A program made the position numbers and the translations under genes. Positions 1-64,000 of a DNA stretch of 64,000 bases are shown here, one piece after another. Each line of letters starts with the position of its first letter. Positions within the stretch are counted from its first letter, which is position 1. Origin of the DNA: a virus; IMG/VR virus record IMGVR_UViG_3300046683_000929, positions 34,181-98,180 of that record. One strand, written 5' to 3'. The notes under the pieces were generated by a model that saw only the letters and a program-made list of their open reading frames with translations, was not told the origin of the DNA and did no database searches.

Positions 1-841
1 TCGTTTGATAAACCCCAGCGCTACCATTCACTATTGTTCGCTGTGTTGGCAGATTATAATCATAATAAACAATATAAGATTTTGAAACATTCTGCCTTTC
101 CCTTATCAATGTTAATGTGTGTTGCCTGGGAATAAGACTGTCTGTTACATTTACTTTATATGTATTGGGATCTAACCCATATGCCTGATTAGGAATCATA
201 TGAAGGCTGTCTTCCATAAAAGCAATTACAGTACCTATAAAATCATTGTCTCCACTGGCTGCCGATAACGTTAAAGTATGAACATAATTTGAAAAGCCTT
301 TGGGCGATATAAAACCGACAAAGGAACCTGTATTAAGTGTGGATTTTACCGCATTAGTTACGGTGTCGAAAATCCAACTATTAGTAGCATCAACCCTTAC
401 TGGCATCTGTCCATTTATAAGTATTCCACCACTGGAAGATGGACTCCCTCCGTGAGCAAATCTTTTGAATGAATTAAATATTTGCAATTGAGTTGCTGAT
501 CCTGAAGCAAAGGCACTATCTTTTTGACTATCCGTATAGATAAACTGCCCATAAACTAATGGCTCTACAGGTAAATAATTATTTGAATTGTTGCCAGATG
601 CCGCCAATGTCTGCCCGCTTAATCCAATCGGCAGAGAAGGCCTGGCATTAATAAATTTATCGATTTGATACCTATCATAAAATCCGATATATGCATTAGG
701 CCCGCTACCTCCACCAATCCTTCTTAAAGTATCATCCCCTCTTTTTTGCCATTGAATAGTATTGCCAAACCCATACCATACCTGCGCATGGCCTAAACTT
801 GCGAAAAGCATCAATAATGCTACGAACGTTATTCTCTTCAT
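1..841 (-). CDS. Partial ORF running off the window start: signal-peptide protein with lectin/TSP-C-like beta domain, possible receptor-binding or virion protein
   Basis: Read manually: ATG at 841 overlaps the upstream TGA (TGATG); MKRITFVALLMLFASLGHAQ signal-like N-terminus; open to position 1; contains GDNDFIGTVIAF. Confidence 0.6.
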   Translation of the reverse strand, partial: MKRITFVALLMLFASLGHAQVWYGFGNTIQWQKRGDDTLRRIGGGSGPNAYIGFYDRYQIDKFINARPSLPIGLSGQTLAASGNNSNNYLPVEPLVYGQFIYTDSQKDSAFASGSATQLQIFNSFKRFAHGGSPSSSGGILINGQMPVRVDATNSWIFDTVTNAVKSTLNTGSFVGFISPKGFSNYVHTLTLSAASGDNDFIGTVIAFMEDSLHMIPNQAYGLDPNTYKVNVTDSLIPRQHTLTLIRERQNVSKSYIVYYDYNLPTQRTIVNGSAGVYQT

Positions 842-1500
842 CATATTACTGTAACTATTATATCCTGTGGTGTACTTGTGTCAAACCCATAAAGACCGGC
901 AGGAGTAACAGATTTATCATACTGGGTATTTACACTCTTGCCATTTGACATTGTCAGAATAGGCCTCCTGTTCACCAGTAGGGCGTTCGGAAGGTAAAGA
1001 CTGCCAAAGCCATCATCCAATAAATTCGAAGCGGTAAAAGTCAAATCTACCGGGCCCGTTGTTGGAGGAATCCCGGAAGGTACCTGCCCGGATATTTGCA
1101 AGAAACCATTCGTGCCCCTGCTGAAGTCAAACGAAATACTCAGAATATCTTTTGTTTCGTCGTCATCCTCATAAGTAATATTTGGCACCGCACCGAAATC
1201 TCCCTGAGCTGGGCCGCCCGGCAAATCATAAATAAACAGCCAGGGATTGTTGCCGTAGAGAGGGTAGTAATTATCGTGGTAATTATCCAGAACTAAGCTC
1301 GGGCTATCATCTGTAGTTACAAAGGAGATCTTATCACTATTGAAATAAACTACACGATTTGCGATATTAAGAAATAAGTCAGCCAACTCCCACCAACAAT
1401 CTGTTTCATCCTGTAGACTTATGGAATTTGGTCGCGTTTTTATAAGTATTTTGGTTCTCACCCTTTCCTTATACGCGGCAATATCACTTGCTAAACTCAT
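841..1500 (-). CDS. Hypothetical protein, possibly virion-associated
   Basis: 219-aa ORF translationally coupled to the next gene. Confidence 0.6.
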   Translation of the reverse strand: MSLASDIAAYKERVRTKILIKTRPNSISLQDETDCWWELADLFLNIANRVVYFNSDKISFVTTDDSPSLVLDNYHDNYYPLYGNNPWLFIYDLPGGPAQGDFGAVPNITYEDDDETKDILSISFDFSRGTNGFLQISGQVPSGIPPTTGPVDLTFTASNLLDDGFGSLYLPNALLVNRRPILTMSNGKSVNTQYDKSVTPAGLYGFDTSTPQDIIVTVI

Positions 1501-1513
1501 TTCCTAAAATATT

Positions 1514-1816
1514 TTATACGAAACTTTTAACCCACTGCTTAACATGGATATGTGCACCGCTGCAATTGGCACATTCATCCGCGCACTTTTGAAGATATTC
1601 CCACTGGTGTATATTGATTGTGCCGTATTCAATGCCTTCAAATTCAATGAAAAAACCTGTAACCATTTTGTATTTATTCTCTTGAGGATACCAGGCTCTT
1701 TCACTTTTTTCACCTATGACTTTGGCTGTATTGCAGTCCACGAAGAGTAAAACTGGACAAGGAAGTAATTCACCATCCTTATATATTATAGGGAATTCTA
1801 TTAATGCCTTAGCCAT
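1514..1816 (-). CDS. Hypothetical Cys-rich protein
   Basis: 100-aa ORF with CADECANC; co-oriented with neighbours. Confidence 0.6.
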   Translation of the reverse strand: MAKALIEFPIIYKDGELLPCPVLLFVDCNTAKVIGEKSERAWYPQENKYKMVTGFFIEFEGIEYGTINIHQWEYLQKCADECANCSGAHIHVKQWVKSFV

Positions 1817-1870
1817 ATAGGCATTAAAGATAAAACTTATTTTCGGATTCTCTAAAATATTTTATTTAAC

Positions 1871-1910
1871 GCAAAAAAGCCAGGATGCTTTTAACTATCC
1901 TGGCTTTTGC
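1871..1910 (-). terminator. Intrinsic terminator closing the tRNA/ncRNA region
   Basis: AAAAGCCAGGAT...ATCCTGGCTTTTTT hairpin with U-tract. Confidence 0.75.
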
Positions 1911-1998
1911 CCTCCGCATACCCAGTGCACTGATGTTAGCGGCAAAACAATTTATCAAAGTTTGTATCCTACCCCCTAAACGACCGCGTCACCCAATC

Positions 1999-2104
1999 AC
2001 AGATACATAGCAGGCCGGGATCGAACCGGCGTCTCAAACTTTAATGTCCTAAGTACCATACCAGCAGTCTCTCAACTACTGGCTGCCTTCGCCGGGATAT
2101 CTGT
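1999..2104 (-). ncRNA. tRNA-like structured RNA or degenerate tRNA
   Basis: Perfect T-arm GCCGG-TTCGATC-CCGGC; 8-bp hairpin CCAGTAGT/ACTGCTGG; GGCAG/CTGCT stem; outer stem ACAGATAT/GTATCTGT; no sound anticodon arm. Confidence 0.45.
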
Positions 2105-2228
2105 CGCATTAGTTTTCTAATCCCTATAACACAACTTGCTAAAGCATTTTCCCTTTTGTTGGGGCCAGCGGTTTACTGGCCCCATTTGCATCTACTCTGT
2201 TTCCGTAATAACGGGTTCTGTATATCGG

Positions 2229-2294
2229 GGTATGTTCTAACCATTCTTGAACTATTAGCCTAAACCAAACGGGGATCGAAACCCGTATCTTACC
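2229..2294 (-). ncRNA. Circularly permuted tRNA-like module (T-arm, closed acceptor hairpin, D-arm), YrlA-like topology
   Basis: GGTA-AGAT-[ACGGG TTTCGATC CCCGT]-[TTGGT TTAG GCTAA]-TA-[GTTC AAGAATGGTTA GAAC]-A-TACC. Confidence 0.5.
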
Positions 2295-2542
2295 ATCTTC
2301 TTGAAGCTGACTTATTAAGGATTACCCATGCAGCTATATGTTTTAGCGAACTTAAAGAGAGTAATAAATTACCACGAACTTAAGCCGCTTTTTTTCATTT
2401 TAAGAAAGAGTAGCCAACCTCGCGTCAACTACCCTTCAACCTAAACCTTATCACAATTAATTACCTTGGCAGGTAATTCCTATTGAGACTCAAACATAAA
2501 GTTTATTTTTTAAAATAAAAAATATAAATGAAAATAAATTTG

Positions 2543-2626
2543 TCCAATGGATAGGATTCGAACCTATTAAGCCGCAAAGCAATGGATTTACAGTCCATCC
2601 CAATTCACCGTCATTGGAGCCAAAGG
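2543..2626 (-). tRNA. tRNA-Tyr(GTA) with atypical acceptor stem
   Basis: Anticodon arm ATGGA-CTGTAAA-TCCAT; T-arm ATAGG-TTCGAAT-CCTAT; long variable region; acceptor CCTTTGG/CCATTGG has two U-U mismatches. Confidence 0.8.
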
Positions 2627-2636
2627 ATATTAAGAG

Positions 2637-2719
2637 CGGAGAGTATAGGACTCGAACCCTGCGCTTACACGCCGCGCCTGTTTTCAAGACAGGATGTTCA
2701 CCAATGAACGCTACTCTCC
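2637..2719 (-). tRNA. tRNA-Ser(TGA)
   Basis: GGAGAGT/ACTCTCC acceptor, G73, CCTGT-CTTGAAA-ACAGG anticodon arm, long variable arm; T-stem imperfect. Confidence 0.85.
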
Positions 2720-2725
2720 AAGTTG

Positions 2726-2808
2726 CGGAAAATCTGGGATTCGAACCCAGGCAACCTTTCGGTTGTACAGATTAGCAATCTGCTGCCTTACCACTCAGCC
2801 AACTTTCC
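2726..2808 (-). tRNA. tRNA-Ser(GCT)
   Basis: GGAAAGT/ATTTTCC acceptor, G73, GCAGA-TTGCTAA-TCTGT, variable arm CAACC-GAAA-GGTTG, canonical T-arm. Confidence 0.93.
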
Positions 2809-2812
2809 TTTG

Positions 2813-2893
2813 TACCCCATCCCGGACTCGAACCGGGACGCCGAAGCATAAGATTTTAAGTCTTACGTGTCCTACCAATTTCACCAATGGGGC
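2813..2893 (-). tRNA. tRNA-Leu(TAA)
   Basis: GCCCCAT/ATGGGGT acceptor, A73, TAAGA-CTTAAAA-TCTTA, CCCGG-TTCGAGT-CCGGG. Confidence 0.93.
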
Positions 2894-2896
2894 ATG

Positions 2897-2970
2897 TAGC
2901 CTGCCTCAGACTCGAACTGAGAACATCTTGATCCTAAATCAAGCGTGTCTGCCAATTGCGCCAGCAGGCC
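2897..2970 (-). tRNA. tRNA-Leu(TAG) with short 5-nt variable loop
   Basis: GGCCTGC/GCAGGCT acceptor, A73, CTTGA-TTTAGGA-TCAAG, variable loop ATGTT, CTCAG-TTCGAGT-CTGAG. Confidence 0.9.
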
Positions 2971-2972
2971 AT

Positions 2973-3006
2973 AAAAAAAGCCCCTTGATTTTGTCAAGAG
3001 GCTTTT
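2973..3006 (-). terminator. Attenuator terminator (segments 3:4) directly upstream of the tRNA array
   Basis: AAAAGCCTCTTGA-CAAAA-TCAAGGGGCTTTTTTT; U-tract ends 2 nt before G1 of tRNA-Leu(TAG). Confidence 0.85.
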
Positions 3007-3026
3007 AAAAACTTTCATTTATAAAT

Positions 3027-3101
3027 CTAATCCATAGGATGCCTCTTTGCGTCGTATAACGAATAACTTAACAAGAGACTATATAGATTTTTATTTTTCA
3101 T
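3027..3101 (-). CDS. Attenuator leader peptide MKNKNLYSLLLSYSLYDAKRHPMD
   Basis: Read manually; codons 6-16 are CTA TAT AGT CTC TTG TTA AGT TAT TCG TTA TAC, all Leu/Ser/Tyr, matching the downstream tRNAs; overlaps the antiterminator segments. Confidence 0.82.
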   Translation of the reverse strand: MKNKNLYSLLLSYSLYDAKRHPMD

Positions 3102-3184
3102 ATTAAAACATCAATGGCAACAAGCGATAGTATCTTTATTTTTCTACCAACGAAGTAAGGTACATCTACGGCACATCGATATCA

Positions 3185-3192
3185 CAAAAGTA
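3185..3192 (-). promoter_or_regulatory. Bacteroidota-type -7 promoter element for the leader/tRNA transcript
   Basis: TACTTTTG matches TAnnTTTG; about 85 nt upstream of the leader ATG; no well-spaced -33 TTTG seen. Confidence 0.55.
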
Positions 3193-3223
3193 AACTAATT
3201 TTTTAAAATAAAAAATGTAATTC

Positions 3224-3258
3224 AAAATAAAACTGGCCGACATTAATGTCGGCCAGTT
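3224..3258 (-). terminator. Intrinsic terminator insulating the tRNA promoter from upstream transcription
   Basis: Perfect 28-nt palindrome AACTGGCCGACATTAATGTCGGCCAGTT followed by TTATTTT. Confidence 0.75.
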
Positions 3259-3398
3259 AATTGCCGTGGTAAGGTGCTGCAATGGTTCCCATGTAGTACA
3301 TCCAGCCGCGCTCTCTTTAGCTACGCTCTCCAGTTAAAGTCTTAGGATTATGACGGCTTAGATGCATCTACTTATATATATGCATTGAGGTTACCACT

Positions 3399-3875
3399 TT
3401 AGCCAACAGATAAATCTTTTGCTTTCGAAACTTTACTTTTCGCCTCGACTCTTGCTTGTGTGGCAAGCTCCAAATAACGCTTTGCGTCATTAAGTAAATC
3501 ATCGGCCTCTTTTAATAACTGCTTCTTAATAGATATAAAGTCTTTCACATAGCCGAGTTTTTGATAAACTTCGTATTCATCAAGAAACATGAAATGATAT
3601 CCAGCTGGATTAGCCGAAAAATGAGTTACACTGCCCCTATCTTGCATAGGCCCATGATCTGGCACTATCTTAATGTTGGCACACACAGAACTCCATGGCC
3701 GGGTAATTAAAGCCACGCAAACATCGGCACCATTGCTTCGAGCAGCTGAATCATCTGGATTTGGAAAGAAAATGACAGTTTCGCCAAGTTTTGGCATGCG
3801 TTCGCTGAACGCTTGAGAATTATTTTCCACTTTTTTAATTTTAAAGTCCCCGCAACATCGCGGATATTTAGTCAA
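3399..3875 (-). CDS. Hypothetical protein (true start possibly internal, MPKLGETV)
   Basis: ORF track; C-terminal coiled coil. Confidence 0.55.
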   Translation of the reverse strand: MTKYPRCCGDFKIKKVENNSQAFSERMPKLGETVIFFPNPDDSAARSNGADVCVALITRPWSSVCANIKIVPDHGPMQDRGSVTHFSANPAGYHFMFLDEYEVYQKLGYVKDFISIKKQLLKEADDLLNDAKRYLELATQARVEAKSKVSKAKDLSVG

Positions 3876-3889
3876 ATATATAAAATATT

Positions 3890-4264
3890 TTAGTAATACG
3901 TATCAGCCTTTTCGTTGTCGTCTTTATAATCTGTTACTACAAACCCAGTCCATGTACCTCTTACCAGAAGCTTTCTTTTACATCCCTGGCAGTTCATTGT
4001 ATATTGCATTTCATGAGACTCTCCAACTTCTTGCTCACAAGTACAAATAGGGCATTTAAATATGGATGATACTGTAGAGATATGACATGCCACTTTTGGC
4101 TGCGCGATCCATTCGAATATTGACGAAAACCCGAATTTATGACAGATAATATCTGCCTGCTTTTGGTAGTCATCTTTACGAACTCCTTTAAACATCCCAG
4201 CCTTTTTTAAACCGGCAAAGTCAAAGTGCTGTTCCATGAAACTTTTTAATGCTATATCAACCAT
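3890..4264 (-). CDS. Hypothetical zinc-ribbon protein
   Basis: CPIC...CQGC pair. Confidence 0.6.
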   Translation of the reverse strand: MVDIALKSFMEQHFDFAGLKKAGMFKGVRKDDYQKQADIICHKFGFSSIFEWIAQPKVACHISTVSSIFKCPICTCEQEVGESHEMQYTMNCQGCKRKLLVRGTWTGFVVTDYKDDNEKADTYY

Positions 4265-4321
4265 ATTTTAAAATTAAAGAAGGCGCTGATATAAGTATCG
4301 ATGCGCGATAAGCTAAAATAC

Positions 4322-7300
4322 TTACTTTTTCTTTTTAATTTCCTGCCCCTCAGCAACTATCTTTTGATAACTAAACTTTTCAATGAGTTTCTGTTTAGCA
4401 TATTGCGCTGCTACTGTAGCAGCTCGCTTCGGTGCCATTCCCCTCTTTTCAAGCTCCTGCTGTTTGGGCTCTTTTATCTGCTCGTAGTAGTCCTGGTGTT
4501 CTTGACTAAGCTCTATAACTTTACTTCCAACTTTTAGTGGAGTAGGCTGGCTAAGATCACGATAATTGGGCTCATGAAATTTACTGGCCAATCCATATTC
4601 TACTTGCTTCCGCAGCGCATCTACAGACCGGTTAAAGTCGGCATCATTTAAACCGGCAAAGGCGAGCATGTTTGATAACATACTACTCGCAATCACCGCT
4701 TTCTGATAAGGGGTAATATTAACTGGTACACCATATTTATCAGTGTTGTCGAAAATACGGTACGTGTCTTTGGCGATATCCCCCATGCCGTTAAATGCAG
4801 CCCCATACATACCATAATTGTTCGCTTCGGATATCTGTTGCCCTACTGATATATTTGGCTCATAGAAAAACTCACTATTGGTTAATTTATTGATTCCGCG
4901 CTGGGCCGCATCCTGTGGGGCGTTACCCAATCCGCCGAAAAAATAATTACCTAAAACGTTGGTATACCATTGCTGCAAGAAATTATCTCTTTTCTGCTGC
5001 AACTTAATATCTATTTTATCAAGCACATCTTTTTTCTCTTTATCGTCCCCAAAAATAGATGTAAGGCCATAAGCAAGCCCTTTAGTGACAAGTGCTGTTA
5101 TTCCATACCCAATTGATAGTTTAATCCCCTGGAAGAACGTTTCCTCTACCAAAGCACTCATTAACGATTTCGCAGCGACGCCGGCCTGGTTCTTTCTATA
5201 GTCAGCATCAACAAATGTGTCCTTACTGGCAATAGTTCTGAAATTTTCAGTCAACGTCTGAAATTTATGCATGTTGAAAGAGCCAAACGGGAATAACAAT
5301 GTTTTGGCCGCCATGTAGAAAGCATTGTTGGAATTAATCAACTTTGACCTGGCTGATTTTGAATTTTCATTCAGTTGCTTAGCGGTCATATTCTCTGCGT
5401 AGTCGGCAGCTTCCCTGTTTGGGGTTTCCGCTTCTTTTGCCCAGTCAATTGCTTTAAAATCTACCGCTTTCCCGTTTTTCATTAGATGATCAGCATAGTA
5501 GGTAACCCACGCCCATTCCCCTGTTTTTACGTCCCCATACTTTATAGGTTTCGCTATCTTTCTATCTACCGTTGTGCCGTCAGGATTTAATTGAAGTAAG
5601 TACTTGTCAATTACTGTTTCGGTGTGATCGAACATTTTTTTGATCACACCTTTCTCATCGTTCCCTTTTATCGTATTATCCTTATCGGCCAGCGCCTCGT
5701 CGCGCAGGGTATTCAGCGACGCCATGTTATCGCCACGCTCACTGATAGGATGTTTTTTTATCAGCGCCTTAACCTCATCGCTATTTAGCACGCTCGCGGC
5801 ATCACGCATTAGCTTCGCATCGCCGCCGATATTAACCAGGGTATTGAAGATGGTGGCAGATGCTTGTTTTACCAAAGCCGAATAACTCAACAACTGTTTA
5901 AATGTACCTAGTTTAGTGATGATGTTTAAGCCCTGCTTCATTAACCTCAGCTCCTTTTCGCCAACGCTATTATTCAGACCCATCTCATTCAGGACATTGT
6001 TGCGTACAGTCTCTTTATACATCTGGTGGTTTTCGTTCCCCAAAGCATCCCGCAGCGTACGATTTTTCAATGCCTCGTCAAAGATCTGCCGGCTTTTTAA
6101 AGTATGGATATCGCTGAGCTGATCTTTGATGTTCTGATTTTGCACGTCGAAGAAGTTAAGGTTTAAAACCTTTTGCTTTTCGCCCGATTTTGAAGCCAGC
6201 GGATCTCCTTTCACACGCTGCAGCGTCGCTACCGATCCGTTGGTAGTATTTTGCTCCATAGCAGTAAATCCGAGGCCCTCCCCACTTACTACATCCACCA
6301 AGCCGGTACCAAGAAACCTATAACCATCCCGCATGTGATTGCCCCATGCTTCATATGGCATGTTCAATTGACGCTTTACCACATCCTGGTGCGCAGGTCG
6401 TAGTTCATCATCCGCAGCACGATAAACATCATAAACTTTACGCTCACCAGGTTCCAGAAATTCAATCTGGCGAATCTGATCATAACTCAGGTTCTTTAAT
6501 TGATCGCCATCCGAAACATCAATTCCAGTTGCATCTTTGATTTTATCTGAAAACCCCTGCCAAATATCCCTTTCTATGGCAGCTTCGCTATTATCGTTTT
6601 TAAGGCCCTCGGCGGCTTTCAATTCAATATCCCGCTTGATTATATCAACCCTGCGAATAAGCTCGGCATTCTGCTGCTCTGGCGATGAGAACTCCCTATT
6701 TTGATTTATGTAGGAAAACAAAGAAAGGCGCTGGATTGACTCCGGGCTTTTTGCAATTGTCGGATTCTCTTTAAAAACAACCTCCAGTTTTTTACCTATT
6801 AATTCATCATACCTATGTTTCGCCTGTGCAAAGCCATTCCTAATTTCATCAAAGTGGCTACCGGTATTAAGCTTGCTGAGGAAATCAAAATCGTTATTGG
6901 CTATTCGGCTCATTATAACACTTAGGTTCGCCCCAACAGCCCGCAATTCACCGAGTTTAGTTTTAAACCTGGCACTTTTGCTTTTACGCCCTGTCTCTTC
7001 CAAGTAATTAGGTAATTTTAATGCCCCCTCGTCTCCATTACCAATGGCTTTCGCCTCGAAAATACCTATTCCACTATGATCGTCATTATTGATCACATTC
7101 TCCAATACGTTATTAAACAACCGAAGTGTATCAGCATCCTGCCCGGCCAGCGGCACCTCTTTAAGGATTTTCAAGCTTTCCTTCTGCTCTGGCGACATTG
7201 ATGTATCTATTTCGATTAGATCCTGTTTAGCCGAAGCAATATTCTCCAATGACTCCCGAAGCGTTTCTGAAAGTTCATTTGGCTTATCGTTGATGGTGTC

Positions 7301-10300
7301 AAGTATTTTATGAAAATCCTCCGCAGGTGTATCAGCCACGGAGTTACCTTCCGGATCAATACGAATACTGTCCTTTACCGATTGCTTGTAGATATCCAGC
7401 GCATCATTGATGTTATTTAACTTTTTAATCTTTTCATTGTAGGTGGTATCCGGATCACGAAGAACACGGCTTACGGTACTGGCTATTTCCGACCTATCCG
7501 GCAGCGTACTGAACTGCGTTTGCTTATAATTGAATAAATCATCTCCATAATAAAACTCCTGGTGGTTTTGAATTATATCGTCAGCCCTCGTAGTTAAATT
7601 ATGCTCTCTTTCCTCATTTATAAAATCATGGACTTCCTGCATAGGTACAGAACTGAATTCCTTCATCCTTTGCCCATTGTTGATGTCATCCAAAATTCTA
7701 TTTAATCGCTTTACATCTTTGGCATCATATGGGTTGATGGTAACCAAGTCCTTTATGGCATCTTTTATGTTTTGAGGAACAAAGGAGGCTTTTAATAATT
7801 GCCGGGCATCCTGTATCCCAGACCGGGCATCCTGTACATCGCGGATAACTTCGGCATCCTTTGCTGCCCGCGCAACGAAGTCACGAAACCGATCAAGGCC
7901 CCTCTCTGTCTTAACTGAGTTTAACTGATTGGCAAAGCCCAGCAATTGCTTATCACTGAATTTTATTTTACCAAATGCGCCAGACTTATTTAAGTCGACG
8001 ATGATATTCTTTATTTCCTTACGGATATTATTGAAATTGTCTTTAAGGGCCTTTGTCTGATCTTGGCGAAGTTGTTTTTCCTTGGCCAACCTTTCATCAT
8101 ACTTACCTTTTAGCTCTTTAAGTTTTGCTTTCTGCTTTTCTCCCTGGTCACGAACATACTCACCAAACTTCTCTTTGGTCAAATCGCGCTCCTTTTGTAA
8201 CCTGTCGGCAGCTACTTCTTTTTGATAGCGATCATATTCCAGGAACGCAGCTTTCTGCTCCAGTTGAGCAGCTTTAAACCCAGCATTAAAATCACGATTA
8301 GCCTTCGCAATTGTTTCGCGGACAGGGGCCAGGTTCTTTTTTAAATTCGCAAATGAAATATCGTCACCAGCAGCCTGCTTTTCTTTTATCCAATCCAAAA
8401 CCCGACCGGCATATTCGGCACTTGTTTCGCCGGCCTGGCGAAGAGGCCGTTGCTTTTGCTCGGAAACAGCATCCGAAAATTCCTTATTACCGATATCGCC
8501 GATCTTAACTTCGCTCAATAAGTATTTGGAGTTAATGGTATCCAAAAACTCATGCATGCTCATGTTCTTTATATTCTTGAACTTGCTGATATCATAGCCT
8601 GTTTTCTCCAATACATAACGCTGAAATTTAATCCAGCTATCATTGATGAATTTTGCCACAGTGCCGCGTGTGCCGCTGTTCTTTATAACTTCATTAAGCT
8701 TCCCTTCTCCATCGCGGCCCAGCATGGTAACAAAAGCCTCTTCACCCATCCTATTGCCAGATAACTCATATCCTTTTTGGCGAAGCTCAGCATGAACGCC
8801 GGCTGCATCATTGCCGATACGGATCATTCTATCCCATAAGCCAGGCGCGTTTTCTCTGGCCCACCTGGTTAAGATATGCCCAAACTCGTGAATCTGCGTG
8901 TCAGCATTTACTCTTTCAGGGTTAAAATGAATTATGTTCTTTGTATCTACGAAAGCGTTGGGTAAAGCGTCGCCTGTAGCCTCAATACCGACTTTCTTAG
9001 CCTCTCTTTCAAACGAATCAACATCGGAATGGAATTTCGTTTCGACGCTGGGGAAAACCTTCTCTAAAAGGTTCTGGATAGCCTTGGCGCGTTCCGGTGG
9101 AAGCTTATCGCCTTCCCCCAATTGAAATGGCAAGTCGCCTTCTTTTGGCGTTGGCCTTTCATCCAACCGACCCTCCTTTTCTTCCCGTTGCTCTAAAAAT
9201 GACCCTAAAGTAGTACCTAAACTTTGCAGGAATTTTTCTTTTTGCTCTGGCAATTCCTTGCCGCTTAGCACCTCTTTTAAGCCTAACTCTACCTTTTGAA
9301 TTTTGTTTATGCCCAAGACGTTTTTGACGGCGCTTAAAAGCTCATTATACCACGCTTTTGCTTTGCCAATCCATGTATTGCCAGCGTTAGAAGACTTAAT
9401 AAATGAATCAGCCGCATTTACAGCCCACCATTCCGATGGTGAAAAAAATTCATAGTAGCCATGTGGAACTACCCTGCTTCTAAAAATATCCTTTAACTCT
9501 TTACGGATCTCTTCCCTTTTGGCATAATCGTTTTCGGTTTGCATTTGATCTGCCAAAGTAAGATATCTAATAGCCTTGGATAATTTGGCTTTTTCTTTCT
9601 CATCTTTTGATGCATCTATCTTGTCTTCTAATAAAGACTTTTCTTTATGCAGGCTGTCACCCCACTCTTTTAAAATACCGTCCCTAATTTCAGTAGGTAA
9701 AAATCGCTCGGTGTGATGGAATATTTCATGAATTGCTGTGCTTTTTGAATTGTCCTTAAATAGAGTTATTAAAGCATCTTGGCTACTGTATTGCCCTGCG
9801 GCAAATTTGTCTTTTTTAAGCGTGATATTGATAGCTAAGTCTTTAAATAGCTCAGGGTTCTTATTTAATAACGCACTGGCCAAATCAGCTGATTCCTGGC
9901 TAATTTTCCCTGCCTTGACGCCCTGCGATATTCTTTTCGAAACAAATTCGACTCCGCGCCTCGATGGTTCAAGATCACGAACTGCTTTTTCAGCAATCTT
10001 TAGTGCTTTTTCAGCATTAATAATGTGCTGCGGGAACTTGCTTAACATATCCTCTATCGATTTTCCTTGTTTCATCAAGTACTTATAATCCCATTTTGGC
10101 TTTCCAGTAGCAAGCAATTTTTCAAGATAGGCTTTGTTTCTGTATACATTCCCTAATTCATTTTTAGCCCTTCTAAGTTTATAGTTAGCCTCTTCACGGG
10201 ACTTGTCTAATCCATAGTCGGCATCTTCCCCAGAATCGTCCTGGTAAGGCGATGATAGCTCATTAGTTATTTTTTCTGATCCGCCTGTTCCTTCTTGTGA

Positions 10301-13300
10301 GATAGCACCGCTACCTTCACCCGGACTTGCAAATTCTTCACCATTTGCATTATCTCCGGCTTTGTCATTGTTTTTTTCATCTAAAATATCGTTAACTATA
10401 GTTTTTAAATCCGCAGGCACCTCTTCTCCATTAAACACATCGTGCCAAATGTTGAACATATTCGATGGATCGTCAGCATAATCATTGAACTGATCGCGGA
10501 CGTTTTCTAAAACGTGTTCTGGGTCGTTTAATGACGGATCACTTAATTTGTCTTCTATGAACTTACTAACCTTGTCTTCGTTGGCCAACCCGTCGTATTC
10601 GTTTTGTATGGCACGGATCTCGCCCATGGTTACGTTGCCGTATTGCCTGGCAAGATTTTTTGCGAACCTATTACTAATTTCCTTACCGGTTAGTTCAGCA
10701 TATCTATCCGATATAGCTTTCAATTCAGCGTTGCCGGCAGCTGTGGTATAAGTTGCGGCACCTCCCGGATAGTTGATCATAAATTCTGCCAGGTCGTTCG
10801 CAGTTACCTTATCTTCTCCGTTAAAGGACTGGCGATTTATTTCATCGGCTTGATTATTTAAGTCAGCATCGCCGCCGTCTTTTCTAAAATAATTTAGACG
10901 GATACCACCGGTTTCATTATTAGGATCGTTCACTCGTCCAAACTCTTCCGAATTGGTGCGCGGGCCATAAGCCGCTATGGCTGCCTCAATACTGCCGGTA
11001 TCCTGAAGTTCTTTTACCTTATCGTCATACATGCGGGCAACCTCTTCCGGATTATCTGTACCATGAAGACGCGCTTCCTGCTCAGGGGCATCAAGTTTAT
11101 CAGTATCAAAACCAAATAGGCTTTTAATATCTTCTTTCGGCAGGGACATTTCTGTACCATCATCAAACTTGACATTGAACTCGCCCGCTTTACCTGGAGT
11201 AATATTTACTGGGTTGAATTCTTTGGACCTGTATTGAAATTCCCCTTCGTTAACGTTATTGTTATCGACTTGGCCGGTTCCTTGCTCGCCTCCGTTTCCG
11301 GGCAAACTTTCTCCAGCAACTGCATTAACTCCATTTCTTTCACTATCGACTGGTAGAGCCCCTTCGGCATTTCCTGTATTCGGAGATACGGTTTGAGCCC
11401 TTTCAATTGGAGTTGGTCGTTCTCCTGGCTCTTCAATATGTTGTTCTCCATGTATTTCGTCTGCTTTATTAAGTAAGTCAACCTGAATATCTGTCCTTTT
11501 TTCGACTAAATCAATTAAATTATCGACAGCTTCCGGATTAGCTACTGGATCCGATCCAGTAGGGGATGCCTGAATATTATCAATTTCAGAAGTTAAATTT
11601 TCTACATTATCCTTGTTGATATTTTGCTCAAGCTTTTTAGGATTCAATAAATTATCAATCTGATCAAATTTAGATATAAGTATCGCCTTGTCATCCGGCT
11701 TGATATCAGACTGAGCGATTGAGTGCACAAATCCATCTTTATCATTAATTATGGCATTAGCTACTCCTTTTGCATCAGATGCCCGCGCATAGGTTTTGGC
11801 CAACAAAATGAGCTGCGCTTTTTTATCGGGATCGGTTTCGAGCCGAGCCTGAGCAGCAACATCTAAAGCCTTCGCATTTAAATCACCGGAGGAAACCGGA
11901 CTATTGTATGCTTCTATAATTGCTTCAGGAGTAGCTCTATTAAAATTCTCTAAAGCGTCTGTCTGCCTGGCGTTCATATAGGTTTTGATTTCGTCGTTCG
12001 CGAAATTATTAGCCTTTACACCTGCGTATGCTTTCAAACCTCCAAATACCAAACCAGTGCCAATCCCAGATTCTATTTGACGCTTCAAATCCTCTTTATC
12101 AATTGGCTGTCCATCGATTAAAGCAGCGCCTCCAACCTGAACTATTGGCGCGGCACCAAATATCGTTGCATCCGACAAAATATCTACGCCGCCCTTTGTT
12201 ATTGCACCATTAGCTGTAACAAGCCCGCGTTTTACAAGCTGACTAAACCAAGCATCTGACATCTTGCCGGCAATTCCACCAAGCACACCAGCAGAGACTC
12301 CGCTTACCGCTCCTTGCCCTGCCCCTTTCGCAGCAGCAATAGCAGCATCAGGCTCATCTTCCCCATGCTGCTCTGCCTCGCCATATGACTGTAAAGCTCC
12401 TTTAGCGACCATCCATTTTGTAAATGGGTTCCATACGTATCGTCCAAGCGTGTTTAGTGCCGTAGGGATTTCTGCGGCTTTCGACTCAGGAAGCAATGCG
12501 GTTGCGGCGACATCGGGTAAGAAATCAGTCATATCTTTTGTGACACGACCTGCAATAGTATTCGGAAGCGGAAGGGCATTCATTACATAATCTGCTTTTT
12601 TTGTTTGCCCATCAAGACCAAGTATCATCTTACCTAATGGGTCGGTAGCCCCATCTTCTTCAACTATCTTTCCATACGGGCTTAAAGAACCATCTTCATT
12701 ATAGAGCTTTATAGCCGGTATTCCGTTAATATTATAATTTCTTGTCAGATTAACCAAACCAGAAAGTGTTTTGGTTACTGTACTAGAGGTTGCGCCAGCG
12801 AGTTGCGCCGGAACGTTTAGCCACGATTCTTCTTTGGTGTTTTCATGGATTCTCTTTTTAATATCCTCAGATATTTTCAAGTCCTCCTCTGCTGCATCTT
12901 GATAGGCAATATCACTGCCATATTGAGCTACGCGCCGTTGTTCCCTTCCAACAGGCGTGAGTTTATTATAAGACGCATTAGCGTTTAGTACCTGTTGTAA
13001 TGCGGCGCGAGACTCTGGCGTATCCTGGGTGGTTAAATGACCTATTAGGTCATCTGTTTTTTTATTCTCGGCAACAAGCCTTAATTGATCTTGTATAGCA
13101 AATTGCTTTACTGTATCATTATTGAAGTCAGACTGCTCTTTATCTGCTATACCATTTGCCTGAGTTACCGCAGCGTCTTTATCTTCTTGTTTTACAAAAG
13201 GTATAGGACTTGCTTTTTTAGAAAATGGCAGAACAGGAATGCCATTAACCAGGGAACTTTGGAAAGGTGCTAATCCAGAATCTGATGAGGATGAAGAAGG

Positions 13301-13411
13301 CGTACCATCGCTGCCACCGGGATTTTTTTTTTCACCGAGAATTCCCAGTGGATCAATTGCCGGTGCAGATGATTTCTTTAAGATGCCAAGTGGGTCGTGT
13401 GCGCCGTCCAT
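4322..13411 (-). CDS. Giant internal virion/ejection protein with two zincin-like HExxH motifs (polyvalent-protein-like)
   Basis: 3029 aa; last of three ejection-type genes; N-terminal DPLGIL repeats; Gly/Ala hydrophobic segments; motifs IHEIFHH and IHEFGH. Confidence 0.7.
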   Translation of the reverse strand: MDGAHDPLGILKKSSAPAIDPLGILGEKKNPGGSDGTPSSSSSDSGLAPFQSSLVNGIPVLPFSKKASPIPFVKQEDKDAAVTQANGIADKEQSDFNNDTVKQFAIQDQLRLVAENKKTDDLIGHLTTQDTPESRAALQQVLNANASYNKLTPVGREQRRVAQYGSDIAYQDAAEEDLKISEDIKKRIHENTKEESWLNVPAQLAGATSSTVTKTLSGLVNLTRNYNINGIPAIKLYNEDGSLSPYGKIVEEDGATDPLGKMILGLDGQTKKADYVMNALPLPNTIAGRVTKDMTDFLPDVAATALLPESKAAEIPTALNTLGRYVWNPFTKWMVAKGALQSYGEAEQHGEDEPDAAIAAAKGAGQGAVSGVSAGVLGGIAGKMSDAWFSQLVKRGLVTANGAITKGGVDILSDATIFGAAPIVQVGGAALIDGQPIDKEDLKRQIESGIGTGLVFGGLKAYAGVKANNFANDEIKTYMNARQTDALENFNRATPEAIIEAYNSPVSSGDLNAKALDVAAQARLETDPDKKAQLILLAKTYARASDAKGVANAIINDKDGFVHSIAQSDIKPDDKAILISKFDQIDNLLNPKKLEQNINKDNVENLTSEIDNIQASPTGSDPVANPEAVDNLIDLVEKRTDIQVDLLNKADEIHGEQHIEEPGERPTPIERAQTVSPNTGNAEGALPVDSERNGVNAVAGESLPGNGGEQGTGQVDNNNVNEGEFQYRSKEFNPVNITPGKAGEFNVKFDDGTEMSLPKEDIKSLFGFDTDKLDAPEQEARLHGTDNPEEVARMYDDKVKELQDTGSIEAAIAAYGPRTNSEEFGRVNDPNNETGGIRLNYFRKDGGDADLNNQADEINRQSFNGEDKVTANDLAEFMINYPGGAATYTTAAGNAELKAISDRYAELTGKEISNRFAKNLARQYGNVTMGEIRAIQNEYDGLANEDKVSKFIEDKLSDPSLNDPEHVLENVRDQFNDYADDPSNMFNIWHDVFNGEEVPADLKTIVNDILDEKNNDKAGDNANGEEFASPGEGSGAISQEGTGGSEKITNELSSPYQDDSGEDADYGLDKSREEANYKLRRAKNELGNVYRNKAYLEKLLATGKPKWDYKYLMKQGKSIEDMLSKFPQHIINAEKALKIAEKAVRDLEPSRRGVEFVSKRISQGVKAGKISQESADLASALLNKNPELFKDLAINITLKKDKFAAGQYSSQDALITLFKDNSKSTAIHEIFHHTERFLPTEIRDGILKEWGDSLHKEKSLLEDKIDASKDEKEKAKLSKAIRYLTLADQMQTENDYAKREEIRKELKDIFRSRVVPHGYYEFFSPSEWWAVNAADSFIKSSNAGNTWIGKAKAWYNELLSAVKNVLGINKIQKVELGLKEVLSGKELPEQKEKFLQSLGTTLGSFLEQREEKEGRLDERPTPKEGDLPFQLGEGDKLPPERAKAIQNLLEKVFPSVETKFHSDVDSFEREAKKVGIEATGDALPNAFVDTKNIIHFNPERVNADTQIHEFGHILTRWARENAPGLWDRMIRIGNDAAGVHAELRQKGYELSGNRMGEEAFVTMLGRDGEGKLNEVIKNSGTRGTVAKFINDSWIKFQRYVLEKTGYDISKFKNIKNMSMHEFLDTINSKYLLSEVKIGDIGNKEFSDAVSEQKQRPLRQAGETSAEYAGRVLDWIKEKQAAGDDISFANLKKNLAPVRETIAKANRDFNAGFKAAQLEQKAAFLEYDRYQKEVAADRLQKERDLTKEKFGEYVRDQGEKQKAKLKELKGKYDERLAKEKQLRQDQTKALKDNFNNIRKEIKNIIVDLNKSGAFGKIKFSDKQLLGFANQLNSVKTERGLDRFRDFVARAAKDAEVIRDVQDARSGIQDARQLLKASFVPQNIKDAIKDLVTINPYDAKDVKRLNRILDDINNGQRMKEFSSVPMQEVHDFINEEREHNLTTRADDIIQNHQEFYYGDDLFNYKQTQFSTLPDRSEIASTVSRVLRDPDTTYNEKIKKLNNINDALDIYKQSVKDSIRIDPEGNSVADTPAEDFHKILDTINDKPNELSETLRESLENIASAKQDLIEIDTSMSPEQKESLKILKEVPLAGQDADTLRLFNNVLENVINNDDHSGIGIFEAKAIGNGDEGALKLPNYLEETGRKSKSARFKTKLGELRAVGANLSVIMSRIANNDFDFLSKLNTGSHFDEIRNGFAQAKHRYDELIGKKLEVVFKENPTIAKSPESIQRLSLFSYINQNREFSSPEQQNAELIRRVDIIKRDIELKAAEGLKNDNSEAAIERDIWQGFSDKIKDATGIDVSDGDQLKNLSYDQIRQIEFLEPGERKVYDVYRAADDELRPAHQDVVKRQLNMPYEAWGNHMRDGYRFLGTGLVDVVSGEGLGFTAMEQNTTNGSVATLQRVKGDPLASKSGEKQKVLNLNFFDVQNQNIKDQLSDIHTLKSRQIFDEALKNRTLRDALGNENHQMYKETVRNNVLNEMGLNNSVGEKELRLMKQGLNIITKLGTFKQLLSYSALVKQASATIFNTLVNIGGDAKLMRDAASVLNSDEVKALIKKHPISERGDNMASLNTLRDEALADKDNTIKGNDEKGVIKKMFDHTETVIDKYLLQLNPDGTTVDRKIAKPIKYGDVKTGEWAWVTYYADHLMKNGKAVDFKAIDWAKEAETPNREAADYAENMTAKQLNENSKSARSKLINSNNAFYMAAKTLLFPFGSFNMHKFQTLTENFRTIASKDTFVDADYRKNQAGVAAKSLMSALVEETFFQGIKLSIGYGITALVTKGLAYGLTSIFGDDKEKKDVLDKIDIKLQQKRDNFLQQWYTNVLGNYFFGGLGNAPQDAAQRGINKLTNSEFFYEPNISVGQQISEANNYGMYGAAFNGMGDIAKDTYRIFDNTDKYGVPVNITPYQKAVIASSMLSNMLAFAGLNDADFNRSVDALRKQVEYGLASKFHEPNYRDLSQPTPLKVGSKVIELSQEHQDYYEQIKEPKQQELEKRGMAPKRAATVAAQYAKQKLIEKFSYQKIVAEGQEIKKKK

Positions 13412-13412
13412 G

Positions 13413-14897
13413 TTATTGTTTTAAATTTCCAAGACTAACTGCTTGCTGTATCTGATCTTCTGTATATCCAAGCTTAAGTAAGTCTGAATGGGTATAGGAG
13501 TTCCCGTTCGAGGCTTTAAAAGCTGCATTGGGATTTATCGCTGGGTTTTGAAGGCCGCCTTTAACATATCCCTTACCGTGGGCGCTTACTGCCTTACTCA
13601 AAGATACATGCTCTCCGGTTATGTCATTTAATAATTGATTTAAGCCAGCCTGGTATGTTTCTGGATTTGACGAATCCAGTCTTACTGCATGCTTTTCAAT
13701 GATATTGCCACCTACCGTCCTTTGAGGAATGATGAAAGTCTGGATATCCTTGTTCTTTTTATCGATATTTATTTCGAGCGGACCTCCAAATTGTTGATTG
13801 GCGGCAACAATAGCTTTAAGTTCTTCGCCCGCGCCAATACCCTTATCATTCTTAACACCTATCCTCGCCCTTTCAATTAAATCCTGGCGAACGGTCGGTG
13901 CATCATTAGGATCTTTTCCATCGGCTTTTAATCGTGCTATATTTAACGCATTTTGTCGATCAAGCTCTTTTTGTGCAGCTTCAAACCCCTGGCGCATGCC
14001 TTCCGTTTGGCGCTGTTGTGCCCCCTGCGCTTTTATCGTTGCAAACTGATCTTCATTTACATCTGACTTTTTAATTTCATCAAGAGGCATATGGAGTTTT
14101 GCTTCATCTATAACAAACTGATTATAGTCGTTATTGTGAAGGGCCTTAAGGCTGTCAGGCATATTGTCAAAAGCTTTACGCCTGGCCGATTCTAATCTTT
14201 GCCCGTATTGATCTACCCCGCTTACATTTTGGGCTAAGGCCATAAACTTTTTAGGGTCTACCTTTTCGCCTTCCTCTTTGGTGATATACTTCCCATCTGA
14301 TTTTGATGTGGCGTATTTATATTTTGACAATTCCCCTATCGTCTTATAAAAGGCATCCGGATTATAAACAAGGGGTGGTTGCAATGCAAAAGGACGGCGC
14401 TGAGAAATTGGCGCTGCGATAAACGCATCTATTTTTGCTTTATTTTCCGGCGTATTAAATTCCGGATGTTGATCAAGGAATTGTTGTTGTTTAGCTGCGT
14501 AGGTAGCATCCATTTGACTTTGGGCCAGGTTCTGACGAAATGCCCCTTCCCCTTGTTTTAGCTTTATAGCTTGCTGGGGATTACTCAATGGATTGCGGAT
14601 AACGCTAAAATTATTTGCCAGATCTTTGCCAACACTGGCATATTGCCCCATCAACGCTGTCTGGTCGGTGCCAAGAATTCCTTTTGTATCGATAGAGCCA
14701 TAGATATCCAGCGCAGCCTTCAAATTATCATCATGCTGTTTAAGTACATAATGATTGGCCTCTGCCTGCATATCGGCAGCATGTTGAAGATATCCAACCG
14801 TTGCCGCAGTATTTAATACAGGGTCAGCACCGCCATAGCCGCCTTGTGCATAATCTGCATCGCCTTTGGCGCTAAGAATCTCTGCTAATGATGGCAT
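13413..14897 (-). CDS. Putative ejection (cargo) protein
   Basis: 494 aa, Gln/Ala-rich and helical, middle gene of the triplet after the tail genes. Confidence 0.55.
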   Translation of the reverse strand: MPSLAEILSAKGDADYAQGGYGGADPVLNTAATVGYLQHAADMQAEANHYVLKQHDDNLKAALDIYGSIDTKGILGTDQTALMGQYASVGKDLANNFSVIRNPLSNPQQAIKLKQGEGAFRQNLAQSQMDATYAAKQQQFLDQHPEFNTPENKAKIDAFIAAPISQRRPFALQPPLVYNPDAFYKTIGELSKYKYATSKSDGKYITKEEGEKVDPKKFMALAQNVSGVDQYGQRLESARRKAFDNMPDSLKALHNNDYNQFVIDEAKLHMPLDEIKKSDVNEDQFATIKAQGAQQRQTEGMRQGFEAAQKELDRQNALNIARLKADGKDPNDAPTVRQDLIERARIGVKNDKGIGAGEELKAIVAANQQFGGPLEINIDKKNKDIQTFIIPQRTVGGNIIEKHAVRLDSSNPETYQAGLNQLLNDITGEHVSLSKAVSAHGKGYVKGGLQNPAINPNAAFKASNGNSYTHSDLLKLGYTEDQIQQAVSLGNLKQ

Positions 14898-14900
14898 GGG

Positions 14901-15707
14901 TTACGCTGTTTGAAGGTAAGCGCTCAAGTCTGTACGATATGGGCTATTTTGGTAATTGCTCAATATTTTTTGCATTGCAGCCTGACGTGACTGATCATTG
15001 AAGGTCTGCAACTGATCATATGAGTTTGGAATATTTATATTGGGAATAGTTGCCTTGGATGGACCTTGTATGCGATCCGTAGGGCTTGACAAAGACGGAT
15101 CTATTGCCGTAAGAACACTCCCATCGGGGCCTTGTTTAATAGGACTAACATTATCTTTATAAAGTTGGCTTGTCGAATAAGCCGAAGCTGCGCTCCCTAA
15201 CGTATTTAAGCTATTATTCATTTCGCCGGCAGCTTGTGCCTTTTGCCCAGCTATTGATTTTGCCTCATCAAGATATGGCTGATATTTATCCAGCACCCAC
15301 TTTTGGGTTTTTTGATCAGCAAGATCTTTGTTCACCCCCATCAAATAACGAATGTTATCGACGTGTTGTTCTGAATCCTTTGCTGCGATAGCCATGTTAT
15401 TCTTATCGTAGCTATCATAAAGATGACTGATACTATTTATACCACCACCGGTTTGAAGCAGCGCACCTATACTGGAGCCCAAACCACGATCCGCCTGGCT
15501 TTGGTAGTAATTTTTGGATGCTTGGGTCATTCCACCCTGTGCCAGCCCTTCAGCAAGGTTCTGATTTTTATAATACTCGTCCTGGATATTAAAAGTAGGG
15601 CGGATGTTTAATCTGGCACGACGCTTTGCCGCAGCAGAATCATTGGCACTCTTTATTGCTTGATACCCTGCAATTCCGGCCAAAACTAAAGGAGCTACTA
15701 TCGCCAT
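14901..15707 (-). CDS. Putative ejection protein (positional analogue of P22 gp7 / T7 gp14)
   Basis: Hydrophobic Gly/Ala N-terminus MAIVAPLVLAGIAG followed by helical Q/A-rich body. Confidence 0.6.
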   Translation of the reverse strand: MAIVAPLVLAGIAGYQAIKSANDSAAAKRRARLNIRPTFNIQDEYYKNQNLAEGLAQGGMTQASKNYYQSQADRGLGSSIGALLQTGGGINSISHLYDSYDKNNMAIAAKDSEQHVDNIRYLMGVNKDLADQKTQKWVLDKYQPYLDEAKSIAGQKAQAAGEMNNSLNTLGSAASAYSTSQLYKDNVSPIKQGPDGSVLTAIDPSLSSPTDRIQGPSKATIPNINIPNSYDQLQTFNDQSRQAAMQKILSNYQNSPYRTDLSAYLQTA

Positions 15708-15709
15708 TT

Positions 15710-16159
15710 CTACCCTTTATAATTAAACTTTAAAAGTATGCATTTACGTCCGTAATATTCAACTTTATTTTGGATAACAAACTCGTTCTTTATAAGATGA
15801 TTAAGTGCCTTAACATTCCATTCGTCAATGGCTATATAAATATCACTTTCAAATGAAGATTTGATCAAATCCCAGAATAATTTAACACATTCCGGGGTCC
15901 TAAAACCTTTCCTTAACAAGAACGCCTCCAGAACAGATACTTCGTTAATTGGTATTGCCTGGGCGAAATATCCGACCACCTGCCCATCATCATCTCTTAC
16001 AGAATAAAAATACGTTGTCTTCCCAATATTATTGACAATGTCATTCACGCATGCTTCAAGTCCCCCTGGATAGTTTTTTATTAACTCCAAATCAAGCGCA
16101 CATGAACTAAGAACGAATGGCCTTATATCTGTTTGTAATTCCTTTTTAAAGATCTCCAT
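15710..16159 (-). CDS. GNAT-fold-like protein (positional analogue of P22 gp14 / T7 gp13)
   Basis: VVGYF...FLLRKGFR...NVKALNHLIKNEF pattern; lies between muzzle and ejection genes. Confidence 0.5.
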   Translation of the reverse strand: MEIFKKELQTDIRPFVLSSCALDLELIKNYPGGLEACVNDIVNNIGKTTYFYSVRDDDGQVVGYFAQAIPINEVSVLEAFLLRKGFRTPECVKLFWDLIKSSFESDIYIAIDEWNVKALNHLIKNEFVIQNKVEYYGRKCILLKFNYKG

Positions 16160-16161
16160 TC

Positions 16162-16527
16162 CTATATAAAATTGGCAGCGCCAATACTTCTGTTGTAATT
16201 GTTTTGTATTGATGACTGAATCAAATCTGCCACTAATTTATCAAACTCTCCGGTTTGAAACTGCTTCCTTAAATAGGGGGCGCTGGCTGTCAAGGTCCCT
16301 TGATTTTCAAGCATAGTAAAATACCCCATCAAAGTTCCGTCCGGCATTTCGATCTTATAGAAGACGCTGCCAGGCTGAATGTTTTTTATTTTTGACTCCA
16401 CGCACAAATCTAAAGCCTTTCCGACATTAACGCCAAAAGTGCTCAATAGCGGAATATCATCGGAATACATGCCATATAATAGGGCCCTGTACTCATCAAC
16501 TAAAACTTTATGCAACAGTCCTGGCAT
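16162..16527 (-). CDS. GNAT-like paralogue of the adjacent gene
   Basis: FYKIEMPDGTLMGYF...YLRKQFQT parallels FYSVRDDDGQVVGYF...LLRKGFRT. Confidence 0.4.
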   Translation of the reverse strand: MPGLLHKVLVDEYRALLYGMYSDDIPLLSTFGVNVGKALDLCVESKIKNIQPGSVFYKIEMPDGTLMGYFTMLENQGTLTASAPYLRKQFQTGEFDKLVADLIQSSIQNNYNRSIGAANFI

Positions 16528-16831
16528 TTTTAGCTTTCTCCCTGTTAACTAATTTACGATACGCATTCTGAGCGTTTAATGCTGGAATGTATTTGCAGCC
16601 GGGCCGCGTTACAAACTCAACATATTTTTTCCTATTGGTAAACAGAACTGCAGAATCTATTAATTCAACCGGCTGCACAATGCCGCCTGCAATATCAAGC
16701 TCAAATATCCTATGCCCTGGTTTAATATCGGTGATATCAATAGTACTGGTAACCTGTTTAATATTATCTACCTGGATAGATGTTTCCATCTTGTCCTGAT
16801 AAACCTGCTCCATCATTAATGCTTCTTTCAT
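16508..16831 (-). CDS. Hypothetical protein
   Basis: 107-aa ORF in the operon. Confidence 0.55.
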   Translation of the reverse strand: MKEALMMEQVYQDKMETSIQVDNIKQVTSTIDITDIKPGHRIFELDIAGGIVQPVELIDSAVLFTNRKKYVEFVTRPGCKYIPALNAQNAYRKLVNREKAKNARTVA

Positions 16832-16874
16832 TACAGTCTAAAATATTTTATTCTCCCGAATAAAAGTAGCCAAT

Positions 16875-19800
16875 TTATTTCGCCTTTTCAAACCCAATAA
16901 ATTGCATAAATATTGCATCCACCTCATTGTACTCGTTCATTCGCTCTAAGTCACGGACAAACCTTACGATACAATATTCGCCTGAGATCTTAGCGCCACC
17001 ATCTAAAAGCATTGATACCACTGGATGAAGAGTATCCGGGTAAGAAGACATATCCCGCAGCACCGATGCGTACCAGGAATTATTTTTCCGCCGCCAGTGC
17101 GACGCCGGTATATAGCTGAACATGCGTGGGCGATTTGTCCTTATCCTATCCACAAAATATTTCAGGTCTGGACTTTGAACAATCAATGATTGATATGTTT
17201 TATCCTTATCTCCTGACGTAAATGGAATCTCAATAACCTGCGAATCCGAAACACCGTAGAATTGATTGAATGTATCAACATCTATGGAATTATGGAAGTA
17301 GGGGATGCCTGCCACAAAACTAATTAGCTCGTTTCCAGTAAATGATTTACGGAGCGTTCCATAAAATTCAGGGACAAATGTTTGGAATTGTGTCCACCGT
17401 TTCTGATCGAGACTAAAGGTAAATGTTTCCGGGGCCGTATAAAGCACGCCGCGCTCTGTATTGGCAAAGTATTGAGCGTCGCTTGTTAATTCATTGCGCG
17501 GCCTGAAAGACACATGTAGCTCCTTCATTTTATAATCAAAGGCCATTGACTTATCAAATAGATTACGTACGTACTTATCAGCAGCCAATAGCTGATTGTG
17601 CTGCCTTATCAAAGTAAATTTATTCGTAAAGTATGATTTGTTATCGATGTTTGAAATATCAACAGCATTCTTATAATCCATAGCCACAATGGCTTCGTTT
17701 TTTCCGTCGATCCAGAATACTACGCCATCCATGTCATTAATAACAACAGTGCCGGTGTCTTCAAGTGCACAACCGTACCGGTTATTTACTTTTTGAAATG
17801 GCTCCCCCAAAATCTGGTCTGGTGCTGGCACAATTAGTCCCTGATCAGAAACTTGTATTATATTTAAATCGTAATTGGCCATAAACCAATTATTCTCGCA
17901 AATAAATACAACCTGTTTATTCTGCGCATGAATAGCCACTATGCCGCCCATATCATGCACCTTATACTCTTTTCTGTTGGTTCCCCGAAATCTGCCCAGT
18001 CCATTTATCCTGCCTTCGTTTACAAACTCATCTGATTTTATAACATCGCCGGGGTACCATTTTTGAACTGCTTGGCTATCCTTTACGAGTTTCCTGCCAC
18101 AGCTGTCGCATCCCAAGCCAAAATAATCTGAAACAGATAAACTTGCAAAAGGATGTATAATGGCCTTTCCTGTACATTGCTTAATATGAAAGGCCCGGCT
18201 TTGATAATAGGTATCAAAAGTATCCAGGTTAAACACCTGAGCTGACAATCGATTATCTATGATCGGATAAGTTCCGATAATCTCACAATATCCATCAATC
18301 TGCGAAGTATCCTTTGGCGTTTGAATCTCGATCCAAAATCCGCAGCCGGCAAGTTCATTTGAATCGCTGCCATCTATGATATTATTTAAGGCAAGCAATC
18401 TTTTGTCAAATGGAATGATCAAAGTTTTACCATCGCCTGTATCTGTGGTTTTTGTAGTAGTGGTTGTAGTTGTGTTCGTCGCGGTATCTGTTTTTGCAAT
18501 AGATAAAGAACCCTCTGGAACGCTATCATTAAAGTTCGTGCCTAATACCAGGTAATCCATCAAGCCTCCGTTAGTCGGATCGAAAAGATTACCTTTGCCG
18601 TCATCATAAAACCTTACAATGTCCCCTTTCGAGAACTGATACGTAGCGGTAGTAGAAAAGTTATTGTTTGTGTTGAAATCCAACAAGGACTGAATGGTGA
18701 TACGGGCCCTTATTGCACCGGCACCAGTATTCGTAACTTCCCCATCCTTATCCAAAAACTCTATCTTATCACCTACCCACTGAATGTATTTTTGAAGCTT
18801 TTTATTTTTAGTTCTGAAAAAAGTAATGTATCTAGATGCATCATCGAAGACGATATCATTAAGCAATTCAACCTGCAGTCCAGGCAGCGTTATGCTTTTC
18901 TTTTCCATAAACGTAGGCACGTCTACCGAATTAAATTCCTGTATAAAGGTTGCCCGCCCAGCCAAATCAAAGACTGCACAGCCCACGCCATAACTCCCTC
19001 CATCCTTTAATGAATTTGAGGCGTCAACTACGGTTTTCATATTAACATTAAACTCAACGGGATATATTCTTGGCAAACATTTTACACACGGAGCCAATAA
19101 CATATCGTAATTAAATATGGTGCCGCAGCTTTCATTGTCTGGAATAATAAAGCAGCCATTACTGTTACCTGAATTAATATAAATCCTATCTTTTCTATCA
19201 CCCAGAGATCCCTCATGTACTATTAATTCATATGAACCATCGGTAGAAGAATAGGTTGTCGCACCACGCGTACTTGTAACCCCTACGCCAGAATAACCCA
19301 GTCCGGAAATTTGATTAATAATTTTACCCCTTATTTTAACTCGGTTACATTCCCCAAAGCCTCCCAGATTATCAAATAAGGACACATTGTACCTTGCATA
19401 GATAGTTACGTTTTTTCTGTTTATATGCGTTTCAGCTATTTTAGCGAAGGCGTTGCAATTTGCTATTCCGCTAAATATTACTTCCCCATTCATTGCGTGA
19501 CGTGCACCCATGTAAAGAAAATAAAAACCATTATGATCGGTTGTGAAACCATATCTTAAATATTGTGGCTGTCCATCATATCCATTCGGCTTTGAAATAT
19601 AGCCCAAGTTCTCAATAGGTACTGAGTTACCTTCCTTTTCGTAGACATAGCCATCAATAAACCGAATGTCCTTTCTTACTATTATTCCTTTTCCAAAAAG
19701 TCGTTGTGGAGCATATATGTAGAAATAGTTTTTATCTGGCGTAGTTAAGGAATCCCAATCCGAATTGCAAACATTGATTTCCATCTCCTTATCGACAGTG

Positions 19801-21590
19801 TCCAGCCTGCGATTTATCCTTCCTATTTCATTAGGATCGGTACCAGTTAAATCAACTCCTGAAACTCCATTTATTTTTACTTTACTCACAAGGCCCATCA
19901 CCCACGTGGATGTTTTCTCATATTCTGATTTATAATTGGCTTTGTGGCTGCATATTCTTGCTATGTATTTACCGGCCGGCACTATGAATTCAAATTTATG
20001 TAATACATAACCCAGTACACTTGCCGCATTTTTTATCAATGCTACTTGATCCCCTTTTTTTGCATCAACAACATCAATATTTAACAACGACCCATCGGAA
20101 TTCATAATGCATTGAGTGCTTACCGCTGTATATGGCGTACCTGCTAAATATGCTTGAAAGCCAGTATTTCCATCTATGAAATTTGCATTAAAAAAATCAG
20201 CATCTGGATGACTCAGCGTAATGTCCTGTGGTATATTTGATCCATTTGGAAAAGAATATAATACACCGCCAAATCGCACCTGGTCTTCCCCGTCTTTCCA
20301 GTTAAATTGGTTATAACTACCATCCATTGCTACATAGGCATAAATAGTTATCTTCCTGGTTTTAACAAGCGTATCCACCGATGCATCTACGACGGAAGCT
20401 TTAAATTTTGATATGTCCAGCTTCGGAAGGTTATTGTAATTATAAAGATTATCTCCAAGTATTATCGAATCGCCGGCGGCGCTCATTCCGATAGATATCA
20501 ATGGTAAATCACTCTGAAAGGAATTAAAATCATCCTGGTCCACAATATCCAGCTGCCTATCGCCACATATTTGATAAGATATGGTATTATCTACTTCATT
20601 GTATGAGTAATCGGCCCATTGGTCTTCCCTCAGCCAATAGGAATTATTTGTTGGGCCAGTGCCAAAGCGCTCAATAATATCATAAAGATACCAGTCTGCA
20701 CCACAGGGTTTCAGGAAAACCTTTATCCTTTCAACCAGCGCAGATCCAGCATTAAACTTTGCAGTATAACACCGTGGTTGGTTTGTGTTATTTGGATCGC
20801 AAACGTTTTGTTTTAACGCTATGGGGCTGCTATAGGGACTCGATGTGGTTGGTCGCCCATCAGTTAAAACATACTGGTAAGCCACCTGGATGCTTTTATC
20901 TATAAAATAGTTTGGCTTTCCAAAATCGGAAGGAACCGGCGGCACAGGGGATAGTTCCGGCGCGAACATCGGCGGACGAACGGCAAGTTGTAAAAGTTCT
21001 TCCCTGTCAAAATGTGGTGGGCGCAATTTCCAATATGGAAAGTCATCTGGATTGAATCCATTGCTTTTTACCGCAGCCTCCACATTAATAAATCCCTGCC
21101 ATTGATTTCCATCGGTATATATCAATGCTTTTTCATCAATTAACCTGGTATGGCTTGCATCCCTTTTATAGGTTACCCGGATAGATATTCTGTGAGCAGG
21201 TATTTTAAATGCAGGGTTATTGCTGAAATTCAATTTTGGATCAATGATAATAATGTCCGGCTTTAACGTTACCCCGTCGATACGATACCAGCCATGCATA
21301 TTATTTGAATTCCAGTTCGCAAAATAAATCTCATTGGTTTCTTCGCATTCATAAACCCCAATGGTCAAGTTATCTCCGGCAGGCAACGTAATTAAAGCGT
21401 ATTTCTTATTGGCCCGGTTTGGGGTGCCCTTGCCGAAATTACCTCCCTCAACCGGCGCACCCTCGGTTTTATTGGCATTGAACGTCGTCCTGTAATTTTT
21501 TAGATATAGCGCTTCATTTTCAGTTAGAAATTTTGCACTCCTATCCGTAACTACATATAGTGGTTTGTTCTTTGCTATTTGCTGGGCCAT
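16875..21590 (-). CDS. Tail muzzle/stabilization protein (P22 gp10-like, crAss-type)
   Basis: 1571 aa, beta-rich; follows ring-protein genes; C-terminal TFSLDQKRW...FVPEFYG...FNQFYGV pattern. Confidence 0.65.
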   Translation of the reverse strand: MAQQIAKNKPLYVVTDRSAKFLTENEALYLKNYRTTFNANKTEGAPVEGGNFGKGTPNRANKKYALITLPAGDNLTIGVYECEETNEIYFANWNSNNMHGWYRIDGVTLKPDIIIIDPKLNFSNNPAFKIPAHRISIRVTYKRDASHTRLIDEKALIYTDGNQWQGFINVEAAVKSNGFNPDDFPYWKLRPPHFDREELLQLAVRPPMFAPELSPVPPVPSDFGKPNYFIDKSIQVAYQYVLTDGRPTTSSPYSSPIALKQNVCDPNNTNQPRCYTAKFNAGSALVERIKVFLKPCGADWYLYDIIERFGTGPTNNSYWLREDQWADYSYNEVDNTISYQICGDRQLDIVDQDDFNSFQSDLPLISIGMSAAGDSIILGDNLYNYNNLPKLDISKFKASVVDASVDTLVKTRKITIYAYVAMDGSYNQFNWKDGEDQVRFGGVLYSFPNGSNIPQDITLSHPDADFFNANFIDGNTGFQAYLAGTPYTAVSTQCIMNSDGSLLNIDVVDAKKGDQVALIKNAASVLGYVLHKFEFIVPAGKYIARICSHKANYKSEYEKTSTWVMGLVSKVKINGVSGVDLTGTDPNEIGRINRRLDTVDKEMEINVCNSDWDSLTTPDKNYFYIYAPQRLFGKGIIVRKDIRFIDGYVYEKEGNSVPIENLGYISKPNGYDGQPQYLRYGFTTDHNGFYFLYMGARHAMNGEVIFSGIANCNAFAKIAETHINRKNVTIYARYNVSLFDNLGGFGECNRVKIRGKIINQISGLGYSGVGVTSTRGATTYSSTDGSYELIVHEGSLGDRKDRIYINSGNSNGCFIIPDNESCGTIFNYDMLLAPCVKCLPRIYPVEFNVNMKTVVDASNSLKDGGSYGVGCAVFDLAGRATFIQEFNSVDVPTFMEKKSITLPGLQVELLNDIVFDDASRYITFFRTKNKKLQKYIQWVGDKIEFLDKDGEVTNTGAGAIRARITIQSLLDFNTNNNFSTTATYQFSKGDIVRFYDDGKGNLFDPTNGGLMDYLVLGTNFNDSVPEGSLSIAKTDTATNTTTTTTTKTTDTGDGKTLIIPFDKRLLALNNIIDGSDSNELAGCGFWIEIQTPKDTSQIDGYCEIIGTYPIIDNRLSAQVFNLDTFDTYYQSRAFHIKQCTGKAIIHPFASLSVSDYFGLGCDSCGRKLVKDSQAVQKWYPGDVIKSDEFVNEGRINGLGRFRGTNRKEYKVHDMGGIVAIHAQNKQVVFICENNWFMANYDLNIIQVSDQGLIVPAPDQILGEPFQKVNNRYGCALEDTGTVVINDMDGVVFWIDGKNEAIVAMDYKNAVDISNIDNKSYFTNKFTLIRQHNQLLAADKYVRNLFDKSMAFDYKMKELHVSFRPRNELTSDAQYFANTERGVLYTAPETFTFSLDQKRWTQFQTFVPEFYGTLRKSFTGNELISFVAGIPYFHNSIDVDTFNQFYGVSDSQVIEIPFTSGDKDKTYQSLIVQSPDLKYFVDRIRTNRPRMFSYIPASHWRRKNNSWYASVLRDMSSYPDTLHPVVSMLLDGGAKISGEYCIVRFVRDLERMNEYNEVDAIFMQFIGFEKAK

Positions 21591-22660
21591 TATTGGTAGC
21601 TTTTATTGAAGTGGTCTCTGTTGTGGTCAAAGTAAATGCTCTGGGTAGAATTACGGGCAAAATAATACTCGTAAAATTCATTCAGCATGCATGCAGACAT
21701 CTTGTCGCGAAGGGCCCGGATAGCGTCGGTATATCTTTTCTTCCACTTGTTAATATTTCCCTGGGTCTCCTTTTTATCATAATCAGCAACCTCGAACTTA
21801 ATACCGGCCATGAGCGCCTTTTTAGCCATTCTTGGAACCAGAATATCCTTGGTTTTTTCAAATGCGTAATAACGAAGCAAAACCTTGTCAAAAGGGAAAT
21901 TAGACGGAAATATTATCCGCCTTCCATCGTTTGAAATATTATAAGTTTGGGACCGGGGATAGTATCGTGGCGACGGGCAACCCCATTCACATACCATGTC
22001 AATTTCCGGATGAAGCACCATGTTACTTGCATGCTTATCCCATAATGAGCGATTGTGCGGATTGTCTTTGACACAGCCGCACTCTTTTATATCCAGCCTA
22101 CATAATAAAGTTTCAGTGGTTTCTAAAACAGTTGAAGTATGTACCCTGTCTGTATATACCGCAGTTGGCTCATTAACCTGGACAAAAACAGAACCATCCT
22201 TTGCTATGCGCTTCCGAATGGTTTTTGTAAAGTATTGACGGGAGTCGTCCGGCATGATAGCCTCGACCTGCTCTTCGATCCCCTCATACTGGCGCTGATA
22301 GTTACACAATGCATCGGTGCACTCGCATTCACAATCCTTGTCCAGCCCCTGGTCAACAATGTCGTCGTTGATTTCTGAATTGAACACCAACGGCTCAATT
22401 CTGCCATCGCGATTAATTACAGATATGGTGGAAAATTTGTAATAATTATCGGGCAATACTATTCCATTTAAACGCCGGTCTAAAGTAAATAAGACGCGCT
22501 TCGTTTGTTTAATAGCCGAAAGGTTAAGTTCTGAAAAAACCTCTTTCGCCACTTCAAGATAGCGCCAGCGATAATTGCCAGTGACATCGCCTTCCCGGCT
22601 TAATATCGACTGCACAACCTCGTCAATGGTTTGAAATTGCCCGCTGTTAAAATCTTCCAT
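21590..22660 (-). CDS. Tail ring/tubular protein (P22 gp4-like)
   Basis: TIDEVVQS N-terminus, LPDNYYK motif, YNI...RIIF...VLLRYY C-terminus; position before muzzle. Confidence 0.6.
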   Translation of the reverse strand: MEDFNSGQFQTIDEVVQSILSREGDVTGNYRWRYLEVAKEVFSELNLSAIKQTKRVLFTLDRRLNGIVLPDNYYKFSTISVINRDGRIEPLVFNSEINDDIVDQGLDKDCECECTDALCNYQRQYEGIEEQVEAIMPDDSRQYFTKTIRKRIAKDGSVFVQVNEPTAVYTDRVHTSTVLETTETLLCRLDIKECGCVKDNPHNRSLWDKHASNMVLHPEIDMVCEWGCPSPRYYPRSQTYNISNDGRRIIFPSNFPFDKVLLRYYAFEKTKDILVPRMAKKALMAGIKFEVADYDKKETQGNINKWKKRYTDAIRALRDKMSACMLNEFYEYYFARNSTQSIYFDHNRDHFNKSYQ

Positions 22661-22668
22661 TTGAATTG

Positions 22669-22881
22669 TTATTGCGCGGGAGCACCCTGCGCTCCTGCAG
22701 ATATTGCTTCAGCAAGAAGCTTCATTACAGACTGGCAGTCCCCAGCCTGTATAAACTGTGCTATCTGTGCAACAGCTTGTCCCGGAATCATAAGGTCCTG
22801 CATAGCCCCCTGTGGGGCAGCTGCCTCGGCACCTGCTTCCGGATCGCCGCCATTGTATTCCCGTTGAATATTAACTGCCAT
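22669..22881 (-). CDS. Small hypothetical protein
   Basis: 70-aa A/Q/G-rich ORF fitting tightly between genes. Confidence 0.55.
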   Translation of the reverse strand: MAVNIQREYNGGDPEAGAEAAAPQGAMQDLMIPGQAVAQIAQFIQAGDCQSVMKLLAEAISAGAQGAPAQ

Positions 22882-22883
22882 TG

Positions 22884-23546
22884 TTATAGTGTTTGAGGTG
22901 AACTAATTTTTGAATTCATAGCCTGAACTACAGGGCTGCTATCGTCGCGCATGTCAACGGGCTTATCAATAACCCGCAGCACGACCAAAAGTACGTAATT
23001 AATAATCTCCCAAACGACATCTTCCGTGATATCTATATCGTCGTTGTCAAGAATGGCGACCATTTCCACCATTGAAACAGAATCATCTCCGAAAACCCTT
23101 ATTTGATCTGCATATGCTATATAAATCATAGCGCCAGTATCTTCCAGAAATTCGGTTGTGCAATATAGATGTTCAGAGCCCGCAGGCGCTTTTGTAAAAT
23201 TCCGATTGTAGTTTATTTTCCCTTCAGCATCAATAGCAGTCATTCGGAGTATGCCATCGCCATCTGGCATCCGCAGGATTTTATCGTTATCATAATCAAA
23301 CTCTACGGTTTTACGCCCCCTGGCATCTTTGATAACTTTATATTCTCCAGGCTTTGAATTGGCAGTCAAAAAATGATAGATACTTTCACTTCGCTGCTTT
23401 TCGTCAAAATAGAATTTACGCAGCACAGAGCCCTTGGCAGCTTTACACATCTGGAGGAAATCCCTACGGTCAAGCTTCTTGCTGGATCTTATAACACCAT
23501 TGTTATACAGCCCATTAAGAACATCTGCTACTACTATAATTTTCAT
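22884..23546 (-). CDS. Putative tail ring protein
   Basis: 220 aa in the neck/tail block; C-terminal PVDMRDD reminiscent of crAss ring proteins. Confidence 0.45.
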   Translation of the reverse strand: MKIIVVADVLNGLYNNGVIRSSKKLDRRDFLQMCKAAKGSVLRKFYFDEKQRSESIYHFLTANSKPGEYKVIKDARGRKTVEFDYDNDKILRMPDGDGILRMTAIDAEGKINYNRNFTKAPAGSEHLYCTTEFLEDTGAMIYIAYADQIRVFGDDSVSMVEMVAILDNDDIDITEDVVWEIINYVLLVVLRVIDKPVDMRDDSSPVVQAMNSKISSPQTL

Positions 23547-24172
23547 TTGCGGGGCTTATATAACAAGTAATTAAGGTACGATAAGCAAAACACATTTGCA
23601 ATCCAAATCGCCATTATTTTTATATTGATTATTAAAAGAAAATTAGAATCTATTCCAAAAATCAAAGTGGCTGGAATTAAAAACGTAAATATGCTCCAGA
23701 ACGAAGCCATGCAAACAACGCAGGTGATAATTGGCTTGCGCAGGTATTTTGAAAATTTATAAACAGTTTCGTAACGATAAAAACTAACCGTATTTGAATG
23801 CTGATCATATTCAGTTTCCGCATTTAGATAAGCTGTTGCCCAAAGCTTCAGCGCATCCACCAGGGCAAACTCTTCATGGAAAACAAATGTATAGGCTCCC
23901 AGCGCATCGTTTTTAATTATAACTCCTTTTTTATAATACGTCGCCATCGGGTTATATTTCAATAGCTGTTCCCCAGTAAAGTAAATTTTTTCTGCCGTGT
24001 TCTGGTTTAAAAATTTATACAGTGGATAAAGAATCATTTCACTATCCGCATGTTTTCCATCGGGCAGTATATCCGTTCTCCCATAGGCTGATATATAAAT
24101 CCCATTTATTAATAATGCCTGGGGGAATAGATAAACTAAAAATAAGAGAATTGCGATCAATAAATCTATCAT
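23543..24172 (-). CDS. Membrane protein with CxxC (DUF1360-like)
   Basis: About three hydrophobic helices; KPIITCVVCMASFW. Confidence 0.55.
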   Translation of the reverse strand: MIDLLIAILLFLVYLFPQALLINGIYISAYGRTDILPDGKHADSEMILYPLYKFLNQNTAEKIYFTGEQLLKYNPMATYYKKGVIIKNDALGAYTFVFHEEFALVDALKLWATAYLNAETEYDQHSNTVSFYRYETVYKFSKYLRKPIITCVVCMASFWSIFTFLIPATLIFGIDSNFLLIINIKIMAIWIANVFCLSYLNYLLYKPRK

Positions 24173-24720
24173 TTTAATGGCTGCTTTAAATACCCTTCAT
24201 TGCCCTGCTTTTTCAATTCATTGAGCTTTACCCGAAGCATGTCTGAATCATTTTCGCCAAACAAAGGAACTTCTCCTGCCCCTACAAGATTCCTTTTTAG
24301 AATATCATTTATAGCCGGATCGTCTTTTGCCATTAATAACTCCATGTCTCCAGCATCTATTTTACCAGAAGGATACGTTCTGTAATATGGATGCGTGTTT
24401 TGGTCTGGCACTTTCTTTGCCCAACCACCATACCAATCAGCATAGGAATCAAAACTCATCCATGCCATTCCTGATTTGTTGGCTTTATCCATGTCTGCCT
24501 TTGTTATTTTTACGCCATGCTTCCCGATTACGACATTAGGGTCATCTGTTTTTTTATAATTAGGCGAAGTGGATGGAGCACCTGGCTCGGTTATAGGCCT
24601 TTTTAGTAGCGCTTTTTCATAATATTCCTTTGTAAGCATAACTAAAATTTTAGAATAATCCTTCTTTTTTGAGAACGGCCATAGCATTACCAAGCTCACC
24701 ATCACGAACATACATCGCAT
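24169..24720 (-). CDS. Hypothetical protein (start probably internal, MLWPFSKKK)
   Basis: ORF track; overlaps upstream gene end. Confidence 0.5.
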   Translation of the reverse strand: MRCMFVMVSLVMLWPFSKKKDYSKILVMLTKEYYEKALLKRPITEPGAPSTSPNYKKTDDPNVVIGKHGVKITKADMDKANKSGMAWMSFDSYADWYGGWAKKVPDQNTHPYYRTYPSGKIDAGDMELLMAKDDPAINDILKRNLVGAGEVPLFGENDSDMLRVKLNELKKQGNEGYLKQPLK

Positions 24721-25408
24721 ATAAAGTATTCATTGCTTTAAATAGCAAATCATCTGCATTAGTTCGCCATTCCGTTTCTACCGCACCTGGCATAGCTGGA
24801 TCATAGTAATAACTATCATCTGTATTTACCCCATAGCCATATCTGTATATTTTAGGCTGGCGGATGTAATGTAATTCAATGAATGGTATATCATAGGGGC
24901 ATACCTTAATGAAATCTGATTCAAAGATACACCCGATAGGAAATTCAAATGTTGGCGTTTTATAGGAGTGGTTGGTTATGTCGCTATACTCATCTTCCTC
25001 AACCATATCAACATCCCAGGATATTGCCTTACTTTTTTCCTGGGCATCCATTAACTGTTCTTTTGTAGGTGCTTTGTCCGGATCAAGCCCATCAATGACC
25101 ATGCATTCCTTGAAGTCTTTTTTTACAAAAATACTAGCCCCAGCATAATGACGATAATCATCCGGCAATTCTGCCTTTCCAAACTTGACCGGCAAAAGAA
25201 CTTGTTTTAAATACGGGCGAAGCAGATCCTTAATATATTGATTCTCTCCGAACACCTTTACTCCCTCAGTCAAGATAAACGAAGTCACAGCATTATAATG
25301 CGTATCAAACACGTTTGGCGGATAATACTGATTTTGCTCGGCATTAGCCTGGGCCAAAACCTGCCTTAACGTTCTGTCAAGTGTTTGATCGTTGGTTTTT
25401 GCTGCCAT
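24650..25408 (-). CDS. Putative head-tail ring/connector protein
   Basis: AELPDDYRHY and LHYIRQPK motifs typical of podovirus ring proteins. Confidence 0.55.
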   Translation of the reverse strand: MAAKTNDQTLDRTLRQVLAQANAEQNQYYPPNVFDTHYNAVTSFILTEGVKVFGENQYIKDLLRPYLKQVLLPVKFGKAELPDDYRHYAGASIFVKKDFKECMVIDGLDPDKAPTKEQLMDAQEKSKAISWDVDMVEEDEYSDITNHSYKTPTFEFPIGCIFESDFIKVCPYDIPFIELHYIRQPKIYRYGYGVNTDDSYYYDPAMPGAVETEWRTNADDLLFKAMNTLYAMYVRDGELGNAMAVLKKEGLF

Positions 25409-25409
25409 A

Positions 25410-26249
25410 TTAACTATCTATCTCTATGCTTATCAAATCCGGAGAATTAATTGGGCCAGTATTGGTAAGCGTATATGTCCCAGCTGCTGTTATAGTAACC
25501 TGGCTAATAATAGTTACCCCGTTTTTAACGAGTCTCAAATATATAGGATATGCAGGAACGGTACCCGTCAAGGTAGCGCTTATGGTGCCTGAGCTTAACG
25601 ATGCTGTATAATCGCTTTGAGTGCCAGCAATGGTCGCATTGTTAAATGAAGCTGGAATACCAGAGGCCGTTCCATTTCTTACATCGGTAAACACCATACC
25701 AAAAGAGGCATTCACACTGATATTGTTAGGCGTCGGACTTGGATTGTTTACCGTTACGGGCGATGTATATGCGCTGGCATATACTGGAGTAGTTGAGCTA
25801 TCGCATATTCCGCTTCCTGTAACCAGGTAATCTCCATATAATCCTGCAATCAATGGAATACTGAATGTCCCTGTTTGCGTACCAAAATCATGGAAGTATA
25901 GTGAATTGCCGCCATTGGGATCCTGGACATTAACATGGATCTTAGTTTGAGCTCCAGCCAAGGTAGCAGTAACAGATATATTGCTTCCGGATTTGATTGC
26001 CGTAAAACTAACGGGGGCAGTACAGCCTATCGTTTGGCCAGCAACCCATGGAGAAAAGGCACCATTGCTGCATAGGCTCCGGACTCCAACTTCATATTGC
26101 GCAGATGGAAGGCCATTGATATCAAATGGCAATTGGTCTGGCGTTTTTGTTAGTACAGTAAACGAAGCGCCAGAGCCCAATACGCGATACCTGATATGAA
26201 CCGAAACTGCGCCATCTACATCATTGGCCGCTATTGTAAGCTTTCCCAT
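25410..26249 (-). CDS. Fibronectin type III/Ig-like virion appendage protein
   Basis: HIRYRV...INGLPSAQYEVGVRSLC...SPW FN3 pattern; S/T/G-rich. Confidence 0.6.
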   Translation of the reverse strand: MGKLTIAANDVDGAVSVHIRYRVLGSGASFTVLTKTPDQLPFDINGLPSAQYEVGVRSLCSNGAFSPWVAGQTIGCTAPVSFTAIKSGSNISVTATLAGAQTKIHVNVQDPNGGNSLYFHDFGTQTGTFSIPLIAGLYGDYLVTGSGICDSSTTPVYASAYTSPVTVNNPSPTPNNISVNASFGMVFTDVRNGTASGIPASFNNATIAGTQSDYTASLSSGTISATLTGTVPAYPIYLRLVKNGVTIISQVTITAAGTYTLTNTGPINSPDLISIEIDS

Positions 26250-26261
26250 TTTAAATCAAAC

Positions 26262-26495
26262 TTAATGTGAAATTGTTTGCTGAGCTACAGCATCCTGGCA
26301 ATCGTTGCTAAAATATTTTACTATATAATCCGGCACATCCGGCACTCCGGTTATTGTTCCGGAAACAGTAGACCCAAACGGGCCGGTAAATGTTGTTTGC
26401 CCAATCGGCGTATTAGGAAATAAAGCATCATAGGCAACTGCCACATAATTGCCGGAATATCCTACTGCCGGTTGAAAGCTAATATTTAATGTCAT
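26262..26495 (-). CDS. Small Ig-like structural protein
   Basis: 77 aa, beta-rich, in appendage cluster. Confidence 0.45.
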   Translation of the reverse strand: MTLNISFQPAVGYSGNYVAVAYDALFPNTPIGQTTFTGPFGSTVSGTITGVPDVPDYIVKYFSNDCQDAVAQQTISH

Positions 26496-26533
26496 AATAA
26501 TTTACGTTAAAAATAAACATTTACTATCATATC

Positions 26534-27541
26534 TTAAAATGTCGTTTTGGTTAGCGTATTTGTCGAAACAACATAGTCAAGCTGTAGAACAGGTGAGCCT
26601 ATACCAATTCCTACTGTGCCATTCGCACCCGCAGTTACGTTAGTAGAATAGCTGGTTACACCCGGTGAAGACACAGCCGAAACGCCAGGTATCATCAACC
26701 CGCCGCCATAATCTCCCATTACCAAGTGACCCTGTGTAACATCTCTCAATGCATAGGATCCACTTACAGCCTTAATAGAGTCACTTCTTCCCCTTACGAT
26801 AAATGTAAAATGATCAATTGCGGGATATTGCGTAATAAAATACGCCATATTTACCCCAAATCTTCTTGTCGGAGGGCCGGATAGTTTATCAGAAGACAAC
26901 AGATAACAGTTCGCCGGATCACGTCCATCGTCTGGAAACCGAAGAGGTCCACCATTTGCGGTAGAAGATACTATATTACCTGTTTCGGCTACACCTATAG
27001 TATCACAATAAAGACAAAGATCCGCATATACATCAACCAGGTAATCGATTAGAAGTGTAGAAATTAAAGTATCATCAATACAGAAACCATGCGCATTGGC
27101 GTAATCCTGCCCATTTGCCGCTATATCAGCCAGGGCCTGATCGTTTGCATTTGCCAAACTTATTAGGCTACTATAGGTACTGGCAGGCACTACATAATCT
27201 ACTGCAGTTCCAGATTGCGGGGAAACACAATCATTTCTTGTAAAAACCTCGTGCTGTCTGTCATTATAATATACAGTAGGGGATGGCGTTGTATAATCGT
27301 GCGTTATGCTTGTGTTAGAACATGCTGCACTTACCCATACTGTATATTGGGTCCCAATCGCCAGCCCTGATATAACAACTGCAGGTACAAAATTACCGCT
27401 TGGAGACACCTGAAAATCGCCAACGTTTGTGTAGCTTCCGGCAATATCCGAATCAGATGTCACCCTGTACTTCACATTGACAAAAATATTTTGAACAACA
27501 GGATTGCCGAGAGTGACCGATGTTAAGGTTATTGCTGCCAT
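26534..27541 (-). CDS. Virion appendage protein with FN3 and DUF5977-like domains
   Basis: ISGLAIGTQYTVWV (FN3); YYNDRQHEVFTRNDC...ANANDQALADIAANGQDYANAHGFC (DUF5977-like). Confidence 0.6.
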   Translation of the reverse strand: MAAITLTSVTLGNPVVQNIFVNVKYRVTSDSDIAGSYTNVGDFQVSPSGNFVPAVVISGLAIGTQYTVWVSAACSNTSITHDYTTPSPTVYYNDRQHEVFTRNDCVSPQSGTAVDYVVPASTYSSLISLANANDQALADIAANGQDYANAHGFCIDDTLISTLLIDYLVDVYADLCLYCDTIGVAETGNIVSSTANGGPLRFPDDGRDPANCYLLSSDKLSGPPTRRFGVNMAYFITQYPAIDHFTFIVRGRSDSIKAVSGSYALRDVTQGHLVMGDYGGGLMIPGVSAVSSPGVTSYSTNVTAGANGTVGIGIGSPVLQLDYVVSTNTLTKTTF

Positions 27542-29589
27542 TATGATACGGAACCCGTCATGTTAGTTACCGGCGCACAAGTGGCGCCAGCTGTAAATAC
27601 TCCCGAAACATTAGTTGGTGATGTACATGCCGGAGCTGTACATGCTGCCACGATAGCACAGAATTGGGCAGACAGCGTACTATCTCCCGAGATCGCACTC
27701 AGTATTATTTTTGCAATGTCAGGGAAATAAAACCGCGCACAAGAATCATTCTTTAGCCCAAACAGCCCATCGGTAGATATTACCGTAGCCGTGGATGGCA
27801 AAAATGAACTCTTATACATTTCGCAACCAACTACCACAGATGTTATCTTGTTAAACAAAGCACATTGCTGAGCTATGACGGTAGATAGCAAATCGGAAAC
27901 TGGAACGGTCGGATCAATAGCTGTCGTAACCACAGCACCGGTAGAATCAAATGAGCAGATGTTTTTCCCAGATAATCCAAACAAAACCTGAGTCGCATCA
28001 AGCGCACATATATAGTCCATTATCTGTGTAAGAATGCCAGACAAAGTGATACACGCTCTGTTAAATTGCCTGGTAACATATCCAGATCCAATTTGCAAGA
28101 CAAGATCCGTTATTACATTTGGATTTGCATTACTTACTATACTCACAGAAGTAGAGTCCGCATCCAGGTTAACTGTAAAAGTTCCCAAAGATAGGCCATT
28201 GAGCCATGCTGAAATACCGGCTGCATTTGTCAACAGCAGGGTTGACGGCGCGGCATAAACCGTGCCTGCAATTTTTATCGATGTTACGATTTTTCCTGCA
28301 GGTATCTGTTCTACTAAAAGGTAATCACAATTTGTTATCGTAACAATACAATTGCTTGTTATACCGCTTAAATCCACGCCAGAGCCAACAGACCCAATTA
28401 TTAGCTTTAATAATGCTGTTAGCTCTTCGCTATCCTGTATTTGCGTAAGCATAGTTAATGCCAACGCGGCATAATCAAATCCTATACTATAAATAGTCCC
28501 GTATTGAGAATCTACCCTTGTGATCGAAAAATTTGTATCATTAATGTCCTGTTTTGTGAATTGGAATATTTTTGATGATATAGTGTATTGCGTAACAGAA
28601 CCAGCCGTAGAGGCCGAGACAGTAACACCACCAGCCTGGACAATAGCAATGCTACTTCCATCACCGCCCGGAGTAATTCGAGTAGGCTCTAATAATATAG
28701 GAATACAATTGCAATCGCAGTCAAGAATTTGCTTTATTTCAGAAACTTCTTTCGATGCATCTTGGCCGAGCTTTTCTTTTACCAAGGCAACATCCAATGG
28801 TATCCCAACCCTATCCAGTTTATCCTTGGCATCAATGCCCCTTTCCGATTTCGGGGCCTTGTCATAAACCTGTTTAGCATCATAAATGCAGCATAACACG
28901 CTGGATAATGACGACTGGCAATCGACAGAAAATTTTAAATTAGTAAAATATTTTATTTCTACAAACACGCTGTCCTCAAGATCGTATCGTGCTGTAGAAA
29001 CGTTTTTAACCAAGTAGTCGCCGGTATATAAAACATCTACAACAAACGGCGTAAACTCAAATGGGACGTCACTGATTGTTCCTTGCGGATAAAACAGATT
29101 GCCAGATTTCGAGAAAGAAGCTGGCTGCTTTGATAGATAATTAAAAGGGGTCTGCTCACCTATTTTAATGGAAGGAGAATAGCAGTTTACGTCAGCATCC
29201 ATTATCCCATTAACATAACCTTTATCAGTCAGGCCGACTGGAGGGCAAATGTTTTTCTGAAGCGGGATACTATAATCATGCCCATCGGAATCGCGAATAA
29301 CGCCTGTTATATTCCACCAGCCAAAAGTATATTGCTGCGATGGTATATCAACATCTAAGGTTAATCCATCGGCAGGCACAATCGCAGGGTTTGTAAAATC
29401 GATATCCAATAACGTAATTCTTACAGGATCGGTTATCTTGAAACAAACGCCCTGGACATTCGTTAATCCACTTCCAATGAAAGTGGTTAAACCGGTTAGG
29501 TCAAAGGATATTTTTTTATCATAAAGCTTAAACACGGTAGTAAACCCAAAGGTTCCTATATTCGAGCTATTAATGTTTATTGGATTCAT
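27541..29589 (-). CDS. Cys-rich structural protein, possible fibre base
   Basis: 682 aa, T/S-rich with many Cys (CC, CDCNC). Confidence 0.5.
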   Translation of the reverse strand: MNPININSSNIGTFGFTTVFKLYDKKISFDLTGLTTFIGSGLTNVQGVCFKITDPVRITLLDIDFTNPAIVPADGLTLDVDIPSQQYTFGWWNITGVIRDSDGHDYSIPLQKNICPPVGLTDKGYVNGIMDADVNCYSPSIKIGEQTPFNYLSKQPASFSKSGNLFYPQGTISDVPFEFTPFVVDVLYTGDYLVKNVSTARYDLEDSVFVEIKYFTNLKFSVDCQSSLSSVLCCIYDAKQVYDKAPKSERGIDAKDKLDRVGIPLDVALVKEKLGQDASKEVSEIKQILDCDCNCIPILLEPTRITPGGDGSSIAIVQAGGVTVSASTAGSVTQYTISSKIFQFTKQDINDTNFSITRVDSQYGTIYSIGFDYAALALTMLTQIQDSEELTALLKLIIGSVGSGVDLSGITSNCIVTITNCDYLLVEQIPAGKIVTSIKIAGTVYAAPSTLLLTNAAGISAWLNGLSLGTFTVNLDADSTSVSIVSNANPNVITDLVLQIGSGYVTRQFNRACITLSGILTQIMDYICALDATQVLFGLSGKNICSFDSTGAVVTTAIDPTVPVSDLLSTVIAQQCALFNKITSVVVGCEMYKSSFLPSTATVISTDGLFGLKNDSCARFYFPDIAKIILSAISGDSTLSAQFCAIVAACTAPACTSPTNVSGVFTAGATCAPVTNMTGSVS

Positions 29590-29616
29590 CCTGGATAATT
29601 AAAAAAATATTAATTT

Positions 29617-29658
29617 AAAAAAAGGCATTGGTTCCGGAGTTACCCATCATCCAATGCC
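29617..29658 (-). terminator. Intrinsic terminator
   Basis: GGCATTGG...CCAATGCC followed by T7. Confidence 0.6.
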
Positions 29659-29729
29659 CTCTGTTTGGGAGCAAATACTACCCGGCTGTAACGGATAGAT
29701 TCTTTGGCGTAATTTCTCCCATTAAACTC

Positions 29730-29804
29730 TTAACGTCCGCAGCCGCAGCCACCCCCGTTTTCGTCATCGTCGCCGCCATTTCTGAATTGTTTTTTCATGG
29801 CCAT
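29730..29804 (-). CDS. Candidate micropeptide MAMKKQFRNGGDDDENGGGCGCGR
   Basis: Read manually; A-rich start context AAAATAATG; fills the gap between a gene and a terminator. Confidence 0.4.
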   Translation of the reverse strand: MAMKKQFRNGGDDDENGGGCGCGR

Positions 29805-29843
29805 TATTTTAAGGGTTAAAAACCTTTTGTTAAAAACTCTCTA

Positions 29844-30632
29844 TTAAACCCCTTCCCTGTTTACGGTGATGGATATGCCAGTGGTGGTGGTAGTGGTAAG
29901 CAATATCTTGCCGCCCGCTGTCGACCATGTGCCATATGCGCCCAAAACCGCATCCGCAGTTGCTGCAGTTACAACGGCAGCTAAAGAAGCAGCGCCAGTA
30001 ATAGGCCCACCTACAGCATCCCCATCATGGAATACATCCATACCATAGGTCTGCCCGCCAGTTAATGCACCAGGTGCGTTCGATGAATAAACTCGGGCGG
30101 TTTCACCGGTGATGATATCATTGCCTTGTGGGAACGGATCTTTATATGCTGTGAAAACATACGTAGATACACCAGTGCCTGAATTATATCCCGAACGCTG
30201 GAATGTTGCATCAGAAATGATCCACTGTGAATATGCAAGCATGAAATCCTGCATAGCAGTTACCGAACCGTCATCCACCCTGGTAATAGTATATGTGGCC
30301 ACAATGGGATCTACCACTGACGGATAAACACCATCATAAACAGGAGTCACCTCTACCGGGTCGTCGCCGCAGCAGGCGCTCAGTGCCGTTGCAACCGAAT
30401 CCACCGTGCCATCCAATAATATACCTACACCATTTTCAGTAATCCAGGTGCCGGTTAAAGCATCTGATTTCAGAGGATCGACAAAGGTAAGTATCCAATA
30501 ACTGTAGCCATTCGGATAAATCCACGCTTGGCGCGGCTGCCCCGATACCAAATTACTATTAAAAATAGCTGCCGGGCATCCCCCAACGAATTCCTCGTTT
30601 TGGTATAATTTTTGAGCTGATATAAATGACAT
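29844..30632 (-). CDS. Putative capsid auxiliary/decoration protein
   Basis: 262 aa, T/G/A-rich, downstream of the capsid gene. Confidence 0.45.
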   Translation of the reverse strand: MSFISAQKLYQNEEFVGGCPAAIFNSNLVSGQPRQAWIYPNGYSYWILTFVDPLKSDALTGTWITENGVGILLDGTVDSVATALSACCGDDPVEVTPVYDGVYPSVVDPIVATYTITRVDDGSVTAMQDFMLAYSQWIISDATFQRSGYNSGTGVSTYVFTAYKDPFPQGNDIITGETARVYSSNAPGALTGGQTYGMDVFHDGDAVGGPITGAASLAAVVTAATADAVLGAYGTWSTAGGKILLTTTTTTGISITVNREGV

Positions 30633-30649
30633 CGTTTTAGTTTTTTAAA

Positions 30650-31591
30650 TTATTGTAAAAGTTCCAGTTGCTGTTCTGTTATTTCTAACACACGGGTATA
30701 AGCGGGATGGACTTCTGGCTCTAAGATATTGGCAACAAGATATGCAATCTTATCTGTATCTTTAATATCTTTTATTAAAAAATCAGAGGTTGTGCTGTCG
30801 CTTTTATCAAAAATTTCGCCGTCCGGGCCTTCAACTAAAATACGTTGATCAAACAGGGATTTTAACTGTACTTCAAAACGCGCTTTCGCATCGTTCACAA
30901 CAGTCAGGATATTTTTATAATTATCTCCAAGCTTCTCTAAGAGTTCGCTAAAGATAACTTCATCCTGGGCCTGCGGATCAATGTCAAACATTTTGGCAAG
31001 GATCATAAGTATTGCAGAATCGCCTTCTGCAGCAAATACAATATCCTCAGCTTTACGTTTTTCACGCATTCTATCCAACTCGCCTGTATTGATTTTCTTG
31101 GCATCATAGATTTCAAAATGAATCTCCCTGCTATTGGGATCGCGGGAAATATTACTCCCGTTATAAGTATGGTGCTGAAGGAACTCGATAAACATCGGGT
31201 CGGCCCTTGCAACATCAAAATCATTTATTCCAATATCCAGGTTGATATAGGCGTTCATGGTTTCCTCTTCCGGACTTAAATCTACCTTCAATACATTTTT
31301 CTGGTAGTTTTTATCCAACGAAGGTTGGCCCTGAATATATCTGATCGAAACTAAACGACCAGCCTTATCACCCCATTTTAAAAATTTCAATTCGCCGGTT
31401 GGCACCTTTGTTTTTGAATCAACAATTACCTCAGCCCAAACCTTTGAAAAGTTTGGAATCTGAACCGCGCCAACCTGTAATTTAATTTTGGATGTTCTAC
31501 CATCCGGTGCACCCGTTGTTGTGTTAAGATAGCCCTCCTCAGCTTGTGAGGGCTCCTTACCCATTACTTTAATAGTGAAATACTTATTCAT
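30650..31591 (-). CDS. Protein following the major capsid gene (position of crAss gene 75)
   Basis: Gene order; 313 aa with helical C-terminus. Confidence 0.45.
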   Translation of the reverse strand: MNKYFTIKVMGKEPSQAEEGYLNTTTGAPDGRTSKIKLQVGAVQIPNFSKVWAEVIVDSKTKVPTGELKFLKWGDKAGRLVSIRYIQGQPSLDKNYQKNVLKVDLSPEEETMNAYINLDIGINDFDVARADPMFIEFLQHHTYNGSNISRDPNSREIHFEIYDAKKINTGELDRMREKRKAEDIVFAAEGDSAILMILAKMFDIDPQAQDEVIFSELLEKLGDNYKNILTVVNDAKARFEVQLKSLFDQRILVEGPDGEIFDKSDSTTSDFLIKDIKDTDKIAYLVANILEPEVHPAYTRVLEITEQQLELLQ

Positions 31592-31631
31592 ATTAATTTT
31601 TTACCGCTAATTGTATTTGCCCAAACATTAT

Positions 31632-31662
31632 AAAGATAGCGGCCCGGTTAAAGGCCGCTATT
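31632..31662 (-). terminator. Hairpin after capsid gene (weak terminator or mRNA stabiliser)
   Basis: ATAGCGGCC...GGCCGCTAT stem with short U-tract. Confidence 0.55.
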
Positions 31663-31667
31663 GTCAA

Positions 31668-33101
31668 TTAACACCTTGATCTTTTTACAGCACCCCATTT
31701 CTGAACACCATATTGCTCCATGCCATAAGCTGTTTTAACGTATACGTTAAAGTCACGGCAACCGCGTTTACGGGTATCGTCTGTAAAGATTTGGTTTTCT
31801 TTCGCAGACTCGGCAGCTTCAATATTGGTATAATTTACTGGTGCTACATCGTCTCCGTTGGTATCTTTCCAACGGCAAGCTGGCATCATCAATGCATAAG
31901 CTTCTTGGTAAGAACCATAGCGCCTGTCATCAAACACACCGATTTTTTTCGGAGTAAATGTAAATTCGTAAGCGTTAAAGGTTTTGAAGTCATACCAACT
32001 GATATTACGGTCACCTTCTCCACCCAAACCAAATAATTGATAGTTTTTGCCAATTTCAGTTTCTTTGATCAAAGCTGCGATAGCGGCACTCCAATCCATG
32101 CCAAACTCTGCATCATGCAATAACATGTATTCAGTACAGCCACGGATTTTACGCAATGATTTTATCATTGACCAAAGCATGGATTTTAAAGAAGCACCAT
32201 CAGATGGATCATAGAAGCGATTGAACATGCCTTCTGTTTCAGTAGTTGGCACTATCCCATTAAAGCCTGTTTGTGATACATCATCGCGTTGGCCCCATAA
32301 GGTATTGATTATTTTATTGTCCTTTAGGTTAGTCAGCAACTCTGAGGTAACAGGAACAATAGACCACATTTCAATACCTTTGCCAGTTACAGGATCAATA
32401 CCCTTAAACAGTTTGAACTCTTTACCGTAAGCATAACCATCAAGCTCATCTTCACCCAAAGGAATCATATCTTCCCATTTCTGAATCCAGCCCTTACGCA
32501 GGATAGGTGGATTTTTCACGATACCGTGCCCGGTGATACAGTTACGGTCGCCTTTTTTGTACATCTTCAATGGGTCAGAAACCAATGTGTAAGTAGAGAA
32601 CCTGGTAAGATCCAGAACTTCATTATTGATAGGGGTAAGGCCAATAGTATGTGAACCGGCAACTGTTTTAGTGATGCTGGTTATATTAACAACCTGGTTT
32701 AGCTCTTTAATGTAACCGCGATATCCTTTTTTAGGAACAGAGAACTTGCCGTTTTTAGAATAAGAGCTCCTGTCAAGCGACACAGTAACTTCTGCACCGG
32801 CAGCGCCAACAGCAGTGGCTTTTTGCAGTGAGGTAACCAGCGTTGTTGGCTCCTGGTATTCTGTCCAGTAATGCGGGTTGGTTTTAACCATATATTTACC
32901 CGGATTGATCAGCTGCTGCACTTCGGCGAACAAACCTTCAACATCCGAATCTTTATAGGTCATGATGGAGGTCTTCCTGAGCGACGGCTGCAACGCCATT
33001 TGCTTAAGCGGATCGTACCATACCAGTTCAGACTGGCCCTGCATAACGTCATCAATATTGAACGTTCCTGCATCTGTTGTAAATCTTTTTACTAAAGACA
33101 T
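31668..33101 (-). CDS. Major capsid protein
   Basis: 477 aa after an acidic scaffold-like gene and followed by a hairpin; LWGQR...TGFNGIV and C-terminal YVKTAYGME fit HK97-fold crAss-like capsids. Confidence 0.7.
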   Translation of the reverse strand: MSLVKRFTTDAGTFNIDDVMQGQSELVWYDPLKQMALQPSLRKTSIMTYKDSDVEGLFAEVQQLINPGKYMVKTNPHYWTEYQEPTTLVTSLQKATAVGAAGAEVTVSLDRSSYSKNGKFSVPKKGYRGYIKELNQVVNITSITKTVAGSHTIGLTPINNEVLDLTRFSTYTLVSDPLKMYKKGDRNCITGHGIVKNPPILRKGWIQKWEDMIPLGEDELDGYAYGKEFKLFKGIDPVTGKGIEMWSIVPVTSELLTNLKDNKIINTLWGQRDDVSQTGFNGIVPTTETEGMFNRFYDPSDGASLKSMLWSMIKSLRKIRGCTEYMLLHDAEFGMDWSAAIAALIKETEIGKNYQLFGLGGEGDRNISWYDFKTFNAYEFTFTPKKIGVFDDRRYGSYQEAYALMMPACRWKDTNGDDVAPVNYTNIEAAESAKENQIFTDDTRKRGCRDFNVYVKTAYGMEQYGVQKWGAVKRSRC

Positions 33102-33127
33102 TTGTTTAAGTTTTTAATAGTTTTAAA

Positions 33128-34342
33128 TTAAACCGAAGCGAATGATTGAGCTATCTTTTGGTTATCGGCATCGGAAATTTCAACTGACTTACTTTGTAGT
33201 ATGGTTTTACTTGGTTCGGTAAAACGCTGTTGACTACCTTGGGCCCCTATTTTTTTTCCGGCATCCTTACCAACGCTATATGCTGTCCTTTCGACATCTT
33301 TGTAATGACGATATACCAACTCTTTTTCAGCCGCTCTTGCAATCCGCTCCCTTTGTTCGGGGGTGCCATTACCTTTAACAAACTCTGAAAACTCCTTAGT
33401 ACCTATTTCATCAATCAAAGATTTCTCAATTGCTTTCTTGTCGGCTTTAGTAAGGTCGAAAGTAACCTTCTCTTCGCCTTCGCCAAACTCCCATTTATCC
33501 GGAATGGCCTTCTGTAGCACATCCTTCATCATGGCCTCGAAACCAGGGATAGCTTGGCGTTCTTTTACATCCTGGTCGAACTCGGCCTTAATGTCATCAT
33601 ACTTCTGTTGAAGTGGCCCCTTAATCGCATCGGCGCGAACCTTAATGTTTTTTTCGCCAAGGTCCTTAAGTGCTTTGGTTTCCGAATCAAGGTGATACAG
33701 TTCATTGAACTTATCTTTTATTTCTTCGCTGGTAACCGGGTCGGGGTTGCCGTCAATCTGGCGATCCTTATTTAATTCCTTGTATGAGGCCTCAAAATCT
33801 TTAAACACCAGATCATTGTCTGGCATCTTCATCATATTATGGTATCCTAACCAATCATTATTGGTGAATACTTTTTGCTCAATGGCAAATTTGGCCAGGT
33901 TTGCATTATATACTTCTGCTTTTTGGGCGCGTTGTTCTTCGCTTTCCGGGGCAGCTGGATTCAACTTGGCTTTTAACTCTTCTTCAGAGCTAACACCTAA
34001 ATCCTTTAGAAACTGCTGCCTCATTTCCTGCTTCATCGTTTCTGTTGCAGTAAGCTGGTCGGCTTTCGTTTTTTCGTCTGCTTCCAGCGTGGCTATTTCT
34101 TCAGGACTTTTGCCTGGGTATTTAGCTAAAAGTGCATCGGCGGCAACTTTTTCCGCATCGATTTGTTCTTGTGTTTTCTCGCCGGCTTTAGTAAGCTCTG
34201 CTTCTGCGGCAATTTCATCAGCAGTCTTTTCAACAGCACCATCGCCTTCCGGCACTTTGGTCCTTTCATCTACTATGATTTCTGCTCCAGTGGGCTCAGT
34301 TACAGCCTTCCCCACTTCTTCAAGTCCTTCTCCAAATATCAT
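33128..34342 (-). CDS. Putative scaffolding protein
   Basis: 404 aa, acidic E/K/A-rich and helical, directly upstream of capsid gene. Confidence 0.6.
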   Translation of the reverse strand: MIFGEGLEEVGKAVTEPTGAEIIVDERTKVPEGDGAVEKTADEIAAEAELTKAGEKTQEQIDAEKVAADALLAKYPGKSPEEIATLEADEKTKADQLTATETMKQEMRQQFLKDLGVSSEEELKAKLNPAAPESEEQRAQKAEVYNANLAKFAIEQKVFTNNDWLGYHNMMKMPDNDLVFKDFEASYKELNKDRQIDGNPDPVTSEEIKDKFNELYHLDSETKALKDLGEKNIKVRADAIKGPLQQKYDDIKAEFDQDVKERQAIPGFEAMMKDVLQKAIPDKWEFGEGEEKVTFDLTKADKKAIEKSLIDEIGTKEFSEFVKGNGTPEQRERIARAAEKELVYRHYKDVERTAYSVGKDAGKKIGAQGSQQRFTEPSKTILQSKSVEISDADNQKIAQSFASV

Positions 34343-34372
34343 GTTGTCTCCCGTTAATAAAATATTTTAGAC

Positions 34373-34380
34373 CAAATCTA
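34373..34380 (-). promoter_or_regulatory. -7 promoter element for the scaffold/capsid operon
   Basis: TAGATTTG in the divergent intergenic gap, with a TAAAATATTTTA copy immediately downstream. Confidence 0.55.
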
Positions 34381-34442
34381 TCTTTAATTTGCTGTTGTGA
34401 TATATAGCTTGTATATTTATTACACTAATTCCAGTGTAATAA

Positions 34443-34721
34443 ATGTCCAACAAGAACAATCCTGTATTAAAAACCGTTCACGGAGTTAAAATAAGGAGAT
34501 ATAACTACCCCCAAGTCATGTTCAATGAAGAGGCTTTCGAAAAGCTTATAGAGCAATCGCATGACACAGGACTTAGCATCCCGAAAATAATTGCGCACAA
34601 ATCATTGCCTTGCCAAAAATGCGGCTGCGACAATATTACTATTGTCCTTGAAAAGGATGGAAAAATCAACAAACAAGATACTGGCACTAACATCATAGAA
34701 AAAAATGCGCAAAGACACTAA
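34443..34721 (+). CDS. Small hypothetical protein, possibly DNA-binding (CxxC)
   Basis: 92 aa; one of only two convincing plus-strand genes. Confidence 0.55.
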   Translation: MSNKNNPVLKTVHGVKIRRYNYPQVMFNEEAFEKLIEQSHDTGLSIPKIIAHKSLPCQKCGCDNITIVLEKDGKINKQDTGTNIIEKNAQRH

Positions 34722-35424
34722 AGTTTTAGAAAAAGTAATGGTGCTTAAGCGTGACCTCGACGCTGACTGGACGGAAGAATTAAAAGGCTTAAATATCTGG
34801 ATTGATCTTGAGGGGTTCTATAAATACATTATGTATGACCGGAAAACCAATCGCCGGGTAGCCAATACTATATTTACCTACATCGTTTTAAACTACGACG
34901 CCTCTTCTGATTTTTTAGAGCCAAGCCGGGATCGAACAGTTACGACCAGAAAGGTTATGGTGATGCTCGCAGGCCAGGACTCTTTAAAAACTGAGATATA
35001 TCTTGAAGCATTATTGGGCGATGACCTTGAAACCGAGAATGGGAAAATTAAAGGCCCTATCAACAAAGTAAAAGGCTGGTATATTGACAGACAGAAAGAC
35101 TGGCGTTTTAGCGACGTGGTAAGCGGGTATGAATTCCATGCCAAAGCAACAATGCTACTTCGCGAGGCCGACTCGTCTGAAAAGATGAAGGAGGCTGCCC
35201 AAGTAATGGAAATGGGCAACAAGTTGCGTTTAAACGCCGATAAGCTCTTGCTTGAAATCCAAAAGGAATATTCCGACCTTGATAAGGTATTGGATGATGA
35301 AGGAACTACCCCATTAACAGACCGCCTGGAACAAGATCATTTGAGCTTTGAACTTTCCATACTCAAAAGAAACAACCAGGCAAAACGAGCCCTGGAATTA
35401 TCCAAGGCTCAATCAGCAAATTAA
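34705..35424 (+). CDS. Hypothetical helical protein; candidate small terminase or packaging accessory
   Basis: 239 aa fills a gap lacking a long minus-strand gene; function inferred from position only. Confidence 0.55.
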   Translation: MRKDTKVLEKVMVLKRDLDADWTEELKGLNIWIDLEGFYKYIMYDRKTNRRVANTIFTYIVLNYDASSDFLEPSRDRTVTTRKVMVMLAGQDSLKTEIYLEALLGDDLETENGKIKGPINKVKGWYIDRQKDWRFSDVVSGYEFHAKATMLLREADSSEKMKEAAQVMEMGNKLRLNADKLLLEIQKEYSDLDKVLDDEGTTPLTDRLEQDHLSFELSILKRNNQAKRALELSKAQSAN

Positions 35425-35840
35425 GATTTTAATTCGAAATGAGGAAAGTCAATTATCGTCCTCCAGTCACCACCCCAGGTGATGGGAATGCCTAATTTAG
35501 ATCCGGTTTCCTTTATGTGGGCGGCGATAATTTTCAGATCCTTTTCATCATCATATTTTACTTGTCCATTTACAAATGGGTATAAATCTACGGCATGCCC
35601 ATAGCCATCCGCTTTAACCTGGTGGTTTGATTTGTTTCTTACCCCGTCGGCGTTCGTAATAATCGGCCCTTTTTTAGTCCTGCCAGAGGCATAGTATTTT
35701 TGTTGCGTCGCCAACGACCTTACTCCTTCGTTGATCGTGAAATCAATAGGGCTATCAACTATAGCCGCAGTTAATACTTTAACCAGATTTGGATGAACAC
35801 CTGCCAGTGCTAATTTACTTTTTGATCCAAATGAATACAT
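35421..35840 (-). CDS. Endolysin, M15 family L-Ala-D-Glu peptidase
   Basis: EGVRS, SNH, HAVD, WGGDW, DFPHFEL motifs. Confidence 0.9.
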   Translation of the reverse strand: MYSFGSKSKLALAGVHPNLVKVLTAAIVDSPIDFTINEGVRSLATQQKYYASGRTKKGPIITNADGVRNKSNHQVKADGYGHAVDLYPFVNGQVKYDDEKDLKIIAAHIKETGSKLGIPITWGGDWRTIIDFPHFELKS

Positions 35841-35850
35841 AGCTTTTTAT

Positions 35851-38379
35851 TTAAGCGGCAGCCGTTGCCGGCTTGCCGTGATGTTGTTCTGAATCCAATA
35901 GTTTTTGCTGTAGATGATTTTCAATAATAGCCTGCTGTGTACGGTGATCATTAATAAGGTTCTTAGTGATAATCTGCCCATGTAATTTAAGCTGGTTATC
36001 TATTTGAACTATTTGCGCTTCCAGCTTACCTTGCATTTGTTTGATCTCTAACTCGCTCGCTTTAGCAGCCCTAACCTCGCTTATTTTAAGACTGGATGCA
36101 TATGCCTGGTCATCGCGCTGTTGCTGCCTTGATGCCTGTTGCGAATCAGCCATTTGCTTTTGTCCGAACCTAATCCAGATAGCCAGAATAGCATACGCGT
36201 ATTTTACATTATCAATCATTTTAAGGAAAAGAACCTGATCTGGCGAAATAATTTGCGCCTTCGCCATTTCTGTAGCAGTATCGATAATATCTTTTTTCTG
36301 CTCATCGGTCATTTGATTTTCCATGTGCATGTTAAGCCTATGCATAGGAATATCTTTGATGGATTGCGCCGCCATTGTATTGGCGTTTCCTATCATGTCT
36401 TTAAGTTCTTTAAACCTGTCGCTATCGCCCTCATCAACAACATTCTTGACATAGTACATTAATCCTTCTGAAAGCGTAAGATAGGTGCTGATAATGGATT
36501 CCTCCATTGTGTAGGTAGCATTTGTGCTGGCCATCATAGCCAAGTTAATACCCCCGAAGTTTTGACGTGGCTGCGGCGATTGGCCTTCAGCAATTTCATT
36601 GAAACCAAGAGACTTGGTCATCATCTCGTATAAAAGCGTGATGATGTTTAACCTTTCCATTGCCGTGCCCAGTGAGTTAAGTGTTACCTTTTCAAAGAGC
36701 TTAGCATCCTGCACGCCTTCCTCACCGAGTTCATTGGTAAAATCAGCGACAGCACTATTCGTTTGCCGAAGATATTTAAGCACCCTCATTTTCTTTGCAG
36801 CAAGCTCTTTACCAGACGCTCCTGTTTTACCGTCATCAATATATTTCATCATGCTATTGATCACGGAATTAGACCATATAACACCATCTGACATAGAAGA
36901 GGAAATATCATTTTGGAATAGCTGCCAAAGCTTTACAATTTCCGGCATGAAACTGTGTTCAATCTGGGCAAATGAAAAAGTGTTCAGGCGATATCCGCAG
37001 TAGGTGCTTTTCGCATAACGGAAGTCATCTCCTTCGCGTACCTGGTCTTGAATAGGCCCGAACTTAAAGATGTATTTTGCCTGTTCTTTAAATGCTGTGG
37101 TACCACGCACTTCATAAAGTGTATCCAGTGGAATATAATAATGGGAGTACCAGACATTATAGTGCTTTTCTACCCGCTTTGCCCCTTTTTTTATCTTGGC
37201 ATTCTCGGTAGGGGAGTAGTCTATTTTCTCTTCTTTGAATGCTTTATTTCCGGCACCATTGATATACTCGGCATAAACATCCATGTTCTGAGTCTCAAAC
37301 TCATGGTACCCCAGGCGGATCTTTGCTGAATTGCGCTGAAAGGTGGTCAGACCATCATAGTCGCCGGTAACCCCATGAAAGTTCCGGTTTTTAATAAAGA
37401 TTTCTTTGAGCATTTCATTGCTCAACTCACCACCGGCCATCTGCACGAACTGCCCAAAAGAGACATCAAACTCTTCAATCCAGATTGTATTGTCTGATAG
37501 GTCTGGTTTCACACATGGGCCTATCTTAACCTTGCCTGGGTCTTTATATTCAATAATCGGCCTGCCGGTTGTTGTGCTGGTATAAAACCGGCATAGGTGG
37601 GCATTTACGTTGCTGATGTCATCTATAATCCGGGGCTTTATTCCCTGGGAGAACTTATTGATGCTTTCAATATATTCTTTGATCGCAATCTCCATAGCTA
37701 CCTCAACTCCATCCTTGTAAAGGTATTGGTTGTATATGGCCAGCTGCTCATTGCTGAATATTTTGGATTTAATAGCCTCAATGGTATCCATTGGATTGGA
37801 AGTAGCCGGCGATTGCTGAGCGCCGCCCTGCTGGGCCTGTGCCTGGGCTTGTTGCCCCTGCTGCTCCATTTGATTGATAAATGCGAATGGATCCTCGTCT
37901 TCCCGTAGTTGGCGAACACCAAAGCTCGGGTTGATCTCATTTAGGAAGTTACGCATATACTGCGCACCGATTATCTTATCGTTGTCTTCCTGCTGTTTAA
38001 GTTTTGAGAATTCATCTGCAGCCTTTACGACAACATTGATCGGCATTTTTTTTAACTGTGCCTTTTTAATGTTCTCCAGGTGCATGTATATCGGGCATGT
38101 CTGCCAGTTTGCCTTAAAGAACTCAGCTTTGCCACCGGCACCATCCGGTGTAATCGGATCTATGAATTCCTTGTATTTTTTTTCATCGATCTTTCCTTTT
38201 TCTAAATCGCGGTAAAATTCCAGCTTCTCTCTATCTACATATGGCTCTGAAACCATTTTGTTGAAGTAAAGAACCTGTGCGGCCCATAGTTCGTTCTTGT
38301 CCGATTTGGGGACAAAGTGCAATTCATCGTAATAAAGCGTTCTTGATTCGCTATTACCTCTGGTTGGATCTAATGCCAC
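35851..38379 (-). CDS. Portal protein
   Basis: 842 aa between terminase and capsid genes; C-terminal Gln-rich barrel coiled coil. Confidence 0.75.
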   Translation of the reverse strand: MALDPTRGNSESRTLYYDELHFVPKSDKNELWAAQVLYFNKMVSEPYVDREKLEFYRDLEKGKIDEKKYKEFIDPITPDGAGGKAEFFKANWQTCPIYMHLENIKKAQLKKMPINVVVKAADEFSKLKQQEDNDKIIGAQYMRNFLNEINPSFGVRQLREDEDPFAFINQMEQQGQQAQAQAQQGGAQQSPATSNPMDTIEAIKSKIFSNEQLAIYNQYLYKDGVEVAMEIAIKEYIESINKFSQGIKPRIIDDISNVNAHLCRFYTSTTTGRPIIEYKDPGKVKIGPCVKPDLSDNTIWIEEFDVSFGQFVQMAGGELSNEMLKEIFIKNRNFHGVTGDYDGLTTFQRNSAKIRLGYHEFETQNMDVYAEYINGAGNKAFKEEKIDYSPTENAKIKKGAKRVEKHYNVWYSHYYIPLDTLYEVRGTTAFKEQAKYIFKFGPIQDQVREGDDFRYAKSTYCGYRLNTFSFAQIEHSFMPEIVKLWQLFQNDISSSMSDGVIWSNSVINSMMKYIDDGKTGASGKELAAKKMRVLKYLRQTNSAVADFTNELGEEGVQDAKLFEKVTLNSLGTAMERLNIITLLYEMMTKSLGFNEIAEGQSPQPRQNFGGINLAMMASTNATYTMEESIISTYLTLSEGLMYYVKNVVDEGDSDRFKELKDMIGNANTMAAQSIKDIPMHRLNMHMENQMTDEQKKDIIDTATEMAKAQIISPDQVLFLKMIDNVKYAYAILAIWIRFGQKQMADSQQASRQQQRDDQAYASSLKISEVRAAKASELEIKQMQGKLEAQIVQIDNQLKLHGQIITKNLINDHRTQQAIIENHLQQKLLDSEQHHGKPATAAA

Positions 38380-38434
38380 TTTGAATTTTTCTTTAAAATT
38401 ATCAAAAATAAAACATCAATTCTAAAATATTTTA

Positions 38435-39133
38435 TTACGGCAATTTACCGATGATATCACCATGCATGCAAATACTCACTACATCACCAGAAATTTCACG
38501 CTCATACAATGAAGCATAATCAACCACAACCATATCGCCAGGCTGCATAGGACTATCCGGATGAGAAAATAAAACCTGCCTTATAACCAACTCACCGGCT
38601 GTTGATGGAATTATCAGCCCGGAATCAGAACGATCAAATTCTCCCTCAAAATCTACATAGTTCATGAAAACATAAGGGAAGTTGGGTATAATTTCATTGC
38701 CCTTAATGACTCCAAATATGGTCGACGCATTTTTCAAGTCACCTTTGTTGTACTCGTTTACCTCAAATTTGGCAAACTTACTGGCAGACATGCGCTTGCT
38801 TTCCGTGTAGAACTCATTACGGGCCTCACAGCGAACTAATTTCTTTCCGCCAATATTAGATATCACTTTCCCGCCATCGGTGTCCACACTGTAATCTACA
38901 ACCACCTCATCGCCGGGTTTAATCCATGCAATACCATCACCAACTGCAACTATTCGGGCAATACTCACTCCCTGCTCATAGTGCTCATCGTATAATCCAG
39001 ATTCCGGCATAGCCAGCGACAACTTCATGGTTGCACCTGATGCTAACGTGATATCCTTATAGAATTTCCTGTCATGGTCATCTTTAAGAATTTCAACAAT
39101 AGCATAGCCGGGTATAGTTGTATACTCCTGCAT
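38435..39133 (-). CDS. Protein with two tandem GroES-like domains
   Basis: ARIVAVGDGIAWIKPGDEVVVDY and RSDSGLIIPS...QPGDMVVVDY...GDIIG. Confidence 0.6.
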   Translation of the reverse strand: MQEYTTIPGYAIVEILKDDHDRKFYKDITLASGATMKLSLAMPESGLYDEHYEQGVSIARIVAVGDGIAWIKPGDEVVVDYSVDTDGGKVISNIGGKKLVRCEARNEFYTESKRMSASKFAKFEVNEYNKGDLKNASTIFGVIKGNEIIPNFPYVFMNYVDFEGEFDRSDSGLIIPSTAGELVIRQVLFSHPDSPMQPGDMVVVDYASLYEREISGDVVSICMHGDIIGKLP

Positions 39134-39591
39134 TATTGTTTGTTTTTATCCTGGCGGCTACGGTTATCAAATTGACCGGGGACGTATGGATCTTTATTTA
39201 TTTCTTCTGTACAACTATCATACAATGCTTTTTGCAATTCCAAAAAATCTTCATCTTCTTTTTTGTCGGGTACAAGCTTTGTGAATTTTTCAAATTCCTC
39301 TATAGCCATTGGCGGACGCGGAGAACCGGCATATATATCCCCTTCACGAAGTACAGTTACTTCCCTGCCACCAATCATTAATTCAAATCCGTAATCACGT
39401 CCAAAGATTATTTTTTGACCAGGGAAAACAGATTTACAGTCGGGTCCGGCAACTATGACAATACCCTTGTTAGGTTTTTCCTTTTCAGTTTCAGGAATAA
39501 TAACGCCCCCCGCTGTTTTATCTACAGTTTCGTCGCGTTCGATAAAAACCCTATCAAAAAAGGGCTCAAGTTCAAGTTTTGGTGTTTCCAT
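39133..39591 (-). CDS. groES: Co-chaperonin GroES with C-terminal extension
   Basis: LEPFFDRVFIE, KTAGGVIIPETEKEKP, VLREGDIYA. Confidence 0.88.
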   Translation of the reverse strand: METPKLELEPFFDRVFIERDETVDKTAGGVIIPETEKEKPNKGIVIVAGPDCKSVFPGQKIIFGRDYGFELMIGGREVTVLREGDIYAGSPRPPMAIEEFEKFTKLVPDKKEDEDFLELQKALYDSCTEEINKDPYVPGQFDNRSRQDKNKQ

Positions 39592-39593
39592 GG

Positions 39594-41609
39594 TTATTTT
39601 AAAAATAAAGTGTTTAATGTATTATCAATGCCTAAATCCTCAAGCATTTCGTCAATCATATCTGTATAATTAATCCGTTCAAGGCCATGAACCATCATGG
39701 TATTAGCCATGAATAAATCTGATTTTTGAGTATTTGACGGATCGAATTCTTTCGCGGTTAAAAGCAAATCATCAAAAGGAATATCCTTTAACCTATCTAT
39801 TTCGCCGCTACCGACTTTTGGCCGTTTGATCAAACTCTGGAACCTGTCAACCCCGTTTTTAATTACTTTCTGCCGATTGTCTGTCCAGAGACCATGAACC
39901 CCGTTGTATTTCTGATCAAAGTCAAGTGCTTTCATTGCTTTGAGATACTTGTAAACGGCATCCACATTTCGTTCATGGGTACCTTTGAAACCCCAGTACA
40001 TGCAAGCTTTTAAATATTCGTAGTGGGCAGCATCCGGGTCTTCATCTCTTACATGGTACATGCCTGCATACATGCCCGCGCAGCTCCTGCCAGTTTTATC
40101 TACGTTACCGAAATAATCGAATTTGTAGGCGGCTATAATAGCTGACTTTGAAACATTATTTGAGGTAGTCTGCTTGTCGCCATAACGAACCGGGTCATAG
40201 CCTACAGCGCCCTCTGGGGATTTATTTAAGATTAGCTTATTGTCAAAGTCTTTGTACCAGCGATTGCTGCGGTCCTCATTATCGCGACGATTCTTTTTGG
40301 GATGTATCGCTACTAACCAGTCGCCATTATTTGTTGCCTCGAAGTGTATTTTATTATCGTTGGAGTCTGGATGAAACTTACCGACAGTATAAGGCTTTTC
40401 ACGGGTAGTTAATTTTGTAATTACATTAATTCGTTCTTGAAGCCGTATGTTATCAAAAGTAGTAGTGCCGGTGGCGGTAGACATGGCCTCTTCTTCAGTC
40501 AAAGGTTTTTTACGAACAGCGTAGGTCCACTGCATTGTCCCTTCTTCGTATTTTGCCCTGGCTTTTAATATTCTTTCTTCGGCTTGGGCAATATTTATTT
40601 TTCCAAAACGATCGCGAAGATCACGCTCTGCGTATGCTGCACTTACAAACCATTTCCATAAACCACTTTTTGTAAATCCATCGGCCCCAACATTTCGAGG
40701 ATCTGAATCTTGATATATTTTTATTCCGTCTGCAATTGCTTGCGCAACATCCTTGCTGTCTCCAAGCGTCGATAGAAGCGATATGGCACCTTTAAAAACA
40801 CCATCGTTCTCGAAGCAGGGAAGTTGTGTTTCGAGAAACTCAAGGGGGCTAATACCCTTCCATTTCCAGATTTCATCTCCCGTGATGTAGCTCATAAAAT
40901 AGGCATCGAAGGCGGAAACAACAGTAGGTGAAGTGATTAACCACCCATTTAAATATAACTTATCTAACTGAATGTCTAATACAGAATCCAAAGGCAACTC
41001 ATCAGAAGATAGAAGCAATTCTTCTTTTGGCTTACGGCCATTTGGCTTATAATATGCACCTGAAATCCAAGACGGCCTTTGTACGTATGAGTTTATAAAT
41101 GGATTAAAAAGTGATTTTTTGGTTTTCTTTTGTTCTATTGAGATGAACCCAACATGCCTATAAAAATCTTCTATTAAACGATGTGTTGCCTCTGTCAATT
41201 CACATGTAGTCTCCCCTACCCTTCGCCCTTTCGCTACAACAGATCCTTTACAAAATGGGCTTTCCCACCTTAGTTGCCTAAATAAAAAATCTTGTCTTTG
41301 ATGATCGAGATAAAACGGCTGTTTACCTTCGAATCGCATGTAATTCAGGTGGTCGTAAAAAAGATTGTTTATATAGGTCAATTCGCCATTTATCATGGCA
41401 TATACGCCTTCATGAAACCTTAGCCTTTCCTGGTCAATAAACTTAACCTGGTCTCGAATATGAGTTTTTTTAAAATTTGGAATAACCGTTGGTCGCCAAA
41501 ATTGATCTGCCTTCTTTTCTTTAATAAACAAAATGTCCTCTTCCCTTGATGGGGGAGGGGGACATTTAAATTCATATAGGCCGCCTTGAAGCTTAACTAT
41601 TTCTGACAT
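39594..41609 (-). CDS. terL: Terminase large subunit
   Basis: KGRRVGET Walker A-like motif, ITGDE Walker B, GYDP nuclease motif; upstream of portal. Confidence 0.85.
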   Translation of the reverse strand: MSEIVKLQGGLYEFKCPPPPSREEDILFIKEKKADQFWRPTVIPNFKKTHIRDQVKFIDQERLRFHEGVYAMINGELTYINNLFYDHLNYMRFEGKQPFYLDHQRQDFLFRQLRWESPFCKGSVVAKGRRVGETTCELTEATHRLIEDFYRHVGFISIEQKKTKKSLFNPFINSYVQRPSWISGAYYKPNGRKPKEELLLSSDELPLDSVLDIQLDKLYLNGWLITSPTVVSAFDAYFMSYITGDEIWKWKGISPLEFLETQLPCFENDGVFKGAISLLSTLGDSKDVAQAIADGIKIYQDSDPRNVGADGFTKSGLWKWFVSAAYAERDLRDRFGKINIAQAEERILKARAKYEEGTMQWTYAVRKKPLTEEEAMSTATGTTTFDNIRLQERINVITKLTTREKPYTVGKFHPDSNDNKIHFEATNNGDWLVAIHPKKNRRDNEDRSNRWYKDFDNKLILNKSPEGAVGYDPVRYGDKQTTSNNVSKSAIIAAYKFDYFGNVDKTGRSCAGMYAGMYHVRDEDPDAAHYEYLKACMYWGFKGTHERNVDAVYKYLKAMKALDFDQKYNGVHGLWTDNRQKVIKNGVDRFQSLIKRPKVGSGEIDRLKDIPFDDLLLTAKEFDPSNTQKSDLFMANTMMVHGLERINYTDMIDEMLEDLGIDNTLNTLFLK

Positions 41610-41640
41610 ACATTTCGCATAACGAATGTACTAAAATATT

Positions 41641-42405
41641 TTAGAAACCAAAGCTCTTCAAGAAGATATTGAGTTCCCTATTCCACCTACTATCATGCAA
41701 TGCTGAGTGTTCATTGCTTTGTTTTGGAAATAAAATATTCCCTGTTATTTTCTTTATCGCAAGATCTAATGGGATCTTATTCAAATCATTGTATATTCCC
41801 ATGGCGGGCTCTCCAATACATGCAATCATTTGCCCCCTAGTTGACATGGCGAACTCATCAAGGGTCTGTTTTAAATCAACACAGTACATAGGAAACCCTT
41901 CAGGCAAATCCATCATGGTGCCGAAGATAGTACATATCATTACCCAGTCGTAGTCGGCATAGTATGCTTTGAAAACAACTTCATTTTCTTTCTTCCATTT
42001 ATCAAGTCCTTGAGACAATAAACCACCAAATGGAGCAAGATCATTTATTTCATTAAATGGAATAACAAACTCTTTGATATCATGGCTTATTGTCTGGATA
42101 GACTTGTAAATTGGATTTGGCACATTACCCTCTGGCCAAGGATCTTTGTGAGTTGGCTCCGCCATTAACGTGCGCGAAGGAAGAAGAGGTAGCACATTCT
42201 CTTTAACCCAATGATTGCACCTGCTACGGCGGAAATTCTTATTTATCGCATAATACTCCCTCCCATCATCGGTTACTATACCTACGCTGATAAGCTCTAT
42301 GCTCCATTGGGGTTTATTAAATGATAGCCAGCCGGGCAACCATGATATAGGCTTGAAGAAGCCTTCGCTGAATTCTGTGTCGAGATAGTAGTTTCTTATT
42401 TTCAT
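41641..42405 (-). CDS. DEDDh 3'-5' exoribonuclease (Rv2179c-like)
   Basis: YLDTEF, LISVGIV, AYYADYDWV, EHSALHDSRW. Confidence 0.8.
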   Translation of the reverse strand: MKIRNYYLDTEFSEGFFKPISWLPGWLSFNKPQWSIELISVGIVTDDGREYYAINKNFRRSRCNHWVKENVLPLLPSRTLMAEPTHKDPWPEGNVPNPIYKSIQTISHDIKEFVIPFNEINDLAPFGGLLSQGLDKWKKENEVVFKAYYADYDWVMICTIFGTMMDLPEGFPMYCVDLKQTLDEFAMSTRGQMIACIGEPAMGIYNDLNKIPLDLAIKKITGNILFPKQSNEHSALHDSRWNRELNIFLKSFGF

Positions 42406-43060
42406 GACAGTCTTTTAAGTTGGCGTTTAAAATAGTTAGTTATTAGTTCTTTTTGATCCGGTGTTAACTCATCCATATCGGGCTCAATAACAGAAAGCAA
42501 TGTGCCGATAACACCCCATTGACGAACCTGTGACAAAGTGTTTAAGGACTCGACAATATCATCTATTGACAAATCCAGTTCAACAGTTTTCTTTACTTGT
42601 ACCTCAATGGTTATTTTCTTTTCTGGCATGATTTAAATTTAATCTCGTTTTAAATCATAAGTCATTTTTTGCCCCGCAACAATAGCCCTCATCACATCTG
42701 CACATTTCAACCATAACACTATGGCCTCCATTTTTTCATCAAGTGTTTCGATATAAATATCATCAAAGCCGAACACTATTGTATCCGTAAGAAACACATC
42801 TCCATTATTCATTTGAACTTCAAACATTGCTACTCCTCCACTTTATCTAAAATTTTCCCAGTACCCGCAGCCAGCTTTATCACCACCTGCCGCCAGGCAT
42901 TCTTTTGATTTACATTAAGATCATCCCAAACTGGCATGTAGTTGCCAGGTGCATTCTTTTTTGAAATTGCAACCGCATAAGTCTCATACGCTATCTGGGC
43001 ATTTTTATTTATTTCTTCATTTGGTAAATACAAATGTTTTTTTCTATCTTTAGGTTTCAT
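42402..43060 (-). CDS. Three small hypothetical genes (42402-42629, 42639-42827, 42830-43060)
   Basis: Tightly packed co-oriented ORFs. Confidence 0.55.
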
Positions 43061-43129
43061 AATTATTAGGCGGTTATTTTTAGGTTATTCATGGTGAATG
43101 GAAGGTGGACGTGATAAACCCACCTTTTT

Positions 43130-44701
43130 TTATTTTATATTGAGCAACAGGCACTCTGTAGTTAACATCAACCCGGCTATTGACGCTGCATTTTCCAACG
43201 CCTCTCGTACTACTTTTGTCGGATCAATAACGCCGGCAGCAATAAGGTTTTCATATTTATCGGTACGTGCATTGTAACCAAAGTCACTTTCACCTTCAAG
43301 TATCTTTTTGTGAACCTGGCTGCCGTTAATACCTGCATTTTCGCAAATCTGAAATAGGGGAGCCCGCAAAGAATTAATTATAACTTCAACGCCCTTAAAT
43401 TCATCTGAAGTATATTCTGATTTTAATTCTGCATACTGAAGTGCCCTTATATAAGCAATACCTCCACCGGCAACTATCCCCTCTTCAACTGCTGCCCTGG
43501 TAGCATGTACTGCATCGTCGATACGGTCCCTTTTTTCATTGGCCTCAATTTCGGTTGTGGCACCTACATATATTGTGGCTACGGATCCGTCCAGGTTAGA
43601 TACCCTGGCTTTTAACACTGATTTATCATCGTCGCCGTGCGCAGCTTCGATTGCCAGTTCAAGGTCCTTTACGCGGGCGCTGATTAGTTCCGGATTGCCT
43701 TTGCCGCCAATAATAGTTGTGCTATTCTGGTCAATGATAATCCGGTCGGCCTGGCCCAAGAAAGAAAAGTCAATCTTTTTTAATGCAACTTCATTTTCAT
43801 AGGCAACTTTACCTCCAGTTACATAGGCGATATCCTCCATGATGTGGTGACGAAGATCTCCGTAGCTGGGTGCGGTAACCGGCGCTATTTGCATGCCATC
43901 TTTTTTATTAACCGCAATTACATTCATAGCGGCAGGATCAAACTCATCGGCAATAATTACGATTGGTTTTCCTGAATTTAACACAAACTCCATGGTGCCA
44001 ATGAGCTGCTCCATGGTACGGACTTTTTTATCATATAGCAATATCCATGGGTTATCAAACTCGGCGGTTTGCTTTACCTGGTTGGTCATGAAGTGCTGAT
44101 GGATGAGACCCTTGTCAAACACAAAACCCTTTGAGAATTTAAGCTCTGTTTTTGAACTACTCGAATCCTCAACATGAATAGCGCCGTATTTTCCAACCTT
44201 ATGCATGGCTGCAGCTATCATTCCGCCAAGTTCTTTGTCGTTGTTGGTAGATACCATGGCCACGTTAAGCAGAGTTTCCTCATTGCCATCTACAGCGATG
44301 CTTTGAGATTTTATATGATCAACAACTGCGGCTACTGCCATATCAATGCCGCGCTTCAATGCCATTGGATTAATGCCGGCAGATATCTCTTTCAAGCCCT
44401 CTTCGAAGATAGCCTGGGCAAGCACCGTCGCCGTTGTGGTACCGTCGCCGGCGCTTTTAACCGTTTTTATGGCAACCCCTTTCATGAGCTGCACACCTAC
44501 ATTAACCAGGGGATCTGTTACCTCAACATTACTGGCCACCGTAACTCCATCCTTTGTAATCATTGGCCACCTGCCATCCCTGTCAATAACTACGTTACGC
44601 CCCTTTGGACCCAGTGTTACCTTTACCGCATTAGCTACAGTATCCACTCCCTGCTTTAATAAGTTGCGAGCGTCTTCGTTGTACCTTACTTCTTTGTTCA
44701 T
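43130..44701 (-). CDS. groEL: Chaperonin GroEL lacking the GGM tail
   Basis: VKVTLGPKGRNV, TKDGVTVA, AGDGTTTATVLA, EEGIVAGGG, GVIDPTKV. Confidence 0.97.
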   Translation of the reverse strand: MNKEVRYNEDARNLLKQGVDTVANAVKVTLGPKGRNVVIDRDGRWPMITKDGVTVASNVEVTDPLVNVGVQLMKGVAIKTVKSAGDGTTTATVLAQAIFEEGLKEISAGINPMALKRGIDMAVAAVVDHIKSQSIAVDGNEETLLNVAMVSTNNDKELGGMIAAAMHKVGKYGAIHVEDSSSSKTELKFSKGFVFDKGLIHQHFMTNQVKQTAEFDNPWILLYDKKVRTMEQLIGTMEFVLNSGKPIVIIADEFDPAAMNVIAVNKKDGMQIAPVTAPSYGDLRHHIMEDIAYVTGGKVAYENEVALKKIDFSFLGQADRIIIDQNSTTIIGGKGNPELISARVKDLELAIEAAHGDDDKSVLKARVSNLDGSVATIYVGATTEIEANEKRDRIDDAVHATRAAVEEGIVAGGGIAYIRALQYAELKSEYTSDEFKGVEVIINSLRAPLFQICENAGINGSQVHKKILEGESDFGYNARTDKYENLIAAGVIDPTKVVREALENAASIAGLMLTTECLLLNIK

Positions 44702-44773
44702 ATTATTTGTTGAAAAATGGAATAAGCTTTTTACTTATTCCATTTGGTTAGATAAAATTAAGGTAAACTATAA

Positions 44774-44983
44774 TTACGCAGGCTCCAAATTGTCGTCAAA
44801 GTACTTTTTTGCAACATACCACTGATCTGCGTGGTTTTTGGGATTACGGGCAACATAGCCCCCCTCAAGACTGTCGAGTTTTTTATCCTCATCAGATACA
44901 CTAATACCTGATAAATCTTCACCTACTACATACGGCCTCATTTCAGATAAGCCTTTTCTTTTGTACTTTTTAAATGCATCCAT
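44774..44983 (-). CDS. Small phage protein, function unknown
   Basis: KKYKRK...EMRPY...GGYVARNPKNHADQWYVAKKYF; adjacent to Tad2-like gene. Confidence 0.6.
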   Translation of the reverse strand: MDAFKKYKRKGLSEMRPYVVGEDLSGISVSDEDKKLDSLEGGYVARNPKNHADQWYVAKKYFDDNLEPA

Positions 44984-45022
44984 GATTTTTGTGTTTATAT
45001 TATTTGTTTGTAATAAAATATT

Positions 45023-45523
45023 TTAGGAAACTACCGACCAATCTTCCGCTATTAAATCGGTTTGTGAAGGTACCCATCCATTTATGATACTGCCATCAAC
45101 AGATTTAAGGCAGAAATAAGCTTTGAAATCTATAAAATCTGAACTCGATGCAGCGAGATCGTCTTTTACAGACTGAGGCAATGATTTTACATTTGGAATA
45201 AAATCAACCCTTAAGTTATCAGCTGGCCGCATAAAGGCATACATCCCCTTTCCATTCCAACCTTCTCTAGCTACTTTCTTATTGGCCTTTAATGCTAAAA
45301 TCGCAAATTCGAAGCCTTTTAGACCATAGGTAATAGCCCAATCTTCGCGCATAATATAATGTGCGTGATTAGGTGAATCTAAAATATCGCCAGTCCTGGT
45401 AAATACCGATATTTGGCCATCTGTATTTTTGAACCAATGTCCAACCCACTCAGGAAGCTTTACATTTGCTCCGAGATCTAAGGCCTGCATTGCCTCTGAA
45501 TAATTCATTCCTTCTGTTTTCAT
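45023..45523 (-). CDS. DUF2829/Tad2-like anti-defence sponge with tandem domains
   Basis: FEFAILALKANKKVAREGWNGKGMY...GWVPSQTDLIAEDW, plus a degenerate N-terminal copy. Confidence 0.8.
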   Translation of the reverse strand: MKTEGMNYSEAMQALDLGANVKLPEWVGHWFKNTDGQISVFTRTGDILDSPNHAHYIMREDWAITYGLKGFEFAILALKANKKVAREGWNGKGMYAFMRPADNLRVDFIPNVKSLPQSVKDDLAASSSDFIDFKAYFCLKSVDGSIINGWVPSQTDLIAEDWSVVS

Positions 45524-45524
45524 A

Positions 45525-45992
45525 TTAAAATCTAATTAGTTGTGAATCTGACCGGCAATATAAAGGATGCTTTGGGCTGCCGTTTTTATTTATGTGAAGT
45601 GCCCATGCTTCAGGAAACATCTTTTTTAATTCGTTATCCCTTCCAAGGACATTAAAGTTACCCCAACAAAAGACAACCTTTTCAACAGAGTCGGCAGTCA
45701 TAGTTAACCACCAATCACTGTCTGGCAAATTACCTTCTTTAATATTTAATTTCTTGGGGTCGGTACTGATAAACGTAAATAAATTCATCATGTAAAACCC
45801 GCCGTAGCCCCAGCCTTTAACCATTGATCTTATTCTACGGATAGTCGGATCATCTGTTTCAGAATTGGCAGTTGAGGGATTAAGCCCTATAAACATTATC
45901 AGTGGCTTTTTTATATCCCATATACGCGCTAACATCATGCGATGTTTACCGCATGGACTGAAATGCGCAACACTATCTTCAAATAATCTCAT
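45525..45992 (-). CDS. DUF1643 family protein
   Basis: MFIGLNPSTA...DDPTIRR, WG, PKHPLY. Confidence 0.85.
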   Translation of the reverse strand: MRLFEDSVAHFSPCGKHRMMLARIWDIKKPLIMFIGLNPSTANSETDDPTIRRIRSMVKGWGYGGFYMMNLFTFISTDPKKLNIKEGNLPDSDWWLTMTADSVEKVVFCWGNFNVLGRDNELKKMFPEAWALHINKNGSPKHPLYCRSDSQLIRF

Positions 45993-46005
45993 AGTTTATT
46001 ATTAT

Positions 46006-46710
46006 TTATTCACGATATGACCATTTCCTGCCAGCACATGTTTTATATATTCCTTTGATGCATTTTCTTATACTGCTTCTCGTCGCTCCTGTAGCAGATG
46101 CAGCCTCAGTGACAGAATCGAATATTTCACCTTTATCTGTCTGAACTTTTACTTTTCTGGCAGCAGATAATACTTTCATCTTTGCTAACCATTCTGGATT
46201 TTTAGCCAAATCCTGCAACATTTTTTTATTCTTTTCCTTATATTCTGGAGTATCACGTAGTATTTTTAGTTTCTCTTGAGCCTTTACGCCATTGATACCC
46301 CCTTGAATGCTTCTTTTAGCTCTCAATTCGTCTGTATATGATCTTATTAGGCCTTCATGATGCTTTTTCTTGACATATGGGTTTGTTATTGTATTGCCCC
46401 CTGTAGTTGATGCTGAAAGATTATAACAATTTTGCGGTTCAGCTTTTAAATAATAATCTAAGAATATTTTTTCCTGAGACTTTACATTTTTTTTATCATC
46501 AACCCTAACAATTATTTCAAAAAAGAAGAACTGCTCTCCGTATTTATTCCAAGATGCTTGAAGTAAGTCATTTTCATGTATACCTTTCCGAAGACGCTGC
46601 CAATGCTTGACCTTCCTACTGCTAAATGAAACAGAAGTGCCTCCAATATAGACCATTGCTGTAGCCCAACACTTTATCTTATAAACACCAAATCCATCCA
46701 ATGACTCCAT
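46006..46710 (-). CDS. Free-standing GIY-YIG homing endonuclease with NUMOD1-like C-terminus
   Basis: GVYKI...VYIGGT, HENDLLQASWNKYG, FDSVTEAA. Confidence 0.85.
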   Translation of the reverse strand: MESLDGFGVYKIKCWATAMVYIGGTSVSFSSRKVKHWQRLRKGIHENDLLQASWNKYGEQFFFFEIIVRVDDKKNVKSQEKIFLDYYLKAEPQNCYNLSASTTGGNTITNPYVKKKHHEGLIRSYTDELRAKRSIQGGINGVKAQEKLKILRDTPEYKEKNKKMLQDLAKNPEWLAKMKVLSAARKVKVQTDKGEIFDSVTEAASATGATRSSIRKCIKGIYKTCAGRKWSYRE

Positions 46711-46715
46711 TAAAA

Positions 46716-47633
46716 TTATCTAAAAAACAGTTCGTTAACCTGTAATAACGTAAGTGAATTTCCTGATGCTTGACGATGTCCGCCTCCGGAATATATTTTT
46801 GATAAGGCAGAGCAATCTATGTCTTTAGTGGTATATATTGACATTTTGCACTCTGATTTGGTTACTCTGAATGGTATCATCAAATCATGTTTAGCCTCGT
46901 TGTAAACGCTTTTAAAAGCGTTTGAATTAAAGGCTGCACCATTTATGCAAATTGCCCTATAGCCATGAAAATCTATCTCAAATGCCGACTTTGCCACAAA
47001 CTCATCAACCATTCCTTGATACTTCAAAATTGCATGGCCTTCCCGGACAACATCGCGAACAAATTCATTATCCCTTAAAATACTGTAAGGGAATGTTTCT
47101 GGTGATGAACAGTGAACCCTCATGCCATATTGGAAGGGCAGAATATCTGTTTGCCAAAAGTTTGTTTTTTCATTGCGCCAGGTATCATATTGACCCAATA
47201 AAGATATTGCCTCTGGCATGGTTCTGTCGGGAAAGAAATATTTCCAGGCTATTTCGCAAGCTGCTACACCATCTTCCAAAATAGCCTCAATATGATCATA
47301 TTCTTGAGACTTAAAGTTGGCGAAATCATTAATGGAAGTTTTGTGGTGATCTATCCAGGTGAACTTGTTTTTTGAATGCCGGGCAAGCCTATACATATCT
47401 GCCATAGGCAACGAAACGTCAAGCATAACAACTGGCTGATTAGGTTCTATAAAACCCCATGGGAACGGCTCGTCATAGTCGTACCCAATAAGTATTGGTT
47501 CACGGTTATTATCGCGTACCGCCATTGCAGCAATAGCGCCACTGGTGAAACCATCTAAGTCTCTCGAATGATATATGATGTACATATTTAAAGTTTGTTT
47601 ATTTCGGCTTGTAAATTCTGGTAGTACTCCCAA
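46716..47633 (-). CDS. DHH/DHHA1 phosphoesterase (start probably at MYIIYH)
   Basis: YHSRDLDG, LDVS, WIDHHKT, GGGHRQA. Confidence 0.88.
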   Translation of the reverse strand: MGVLPEFTSRNKQTLNMYIIYHSRDLDGFTSGAIAAMAVRDNNREPILIGYDYDEPFPWGFIEPNQPVVMLDVSLPMADMYRLARHSKNKFTWIDHHKTSINDFANFKSQEYDHIEAILEDGVAACEIAWKYFFPDRTMPEAISLLGQYDTWRNEKTNFWQTDILPFQYGMRVHCSSPETFPYSILRDNEFVRDVVREGHAILKYQGMVDEFVAKSAFEIDFHGYRAICINGAAFNSNAFKSVYNEAKHDLMIPFRVTKSECKMSIYTTKDIDCSALSKIYSGGGHRQASGNSLTLLQVNELFFR

Positions 47634-48367
47634 CCTAGTTCATGTACTCTGTAATCCGTTAGATCGCCATCGGCTTTAAACCCAGCAAGAGTAACAGGAA
47701 CTGAATCAGAAAAGTCAATCAAGATTATCTTCTCATTATCTACATTCTCTACCACCTTTGTTTGGGATATGAAGTCTGATAAGTTGCTATACATAATTTA
47801 AGAAATTAGTTTTTTTAAAATAGTTGGATGGATAAGAGCCCTTTTAATTGGCTTGAAATCTGCTAATCCATAGGTCGGCTGCAACCAAAGGCCCGGAACC
47901 TCCCCGCATCCATCCTTATCTGCCCGCGAACTATACACATGAATTTCTCCAGAATGAGTACCATTGCTTTCTACAGCAGGATAGCAAGCACATCCCCAAT
48001 ACTCATTACGTTTTCGCCCGTAATTATTTGCTGGTGTCCAGTCCTTTTTTAGGACATATCCAAGATAAATGAATTGTTTACCATTGGTTAAAATCGTGCC
48101 TTCTTTATAGTTAACCTCATTATAACTGGATTCTTTTTTTACTGTATTTCGCTGATTTACAACAATCATATCATCTGTTAATCCGTGATATGAGGCTTTA
48201 AAATCTCCATCATTTTGCCAATCACGAATAGCGGCATTTACTGCATGCGTACGGAGATGGGCTTGATTTAATTTTGGCCTCAAAACTCTGCTTATCGCAA
48301 TGATAGAATCTATAAGTCCTACTATTATACCCTCTTCTGTTCTGCAATCTGTTTTTGTTGTTTCCAT
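47588..48367 (-). CDS. Two hypothetical genes (47588-47794, 47798-48367)
   Basis: Co-oriented packed ORFs. Confidence 0.55.
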
Positions 48368-49167
48368 TAATAATTAAAGATTAGTTTATTCATAACCTTA
48401 GTTGCAAGCTCAATTCCTTTTGATGTAATAGTATATGCCAGTTTTTGCCTGACCCCTCTGCGCGATAGATACCCATCGTTATAAAGCTCTAAAAGGGCCC
48501 CTGACAAGTCCGCCCGGTTGCTTGTATATGCGTGCCGAAAGGCTATGCCATAAAAATCTTTACCAAACTGCTCTCCGCTGAAGAAATAAAACAATGCGTA
48601 TAGCTTAGGAACTGATAATTTAAAATCTATAATGACATCTTTTTTATGTCCTTCATAATGAGCAAACATGCGCATCAAGTTATTCAATGCACGGTAATAT
48701 TCCTTATATTTTGTTTCACGCTTAGATACTTTTTTAGGATGAGCCGCCTGGATTAAATTATTTATATCAGAGCATTTGACATGGGCCATATATTGCATCG
48801 CCTGCATTAACTCCTTATCGCCCTGTACGAATAATGAATGAACTCCCATTTCATCAAGAAGTTCACTATTCTTTAATCTACCTGCCTGGGCCTGTATAGC
48901 CGCCTTAAATTCTTTAGCTGAAACTCCACCATCTGGTGCCTCTGTTGCAATTATTATCTTATGCTTAAAACATACTGACAATAAATACATCTTTTCAGTA
49001 AAATTTAGCTTGTCAATAACATAGATTCCATTCTTGAATATCTTGAATTTCAGCTCACTTGGAATTAATTCAGATTGCTCTGGAGTAATTTTATTCAATA
49101 GCCCATATATATGATCATCGAAATTTGGTACATAAATATCAAGATTTCTAATGTTTCCGCCACGCAT
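48367..49167 (-). CDS. Protein with C-terminal winged-helix DNA-binding domain
   Basis: LLELYNDGYLSRR...YTITSKGIEL. Confidence 0.55.
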   Translation of the reverse strand: MRGGNIRNLDIYVPNFDDHIYGLLNKITPEQSELIPSELKFKIFKNGIYVIDKLNFTEKMYLLSVCFKHKIIIATEAPDGGVSAKEFKAAIQAQAGRLKNSELLDEMGVHSLFVQGDKELMQAMQYMAHVKCSDINNLIQAAHPKKVSKRETKYKEYYRALNNLMRMFAHYEGHKKDVIIDFKLSVPKLYALFYFFSGEQFGKDFYGIAFRHAYTSNRADLSGALLELYNDGYLSRRGVRQKLAYTITSKGIELATKVMNKLIFNY

Positions 49168-49242
49168 AATTTGTATCTATTTGCTACACTAATTAATAAA
49201 ATTATGCTTGCCTAATTTTATTAATTGCATAAGTAAAATATT

Positions 49243-50673
49243 TTATTCTGGGGTAGCCTCAATAATCTCCACCGCAAACTCTGCATCTGGAACTGTCATC
49301 TCCACCAGGTACTGCACATTGAACTTCTCGCAAGCTTTCCTTACCTCTTTTAACTTTGAACCTAAGTCCTGGGCATTAGGTATGATGATAAAGTTTCCCC
49401 CATTAGGATTAAGCGCCAGTTGTATTTCGGCAGTGATACGAATCTGTTCGCCGGTACTCAGGTTGTCAGCAGAGAACTCTCTGCCGTTGTACAGCACGAT
49501 TAAGCTTCCGCTCTTGTCTTGACCTATCGACAATTCTTTAAGTGGCAGAGCGGCCTTAAAAAAGGCATCGTTCTCTTCGCGCTTAGCTTTTATCTTAGCG
49601 TCAAGGTCGTTCCATTTGGCATCAAGCTCAAGCCACTCTTCATATGCATCAACTCCCTTTAAAAAGGCAGCCTTCTGAATACCGAACTCAATAATATCAT
49701 TAAGGGTATCAGTGTAAATTTTATCGGCCTCCAAAACTATTTTGGCATTTGCCTGTTCTATTTTGGCCAGGTCAGCAGTGACTTTATCGTATGCCTTTTT
49801 GGAAAGCAGTTTCTTTTCCTCCTGCTTTATCATACCCTTCGCTTCCGCTATTTCAGTTTTCTTTTCGCCTAATAGCTCTTGAAGTTTTTTTATCTGTTCT
49901 TCAATGTCAACTATTTCGGTTTCTGTCATTCTTATAGCTTGGTTTATAAGATCGATTTCAACAGTAGAATCAACGTGGGCATCCAGCTTTGCCTTAAGAT
50001 CGGCAACCGGCTTTTGGGTGTCCAGGTGTTTTTTCTTTGCATCCTCTGCCTCTTTTTGATCACGTTCCTTATCGAAGTATTCAGCACGCTCATCAACAGT
50101 ATCAAGATCAATGCTATTCCACAACTCTTTTTTAACCTCGCGTTGAGTGCCGATAGGGCCGCGCTCCTTTTCCCATTTGGTTATATCCTCCTGGTTCTTA
50201 TCAATAACATCGCCGCCAATGGCATCGCGCATGTACTGGTAGCGGGCAGTAGGGGATGCCCGCTTGTTGAAATACTCATTGAACTCAAATTTGCTATGAG
50301 TGAAAACATTATTGAACACATCGCTCATAATATTTTTTAGGCTGAGCTTGGAGTTATCCGGGCCGCGCACCTCAAACCTGCCATTATCAATGGTTCCGTC
50401 TTTCCTACGAAAGAACTTCCGGATTACAGTATATGTTTTGCCATTGGCTGCGGTATAATGAGATTTGGTAAAACCCTCATCCTTTCCGTCAGCTAATGGG
50501 TTTGTAGGATATCCTCCCTGGTCAATATGCGCAAGGATAGCTTTTGATAGCGTTGTTTTGCCAGTACCCGAATCACCGACAACAATCATTGACTCGCCAT
50601 TTGGATTGATTACTAGATGCTCGTGTATCCCGAAGTTAAAGAGCTCAATTCTTTGAAGTCCGATATTTTGCAT
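49243..50673 (-). CDS. SMC/RecN-like ABC ATPase with coiled coil
   Basis: IELFNF, GDSGTGKT, long coiled coil, LSTGEQ signature. Confidence 0.8.
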   Translation of the reverse strand: MQNIGLQRIELFNFGIHEHLVINPNGESMIVVGDSGTGKTTLSKAILAHIDQGGYPTNPLADGKDEGFTKSHYTAANGKTYTVIRKFFRRKDGTIDNGRFEVRGPDNSKLSLKNIMSDVFNNVFTHSKFEFNEYFNKRASPTARYQYMRDAIGGDVIDKNQEDITKWEKERGPIGTQREVKKELWNSIDLDTVDERAEYFDKERDQKEAEDAKKKHLDTQKPVADLKAKLDAHVDSTVEIDLINQAIRMTETEIVDIEEQIKKLQELLGEKKTEIAEAKGMIKQEEKKLLSKKAYDKVTADLAKIEQANAKIVLEADKIYTDTLNDIIEFGIQKAAFLKGVDAYEEWLELDAKWNDLDAKIKAKREENDAFFKAALPLKELSIGQDKSGSLIVLYNGREFSADNLSTGEQIRITAEIQLALNPNGGNFIIIPNAQDLGSKLKEVRKACEKFNVQYLVEMTVPDAEFAVEIIEATPE

Positions 50674-50684
50674 GGTTTTGGTGG

Positions 50685-51137
50685 TTATTTGTTTTCAGGA
50701 AAAATGATAGCATCAACGGCGGCCCAGTCAACATATGGGCGAGAAGAGAAATCAAGATTAAATAATAATGGGCAGCCCAAAGCTGCGTCGTCAATATAAG
50801 TATGGCAATAAGCTTTTGGCGATGAAGTCCATGCCTTTTGTGTTGGGTTTTCTTGAATTCCCCATAGTGGAATATCCCTGTCTGAAAACCATTTTATAGC
50901 ATGATCCAAGAAGCTATCGGCCCCGCATTTAATTAATGTAGGATCTTCTATAACCGGAGACTCTGTAGTATTACTACGCATCGTCCATAAAACAAGCTTA
51001 CCGCCTGCAGCGACTATCTTTTTTAGGACATCAACAGCGCCTGGACAATCTTCTCCCATTTCAGGAAACGCATGATTAACACAGGTACCATCGAAATCAA
51101 TGCCAAATATATGGCCGGGCTTAAATGAATGGTGCAT
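50685..51137 (-). CDS. HAD-superfamily phosphatase (BT0820-like)
   Basis: GIDFDGT, LWTMR, YIDD. Confidence 0.82.
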   Translation of the reverse strand: MHHSFKPGHIFGIDFDGTCVNHAFPEMGEDCPGAVDVLKKIVAAGGKLVLWTMRSNTTESPVIEDPTLIKCGADSFLDHAIKWFSDRDIPLWGIQENPTQKAWTSSPKAYCHTYIDDAALGCPLLFNLDFSSRPYVDWAAVDAIIFPENK

Positions 51138-51142
51138 ATATT

Positions 51143-51619
51143 TTAGCTTAAGTTTTTTAGCATGTATTGCTTGTACTGATCCGCATACTGGAAAATCAAT
51201 TCAGGAGTAGCGTCATGGCGGTTGGCCCAATATTGAAGAGAATACCGCAGCGCAAGCTCACCTGGCGTGCCGGTTATTATCCTGGTAGTAGGGCTGGGAA
51301 CGTATTGATCTGGTGATGGGCTTTGAATATCTTGATAAGTAGCCTGTACGGGATTAACGGCGTTTACACCAAGGGTATGAAGGGTTTTCGATACGCTTTT
51401 AACTGTGATGTTAATGATATCGCCCTCAACAAAGGCCACATTTGTACTTGCACTGCATATCTGGCCATCATATTCCTCAAGATCATCAAGCTGAAAACGA
51501 ACATGGTGGCAGTACCACTGAACAGCTGGCGTAGTTCTTGTATTAAGATAAGAGTCAGCATTAAGCTTTAACTCAATTACGCTTACGTCGGCAGTAAAAC
51601 CCTTTAATAACGTCTCCAT
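51143..51619 (-). CDS. Hypothetical protein, possible OB-fold ssDNA-binding protein
   Basis: Beta-rich N-terminus, P/Q linker, short helical C-terminus; next to recombination-type ATPase. Confidence 0.3.
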   Translation of the reverse strand: METLLKGFTADVSVIELKLNADSYLNTRTTPAVQWYCHHVRFQLDDLEEYDGQICSASTNVAFVEGDIINITVKSVSKTLHTLGVNAVNPVQATYQDIQSPSPDQYVPSPTTRIITGTPGELALRYSLQYWANRHDATPELIFQYADQYKQYMLKNLS

Positions 51620-51822
51620 TACTTTGATTCGAAATGATTTTCAATGTCAAACTCTTTTGACCCTTTGGTCAGGATGATACTTAATATATCCCCTTTCTTT
51701 GGCTGTTTAACTCCTTTTGCAATAGCATATGCATTAAGTTTATTGCACAAGGTATTAAATGCTGATATAGCAGATGTGTTTACCTGCTGGCTTAATACTG
51801 CTGTTGTTTTTACTTCCGGCAT
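51619..51822 (-). CDS. Small protein, possible RHH-like regulator
   Basis: 67 aa; first gene after a promoter. Confidence 0.4.
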   Translation of the reverse strand: MPEVKTTAVLSQQVNTSAISAFNTLCNKLNAYAIAKGVKQPKKGDILSIILTKGSKEFDIENHFESK

Positions 51823-51841
51823 TTTTTTATTTTTTATTTAT

Positions 51842-51871
51842 CAAATGTAATATTTATTTTTTTATTTCAAA
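51842..51871 (-). promoter_or_regulatory. Bacteroidota sigma-A type promoter
   Basis: TTTG-N18-TACATTTG. Confidence 0.65.
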
Positions 51872-51885
51872 ATGCTTTTTAAAAA

Positions 51886-53625
51886 TTATTCTTCAAAAGA
51901 TGGTAAATATTCCTTGATGAAGTTGATCGACTCAACATTTATCTCTTCGCCATTTTTATAGTACTTGCTTAGCAGCTTGAGCGCATTACGCACATCACGG
52001 CCAGACATTGGAAACTTAGCTACAATTTCTTTAATGTTTGGAGCTGGCATATTAACTCCAAATGCGGGAATATGCGTTTGCCAAATTTTAACCAGGTTCT
52101 CAGGTGATGGATTATTGTAGGGTATAGCAACTGTTACCCTGGACATGATTGCCTCATCTACGATATTTTTCCTATTGGTGGTAAGAAATAAAATCCCATT
52201 GTAATATTCAAGCAGACGAAGAAAGGTACCAACAATGGCATTCTGGATCATATCCTGGCCGCGCTTGTAAACATAGGTATCCGCCTCATCAATCATTAAT
52301 ATACAACTCCACCTTTCAGCGCGGCGAAGAACCGCAGATAACTTCTTTTCTATATCATCAACATCTACTCCCAGTTGAGATGACTGGATCTGATATAGCG
52401 GCTTTTCTACATACTCAGAATATATTTCGCCGGTCAAAGTTTTACCGTTTCCAGGAGGGCCATATCCCAGAATAACGAGCCCTCCAGACTTGCCTTCAAT
52501 GATGTCCTTACCCTCCATTTGAACTTCCCCATCGACCAAAGAATTAATCAAGGTTTTAATACTATCATCAACTATTAATTCGGATAACAGCTTTTTATTA
52601 TAGACATACTTATCCAAAATAGAGATATGGCATGTCACATCCCGGTGCTTCGTGATATCATACATCTTAACATAAAGATGATAGGGCAGGTAGTTATAAC
52701 CGAACTGTGGGGAATTATATGTAATGGGAAAACCTTCGCCTGCCTTCTTAACTATAAACTCGTCGACAACAAGCTTACACATTTTCTTTTCATCATAAAA
52801 ATCAGTTGCCCTCGATGATGCATACCAAGTACTTCCGCTGGTAAATCCCTTACCCTCCGATGTATACTGATGTCCCACCTTTGTTAATTGAACATCTTGC
52901 CATAAATCATAGTGCTTAACGTAATCCTCTTTAAGGTCCTCGGTATTATAGAATATGAGTTTATTAAATAAAATAGCCCGCAGGCCCAAATACTCTTTCT
53001 TTTCAACCTTGTCCAATTCTTTCTTTTCACTCTCATCGGCATCAAGTTCACGCAGATCACTTTCATCAATGTCAAAATATCCCGATGTTTCAATATTTAC
53101 AGCTGCCCCTTTTTTAATAAAGTCTTTAGCATAAAATGATATATAAGTACTAGAACTCTTGCCTTCTCCATCACCTATTGCTCCATAGACAAGGTTTAAT
53201 CTAATATGCCGTGGACTATCTTTTCTCGCAGGAATATTCTCCACGCCATTTGCCAGGTAAGGCAATAAAACACCATCCGAACCATTTCTCCAAAACCATT
53301 TTGTCTTTTGCTGCATAATAAACCCTGTCAATGAAATCTTAAAGGAGTCTAATGTTTTAATTACTTCCTTTTCTGGATTTTCAGTAGCCTCAATATACCT
53401 GGTAATTTTATCTACAACTGATTTTGGAGCCAATGACCTAACCTTGAAATATAGGCTCTTAACTTCCACAACCTCCAATTCAGCAAGGTTCATTTTAAAA
53501 GTTTCGATATCATCCATAACGGATACCGGCGAACCAAGCTTACTTGATATACGCCAGTCACCTTTTATTAATTTCGTTTCTTTGAATAACCTTTTTGCCA
53601 GGCTCAGCTTAATGTTTACTATCAT
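51886..53625 (-). CDS. AAA+ ATPase with large N-terminal domain
   Basis: GPPGNGKT, LMIDEAD, FLRLLEYYNGILFLTTNR, SGRDVRN. Confidence 0.88.
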   Translation of the reverse strand: MIVNIKLSLAKRLFKETKLIKGDWRISSKLGSPVSVMDDIETFKMNLAELEVVEVKSLYFKVRSLAPKSVVDKITRYIEATENPEKEVIKTLDSFKISLTGFIMQQKTKWFWRNGSDGVLLPYLANGVENIPARKDSPRHIRLNLVYGAIGDGEGKSSSTYISFYAKDFIKKGAAVNIETSGYFDIDESDLRELDADESEKKELDKVEKKEYLGLRAILFNKLIFYNTEDLKEDYVKHYDLWQDVQLTKVGHQYTSEGKGFTSGSTWYASSRATDFYDEKKMCKLVVDEFIVKKAGEGFPITYNSPQFGYNYLPYHLYVKMYDITKHRDVTCHISILDKYVYNKKLLSELIVDDSIKTLINSLVDGEVQMEGKDIIEGKSGGLVILGYGPPGNGKTLTGEIYSEYVEKPLYQIQSSQLGVDVDDIEKKLSAVLRRAERWSCILMIDEADTYVYKRGQDMIQNAIVGTFLRLLEYYNGILFLTTNRKNIVDEAIMSRVTVAIPYNNPSPENLVKIWQTHIPAFGVNMPAPNIKEIVAKFPMSGRDVRNALKLLSKYYKNGEEINVESINFIKEYLPSFEE

Positions 53626-53634
53626 GTGGTGGTT

Positions 53635-54048
53635 TTATTCTATTAATTTAAGGCCGGCAGCAATAGCCTGTTCCATACTCATTACATCATGAACTATGTG
53701 GTGGCAATGCCAGCATGTCGCCCGCCAGGTTGATTGAACTAAAAAATATTTTGAACGAGAAGCGCCGCTGTATAAATGATGGACGGCAGTCGATACACCT
53801 ACACACCCTTCAAGCTTTAACTGACACTCAGAGTTATCCTTTACAAATTGTTTAGCAGCGGGCTGGTAAACCTTGTTTTCCCGCTTGCGATTATCCGACT
53901 CATTAGCTATGGGAGTAGTTGATTTTTTAATTGGCTTACGCTCTTTGGGTTTCCATTCTCCAGATGCTATCGCAGCAGCACGCTTCTTGCTAACTTTAGG
54001 GATAACATATATCTTCTTTTTCTTTTCGGGCTGATCAGATTTAAGCAT
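53635..54048 (-). CDS. HNH-like zinc-binding nuclease
   Basis: CQLKLEGC...VHH...CWHCHH. Confidence 0.6.
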   Translation of the reverse strand: MLKSDQPEKKKKIYVIPKVSKKRAAAIASGEWKPKERKPIKKSTTPIANESDNRKRENKVYQPAAKQFVKDNSECQLKLEGCVGVSTAVHHLYSGASRSKYFLVQSTWRATCWHCHHIVHDVMSMEQAIAAGLKLIE

Positions 54049-54235
54049 GAGTAAGCAGGTGTTTTAACTTCTCTACTGTGTCGATATCATCATATTGCTC
54101 CAATGCGGCATAGCCCATAAAATATTTAAACCGGGTACCATCCATATAATATAATCTACCCTTTTTAAATGGCATAGATACTCCGTCGCCTTTTCGGTTT
54201 ACAAACCCAAGGCTTAAAACTATTTGTTCATTCAT
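54041..54235 (-). CDS. Small hypothetical protein
   Basis: 64-aa packed ORF. Confidence 0.5.
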   Translation of the reverse strand: MNEQIVLSLGFVNRKGDGVSMPFKKGRLYYMDGTRFKYFMGYAALEQYDDIDTVEKLKHLLTHA

Positions 54236-54245
54236 GATAATTATT

Positions 54246-55715
54246 TTAAAACATTGTTAGTTGTGAATCCTTTAACTCCTGAATGTATTTTTCTCGGTTA
54301 GCTTTATTCTGCCAGTATTTTGTACGGCATTCTATGATGGGTATATACTCAGCCTCATTTTCAATTAGCACTATATCTACATCCTCGAATGCTGCAGCAC
54401 AACCGGAAGTGCCCGAGCCTGCAAATGGATCTAATGTGCGGCCACCTTTTGGAGTAACCAAGCGAATTAGCCAGCGCATGAGGGAAATTGGCTTTATTGT
54501 TGGGTGCGAGTTAGCTACTTGAATCTGAGCAGATGGATCATGCTTACAGTCGCCGCATTCACAAACTTGTAGTCTTAACCCAGAAGTGATGCAAACACCA
54601 TTGAAGCTCCTTCCCTTTTCATTTGCCACTCCGCCTTTCGCCGGAACCAGACTTTCACACCCAGCATTTCTCTCTTCTTGACTGGACTTAGCGCAGTAGA
54701 AGAACCTGGAAGCGCCGCCGCTATCACCAAATCCGGTCACCTCTTGCCCTGGCGCGTACTGCCCATAAATATTATTGCCAGCGGATCTCAAGCCGGAAGG
54801 CTTGCCGGAAGTTAACACACCGGTTTGCTCATCCATTACACTCCCCATGAATGGATCAAGAATAATATTAGCAGGGAATCGGCCCAAGGCATTAGCCTCA
54901 ATGTTTTTCCGCCCTGAAATAAGTTTACTACCAACATAATTTCCGCCCATAATATTGGTGCCAGTACCGTATGTTGCAGAAGCCAAATCATCCTGGCTAA
55001 CAAAGTCAATTCGGCATTCATCAATATTAATGCCGCCAGTACCATATTTCAAAACATTTTCGGCAACAGTTAACCCTTTTTGAATTGGCTTTCTGGCTAC
55101 ACATATAGGTTCACTGGCCGGCTTGAGCGCAGTGCCATATCCGTCCCATTGCTTAGCTGCATCTGTGGCTGCCTCGGTAATCTGTGGAACATATTCGCGC
55201 CCATTATCCTTAATCCAAGAACCTGTTTTATCTTGATCAGCACCAGGGATCATTCGCTTGACCGCCTTTCCTTCACTTACAACTTTTCTTTCAGCCCCCG
55301 CTTCCTTATCAAGGGCTTTAGATATATTTAGGCTTTTCGGAAAGCCACTGCCATATATCCAGCAAATCATATCTCGAATTTCAAAACCGGCAAGCCTAAT
55401 TGCCATAGTGCCCCAATCATAGGTCCGGGTACCAAAAAAAGACAACAGATACCCGCCCGGCTTAAGCACCCTGAATACTTCTTTCCAAAACATCGGTTGG
55501 GGCACAAATGAGTCCCATTTTTTACCCATAAAGCCAGAGCCCTTAACTTCCAAATACCCGTTATCAATCCACGCCCGCAACATATCTAAGGCCTTTGGCT
55601 CAGCACCAAAACCATAAGGACTATCTGTTACTACACTATCAAAGTAGTTGTCTGGGTACCCGCGTAGTACTTCGATGTTATCTCCGTACTTTATGATTAT
55701 TTCAGATGGCATCAA
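54246..55715 (-). CDS. DNA N6-adenine/N4-cytosine methyltransferase (beta class), orphan
   Basis: VTDSPYG catalytic motif, RVLKPGG, HPTIKP, LDPFAGSGT. Confidence 0.9.
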   Translation of the reverse strand: MMPSEIIIKYGDNIEVLRGYPDNYFDSVVTDSPYGFGAEPKALDMLRAWIDNGYLEVKGSGFMGKKWDSFVPQPMFWKEVFRVLKPGGYLLSFFGTRTYDWGTMAIRLAGFEIRDMICWIYGSGFPKSLNISKALDKEAGAERKVVSEGKAVKRMIPGADQDKTGSWIKDNGREYVPQITEAATDAAKQWDGYGTALKPASEPICVARKPIQKGLTVAENVLKYGTGGINIDECRIDFVSQDDLASATYGTGTNIMGGNYVGSKLISGRKNIEANALGRFPANIILDPFMGSVMDEQTGVLTSGKPSGLRSAGNNIYGQYAPGQEVTGFGDSGGASRFFYCAKSSQEERNAGCESLVPAKGGVANEKGRSFNGVCITSGLRLQVCECGDCKHDPSAQIQVANSHPTIKPISLMRWLIRLVTPKGGRTLDPFAGSGTSGCAAAFEDVDIVLIENEAEYIPIIECRTKYWQNKANREKYIQELKDSQLTMF

Positions 55716-56618
55716 TCTACTTTTTTAAGTTTATTAAGCGGCGGGAAGCAATACTCGTAACTTACCCATAGCTCTTTGTATTTATACATTTCTTGATCAT
55801 AAGGAATAGGCCACATCCTAATTGTTCCATTATCAAAGTCAACTGCTGTAATCAAACACTCTGTTCGTTCACCAGTTCTTTTGTTTACAACATCGTAAGG
55901 CATTGAATGCTTGAATGACCTACTCCTGAATTCCTGCTCAGTCATTTTTATTTATCCTATCAAGATATTCAACTGTTTTTTTTATAGCTATAGATGGTGA
56001 CAGTCCGCCGAAATCGATTAAATCAACCCCATCTTTAGCAATAAAAACATTCGTATTCCCTTCACCCCAAAACTGAATGCTTATTTCATATTTTCCAGCA
56101 TATACTAACATTTTATTATATGCTTCACGCTCTTTTAAAAGTTGATCGATATTTGAATACGCCTCATTAAGCATTCTTTCTGCTTGCCCTTTTATTGTCA
56201 TGTCTTACTAATTATTAAATCCCCGCAGTTTCGGGAACGGGTTGTACATTAATTAATTTCATCAGTATAGCTGTTTTAGCTTTTATATATTTTAGTTCTT
56301 CTTGTGGTGGGCATTTAAGCATCTCCAGGCGAGTTAATTCCTGACAGAAGAAACAGTTCTTCTTATCGCATAAGTGGTACTGGACGCTGCTTGTAGGTTC
56401 CATGGCTAAAAGTCAAGTTGAAAGGGCATGCCCCTTTTATGAACATAAAGCATGCATGGTTTTGCGGCAGGATGAACAACAAAAAACACCTCATAGTATT
56501 CTGCTCTATCGTTTGTCCCAAGATCCAAACATTCACCTACTCTTGGCTGATTATCCAGAAGTATTGTACCCCCAGTATGCGAATCTGAATTTTTTATTAT
56601 AACTGTGTAATTTTTCAT
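55712..56618 (-). CDS. Four small hypothetical genes (55712-55945, 55938-56201, 56215-56403, 56406-56618)
   Basis: Tightly packed co-oriented ORFs. Confidence 0.55.
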
Positions 56619-56631
56619 GGAGTAAAATATT

Positions 56632-56991
56632 TTAGACGTTAGCTATTTTAAGTAAGTAGTCAGCATGGCAAGAACAAGTTAAAGGACACCAGCAAGCCAG
56701 GTGCTTCCCACGAAGCAATGCTATGTTTTCACGCATCCAGATAGCCGCCGGCTCTTGTGAATAATATTGGTATGACATGAACAACTGTATTGACAACTCA
56801 CGATTAATAGTATCGCCACCGGCAATATATTTTGAATGCAATTCGCCAAGCGCATGTTCTGGAGGAACCTCGCTGATTTTTATACCAATTTTGAATGGGT
56901 TACCCCACTTAGATCCTCTACCTACATATACTGTGTTGCCAGGCATTCTCCATCCCTTGGATCTTTTACGTTGAATTCGTTGTGGGATCAT
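56632..56991 (-). CDS. DUF4326 family protein
   Basis: VYVGRGSKWGNPF, LRGKHLACWC, CHADYLL. Confidence 0.85.
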   Translation of the reverse strand: MIPQRIQRKRSKGWRMPGNTVYVGRGSKWGNPFKIGIKISEVPPEHALGELHSKYIAGGDTINRELSIQLFMSYQYYSQEPAAIWMRENIALLRGKHLACWCPLTCSCHADYLLKIANV

Positions 56992-58723
56992 TTTAATTTA
57001 ATCAAAGGATACATAAACTTGGTAAGTTCAGCCGGGCCACCTGCCATTTCCTCTTTTAGCATCTGGGTTAATTGATCCCAGTGCTTAACCAAGTTATCCC
57101 AGATTTCTGACTTACCCACCATCAAAGATAATTTATCACGCAGTTCAGGCACCATCTCAAGCAGACCGTGACAGCGTTTAAAGTCGCCGGAATCATAGGG
57201 ATGGGCATAACTAAAATTAATAAGTGGATCACATAAAACATGATACATAAATTCTGACGATGACCCTCGTTCGCCATGGTTTAGCCAAAACAACTCTCGG
57301 TCTGTTTGGGACCTATATAATGGAATAGTAGGTTGCTCCCAAGTTTTAGGGCATGACTTATGAATTTTATTAAAGGCAGTGATCATTGCAGTCATAATAC
57401 TAATTTCTATTGGCAGAGCTATCGCTTGCTCTCCGCCACAATGGGTACAAAACAGTTTTTGGTTACGGAAGATGGTATGTTCAGTTTTCTTTGCCATGGT
57501 GATTATATAAAATTATATCGTATTAAGCGTTCTCTTTTTTCTTGCCTTACGGCAGCACGGTAATCGTCAATACCTAAGCCCATAAATCTAAACCCCATTT
57601 CTGAAAACTTCTTAAAAGCACCCATTATACTATAGGGGTACTCAATTCCATTAATGAGTGGATGAGCCATGTCTGGATCATATGCCGGCAGTAGCAGAGT
57701 TTGCTTTTCCATCTTCAATTGGTTTTAAAAGTTCAACTTTAAGATCAGCATGTAGCTTAGTTAGCCATACATTGGCTGGGTGAGGATCAAGTACTATAAA
57801 AGACCACGGTTCAGTACAAAGGCCTTCAATTGCACCTTCTACCCTTCGGAGATCCAATCCTTTATCTACTTCATAAAATGGCAATGTTTCCTTTAGGGTG
57901 CCCATTTGGGCAACAAAGCTTTCCTGGGAATAACTATTATGCTGCACCAGGTTTAATTCATTGCGAAATACCTTTTGAAATGGCAGAAACTCGTGCCACT
58001 TTATATCACTATCCTCTTTCCACCATCGCCTAACGGCCTTCATAGTTTTCTTGATGTTGATATCCCCATTTCTATACGGCGACATATTTTTCATGAAGTA
58101 GTCGGCGCTGATGCTACATAAAAAACTATCCAGCGGTTGCCCCATTGCTCCCCAGTAATAAGCAAAATGATATTTAAGAACATAATTATCTACCAGTACT
58201 TTTCCTTTATTAACTCCCATATCCATAAGAATAACTCTGGTATCTCCTATACGGATTAACTCGGTTGTTTTATCTATCCTGGTTCTCATGGCTGCTTAAG
58301 GGTTAACCTATCTAAAGTAAGTGCCAAGTATAATTGCTGAAGCTGATGAATAAAATATATATCAATTCCTACCATATAAAGATAAAATTCTACATGTCCA
58401 TCATTGAAAACCTCAAACCTCCCATCGAAAGCTTTATGTTCACATTCATACTCAATTATCCCTCTTTCACTATTCACATTACTGACTTTAAAACCCAATA
58501 GGGGCAGGTTTAATATAGTGATAGGAACTGGCCTAGTATTGGCCCACCTGACTTTAAATTTAGCCCCGTAGGTAACATTCCGCTGATTAAAAGTAATAAC
58601 TTCAAAAGCGCAGCCAGGACTTGCCCATTCATCTGTTATATAATTACCTACCATGATCTCATCCTGGCGTAGGCAACGTAAGTCTTTATTTGCCATTGTG
58701 TGGAGACTGGTAAATGTTACCAA
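56988..58723 (-). CDS. Four hypothetical genes (56988-57497, 57503-57718, 57678-58289, 58286-58723)
   Basis: Overlapping or coupled co-oriented ORFs. Confidence 0.55.
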
Positions 58724-59123
58724 CTATAGTGCACTCATCAAAATTAGGAATCCACCGAAACTTATCTCCTTTAGAAAGGCGTTTCAATATAAATCCTTGA
58801 CTATCAAAAATGACTTGACATTTTTTTATAGATACTTTGCCTCCACTCATTTTTTCATAGTGAGGAGCATCAACTATAAAATTCTCATATATCTCAACAC
58901 CGGCAGTATCTATCTCACCGATATATTGAATTTTATCAAACATTTGAATATCCAAAACCCTGGGATTAAATGGATCAAGACTATAGGCATCGGCGATTAG
59001 CTCCACAAAGCTCTTGTCAATAATATCCTCTAACGTATAAGCTGGGCCGATTGTAAATTCTTTGGATTTTTTGTCTGTAAATACAAACTTAAATTTTACT
59101 TCTCTTTTGGTAATTTGTTCCAT
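58686..59123 (-). CDS. YopX family protein
   Basis: REVKFKF, QYIGEIDTAGVEIYE, IVGNIYQ. Confidence 0.75.
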   Translation of the reverse strand: MEQITKREVKFKFVFTDKKSKEFTIGPAYTLEDIIDKSFVELIADAYSLDPFNPRVLDIQMFDKIQYIGEIDTAGVEIYENFIVDAPHYEKMSGGKVSIKKCQVIFDSQGFILKRLSKGDKFRWIPNFDECTIVGNIYQSPHNGK

Positions 59124-59125
59124 GG

Positions 59126-60513
59126 TTATCTGGGTTTAATTATCAGCTTACATTCTTTGCCACATTCAGACTCAATTTTTGGAGTTGAATCGGTATGCTC
59201 ACCAACTATTTTATCTTTGGCAAGATGCTTAGCCGCATCTCTGTCTTCAGCCTCTATCATAATAAATCCAAAATAATGCTTGCAGCTATAATCGCATGTG
59301 TATTGTTTCATGATCAGCCGGCTATGAGTTCAATGTCAGTTAAATCATAATACTTTTTTACAGCCATCCTTTCATTGATATCATTCGCCAATGTCAGAAA
59401 ATCGGCCCCCTCCGCAAGGTCGGCAAGTTCACCGTCTTCATCCGCCACGTCCTCTTGTTCAGCAATCATCTCAACGATCATTTCCTTGATTTTTTCTGCG
59501 GATACAGTAAATGGATAACTCTCAAGGGTGAATAGGACAAGCGGCCCAGTAACTTGGTCTACTGCCTCAAAATGGTCTGTGGTTAATTTAGTAAGCTTAA
59601 TCATTTTCTGCTCATCAAGCTTACGGTAACCGGCGTATTTATAGCCCTGCTCAATGGCTTGATCTTTGGTAATTTGTTGCATGGTGTATTTATTATATTA
59701 ATTAATAATCATCGTCATTAAAATCGCTATATATTGGGAATCTGGCTTTAGCTTTGACAGTAGGTTCTGGTTTTTTATATGTAACTACTATCAAAAACAT
59801 TATTACTATAGTGACGAAACCCAACACAACCCGCCAAGTATTAGCCCAGTTATTGCGATCTATTTTCTTAAAAGTGATTGACCTACCAACTTCAAAATTG
59901 TAGTAGGTATTTTCATCAACAATTTCCCGAACAACTCCAGATGGATAACGAACTATAAGAATGAACTGCTCAGTAAAGTCCGTATATGATTTAGATTGTT
60001 GACCCTGTATGCTTTTATATTTGTCAATAATAGTACCGGTCCATTTTTTATAAAAATTAGCCGGCATATCCCAGCTTGAGTAAACACAGTAGGTCAAAAG
60101 GCAAATAAAGATGGTAAAGAATAGTTTTCGCATGGTTATATAGTTTTTTATTCGTAAAATTTATCAATATCTCTGCCCAACTCGGACATGTTTATTTGAA
60201 ATATAATTGGGTCTGCGATTAGACCATTGACATCAAGAATCATATCAAGCCCCAAGTCAACAAAGCTTTCAAAATCCTTACCGGCCATAAACCATTTTAT
60301 CAAATCACAACAGAATATTTGAAAATCGCACATAATTGTTACTTGATTAGATACAATACCAATGATATAATCTGACTTCTTATAATCAATTAAAACCTCT
60401 TGGTTTGACATGTTAAAAAAAGTCCCCTCTGAAGATTTTTTCCTTAAAATATCAAGAATGGTATAGATATCTTTTTTGTTTTTTTCAGTCATATCAGAAA
60501 GGTGGATCATCAT
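59126..60513 (-). CDS. Four hypothetical genes (59126-59311, 59314-59682, 59702-60133 two-helix membrane protein, 60148-60513)
   Basis: Packed ORFs; 59702-60133 has N- and C-terminal hydrophobic helices. Confidence 0.55.
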
Positions 60514-62023
60514 CGTTACCGTCTCTTAAATGAGATGGGCGAATAATAAAATTTGAATTTGGATTAGGCGTGAAACTGACTGGTTGATTAAATGTTTCAG
60601 CATCAAAATTTGTTTCCAAATCATAAAATTTCATTATAGATAAATTAGCCCTGAGCTTAACAGTATCGCATATACCGCTTCTATGTTTAGCAGTGATTAT
60701 TTCAACCATCCCTTGTGTAGGCATACCATCCTCATCTTCGGTTAAGCCATAGTATTCCGGCCTGTAAAGGAACATGACAACATCTGCATCTTGTTCTATC
60801 GCGCCAGACTCACGCAGGTCAGAAAGCATTGGGCGCTTAGACCCACCTGGACGACTCTCAACAGCCCGGCTAAGTTGAGACAGTGCTATTACTGGAATAT
60901 CAAGAGTTTTGGCCAGTGATTTAAGACCAGCAGATATGGATGCAATTTCCTGCTCGCGCATTCCTTGCTTATTACTTACACCTTTCATTAATTGTAGGTA
61001 ATCTACAATGATCATATCCAACCCAAATTGTAACTTATGCCTCTTCGCCTTTGCACTCAATTCAAGTATTGATATAGCCGGTGTATCATCAATAAATAAC
61101 CGACCAGTAATTCCAAGATTAGCACCTTTTCGATCTAAAATTTCTATTTCGGTATCATCCAAATTGCCTTTTCTAATTTTTTCCAGAGGAATTTCTGTAT
61201 CAGCAGATATTAATCGTTGCGTTATTTGAACGGTTGACATTTCTAAGCTAAACACGAGGACTTTTTTATCAAAATCGATAGCAGCATTTCTACCGCAACA
61301 TAATGCAAATGCACTTTTACCCATCGATGGACGTGCCGCAACTATCACTAAATCAGGACTTTGAAACCCATTTGTCAATGCATCCAAGGCAATGTATCCA
61401 GATGCTACACCAAGTAATCCTTCTGGAGCCGGCAAGTATAATTTTTGTATTATTTCGGTAGTAACATCTCCAACATCCTTAATTGCTGCACCATGTATTC
61501 CTGACATTAAGGTTGCGAATTCAGAGCTATTTTTATCTACCGTTTGGAATACGTCTGACGTATCTTCATATGCCGCGTTAATTGTTTCCGTAGATATTCT
61601 AATTGCTTCCCGCTGAATATATTTTTCATAAACAATATGAACATGTTCAACAATGTTAGCTGCATTAGAAACTCTACTCGTTAGTTCTGTGATATAGTAA
61701 GCTCCACCGATCATCTCCAACTCTCCAGATTTTCTTAACTCAGCTGTTACCGTTAAAATATCAACCGGTTTGTTTTTTTCAAAAAGATGAACTATAGCCC
61801 GGCAAATCTTCTGATTATTATCGCGGTAAAATATGTCTGGATTTAATTTCTCCATAACAAAAAGTATAGCATCTTTTTGTAGCATTAAAGCGCCTAAGAT
61901 AGCCTCTTCAATATCAGTTGCCTGTGGTGGAAGCTTTCCAAGTCCTGAATACGTAGGGATTGCTGAAACCCTACCTCTCCGCTCTGATGGCTTATAGTTT
62001 TTATTTTCGTTTTCGAAACTCAT
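60494..62023 (-). CDS. dnaB: Replicative DNA helicase
   Basis: GKLPPQA, AARPSMGKS, FSLEMS, IVDYLQLM, LSQLSR, DLRESGAIEQDAD. Confidence 0.97.
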   Translation of the reverse strand: MSFENENKNYKPSERRGRVSAIPTYSGLGKLPPQATDIEEAILGALMLQKDAILFVMEKLNPDIFYRDNNQKICRAIVHLFEKNKPVDILTVTAELRKSGELEMIGGAYYITELTSRVSNAANIVEHVHIVYEKYIQREAIRISTETINAAYEDTSDVFQTVDKNSSEFATLMSGIHGAAIKDVGDVTTEIIQKLYLPAPEGLLGVASGYIALDALTNGFQSPDLVIVAARPSMGKSAFALCCGRNAAIDFDKKVLVFSLEMSTVQITQRLISADTEIPLEKIRKGNLDDTEIEILDRKGANLGITGRLFIDDTPAISILELSAKAKRHKLQFGLDMIIVDYLQLMKGVSNKQGMREQEIASISAGLKSLAKTLDIPVIALSQLSRAVESRPGGSKRPMLSDLRESGAIEQDADVVMFLYRPEYYGLTEDEDGMPTQGMVEIITAKHRSGICDTVKLRANLSIMKFYDLETNFDAETFNQPVSFTPNPNSNFIIRPSHLRDGNDDDPPF

Positions 62024-62031
62024 AAAATATT

Positions 62032-63087
62032 TTACTTAGGAAGATTTGAGTGATCTATTTTAAATCCTGTTCGGGTTTGGGGAACTGAAGAACCATTCCC
62101 ATTTCTATATCCAGAGGTAAGTTTGTCTGACCTAACTATTTTTATATAAGCTTTAAGCTTAATAAATATCCTAAAATCCAGCTTAACTCCATTGCCAGAA
62201 AGTTTTTCCAGAGCTTCTAAGACTTCCGGTTTCTTAGGTATAATACTATCAATCGGTTCAGAAAATAATTTACAGAACTGCTCGTAGTTAATTTGATAGC
62301 TAGAGTTTCTTAGATTAACAAAATCATTATCGATTTCCTCATTGAATACTCTAAAAGATTCAAACCACTTTTTGGATACATTGTCTTTGAAGGTGTCATT
62401 TTGAGTATCATAATTTAACTTGCAAAAATCACGAACTTCTGCCGTAGATACCATTCCGTATTTTGGTGAATCAACCTCAACGACTGATATCTCTGGTGGT
62501 TCATTGACAAATACCTGGGGGATTGGCGTAGGTTTTTTTGACTCTATAACAGCAGGTTCCTGTTTTTTTTCTGTCGGCTGCACCAACTGCTTTTCTGATA
62601 AGGAAGTTTTTTTGGCAGATCCAGGCACATCTACAGGATGGATTTCTTTTATAAGATTTCCTGTTTTATTATAAACAAAAAGATGATAGGAGCTAATATC
62701 AACACTTTTGATCATATATTCCTCAACTATTGTTACTCGTTTCCATCGGCTTGTAATCTGTAAATATCGCCGCTGTATTCCCTTAGAGGTAATAATATTG
62801 TGCGTTTCAAACATTTTCTTGTCGAATATTTTATAGTCGATACAAACTTTTAGCATCTCATAAAATTTCTCAACTGAAATAAAAGCTCTTTTTTTACAGT
62901 ATAGCGCTACCTCATCATCTTCTAGTTCCCAAAAAAGACTATTTGAATATATCTTACCCCAAAGCTTATAAACGAAAATTAAGCCAGAGTCCCCATACTT
63001 GCTTTCAAGTTTATCAAACTTGGGGGTATCGTATATATCAGTGTCCAACTGCATATACTTTAGTCCTTGATTAAACGGCCTTGCCAT
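62032..63087 (-). CDS. Replication initiator, DUF4373/Lin1244-like N-terminus
   Basis: MARPFNQGLKYMQLDTD...KYGDSG...ITSKGIQRRY; directly upstream of dnaB. Confidence 0.75.
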   Translation of the reverse strand: MARPFNQGLKYMQLDTDIYDTPKFDKLESKYGDSGLIFVYKLWGKIYSNSLFWELEDDEVALYCKKRAFISVEKFYEMLKVCIDYKIFDKKMFETHNIITSKGIQRRYLQITSRWKRVTIVEEYMIKSVDISSYHLFVYNKTGNLIKEIHPVDVPGSAKKTSLSEKQLVQPTEKKQEPAVIESKKPTPIPQVFVNEPPEISVVEVDSPKYGMVSTAEVRDFCKLNYDTQNDTFKDNVSKKWFESFRVFNEEIDNDFVNLRNSSYQINYEQFCKLFSEPIDSIIPKKPEVLEALEKLSGNGVKLDFRIFIKLKAYIKIVRSDKLTSGYRNGNGSSVPQTRTGFKIDHSNLPK

Positions 63088-63466
63088 TGATACTACATTC
63101 TATAATGAACAACATTAAATTTGCAGCAAACTCTTTAACTGTTTCTAAATCCAAGTCATTGATAAAATCAGGATCCAGTCCATTGCTCGTTATTACACGA
63201 AGCGTTTCGGCATATCCAGGTTCTTGACAGAGGTTTTTAAATTCTATACTTGATTGTTGCCTAACAATATCAAAATGTAAATATCTATTATCCAGGATCA
63301 TTTTTCGTATGGGCACATACTCAGTTAACAGTATACTAATTGTTTGGCTCATGCTTCGCCTTTCTTTTTTACAGAAACCCAATAAATCTTCCTCGATATT
63401 TAAGGGCACGCGGGTCCCTAATTGCCCGGAATTTTTTTTTTCAACAGATGATTCGATGTCACTCAT
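63071..63466 (-). CDS. Ribbon-helix-helix DNA-binding protein
   Basis: LGTRVPLNIEEDLLGFCKKERRSMSQTISILL. Confidence 0.55.
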   Translation of the reverse strand: MSDIESSVEKKNSGQLGTRVPLNIEEDLLGFCKKERRSMSQTISILLTEYVPIRKMILDNRYLHFDIVRQQSSIEFKNLCQEPGYAETLRVITSNGLDPDFINDLDLETVKEFAANLMLFIIECSINGKAV

Positions 63467-63502
63467 AAAAATTTAAAAAATTGGTACTTTAACTACAGAG
63501 AA

Positions 63503-63532
63503 CAAACATAACAAAGATTTTCAACAAACAAA
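63503..63532 (-). promoter_or_regulatory. Bacteroidota-type promoter for the replication operon
   Basis: TTTG-N18-TATGTTTG. Confidence 0.6.
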
Positions 63533-63551
63533 ATAAATTATTGAAAAATAA

Positions 63552-63873
63552 TTAATGTAACATTAACTGCCATTAATGTTACATTAATTTTAATGCAGCA
63601 TTAACCACTATTAATGTAACATTAAATATAATTAATGTAACATTAACTACCATTAATGTAACATTAACCACTTTTTATGGGTTAATGTTACATTAACTAC
63701 CATTAATGTAACATTAATTATACCCACAAAAAAACTAAAATCAGTAAAAATCAAAATGTAACATTAACTGCCATTAATGTTACATTAACCATGGTTAATG
63801 CAGACATTAACTACCATTAATGTAACATTAACCACTTTTTAGGAGTTAATGTTACATTAACTACCATTAATGT
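63552..63873. repeat. Iteron array, putative replication origin
   Basis: About 13-14 copies (some variant or partial) of palindromic TTAATGTWACATTAA, often at 21-bp period, beside the initiator and dnaB genes. Confidence 0.8.
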
Positions 63874-64000
63874 GCGCAGTAGGATAGGATATGATAGGAT
63901 AGTTATTCTCTATATAGATTATTTTAATAAGTATTTAGGGAGAGAGAATTTTTAAAAGAAAAAAGTTTGAAAAAAAAATTGCAAAATTGCTTGATTGGAT

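Follow-up and report, generated by a model that had tools for sequence, protein, structure and literature searches.

A virus-derived stretch of DNA carries five tRNA genes immediately behind a promoter-like box, a short open reading frame (ORF) and an intrinsic terminator, and the question is what a terminator in this position does to the expression of the tRNAs. The stretch analysed (hereafter the window) is 64,000 nucleotides long and corresponds to bases 34181-98180 of a 98,180-base IMG/VR virus record with a GC content of 0.40 and an estimated completeness of 55%. We consider it reasonably likely that the element is a ribosome-mediated (leader-peptide) transcription attenuator controlling the phage tRNA operon, through which the tRNAs would probably be made only when their codons are decoded slowly.

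The tRNA array and the leader preceding it

Using ARAGORN, we detected five tRNAs on the minus strand between positions 2970 and 2542, which are the only tRNAs in all 98,180 bases of the record. The features of the region are as follows, in the direction of transcription:

3231..3258, minus strand: intrinsic terminator of the preceding transcription unit (terminator scan and palindrome), with a perfect 12-bp stem and a T-rich tail
3198..3238, minus strand: copy 1 of a 41-nt direct repeat, an AT-rich promoter-upstream module, 85% identical to 2505-2545
3185..3192, minus strand: putative Bacteroidota -7 promoter box, TAnnTTTG (consensus match only; no -33 TTG at the usual spacing)
3102..3182, minus strand: predicted 5' untranslated leader, with a long-range hairpin ending 6 nt before the start codon (MFE fold of 3182-2971)
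3027..3101, minus strand: leader ORF of 24 codons and a TAG stop, with an A-rich start encoding Met-Lys-Asn-Lys-Asn
3054..3086, minus strand: control run of 11 consecutive Leu/Ser/Tyr codons (codons 6-16), LYSLLLSYSLY (reading-frame scan)
2896..2970, minus strand: tRNA-Leu(tag) (ARAGORN), 75 nt, with a short variable arm
2812..2893, minus strand: tRNA-Leu(taa) (ARAGORN)
2725..2808, minus strand: tRNA-Ser(gct) (ARAGORN)
2636..2719, minus strand: tRNA-Ser(tga) (ARAGORN), with a non-canonical body that falls below the Rfam tRNA gathering score
2542..2626, minus strand: tRNA-Tyr(gta) (ARAGORN), followed by no terminator
2491..2545, minus strand: copy 2 of the 41-nt repeat (2505-2545) and another -7-like box (2498-2491), at the head of the RNA unit that follows
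1872..2485, minus strand: structured RNA unit without ORFs, containing two T-arm-like modules and closed by a terminator at 1908-1875

The initial annotation had described the five minus-strand tRNAs, with anticodons TAG and TAA (Leu), GCT and TGA (Ser) and GTA (Tyr), a 24-aa ORF at 3101-3027 whose codons 6-16 all encode Leu, Ser or Tyr, a -7 element at 3185-3192 and a U-tailed terminator ending 2 nt before the tRNAs. All of these parts were recovered by computation: ARAGORN returned the same tRNAs, the ORF and its codon run were confirmed, the -7 element matches the Bacteroidota consensus, and the terminator was obtained by folding. Inspection of the control codons likewise bore out the count given there, namely that 10 of the 11 can be read by the five anticodons with standard wobble, the exception being CTC.

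The -7 box (3192-3185) is among only 4 in 98 kb with at least 85% A+T over the 30 nt upstream, and it lies 84 nt before the ATG, compared with 4-12 nt in the leaders of the other phages described below. The 14-nt core of the 41-nt repeat occurs exactly twice in the window, while three hits with at most one mismatch were reached in 0 of 100 shuffles. An in-frame TGA stands 3 codons upstream of the leader ATG. When the window and the complete record were scanned in all six reading frames, the control run was the longest run of Leu, Ser and Tyr codons (11), the next longest being 8. With the measured six-frame frequency of Leu, Ser and Tyr taken together (0.235), about 0.015 runs of 11 would be expected per window and about 2e-5 in the approximately 200 codon positions before the array. 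Codon usage in the phage's long ORFs was unremarkable for Leu, Ser and Tyr.

The tRNAs could in principle be transcribed from a promoter of their own, within or after the hairpin, and the initial annotation had named this as a way in which its reading could fail. Sequence inspection found no TTTG, hence no -7 box, between the start of the ORF and the first tRNA, and we found no sigma-70-like site after the hairpin. This bears on a reading in which promoter, ORF and terminator make up a small gene of their own, for a 24-residue peptide or a small RNA, with the tRNAs transcribed only by incidental read-through. Such a gene would account for the promoter-like box and the terminator that the unit possesses, and the peptide does combine a basic N-terminus with a hydrophobic middle. 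However, the interval ahead of the tRNAs leaves no space for a further promoter, a hydrophobic stretch of 11 residues could not span a membrane, and in the phages compared below the peptide sequence is not conserved while its composition follows the tRNA block; we regard a separate small gene as extremely improbable.

Beyond the array, the lack of a terminator after the last tRNA means that read-through would cross copy 2 of the promoter module (2545-2491) and enter the structured RNA of about 600 nt. The unit at 1872..2485 has a minimum free energy of -187 kcal/mol (z = -3.3). We looked for a second leader-and-terminator unit after the repeated promoter at 2491-2545 and found none there, only structured RNA.

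Predicted alternative folding of the leader RNA

The attenuator reading turns on four short segments and on the hairpin that the last two of them form:

3073..3079, minus strand: segment 1, within the control codons, pairing with segment 2
3041..3047, minus strand: segment 2, in codons 19-21, pairing with segment 1 or segment 3
2996..3002, minus strand: segment 3, the 5' arm of the terminator stem (folding)
2980..2986, minus strand: segment 4, pairing with segment 3
2973..3006, minus strand: terminator hairpin 3:4 and seven T, with 13 pairs (a 9-bp core and an A:U extension) and a 5-nt loop

The geometry of these parts was established by computation, and the segments lie exactly where the initial annotation had placed them (3079-3073, 3047-3041, 3002-2996 and 2986-2980). 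The T tract (2979-2973) ends 2 nt before tRNA-Leu. A simple terminator scan missed the hairpin at 3006-2973, which was recovered by three ViennaRNA folds. The region 3101-2971 folds more stably than all 200 of its dinucleotide shuffles (z = -3.6), and the duplex between segment 2 and the terminator arm has a predicted energy of -12.2 to -12.4 kcal/mol, with p of about 0.01 against dinucleotide shuffles of the ORF.

The effect of a translating ribosome was modelled by keeping a 28-nt footprint single-stranded, codon by codon, in an RNA lacking the 3' arm of the terminator. The predicted probability of the 2:3 helix was 0.88-0.95 while the A site lay within codons 2-14; it fell to 0.66 at codon 15 and 0.06 at codon 16, and was 0.00 from codon 17 to the stop. 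In this model, the control codons are predicted to be exactly the zone where a stalled ribosome permits read-through, and the 1:2, 2:3 and 3:4 logic that had been proposed from the letters alone holds under footprint folding. When no ribosome was placed, 1:2 and 2:3 were about equally probable (0.45 and 0.46), so that the untranslated state is ambiguous for the leader of the window.

The order of events that we propose is the following. Transcription would start at the Bacteroidota-type promoter near 3185, and we infer that a ribosome loads on the 24-codon leader ORF and translates it, coupled to RNA polymerase as the latter proceeds. Slow decoding of Leu, Ser or Tyr would hold the ribosome within codons 6-14, where it would cover segment 1 and leave segment 2 free; the free segment 2 could then pair with segment 3 while the 3' arm of the terminator is still to be transcribed and, with 2:3 formed, polymerase would continue across the five tRNA genes and into the RNA unit after them. 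With fast decoding, the ribosome would be at codon 16 or later, or at the stop, and would cover segment 2; behind such a ribosome 1:2 could re-form, the 3:4 hairpin would fold and transcription would stop 2 nt before the first tRNA.

In the complete RNA, the 3:4 terminator always formed at equilibrium, and it still formed in an equilibrium fold from which segment 1 had been removed. Since the terminator is always favoured at equilibrium, the switch would have to be kinetic. The complete RNA of the trp attenuator likewise folds into its terminator, and that attenuator works kinetically, which is why we did not count the equilibrium fold against the model. Searches against Rfam returned no leader family at its gathering threshold: the sub-threshold families (Phe_leader, Thr_leader, the trpB and aspC motifs and the PyrR site) scored 15.5-25 bits, compared with thresholds of 54-100, with E-values of 0.3-9.6. 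The T-box gave no Rfam match.

The same layout in cultured Flavobacteriia phages

The nearest GenBank relatives of the terminase in the record all infect Flavobacteriia, at only 22% identity, which fits the Bacteroidota promoter type of the window. No close relative of the terminase was found in IMG/VR, and exact patterns of the tRNA-Leu and of the downstream T-arm module gave no match. The 158-aa protein encoded upstream has homologues; the loci retrieved with an alignment of it contain no tRNAs and have only that one gene in common with the window. None of these routes led to a relative of this phage with the array, and the comparison was therefore made on cultured Flavobacteriia phages, reached via blast hits of the tRNAs, namely Cellulophaga phage phi4:1 (three blocks), Tenacibaculum phage Gundel_1 (two blocks) and Cellulophaga phage phi10:1 (one block), giving seven leaders with that of the window. 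All six further tRNA blocks are preceded, as in the window, by a -7 box, a short ORF and a terminator consisting of a hairpin and a T tract.

In phi4:1 (KT962245.1; locus L012), the terminator of each of the three blocks adjoins the first tRNA. The first ORF contains 11 consecutive residues drawn from {P,E,Q,H,L,R} (L012 6796-6764) and precedes a block of Pro, Glu, Gln, His, Leu, Leu and Arg tRNAs, whose anticodons can read 11 of the 11 codons by inspection. The second contains 16 consecutive residues drawn from {A,K,I,G,M,D,T,V,R} (L012 5836-5789), before a block of Ala, Lys, Ile, Gly, Met, Asp, Thr, Val, Arg and Met tRNAs. The run of the third (L012 4078-4049) is rich in Y, S, N, W, F and C and stands before a block annotated in the GenBank record as Tyr, Ser, "pseudo", Trp, Phe and "pseudo"; ARAGORN identified the first of these pseudogenes as Asn(gtt), and the second has a GCA (Cys) anticodon.

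Gundel_1 (MT732474.1; locus L013) has two units. Its first leader, within L013 1469-1730, is rich in Y, S, C, F and W and stands before two unannotated tRNA-like genes (GTA and CCA), followed by Phe, Ser, an "undetermined" tRNA (GCA) and Ser. Its second leader, within L013 2213-2400, is rich in N, L, Q and P and stands before Pro, Gln, Met, Asn and Leu tRNAs, with an HNH endonuclease gene inserted after the terminator. The homologous leader in phi10:1 (KC821618.1; L014 1767-2019) is rich in W, S, Y, C and F and matches its block in part: only Tyr and Phe tRNAs follow, and the leader retains Trp, Ser and Cys codons. From the composition of the leaders, tRNAs for Asn and Cys were expected in phi4:1 and Tyr-, Trp- and Cys-like ones in Gundel_1, and all of them were then found.

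Covariation between leader and array had been set beforehand as the test that could refute the attenuator reading, and it proved positive in these six blocks of three cultured phages. We scored every leader against every block in a 7 x 7 cross-match, in which the top score of each leader was with its own or an equivalent block and the observed sum was reached by 2 of 5040 permutations. The leader of the window, for instance, scored -log10 P of 4.7 against its own block and at most 1.1 against the other blocks.

The position of the antiterminator within the ORF recurs as well. A complement of the leader's own terminator arm was found at ORF nucleotides 49-63 (codons 17-21) in six of the seven leaders, whose terminator arms start at nt 94-121 and whose terminator sequences differ, so that the complement embedded in the ORF changes along with the terminator sequence. 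The Fisher combined p was 2e-8, or 2e-7 leaving the window out; phi4:1 leader P2 showed no significant antiterminator. In five leaders, the codon where the arm is predicted to become less sequestered is also the one that closes the control run. A 1:2 helix was present in the window and in the first phi4:1 leader and absent in the other leaders, whose untranslated state would therefore read through. The ATG-initiated leaders all have an A-rich start encoding Met-Lys (Met-Leu-Lys-Lys in phi10:1), and such A-rich starts fit the initiation without a Shine-Dalgarno sequence that occurs in Bacteroidota.

These comparisons weigh on two further readings. In the first, the hairpin would be a fixed leaky terminator, or a processing or stability element of the tRNA precursor, and the ORF a chance frame that senses nothing. 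Short ORFs are frequent in AT-rich leaders, and a fixed hairpin would suit both the invariable formation of the terminator at equilibrium and the chance-level hits to Rfam leader families; yet a chance frame leaves unaccounted for a codon run that is unique in the record and has so low an expectation at this place, a match between ORF and block that recurs in six other blocks, and an arm complement that recurs at a fixed codon position. We hold this reading to be very improbable.

In the second, translation of the leader matters and the output is something other than intrinsic termination: Rho access, RNase cleavage or folding of the precursor would respond to the ribosome, and decoding speed would set tRNA maturation. 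Just 2 nt separate the terminator from the RNase P site of the first tRNA, and E. coli tRNA precursors with adjoining hairpins are reportedly processed differently, which would favour such an output. Against it, all seven leaders end in a canonical GC-rich hairpin and T tract, and the conserved alternative pairing falls exactly on the 5' arm of the terminator, the signature of antitermination. An effect on maturation in place of termination seems to us improbable, and we retain control of termination by the translating ribosome as the preferred reading.

We examined four control phages in the same way. Klebsiella phage Pylas, Bacillus phage Chewbecca and Vibrio phage Achelous showed no terminator adjoining the tRNA block and no matching ORF, and the same was true of Bacteroides phage crAss001; the design is thus not general to phage tRNA arrays.

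The proposed sensed quantity and known systems

In the attenuator that we propose, the quantity sensed would be how much charged tRNA for Leu, Ser and Tyr is available. The regulated product would then be the sensed molecule itself, which would make a closed feedback loop on tRNA supply. As to the physiological trigger, supply may be lowered by decay of host tRNAs after host shut-off, by a tRNA-cleaving defence or by the phage's own demand; additional tRNA would not release ribosomes stalled by amino-acid starvation. A narrower proposal is that the attenuator serves as a phage-borne sentinel for attack on the tRNA pool, so that the array would be an inducible counter-defence operon read by the ribosome. 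Leu, Ser and Tyr, the isotypes of the array, are exactly the three of class II, and their loss, for example to a host nuclease acting on the anticodon or variable arm, or through decay of host tRNAs after shut-off of the host genome, would be detected and answered by the release of replacement tRNAs, whose bodies are unusual, along with the tRNA-mimic RNAs encoded downstream. We offer this narrower proposal tentatively and think it rather unlikely.

The closest mechanistic relatives are the enterobacterial attenuators (ilvGMEDA and thr, and the single-valent trp, his, leu and pheA), which share the translated ORF, the control codons, the alternative helices, the intrinsic terminator and a response to where the ribosome stands, and among which ilv and thr also sense several amino acids with one leader. 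Unlike these, the phage leader would regulate tRNAs rather than enzymes, with the sensed molecule being the product; it is viral, has a Bacteroidota-type promoter context and shows no similarity to Rfam leader families, and some of its sister leaders depart from the classical 1:2, 2:3 and 3:4 set in having no 1:2 helix. Classical attenuators act on proteins of amino-acid biosynthesis and transport and on synthetases, and the present element lies outside that scope, since what it would regulate is five tRNAs and a structured RNA. We take tRNA genes as the target of an attenuator to be the point of novelty and not a failure of the mechanism. The initial annotation knew of no attenuator described for tRNA genes, and our full-text literature search agreed with it in finding no account of leader-peptide attenuation of such genes.

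The pheM leader of pheST, the attenuators of synthetase genes and the T-box riboswitches resemble the phage element in that a component of decoding is regulated by the state of the cognate tRNA pool. They differ from it in other respects: T-boxes recognise uncharged tRNA by direct binding and need no ribosome, and their conserved specifier and T-box fold are absent in the window, while pheM controls a protein gene where the leader of the window would control tRNA genes. We know of no pheM-type attenuator or T-box that controls tRNA genes.

Why phages carry tRNAs has long been debated, the explanations being codon compensation, replacement of decaying host tRNAs and escape from tRNA-cleaving defences. 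If our reading is correct, some phages at least use their tRNAs as a conditional response, and the leader shows which tRNAs belong together functionally for the phage. Attenuation of the trp and ilv type would also gain RNA genes as targets and a wider range that takes in viruses and Bacteroidota.

Among published systems, the closest in function is a cellular tRNA array, the trn operon of Anabaena sp. PCC 7120, a long array that is silent and is induced under translational stress (PMC8421152) and that is controlled by the protein repressor TrcR (PMC10272220). Like the array of the window, it is an accessory tRNA array kept off and turned on when translation is impaired; it differs in being cellular and repressor-controlled, the array of the window being viral. 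Neither PMC8421152 nor PMC10272220 contains a word beginning with "attenuat-" or the term "leader peptide", and the word "leader" is also absent from PMC8421152.

Phage tRNAs can stand in for host tRNAs destroyed by defence nucleases, with tRNA-Tyr as a documented target (PMC11555353; also PMC10264068 and PMC11464382). Counter-defence examples are the tRNA-Tyr of T5 against retron-Eco7, the tRNA-Lys of T5 against PARIS, and anticodon-loop variants. As far as the outline in PMC11555353 goes, a strong promoter drives the tRNA there and no sensing device is shown, whereas expression in the window appears to be conditional on decoding speed.

Leaders of this kind may also serve as annotation aids, as with the Asn-, Cys-, Tyr- and Trp-like tRNAs that are listed as pseudo or undetermined, or are missing, in GenBank. 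The design is shared by cultured pairs of phage and host (Cellulophaga baltica with phi4:1 and phi10:1, and Tenacibaculum with Gundel_1), so that it can be tested at the bench now.

Leader codons and tRNA identity

In Cellulophaga phage phi4:1 (KT962245.1; locus L012) and Tenacibaculum phage Gundel_1 (MT732474.1; locus L013), tRNA-like genes that GenBank gives as 'pseudo' or 'undetermined', or leaves unannotated, have anticodons for Asn, Cys, Tyr and Trp, and these are the amino acids spelled by their own leader ORFs. Because leader and anticodon agree in these genes, leader ORFs can be used to guide tRNA annotation. The UAG-anticodon tRNA called Leu in our phage, phi4:1 and Gundel_1 is only 74-76 nt and is without the long variable arm that bacterial tRNA-Leu typically has. 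Leu codons, including CTA, occur in each of the three leaders upstream of it, an indication from codon content that this short tRNA serves as a Leu decoder.

tRNA genes compared with their leaders
L012 2944-3017 and 3385-3473: tRNA-like genes, 'pseudo', 'undetermined' or unannotated
L013 about 1730-1879 and 2052-2125: tRNA-like genes, 'pseudo', 'undetermined' or unannotated
Window 2896-2970, minus strand: short UAG-anticodon tRNA-Leu
L012 6092-6167: short UAG-anticodon tRNA-Leu
L013 3329-3403: short UAG-anticodon tRNA-Leu

The isotypes of our phage's five-tRNA array (window 2542-2970, minus strand) are exactly the three class II ones, Leu, Ser and Tyr. Several array tRNAs have unusual bodies: Ser(tga) falls below the Rfam tRNA gathering score, and tRNA-Tyr exceeds it by only 1.4 bits.

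Between the terminator of the second leader of Gundel_1 and the tRNA block lies an HNH endonuclease gene (L013 2462-2968) that overlaps tRNA-Pro and looks like a homing-endonuclease insertion in an attenuator-controlled unit.

Repeats flanking the cassette and the structured region downstream

The cassette formed by the predicted leader-peptide attenuator and the array is flanked on both sides by a 41-nt direct repeat (window 3198-3238 and 2505-2545, minus strand; 85% identity), each copy being followed by a -7-like box. Comparably, phi4:1 repeats one promoter sequence before two of its tRNA blocks. The 41-nt repeats may reflect the use of one common type of promoter, or may be the trace left by a cassette duplication or insertion.

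Copy 2 of this AT-rich promoter module precedes a stretch of about 600 nt free of ORFs (window 1872-2485, minus strand), with a predicted fold of -187 kcal/mol (z = -3.3). With a lowered threshold, ARAGORN reported within it a single tRNA-like element (about 2079-2006), whose anticodon loop is abnormal.

Features of the ORF-free stretch (window, minus strand)
2284-2270 and 2029-2015: two T-arm-like modules, not standard tRNAs
1908-1875: strong terminator, ending the stretch

Other reading frames in the window

The predicted transcript opens with a further short ORF, 10 codons long (3144-3176, minus strand), which lies within the 5' hairpin. Upstream of the cassette, a 158-aa protein (3399-3875, minus strand) without a match in PHROG is a member of a family in which about 30 residues are invariant; the family is present in many unrelated phage contigs that have no other gene in common with this phage. 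The structural-gene block includes a single ORF of 3029 codons (4322-13411, minus strand), and a GroEL-like chaperonin gene is found at 43130-44701 (PHROG E = 6e-150).

Follow-up and report, generated by a model that had tools for sequence, protein, structure and literature searches.

Why phages carry tRNA genes has been debated for fifty years, with codon compensation on one side and counter-defence on the other. The locus described here poses that question in a compact form, as one leader and five tRNA genes for Leu, Ser and Tyr, and its relatives provide a natural swap experiment: what do these five tRNAs do for the phage, and why do they stand together? The virus record that contains them is 98,180 bp long with 39.9% GC, is classed as linear and has a completeness estimate of 55%, which sets the scope of any count over the whole record; the window analyzed here is its right-hand 64 kb (64,000 nucleotides). 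Among the gene products found were a large terminase, GroEL, a DnaB-like helicase and giant proteins of 3029 and 1571 amino acids. The closest terminases of cultured phages, at only 22% identity, are those of Flavobacterium, Cellulophaga and Maribacter podophages, which makes a member of the Bacteroidota the probable host. No match was obtained in IMG/VR for the terminase as a single query or for a 100-aa neighbor protein, nor in the GTDB genomes for the giant protein, and the ORFs neighboring the array had no significant match in PHROGs or Pfam. A CCA-adding enzyme, RtcB and Ro60/TROVE were all missing from the proteins encoded in the phage record, and nothing there pointed to tRNA repair.

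ARAGORN placed five tRNA genes on the minus strand between window positions 2542 and 2970, and a check of the 98,180-bp record (linear, 55% completeness estimate), which the preliminary description of this DNA had proposed, revealed no tRNA genes beyond these five. In the order of transcription they are tRNA-Leu(UAG) (2897–2970; 74 nt, with a 5-nt variable loop of class I shape, A73 and G37; Rfam 44.2 bits), tRNA-Leu(UAA) (2813–2893; 81 nt, with an 11-nt variable arm and A73; Rfam 55.2 bits), tRNA-Ser(GCU) (2726–2808; 83 nt, with a long variable arm and G73; Rfam 59.1 bits), tRNA-Ser(UGA) (2637–2719; 83 nt, with a long variable arm and G73) and tRNA-Tyr(GUA) (2543–2626; 84 nt, with a variable arm of ~14 nt and A73). 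The gaps between them are 3, 4, 6 and 10 nt and CCA is not encoded after any of the five, so that the account of five Leu, Ser or Tyr tRNAs with 3–10 nt spacers and no CCA, from which the preliminary description started, was borne out. The Rfam tRNA model recovered four of the five at gathering score; tRNA-Ser(UGA) had only a subthreshold match of 32.9 bits, to tRNA-Sec of the tRNA clan. The match of tRNA-Tyr(GUA) was marginal (30.4 bits against a threshold of 29 bits), and its acceptor stem is divergent, with C1-G72 and two U·U mismatches in the ARAGORN drawing; given its weak match to a tRNA, this gene might be non-functional. Together the five form a minimal complete decoding set, with one tRNA for each codon box served, that covers all 14 Leu, Ser and Tyr codons (UUR, CUN, UCN, AGY and UAY). 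By simple, post hoc counting, an array for exactly three amino acids would serve exactly Leu, Ser and Tyr with odds of 1/1140. Readers of UNN codons with i6A37 were considered as a unifying trait and dropped, as only three of the five array tRNAs fit.

The preliminary description had stated that the array contains only class II tRNAs, that is, tRNAs with a long variable arm, and had read the set as the product of selection on tRNA shape rather than codon bias, directed against a host defence nuclease that targets this class. The statement stands for family and fails for shape. All five are predicted members of the Leu, Ser or Tyr families, with anticodons UAG, UAA, GCU, UGA and GUA, A73 in the Leu and Tyr tRNAs and G73 in both Ser tRNAs; the D-loops of the array Leu tRNAs are of the Leu type (AAUUGG-AGA), and tRNA-Leu(UAG) itself combines D-loop AAUUGGCAGA with A73, as is typical of tRNA-Leu. 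A variable arm longer than ~10 nt is present in four of the five, being at least 14 nt long in both Ser tRNAs and in tRNA-Tyr and 11 nt in tRNA-Leu(UAA); tRNA-Leu(UAG) has 5 nt (AUGUU). Alignment of homologues revealed the same arm-less tRNA-Leu(UAG) in the relative L001 and in Cellulophaga phage phi4:1, and a motif search for it returned 33 IMG/VR contigs, of which 32 were used for counting, without the record of L001 itself. In these 32 other viral contigs the arm was short in 32 of 34 copies of tRNA-Leu(UAG), 13 of 18 of tRNA-Leu(UAA) and 7 of 8 of tRNA-Leu(CAA), in none of 30 Ser tRNAs and in one of 15 Tyr tRNAs. Class I families were mixed into the array in 31 of the 32. The E. coli LeuRS is not known to require a long variable arm. 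Membership of a class II family is thus not equivalent to class II shape in phages, where arm-less tRNA-Leu is common, and this split matters to any hypothesis in which a nuclease reads the variable arm.

Upstream of the tRNA genes, on the same strand, lies a series of elements that appear to make up a transcription unit of its own. The outermost is a strong predicted terminator hairpin (3231–3258; a 12-bp stem with a T tail, from a terminator scan) that ends the unit upstream and separates the cassette from the preceding genes. It is followed by an 18-nt A/T box, TTTTTTATTTTAAAAAAT (3198–3215), that is repeated exactly at 2505–2522, directly after tRNA-Tyr and ahead of TATGTTTG (2491–2498); these are the only two perfect copies in the window, where 0.08 would be expected by chance. 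The upstream copy is probably a promoter element or a boundary of the cassette, and the downstream copy, judged by its position, is where the cassette gives way to the noncoding unit that follows. Two T-arm-like elements further downstream were considered as tRNA mimics, and folding energies gave no support for this (z of +0.97 and −0.05). A putative promoter motif, TACTTTTG, was read from the sequence at 3185–3192; it fits TAnnTTTG, the −7 promoter motif of the Bacteroidota.

The ORF listing includes, at 3027–3101 on the minus strand, a leader ORF of 24 codons and a stop, MKNKNLYSLLLSYSLYDAKRHPMD. No Shine-Dalgarno sequence was evident before it, which is usual in the Bacteroidota, the probable group of the host. 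Leader codons 6 to 16 (3054–3086) are 11 consecutive codons for Leu, Ser or Tyr, CUA UAU AGU CUC UUG UUA AGU UAU UCG UUA UAC. No longer run of Leu, Ser and Tyr codons occurs in any of the six frames of the 98-kb genome, in which 0.01 runs of this length would be expected, and a search of IMG/VR with a degenerate pattern of the run gave no match. The run includes one or more cognate codons for each of the five array tRNAs, with CUC counting for tRNA-Leu(UAG) only if its U34 wobbles four ways. Because the leader ORF independently uses the same three amino acids, the sequence supports the Leu/Ser/Tyr array being a deliberate unit.

The RNA between the codon run and the first tRNA can be folded in mutually exclusive ways. 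Segment 2 of the putative attenuator, AAGAGGC (3041–3047, minus strand), pairs either with segment 1 in the codon run or with segment 3, and segments 3 and 4 constitute a predicted intrinsic terminator, AAAAGCCUCUUGA-CAAAA-UCAAGGGGCUUUU with a U run (2973–3006, minus strand). This terminator is a 13-bp hairpin of −16.6 kcal/mol that ends 2–3 nt before tRNA-Leu(UAG); the simple terminator scan missed it because its stem uses part of the T run. When folded freely, with no ribosome, the leader adopted the 1:2 and 3:4 pairings, with a minimum free energy of −30.7 kcal/mol (z of −3.4). When a ribosome footprint was imposed on codons 10–14, with segment 4 not yet made, a 2:3 antiterminator of about −12 kcal/mol formed between segment 2 and GCCUCUU in the 5′ arm of the terminator. 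A ribosome placed at the stop codon covered segment 2; the antiterminator was then absent and only the terminator was possible. Considered at equilibrium, the 7-bp antiterminator alone (−8.4 kcal/mol) is less stable than the terminator (−16.6 kcal/mol), and the model therefore needs the kinetics of co-transcriptional folding to decide the outcome, as they do in the trp operon. An antiterminator that depends on the position of the ribosome was also obtained, by constrained folding in silico, for L001 and L003, whose sequences are different. The locus has four features by which leader attenuators are recognized, namely an upstream ORF with a cognate codon run, an intrinsic terminator between this ORF and the genes, an exclusive antiterminator (in silico only) and a design that covaries in relatives. 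Matches to Rfam leader families stayed below the gathering threshold, with Phe_leader at 23.9 bits against 55 and the trpB motif at 24.7 against 59; these and a match to the PyrR attenuator were far subthreshold and were not used as evidence.

From these data we propose, with a probability of roughly 0.7, that the array supplies tRNAs for complete Leu/Ser/Tyr decoding as a self-regulating cassette behind a ribosome-mediated attenuator. The cassette would be transcribed from its own promoter through the leader. If decoding is fast, the ribosome would reach the stop codon and cover segment 2, the terminator would form before the first tRNA and transcription would end. If decoding is slow, the ribosome would stall in the run and leave AAGAGGC free to pair with GCCUCUU, and RNA polymerase would read into the tRNA genes. 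The new tRNAs would be excised and receive CCA from host enzymes, and once charged they would relieve the stall, which would constitute a negative feedback. That the leader ORF is translated, and that read-through responds to stalling, we infer from the arrangement of these elements. As modeled, the attenuator fits a response to a shortage of tRNA, and candidate causes of such scarcity would be a host defence that inactivates tRNAs, decay of host tRNAs during infection, or a host pool that is poor in them. The supply-cassette model carries no account of why the amino acids are exactly Leu, Ser and Tyr. If it is right, the phage gauges decoding speed with a leader written in the codons of its own tRNAs and makes those tRNAs on demand. 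Our literature search found no published description of leader-peptide attenuation of tRNA genes.

The proposed matching of leader to tRNAs was examined in relatives, which were reached by alignment of the giant protein, the syntenic site being that between the giant gene and the MAK...FP gene. The sample of this phage's own clade amounts to three independent arrays; the closest relatives, at 80–95% identity (P0049–P0051, P0001 and P0002), and most Logan contigs were left out. At the syntenic site, L001 and L002 (a 100-kb phage) encode tRNA-Pro(UGG), a short tRNA-Leu(UAG) and tRNA-Leu(UAA) behind leader MKQISLLNLLGLPLPGIKGRSMD, where six of the codons are for Leu and two for Pro, and these three are the only tRNAs in the L001 record. 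L003 has tRNA-Pro(UGG), tRNA-Gln(UUG) and tRNA-Glu(UUC) behind leader VKANKSYPQPEERDIIVR, and L004 has no tRNA array at this site. Distant relatives (terminases at 25–35% identity) had no tRNAs save one odd 64-nt match. Phage phi4:1 contains three promoter-leader-terminator units, each matched at the level of codons to its tRNA block. Specifically, the run QRLHLQELEQP precedes tRNAs for Pro, Glu, Gln, His, Leu, Leu and Arg(ACG), the run TKTGITVIDKTKGARAY precedes those for Ala, Lys, Ile, Gly, Met, Asp, Thr, Val, Arg(UCU) and Met, and the run NYCTYNNSNWSFSY precedes those for Tyr, Ser, Asn, Trp and Phe. Even the two Arg boxes are kept apart, with CGU in the first leader, ahead of tRNA-Arg(ACG), and AGA in the second, ahead of tRNA-Arg(UCU).

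Six leader-array pairs were compared (this phage, L001, L003 and the three units of phi4:1). Every tRNA had a cognate codon in its own leader in all six pairs, and the true pairing was the single best of the 720 permutations. The leader-like score of this window was 7.0, compared with at most 3.9 among the matches listed for the tRNA blocks of the 32 other viral contigs, and a codon-matched leader was absent from the 23-tRNA array of crAss001, which served as a negative control. As read from these genomes, the Leu/Ser/Tyr content appears particular to this phage, and the relatives carry other sets with leaders seemingly rewritten to match. This argues that the conserved principle is to sense and refill whichever tRNAs are encoded, and not class II shape.

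Array swaps at constant codon usage also separate the codon demand of the phage from the content of its array. In the predicted genes of this phage (G000) and of a relative (G001), Leu makes up 7.87 and 7.91% of codons, Ser 6.31 and 6.24%, Tyr 4.26 and 4.27% and Pro 4.08 and 4.07%, respectively; Leu, Ser and Tyr together thus account for 18.4% and Pro for 4.1% in both. Synonymous usage is near-identical as well, and yet the arrays are Leu+Leu+Ser+Ser+Tyr in one and Pro+Leu+Leu in the other. Therefore, codon demand of the phage does not set the content of the array, and on this point the preliminary description, which had set codon bias aside, was correct.

The grouping of the three amino acids could also be a historical accident, in which the five tRNAs were left over from a larger phage array, or taken up from one as a block, and the leader came to match them later; confinement to class II families would then carry no functional meaning of its own. 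We regard this as unlikely, though as the most serious of the competing accounts. The syntenic site is a variable island, where three different arrays and one empty site were seen, and the cassette is bordered on both sides by the exact 18-nt repeats. In addition, the adjacent pair of short tRNA-Leu(UAG) and tRNA-Leu(UAA) recurs in L001, phi4:1 and L060, and the Tyr and Ser tRNAs adjoin in phi4:1. What weighs against an accident is that retention of five Leu/Ser/Tyr tRNAs out of ~24 by independent loss would have a probability of 1 in C(24,5), or ~1 in 42,000, and that the leader is precisely matched to them; from the precise match it follows that the Leu/Ser/Tyr set is under selection as a unit. 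Block deletions make chance retention of the five less unlikely.

Selection on class II shape, as originally suggested, would mean that a host enzyme reads the long arm and that the array replaces the depleted Leu, Ser and Tyr tRNAs or serves as a decoy for them. The precedents invoked for it were confirmed in the literature: SLFN11 acts on type II tRNAs and PtuAB on tRNA-Tyr (PMC13462974, PMC12673091, PMC13096335). All five tRNAs do fall into three class II families that are one unit to the leader, complete decoding sets suit replacement and not the topping up of rare codons, and phage codon demand fails to explain the set. Moreover, the toxin MenT3 needs the long loop of tRNA-Ser, its single target family (PMC11162799). 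Nevertheless, tRNA-Leu(UAG) lacks the class II shape and has been kept in this form in L001 and phi4:1, and at the syntenic site relatives have Pro/Leu/Leu, Pro/Gln/Glu or no array. Since content varies in this way among close relatives, shape does not seem to be the organizing principle. The mixing of class I and class II tRNAs in related arrays, which the preliminary description had named as evidence against itself, was found in the relatives, in phi4:1, which groups Leu with Pro/Glu/Gln/His/Arg and Tyr/Ser with Asn/Trp/Phe, and in the 31 of 32 other arrays with the arm-less tRNA-Leu noted above. The literature consulted offered no bacterial enzyme that acts on all class II tRNAs. The bacterial Schlafens described there cut the anticodon arms of Lys, Ala and Met tRNAs or the T-loop and are not specific for type II (PMC13056530, PMC13462974), and the enzymes that are directed at the variable arm act on single families, as PtuAB/Septu does on tRNA-Tyr (PMC13096335). 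A nuclease aimed at class II tRNAs is possible but unsupported, and we think it improbable that shape was selected.

A related and equally doubtful account would combine the cassette with such an enzyme, in the style of PtuAB/Septu or MenT/AbiEii. Here the cassette would be a depletion-triggered counter to a host enzyme that reads the long variable arm, and its leader might detect lost Leu/Ser/Tyr decoding and switch on replacement tRNAs. As further parts of the same improbable whole, tRNA-Leu would have escaped by losing its arm, a loss that LeuRS would tolerate, and the Ser and Tyr tRNAs, whose synthetases need the arm, would retain it and depend on alterations in it or on sheer supply. In the 32 other viral contigs the arm is mostly lost in Leu and not in Ser or Tyr, and if only LeuRS tolerates arm loss, loss in Leu alone is how escape would be expected to look. 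A variable-arm-directed host enzyme is, to this extent, a possibility that fits the arm-less tRNA-Leu.

Codon compensation, in which Leu, Ser and Tyr codons poorly served by the host pool are topped up by the array, is the account of phage tRNAs that is most widely accepted (PMC10264068), and the U34 and G34 anticodons do read the A/U-rich codons favored at 40% GC (UUA, UCA and UAU are preferred), but it is a poor candidate here, as G000 and G001 have the same codon shares and different arrays, every codon of the three amino acids is covered in place of selected rare ones, and a fixed mismatch would need no attenuator that senses shortage.

The supply cassette that we favor can be compared with several known systems. 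As in the leader-peptide attenuators of enterobacterial amino acid operons (trpL, hisL, leuL, pheL and the multivalent thrL and ilvGMEDA leaders) and of pheST, a short ORF with a run of regulatory codons is combined with 1:2, 2:3 and 3:4 pairings among four RNA segments and with an intrinsic terminator just before the regulated genes; and as in the thrL and ilvGMEDA leaders, several amino acids would be sensed at once. It differs from the enterobacterial leaders in that the regulated products are tRNA genes and not enzymes or a synthetase, in that it is encoded by a phage, probably one of Bacteroidota, and in that the leader samples each codon box of the downstream tRNAs and belongs to no Rfam leader family.

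With the phage counter-defence cases the cassette shares a tRNA-Tyr among its tRNAs, the variable arm being a known point of attack. As with the T5 tRNA-Tyr that acts against retron-Eco7/Septu PtuAB, its tRNAs may replace lost host tRNAs (PMC11555353, PMC13096335), and phage tRNAs with altered anticodon loops are also described as counter-defence (PMC11555353, PMC13096335, PMC10264068). Unlike in counter-defence of the T5 type, the content of the array shifts between close relatives, and expression appears, by prediction, to be gated by shortage and not early-constitutive or amplified.

Phage phi4:1 (NC_021788) has the same promoter-leader-terminator-tRNA layout with codon-matched leaders, and the same adjacent arm-less tRNA-Leu(UAG) and tRNA-Leu(UAA). 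It is, however, a 146-kb phage of another lineage, with 22–24 tRNAs in three blocks that serve all amino acids and in which Leu, Ser and Tyr are not grouped. As phi4:1 is in culture, the device that it shares with this phage can be tested at the bench. The nearest case in print is the trn operon of Anabaena, a long tRNA array that is induced by translational stress and repressed by TrcR (PMC8421152, PMC10272220). In both, an extra tRNA array would stay silent until translation is impaired, which for the phage is a prediction; the trn operon does so with a protein repressor on a bacterial megaplasmid, whereas the phage would use a cis-acting, codon-matched leader and a terminator.

An 18-nt exact direct repeat, TTTTTTATTTTAAAAAAT, brackets the leader and tRNA array on the minus strand, with one copy on each side (2505-2522 and 3198-3215). 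Both copies are followed, on that strand, by a TAnnTTTG-like box. A promoter element used in common is one possible role for the repeat; a recombination boundary for gain and loss of the cassette is another. The array is absent from L004, a relative compared at the syntenic site.

Upstream of the cassette, an ORF-free stretch of about 170 nt (3230-3400, minus strand) separates a 158-aa ORF from the cassette promoter and is closed by a strong terminator (3258-3231). This stretch may be a small RNA; a comparison with Rfam gave no credible match. A neighbouring 124-aa ORF (3890-4264, minus strand) matches the restriction-alleviation protein Lar at 18.4 bits, below the 28.6-bit threshold. This sub-threshold match hints that the island separating the array from the giant gene carries accessory or anti-defence genes.

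Downstream, the array is followed by about 620 nt of noncoding DNA (1870-2490, minus strand). Two T-arm-like GGTTCGATCCC motifs lie within it, at about 2268-2286 and 2014-2031 on the minus strand, and a minus-strand terminator is located near 1875-1905. A reading of the two GGTTCGATCCC elements as permuted tRNA mimics gained no support from folding, their energies being not better than those of shuffled sequences (z = +0.97 and -0.05). A gene for Ro60/TROVE was not found within the phage record. Shortly downstream of the array, the minus strand also carries the 8-codon Leu/Ser/Tyr run LLLSLSSL (2344-2367), one of three such 8-codon runs, which are the next longest in the genome after the 11-codon run of the leader. 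No start codon was seen for its frame, and the run may be either the remnant of a second leader or a chance occurrence.

The tRNA-Tyr of the array (2543-2626, minus strand) is atypical among bacterial-type tRNA-Tyr: its first pair is C1-G72, its acceptor stem contains two U.U mismatches, and it scores only 30.4 bits against the tRNA model. In the relative L001, past the small ORF that comes after the array, lies a cloverleaf-like RNA (L001 20648-20720) that was called neither by ARAGORN nor by the Rfam tRNA model; its acceptor stem spans 7 bp, a T-arm is present, and the anticodon loop is 8 nt long (CUCAUAAC). In L003, another relative, tRNA-Pro and tRNA-Gln are separated by 87 nt (L003 3938-4024) that contain a T-arm-like hairpin and then a D-arm-like piece, perhaps a tRNA that has degenerated or is permuted.

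Arm-less tRNA-Leu species of 73-77 nt, with anticodons UAG, UAA and CAA, are widespread across IMG/VR viral contigs (L028-L060), and the Ser and Tyr tRNAs that share arrays with them keep their long arms. One contig, L056, encodes seven tRNAs for Leu and a single one for Ser (102-5802), with no others in 10 kb; here, the Leu anticodons CAA, CAG and UAG each occur in a long (82-84 nt) version beside a short one (73-75 nt).

In the cultured Cellulophaga phage phi4:1 (L026; NC_021788), the observations concern positions 530-700, 1470-1670 and 3230-3430. Leaders 1 and 3 carry no annotation in its GenBank record, which places the start of gp075 at a TTG within the promoter. The three tRNA blocks of phi4:1 are roughly sorted by first codon base: CNN; GNN with ANN; and UNN with AAY and AGY.
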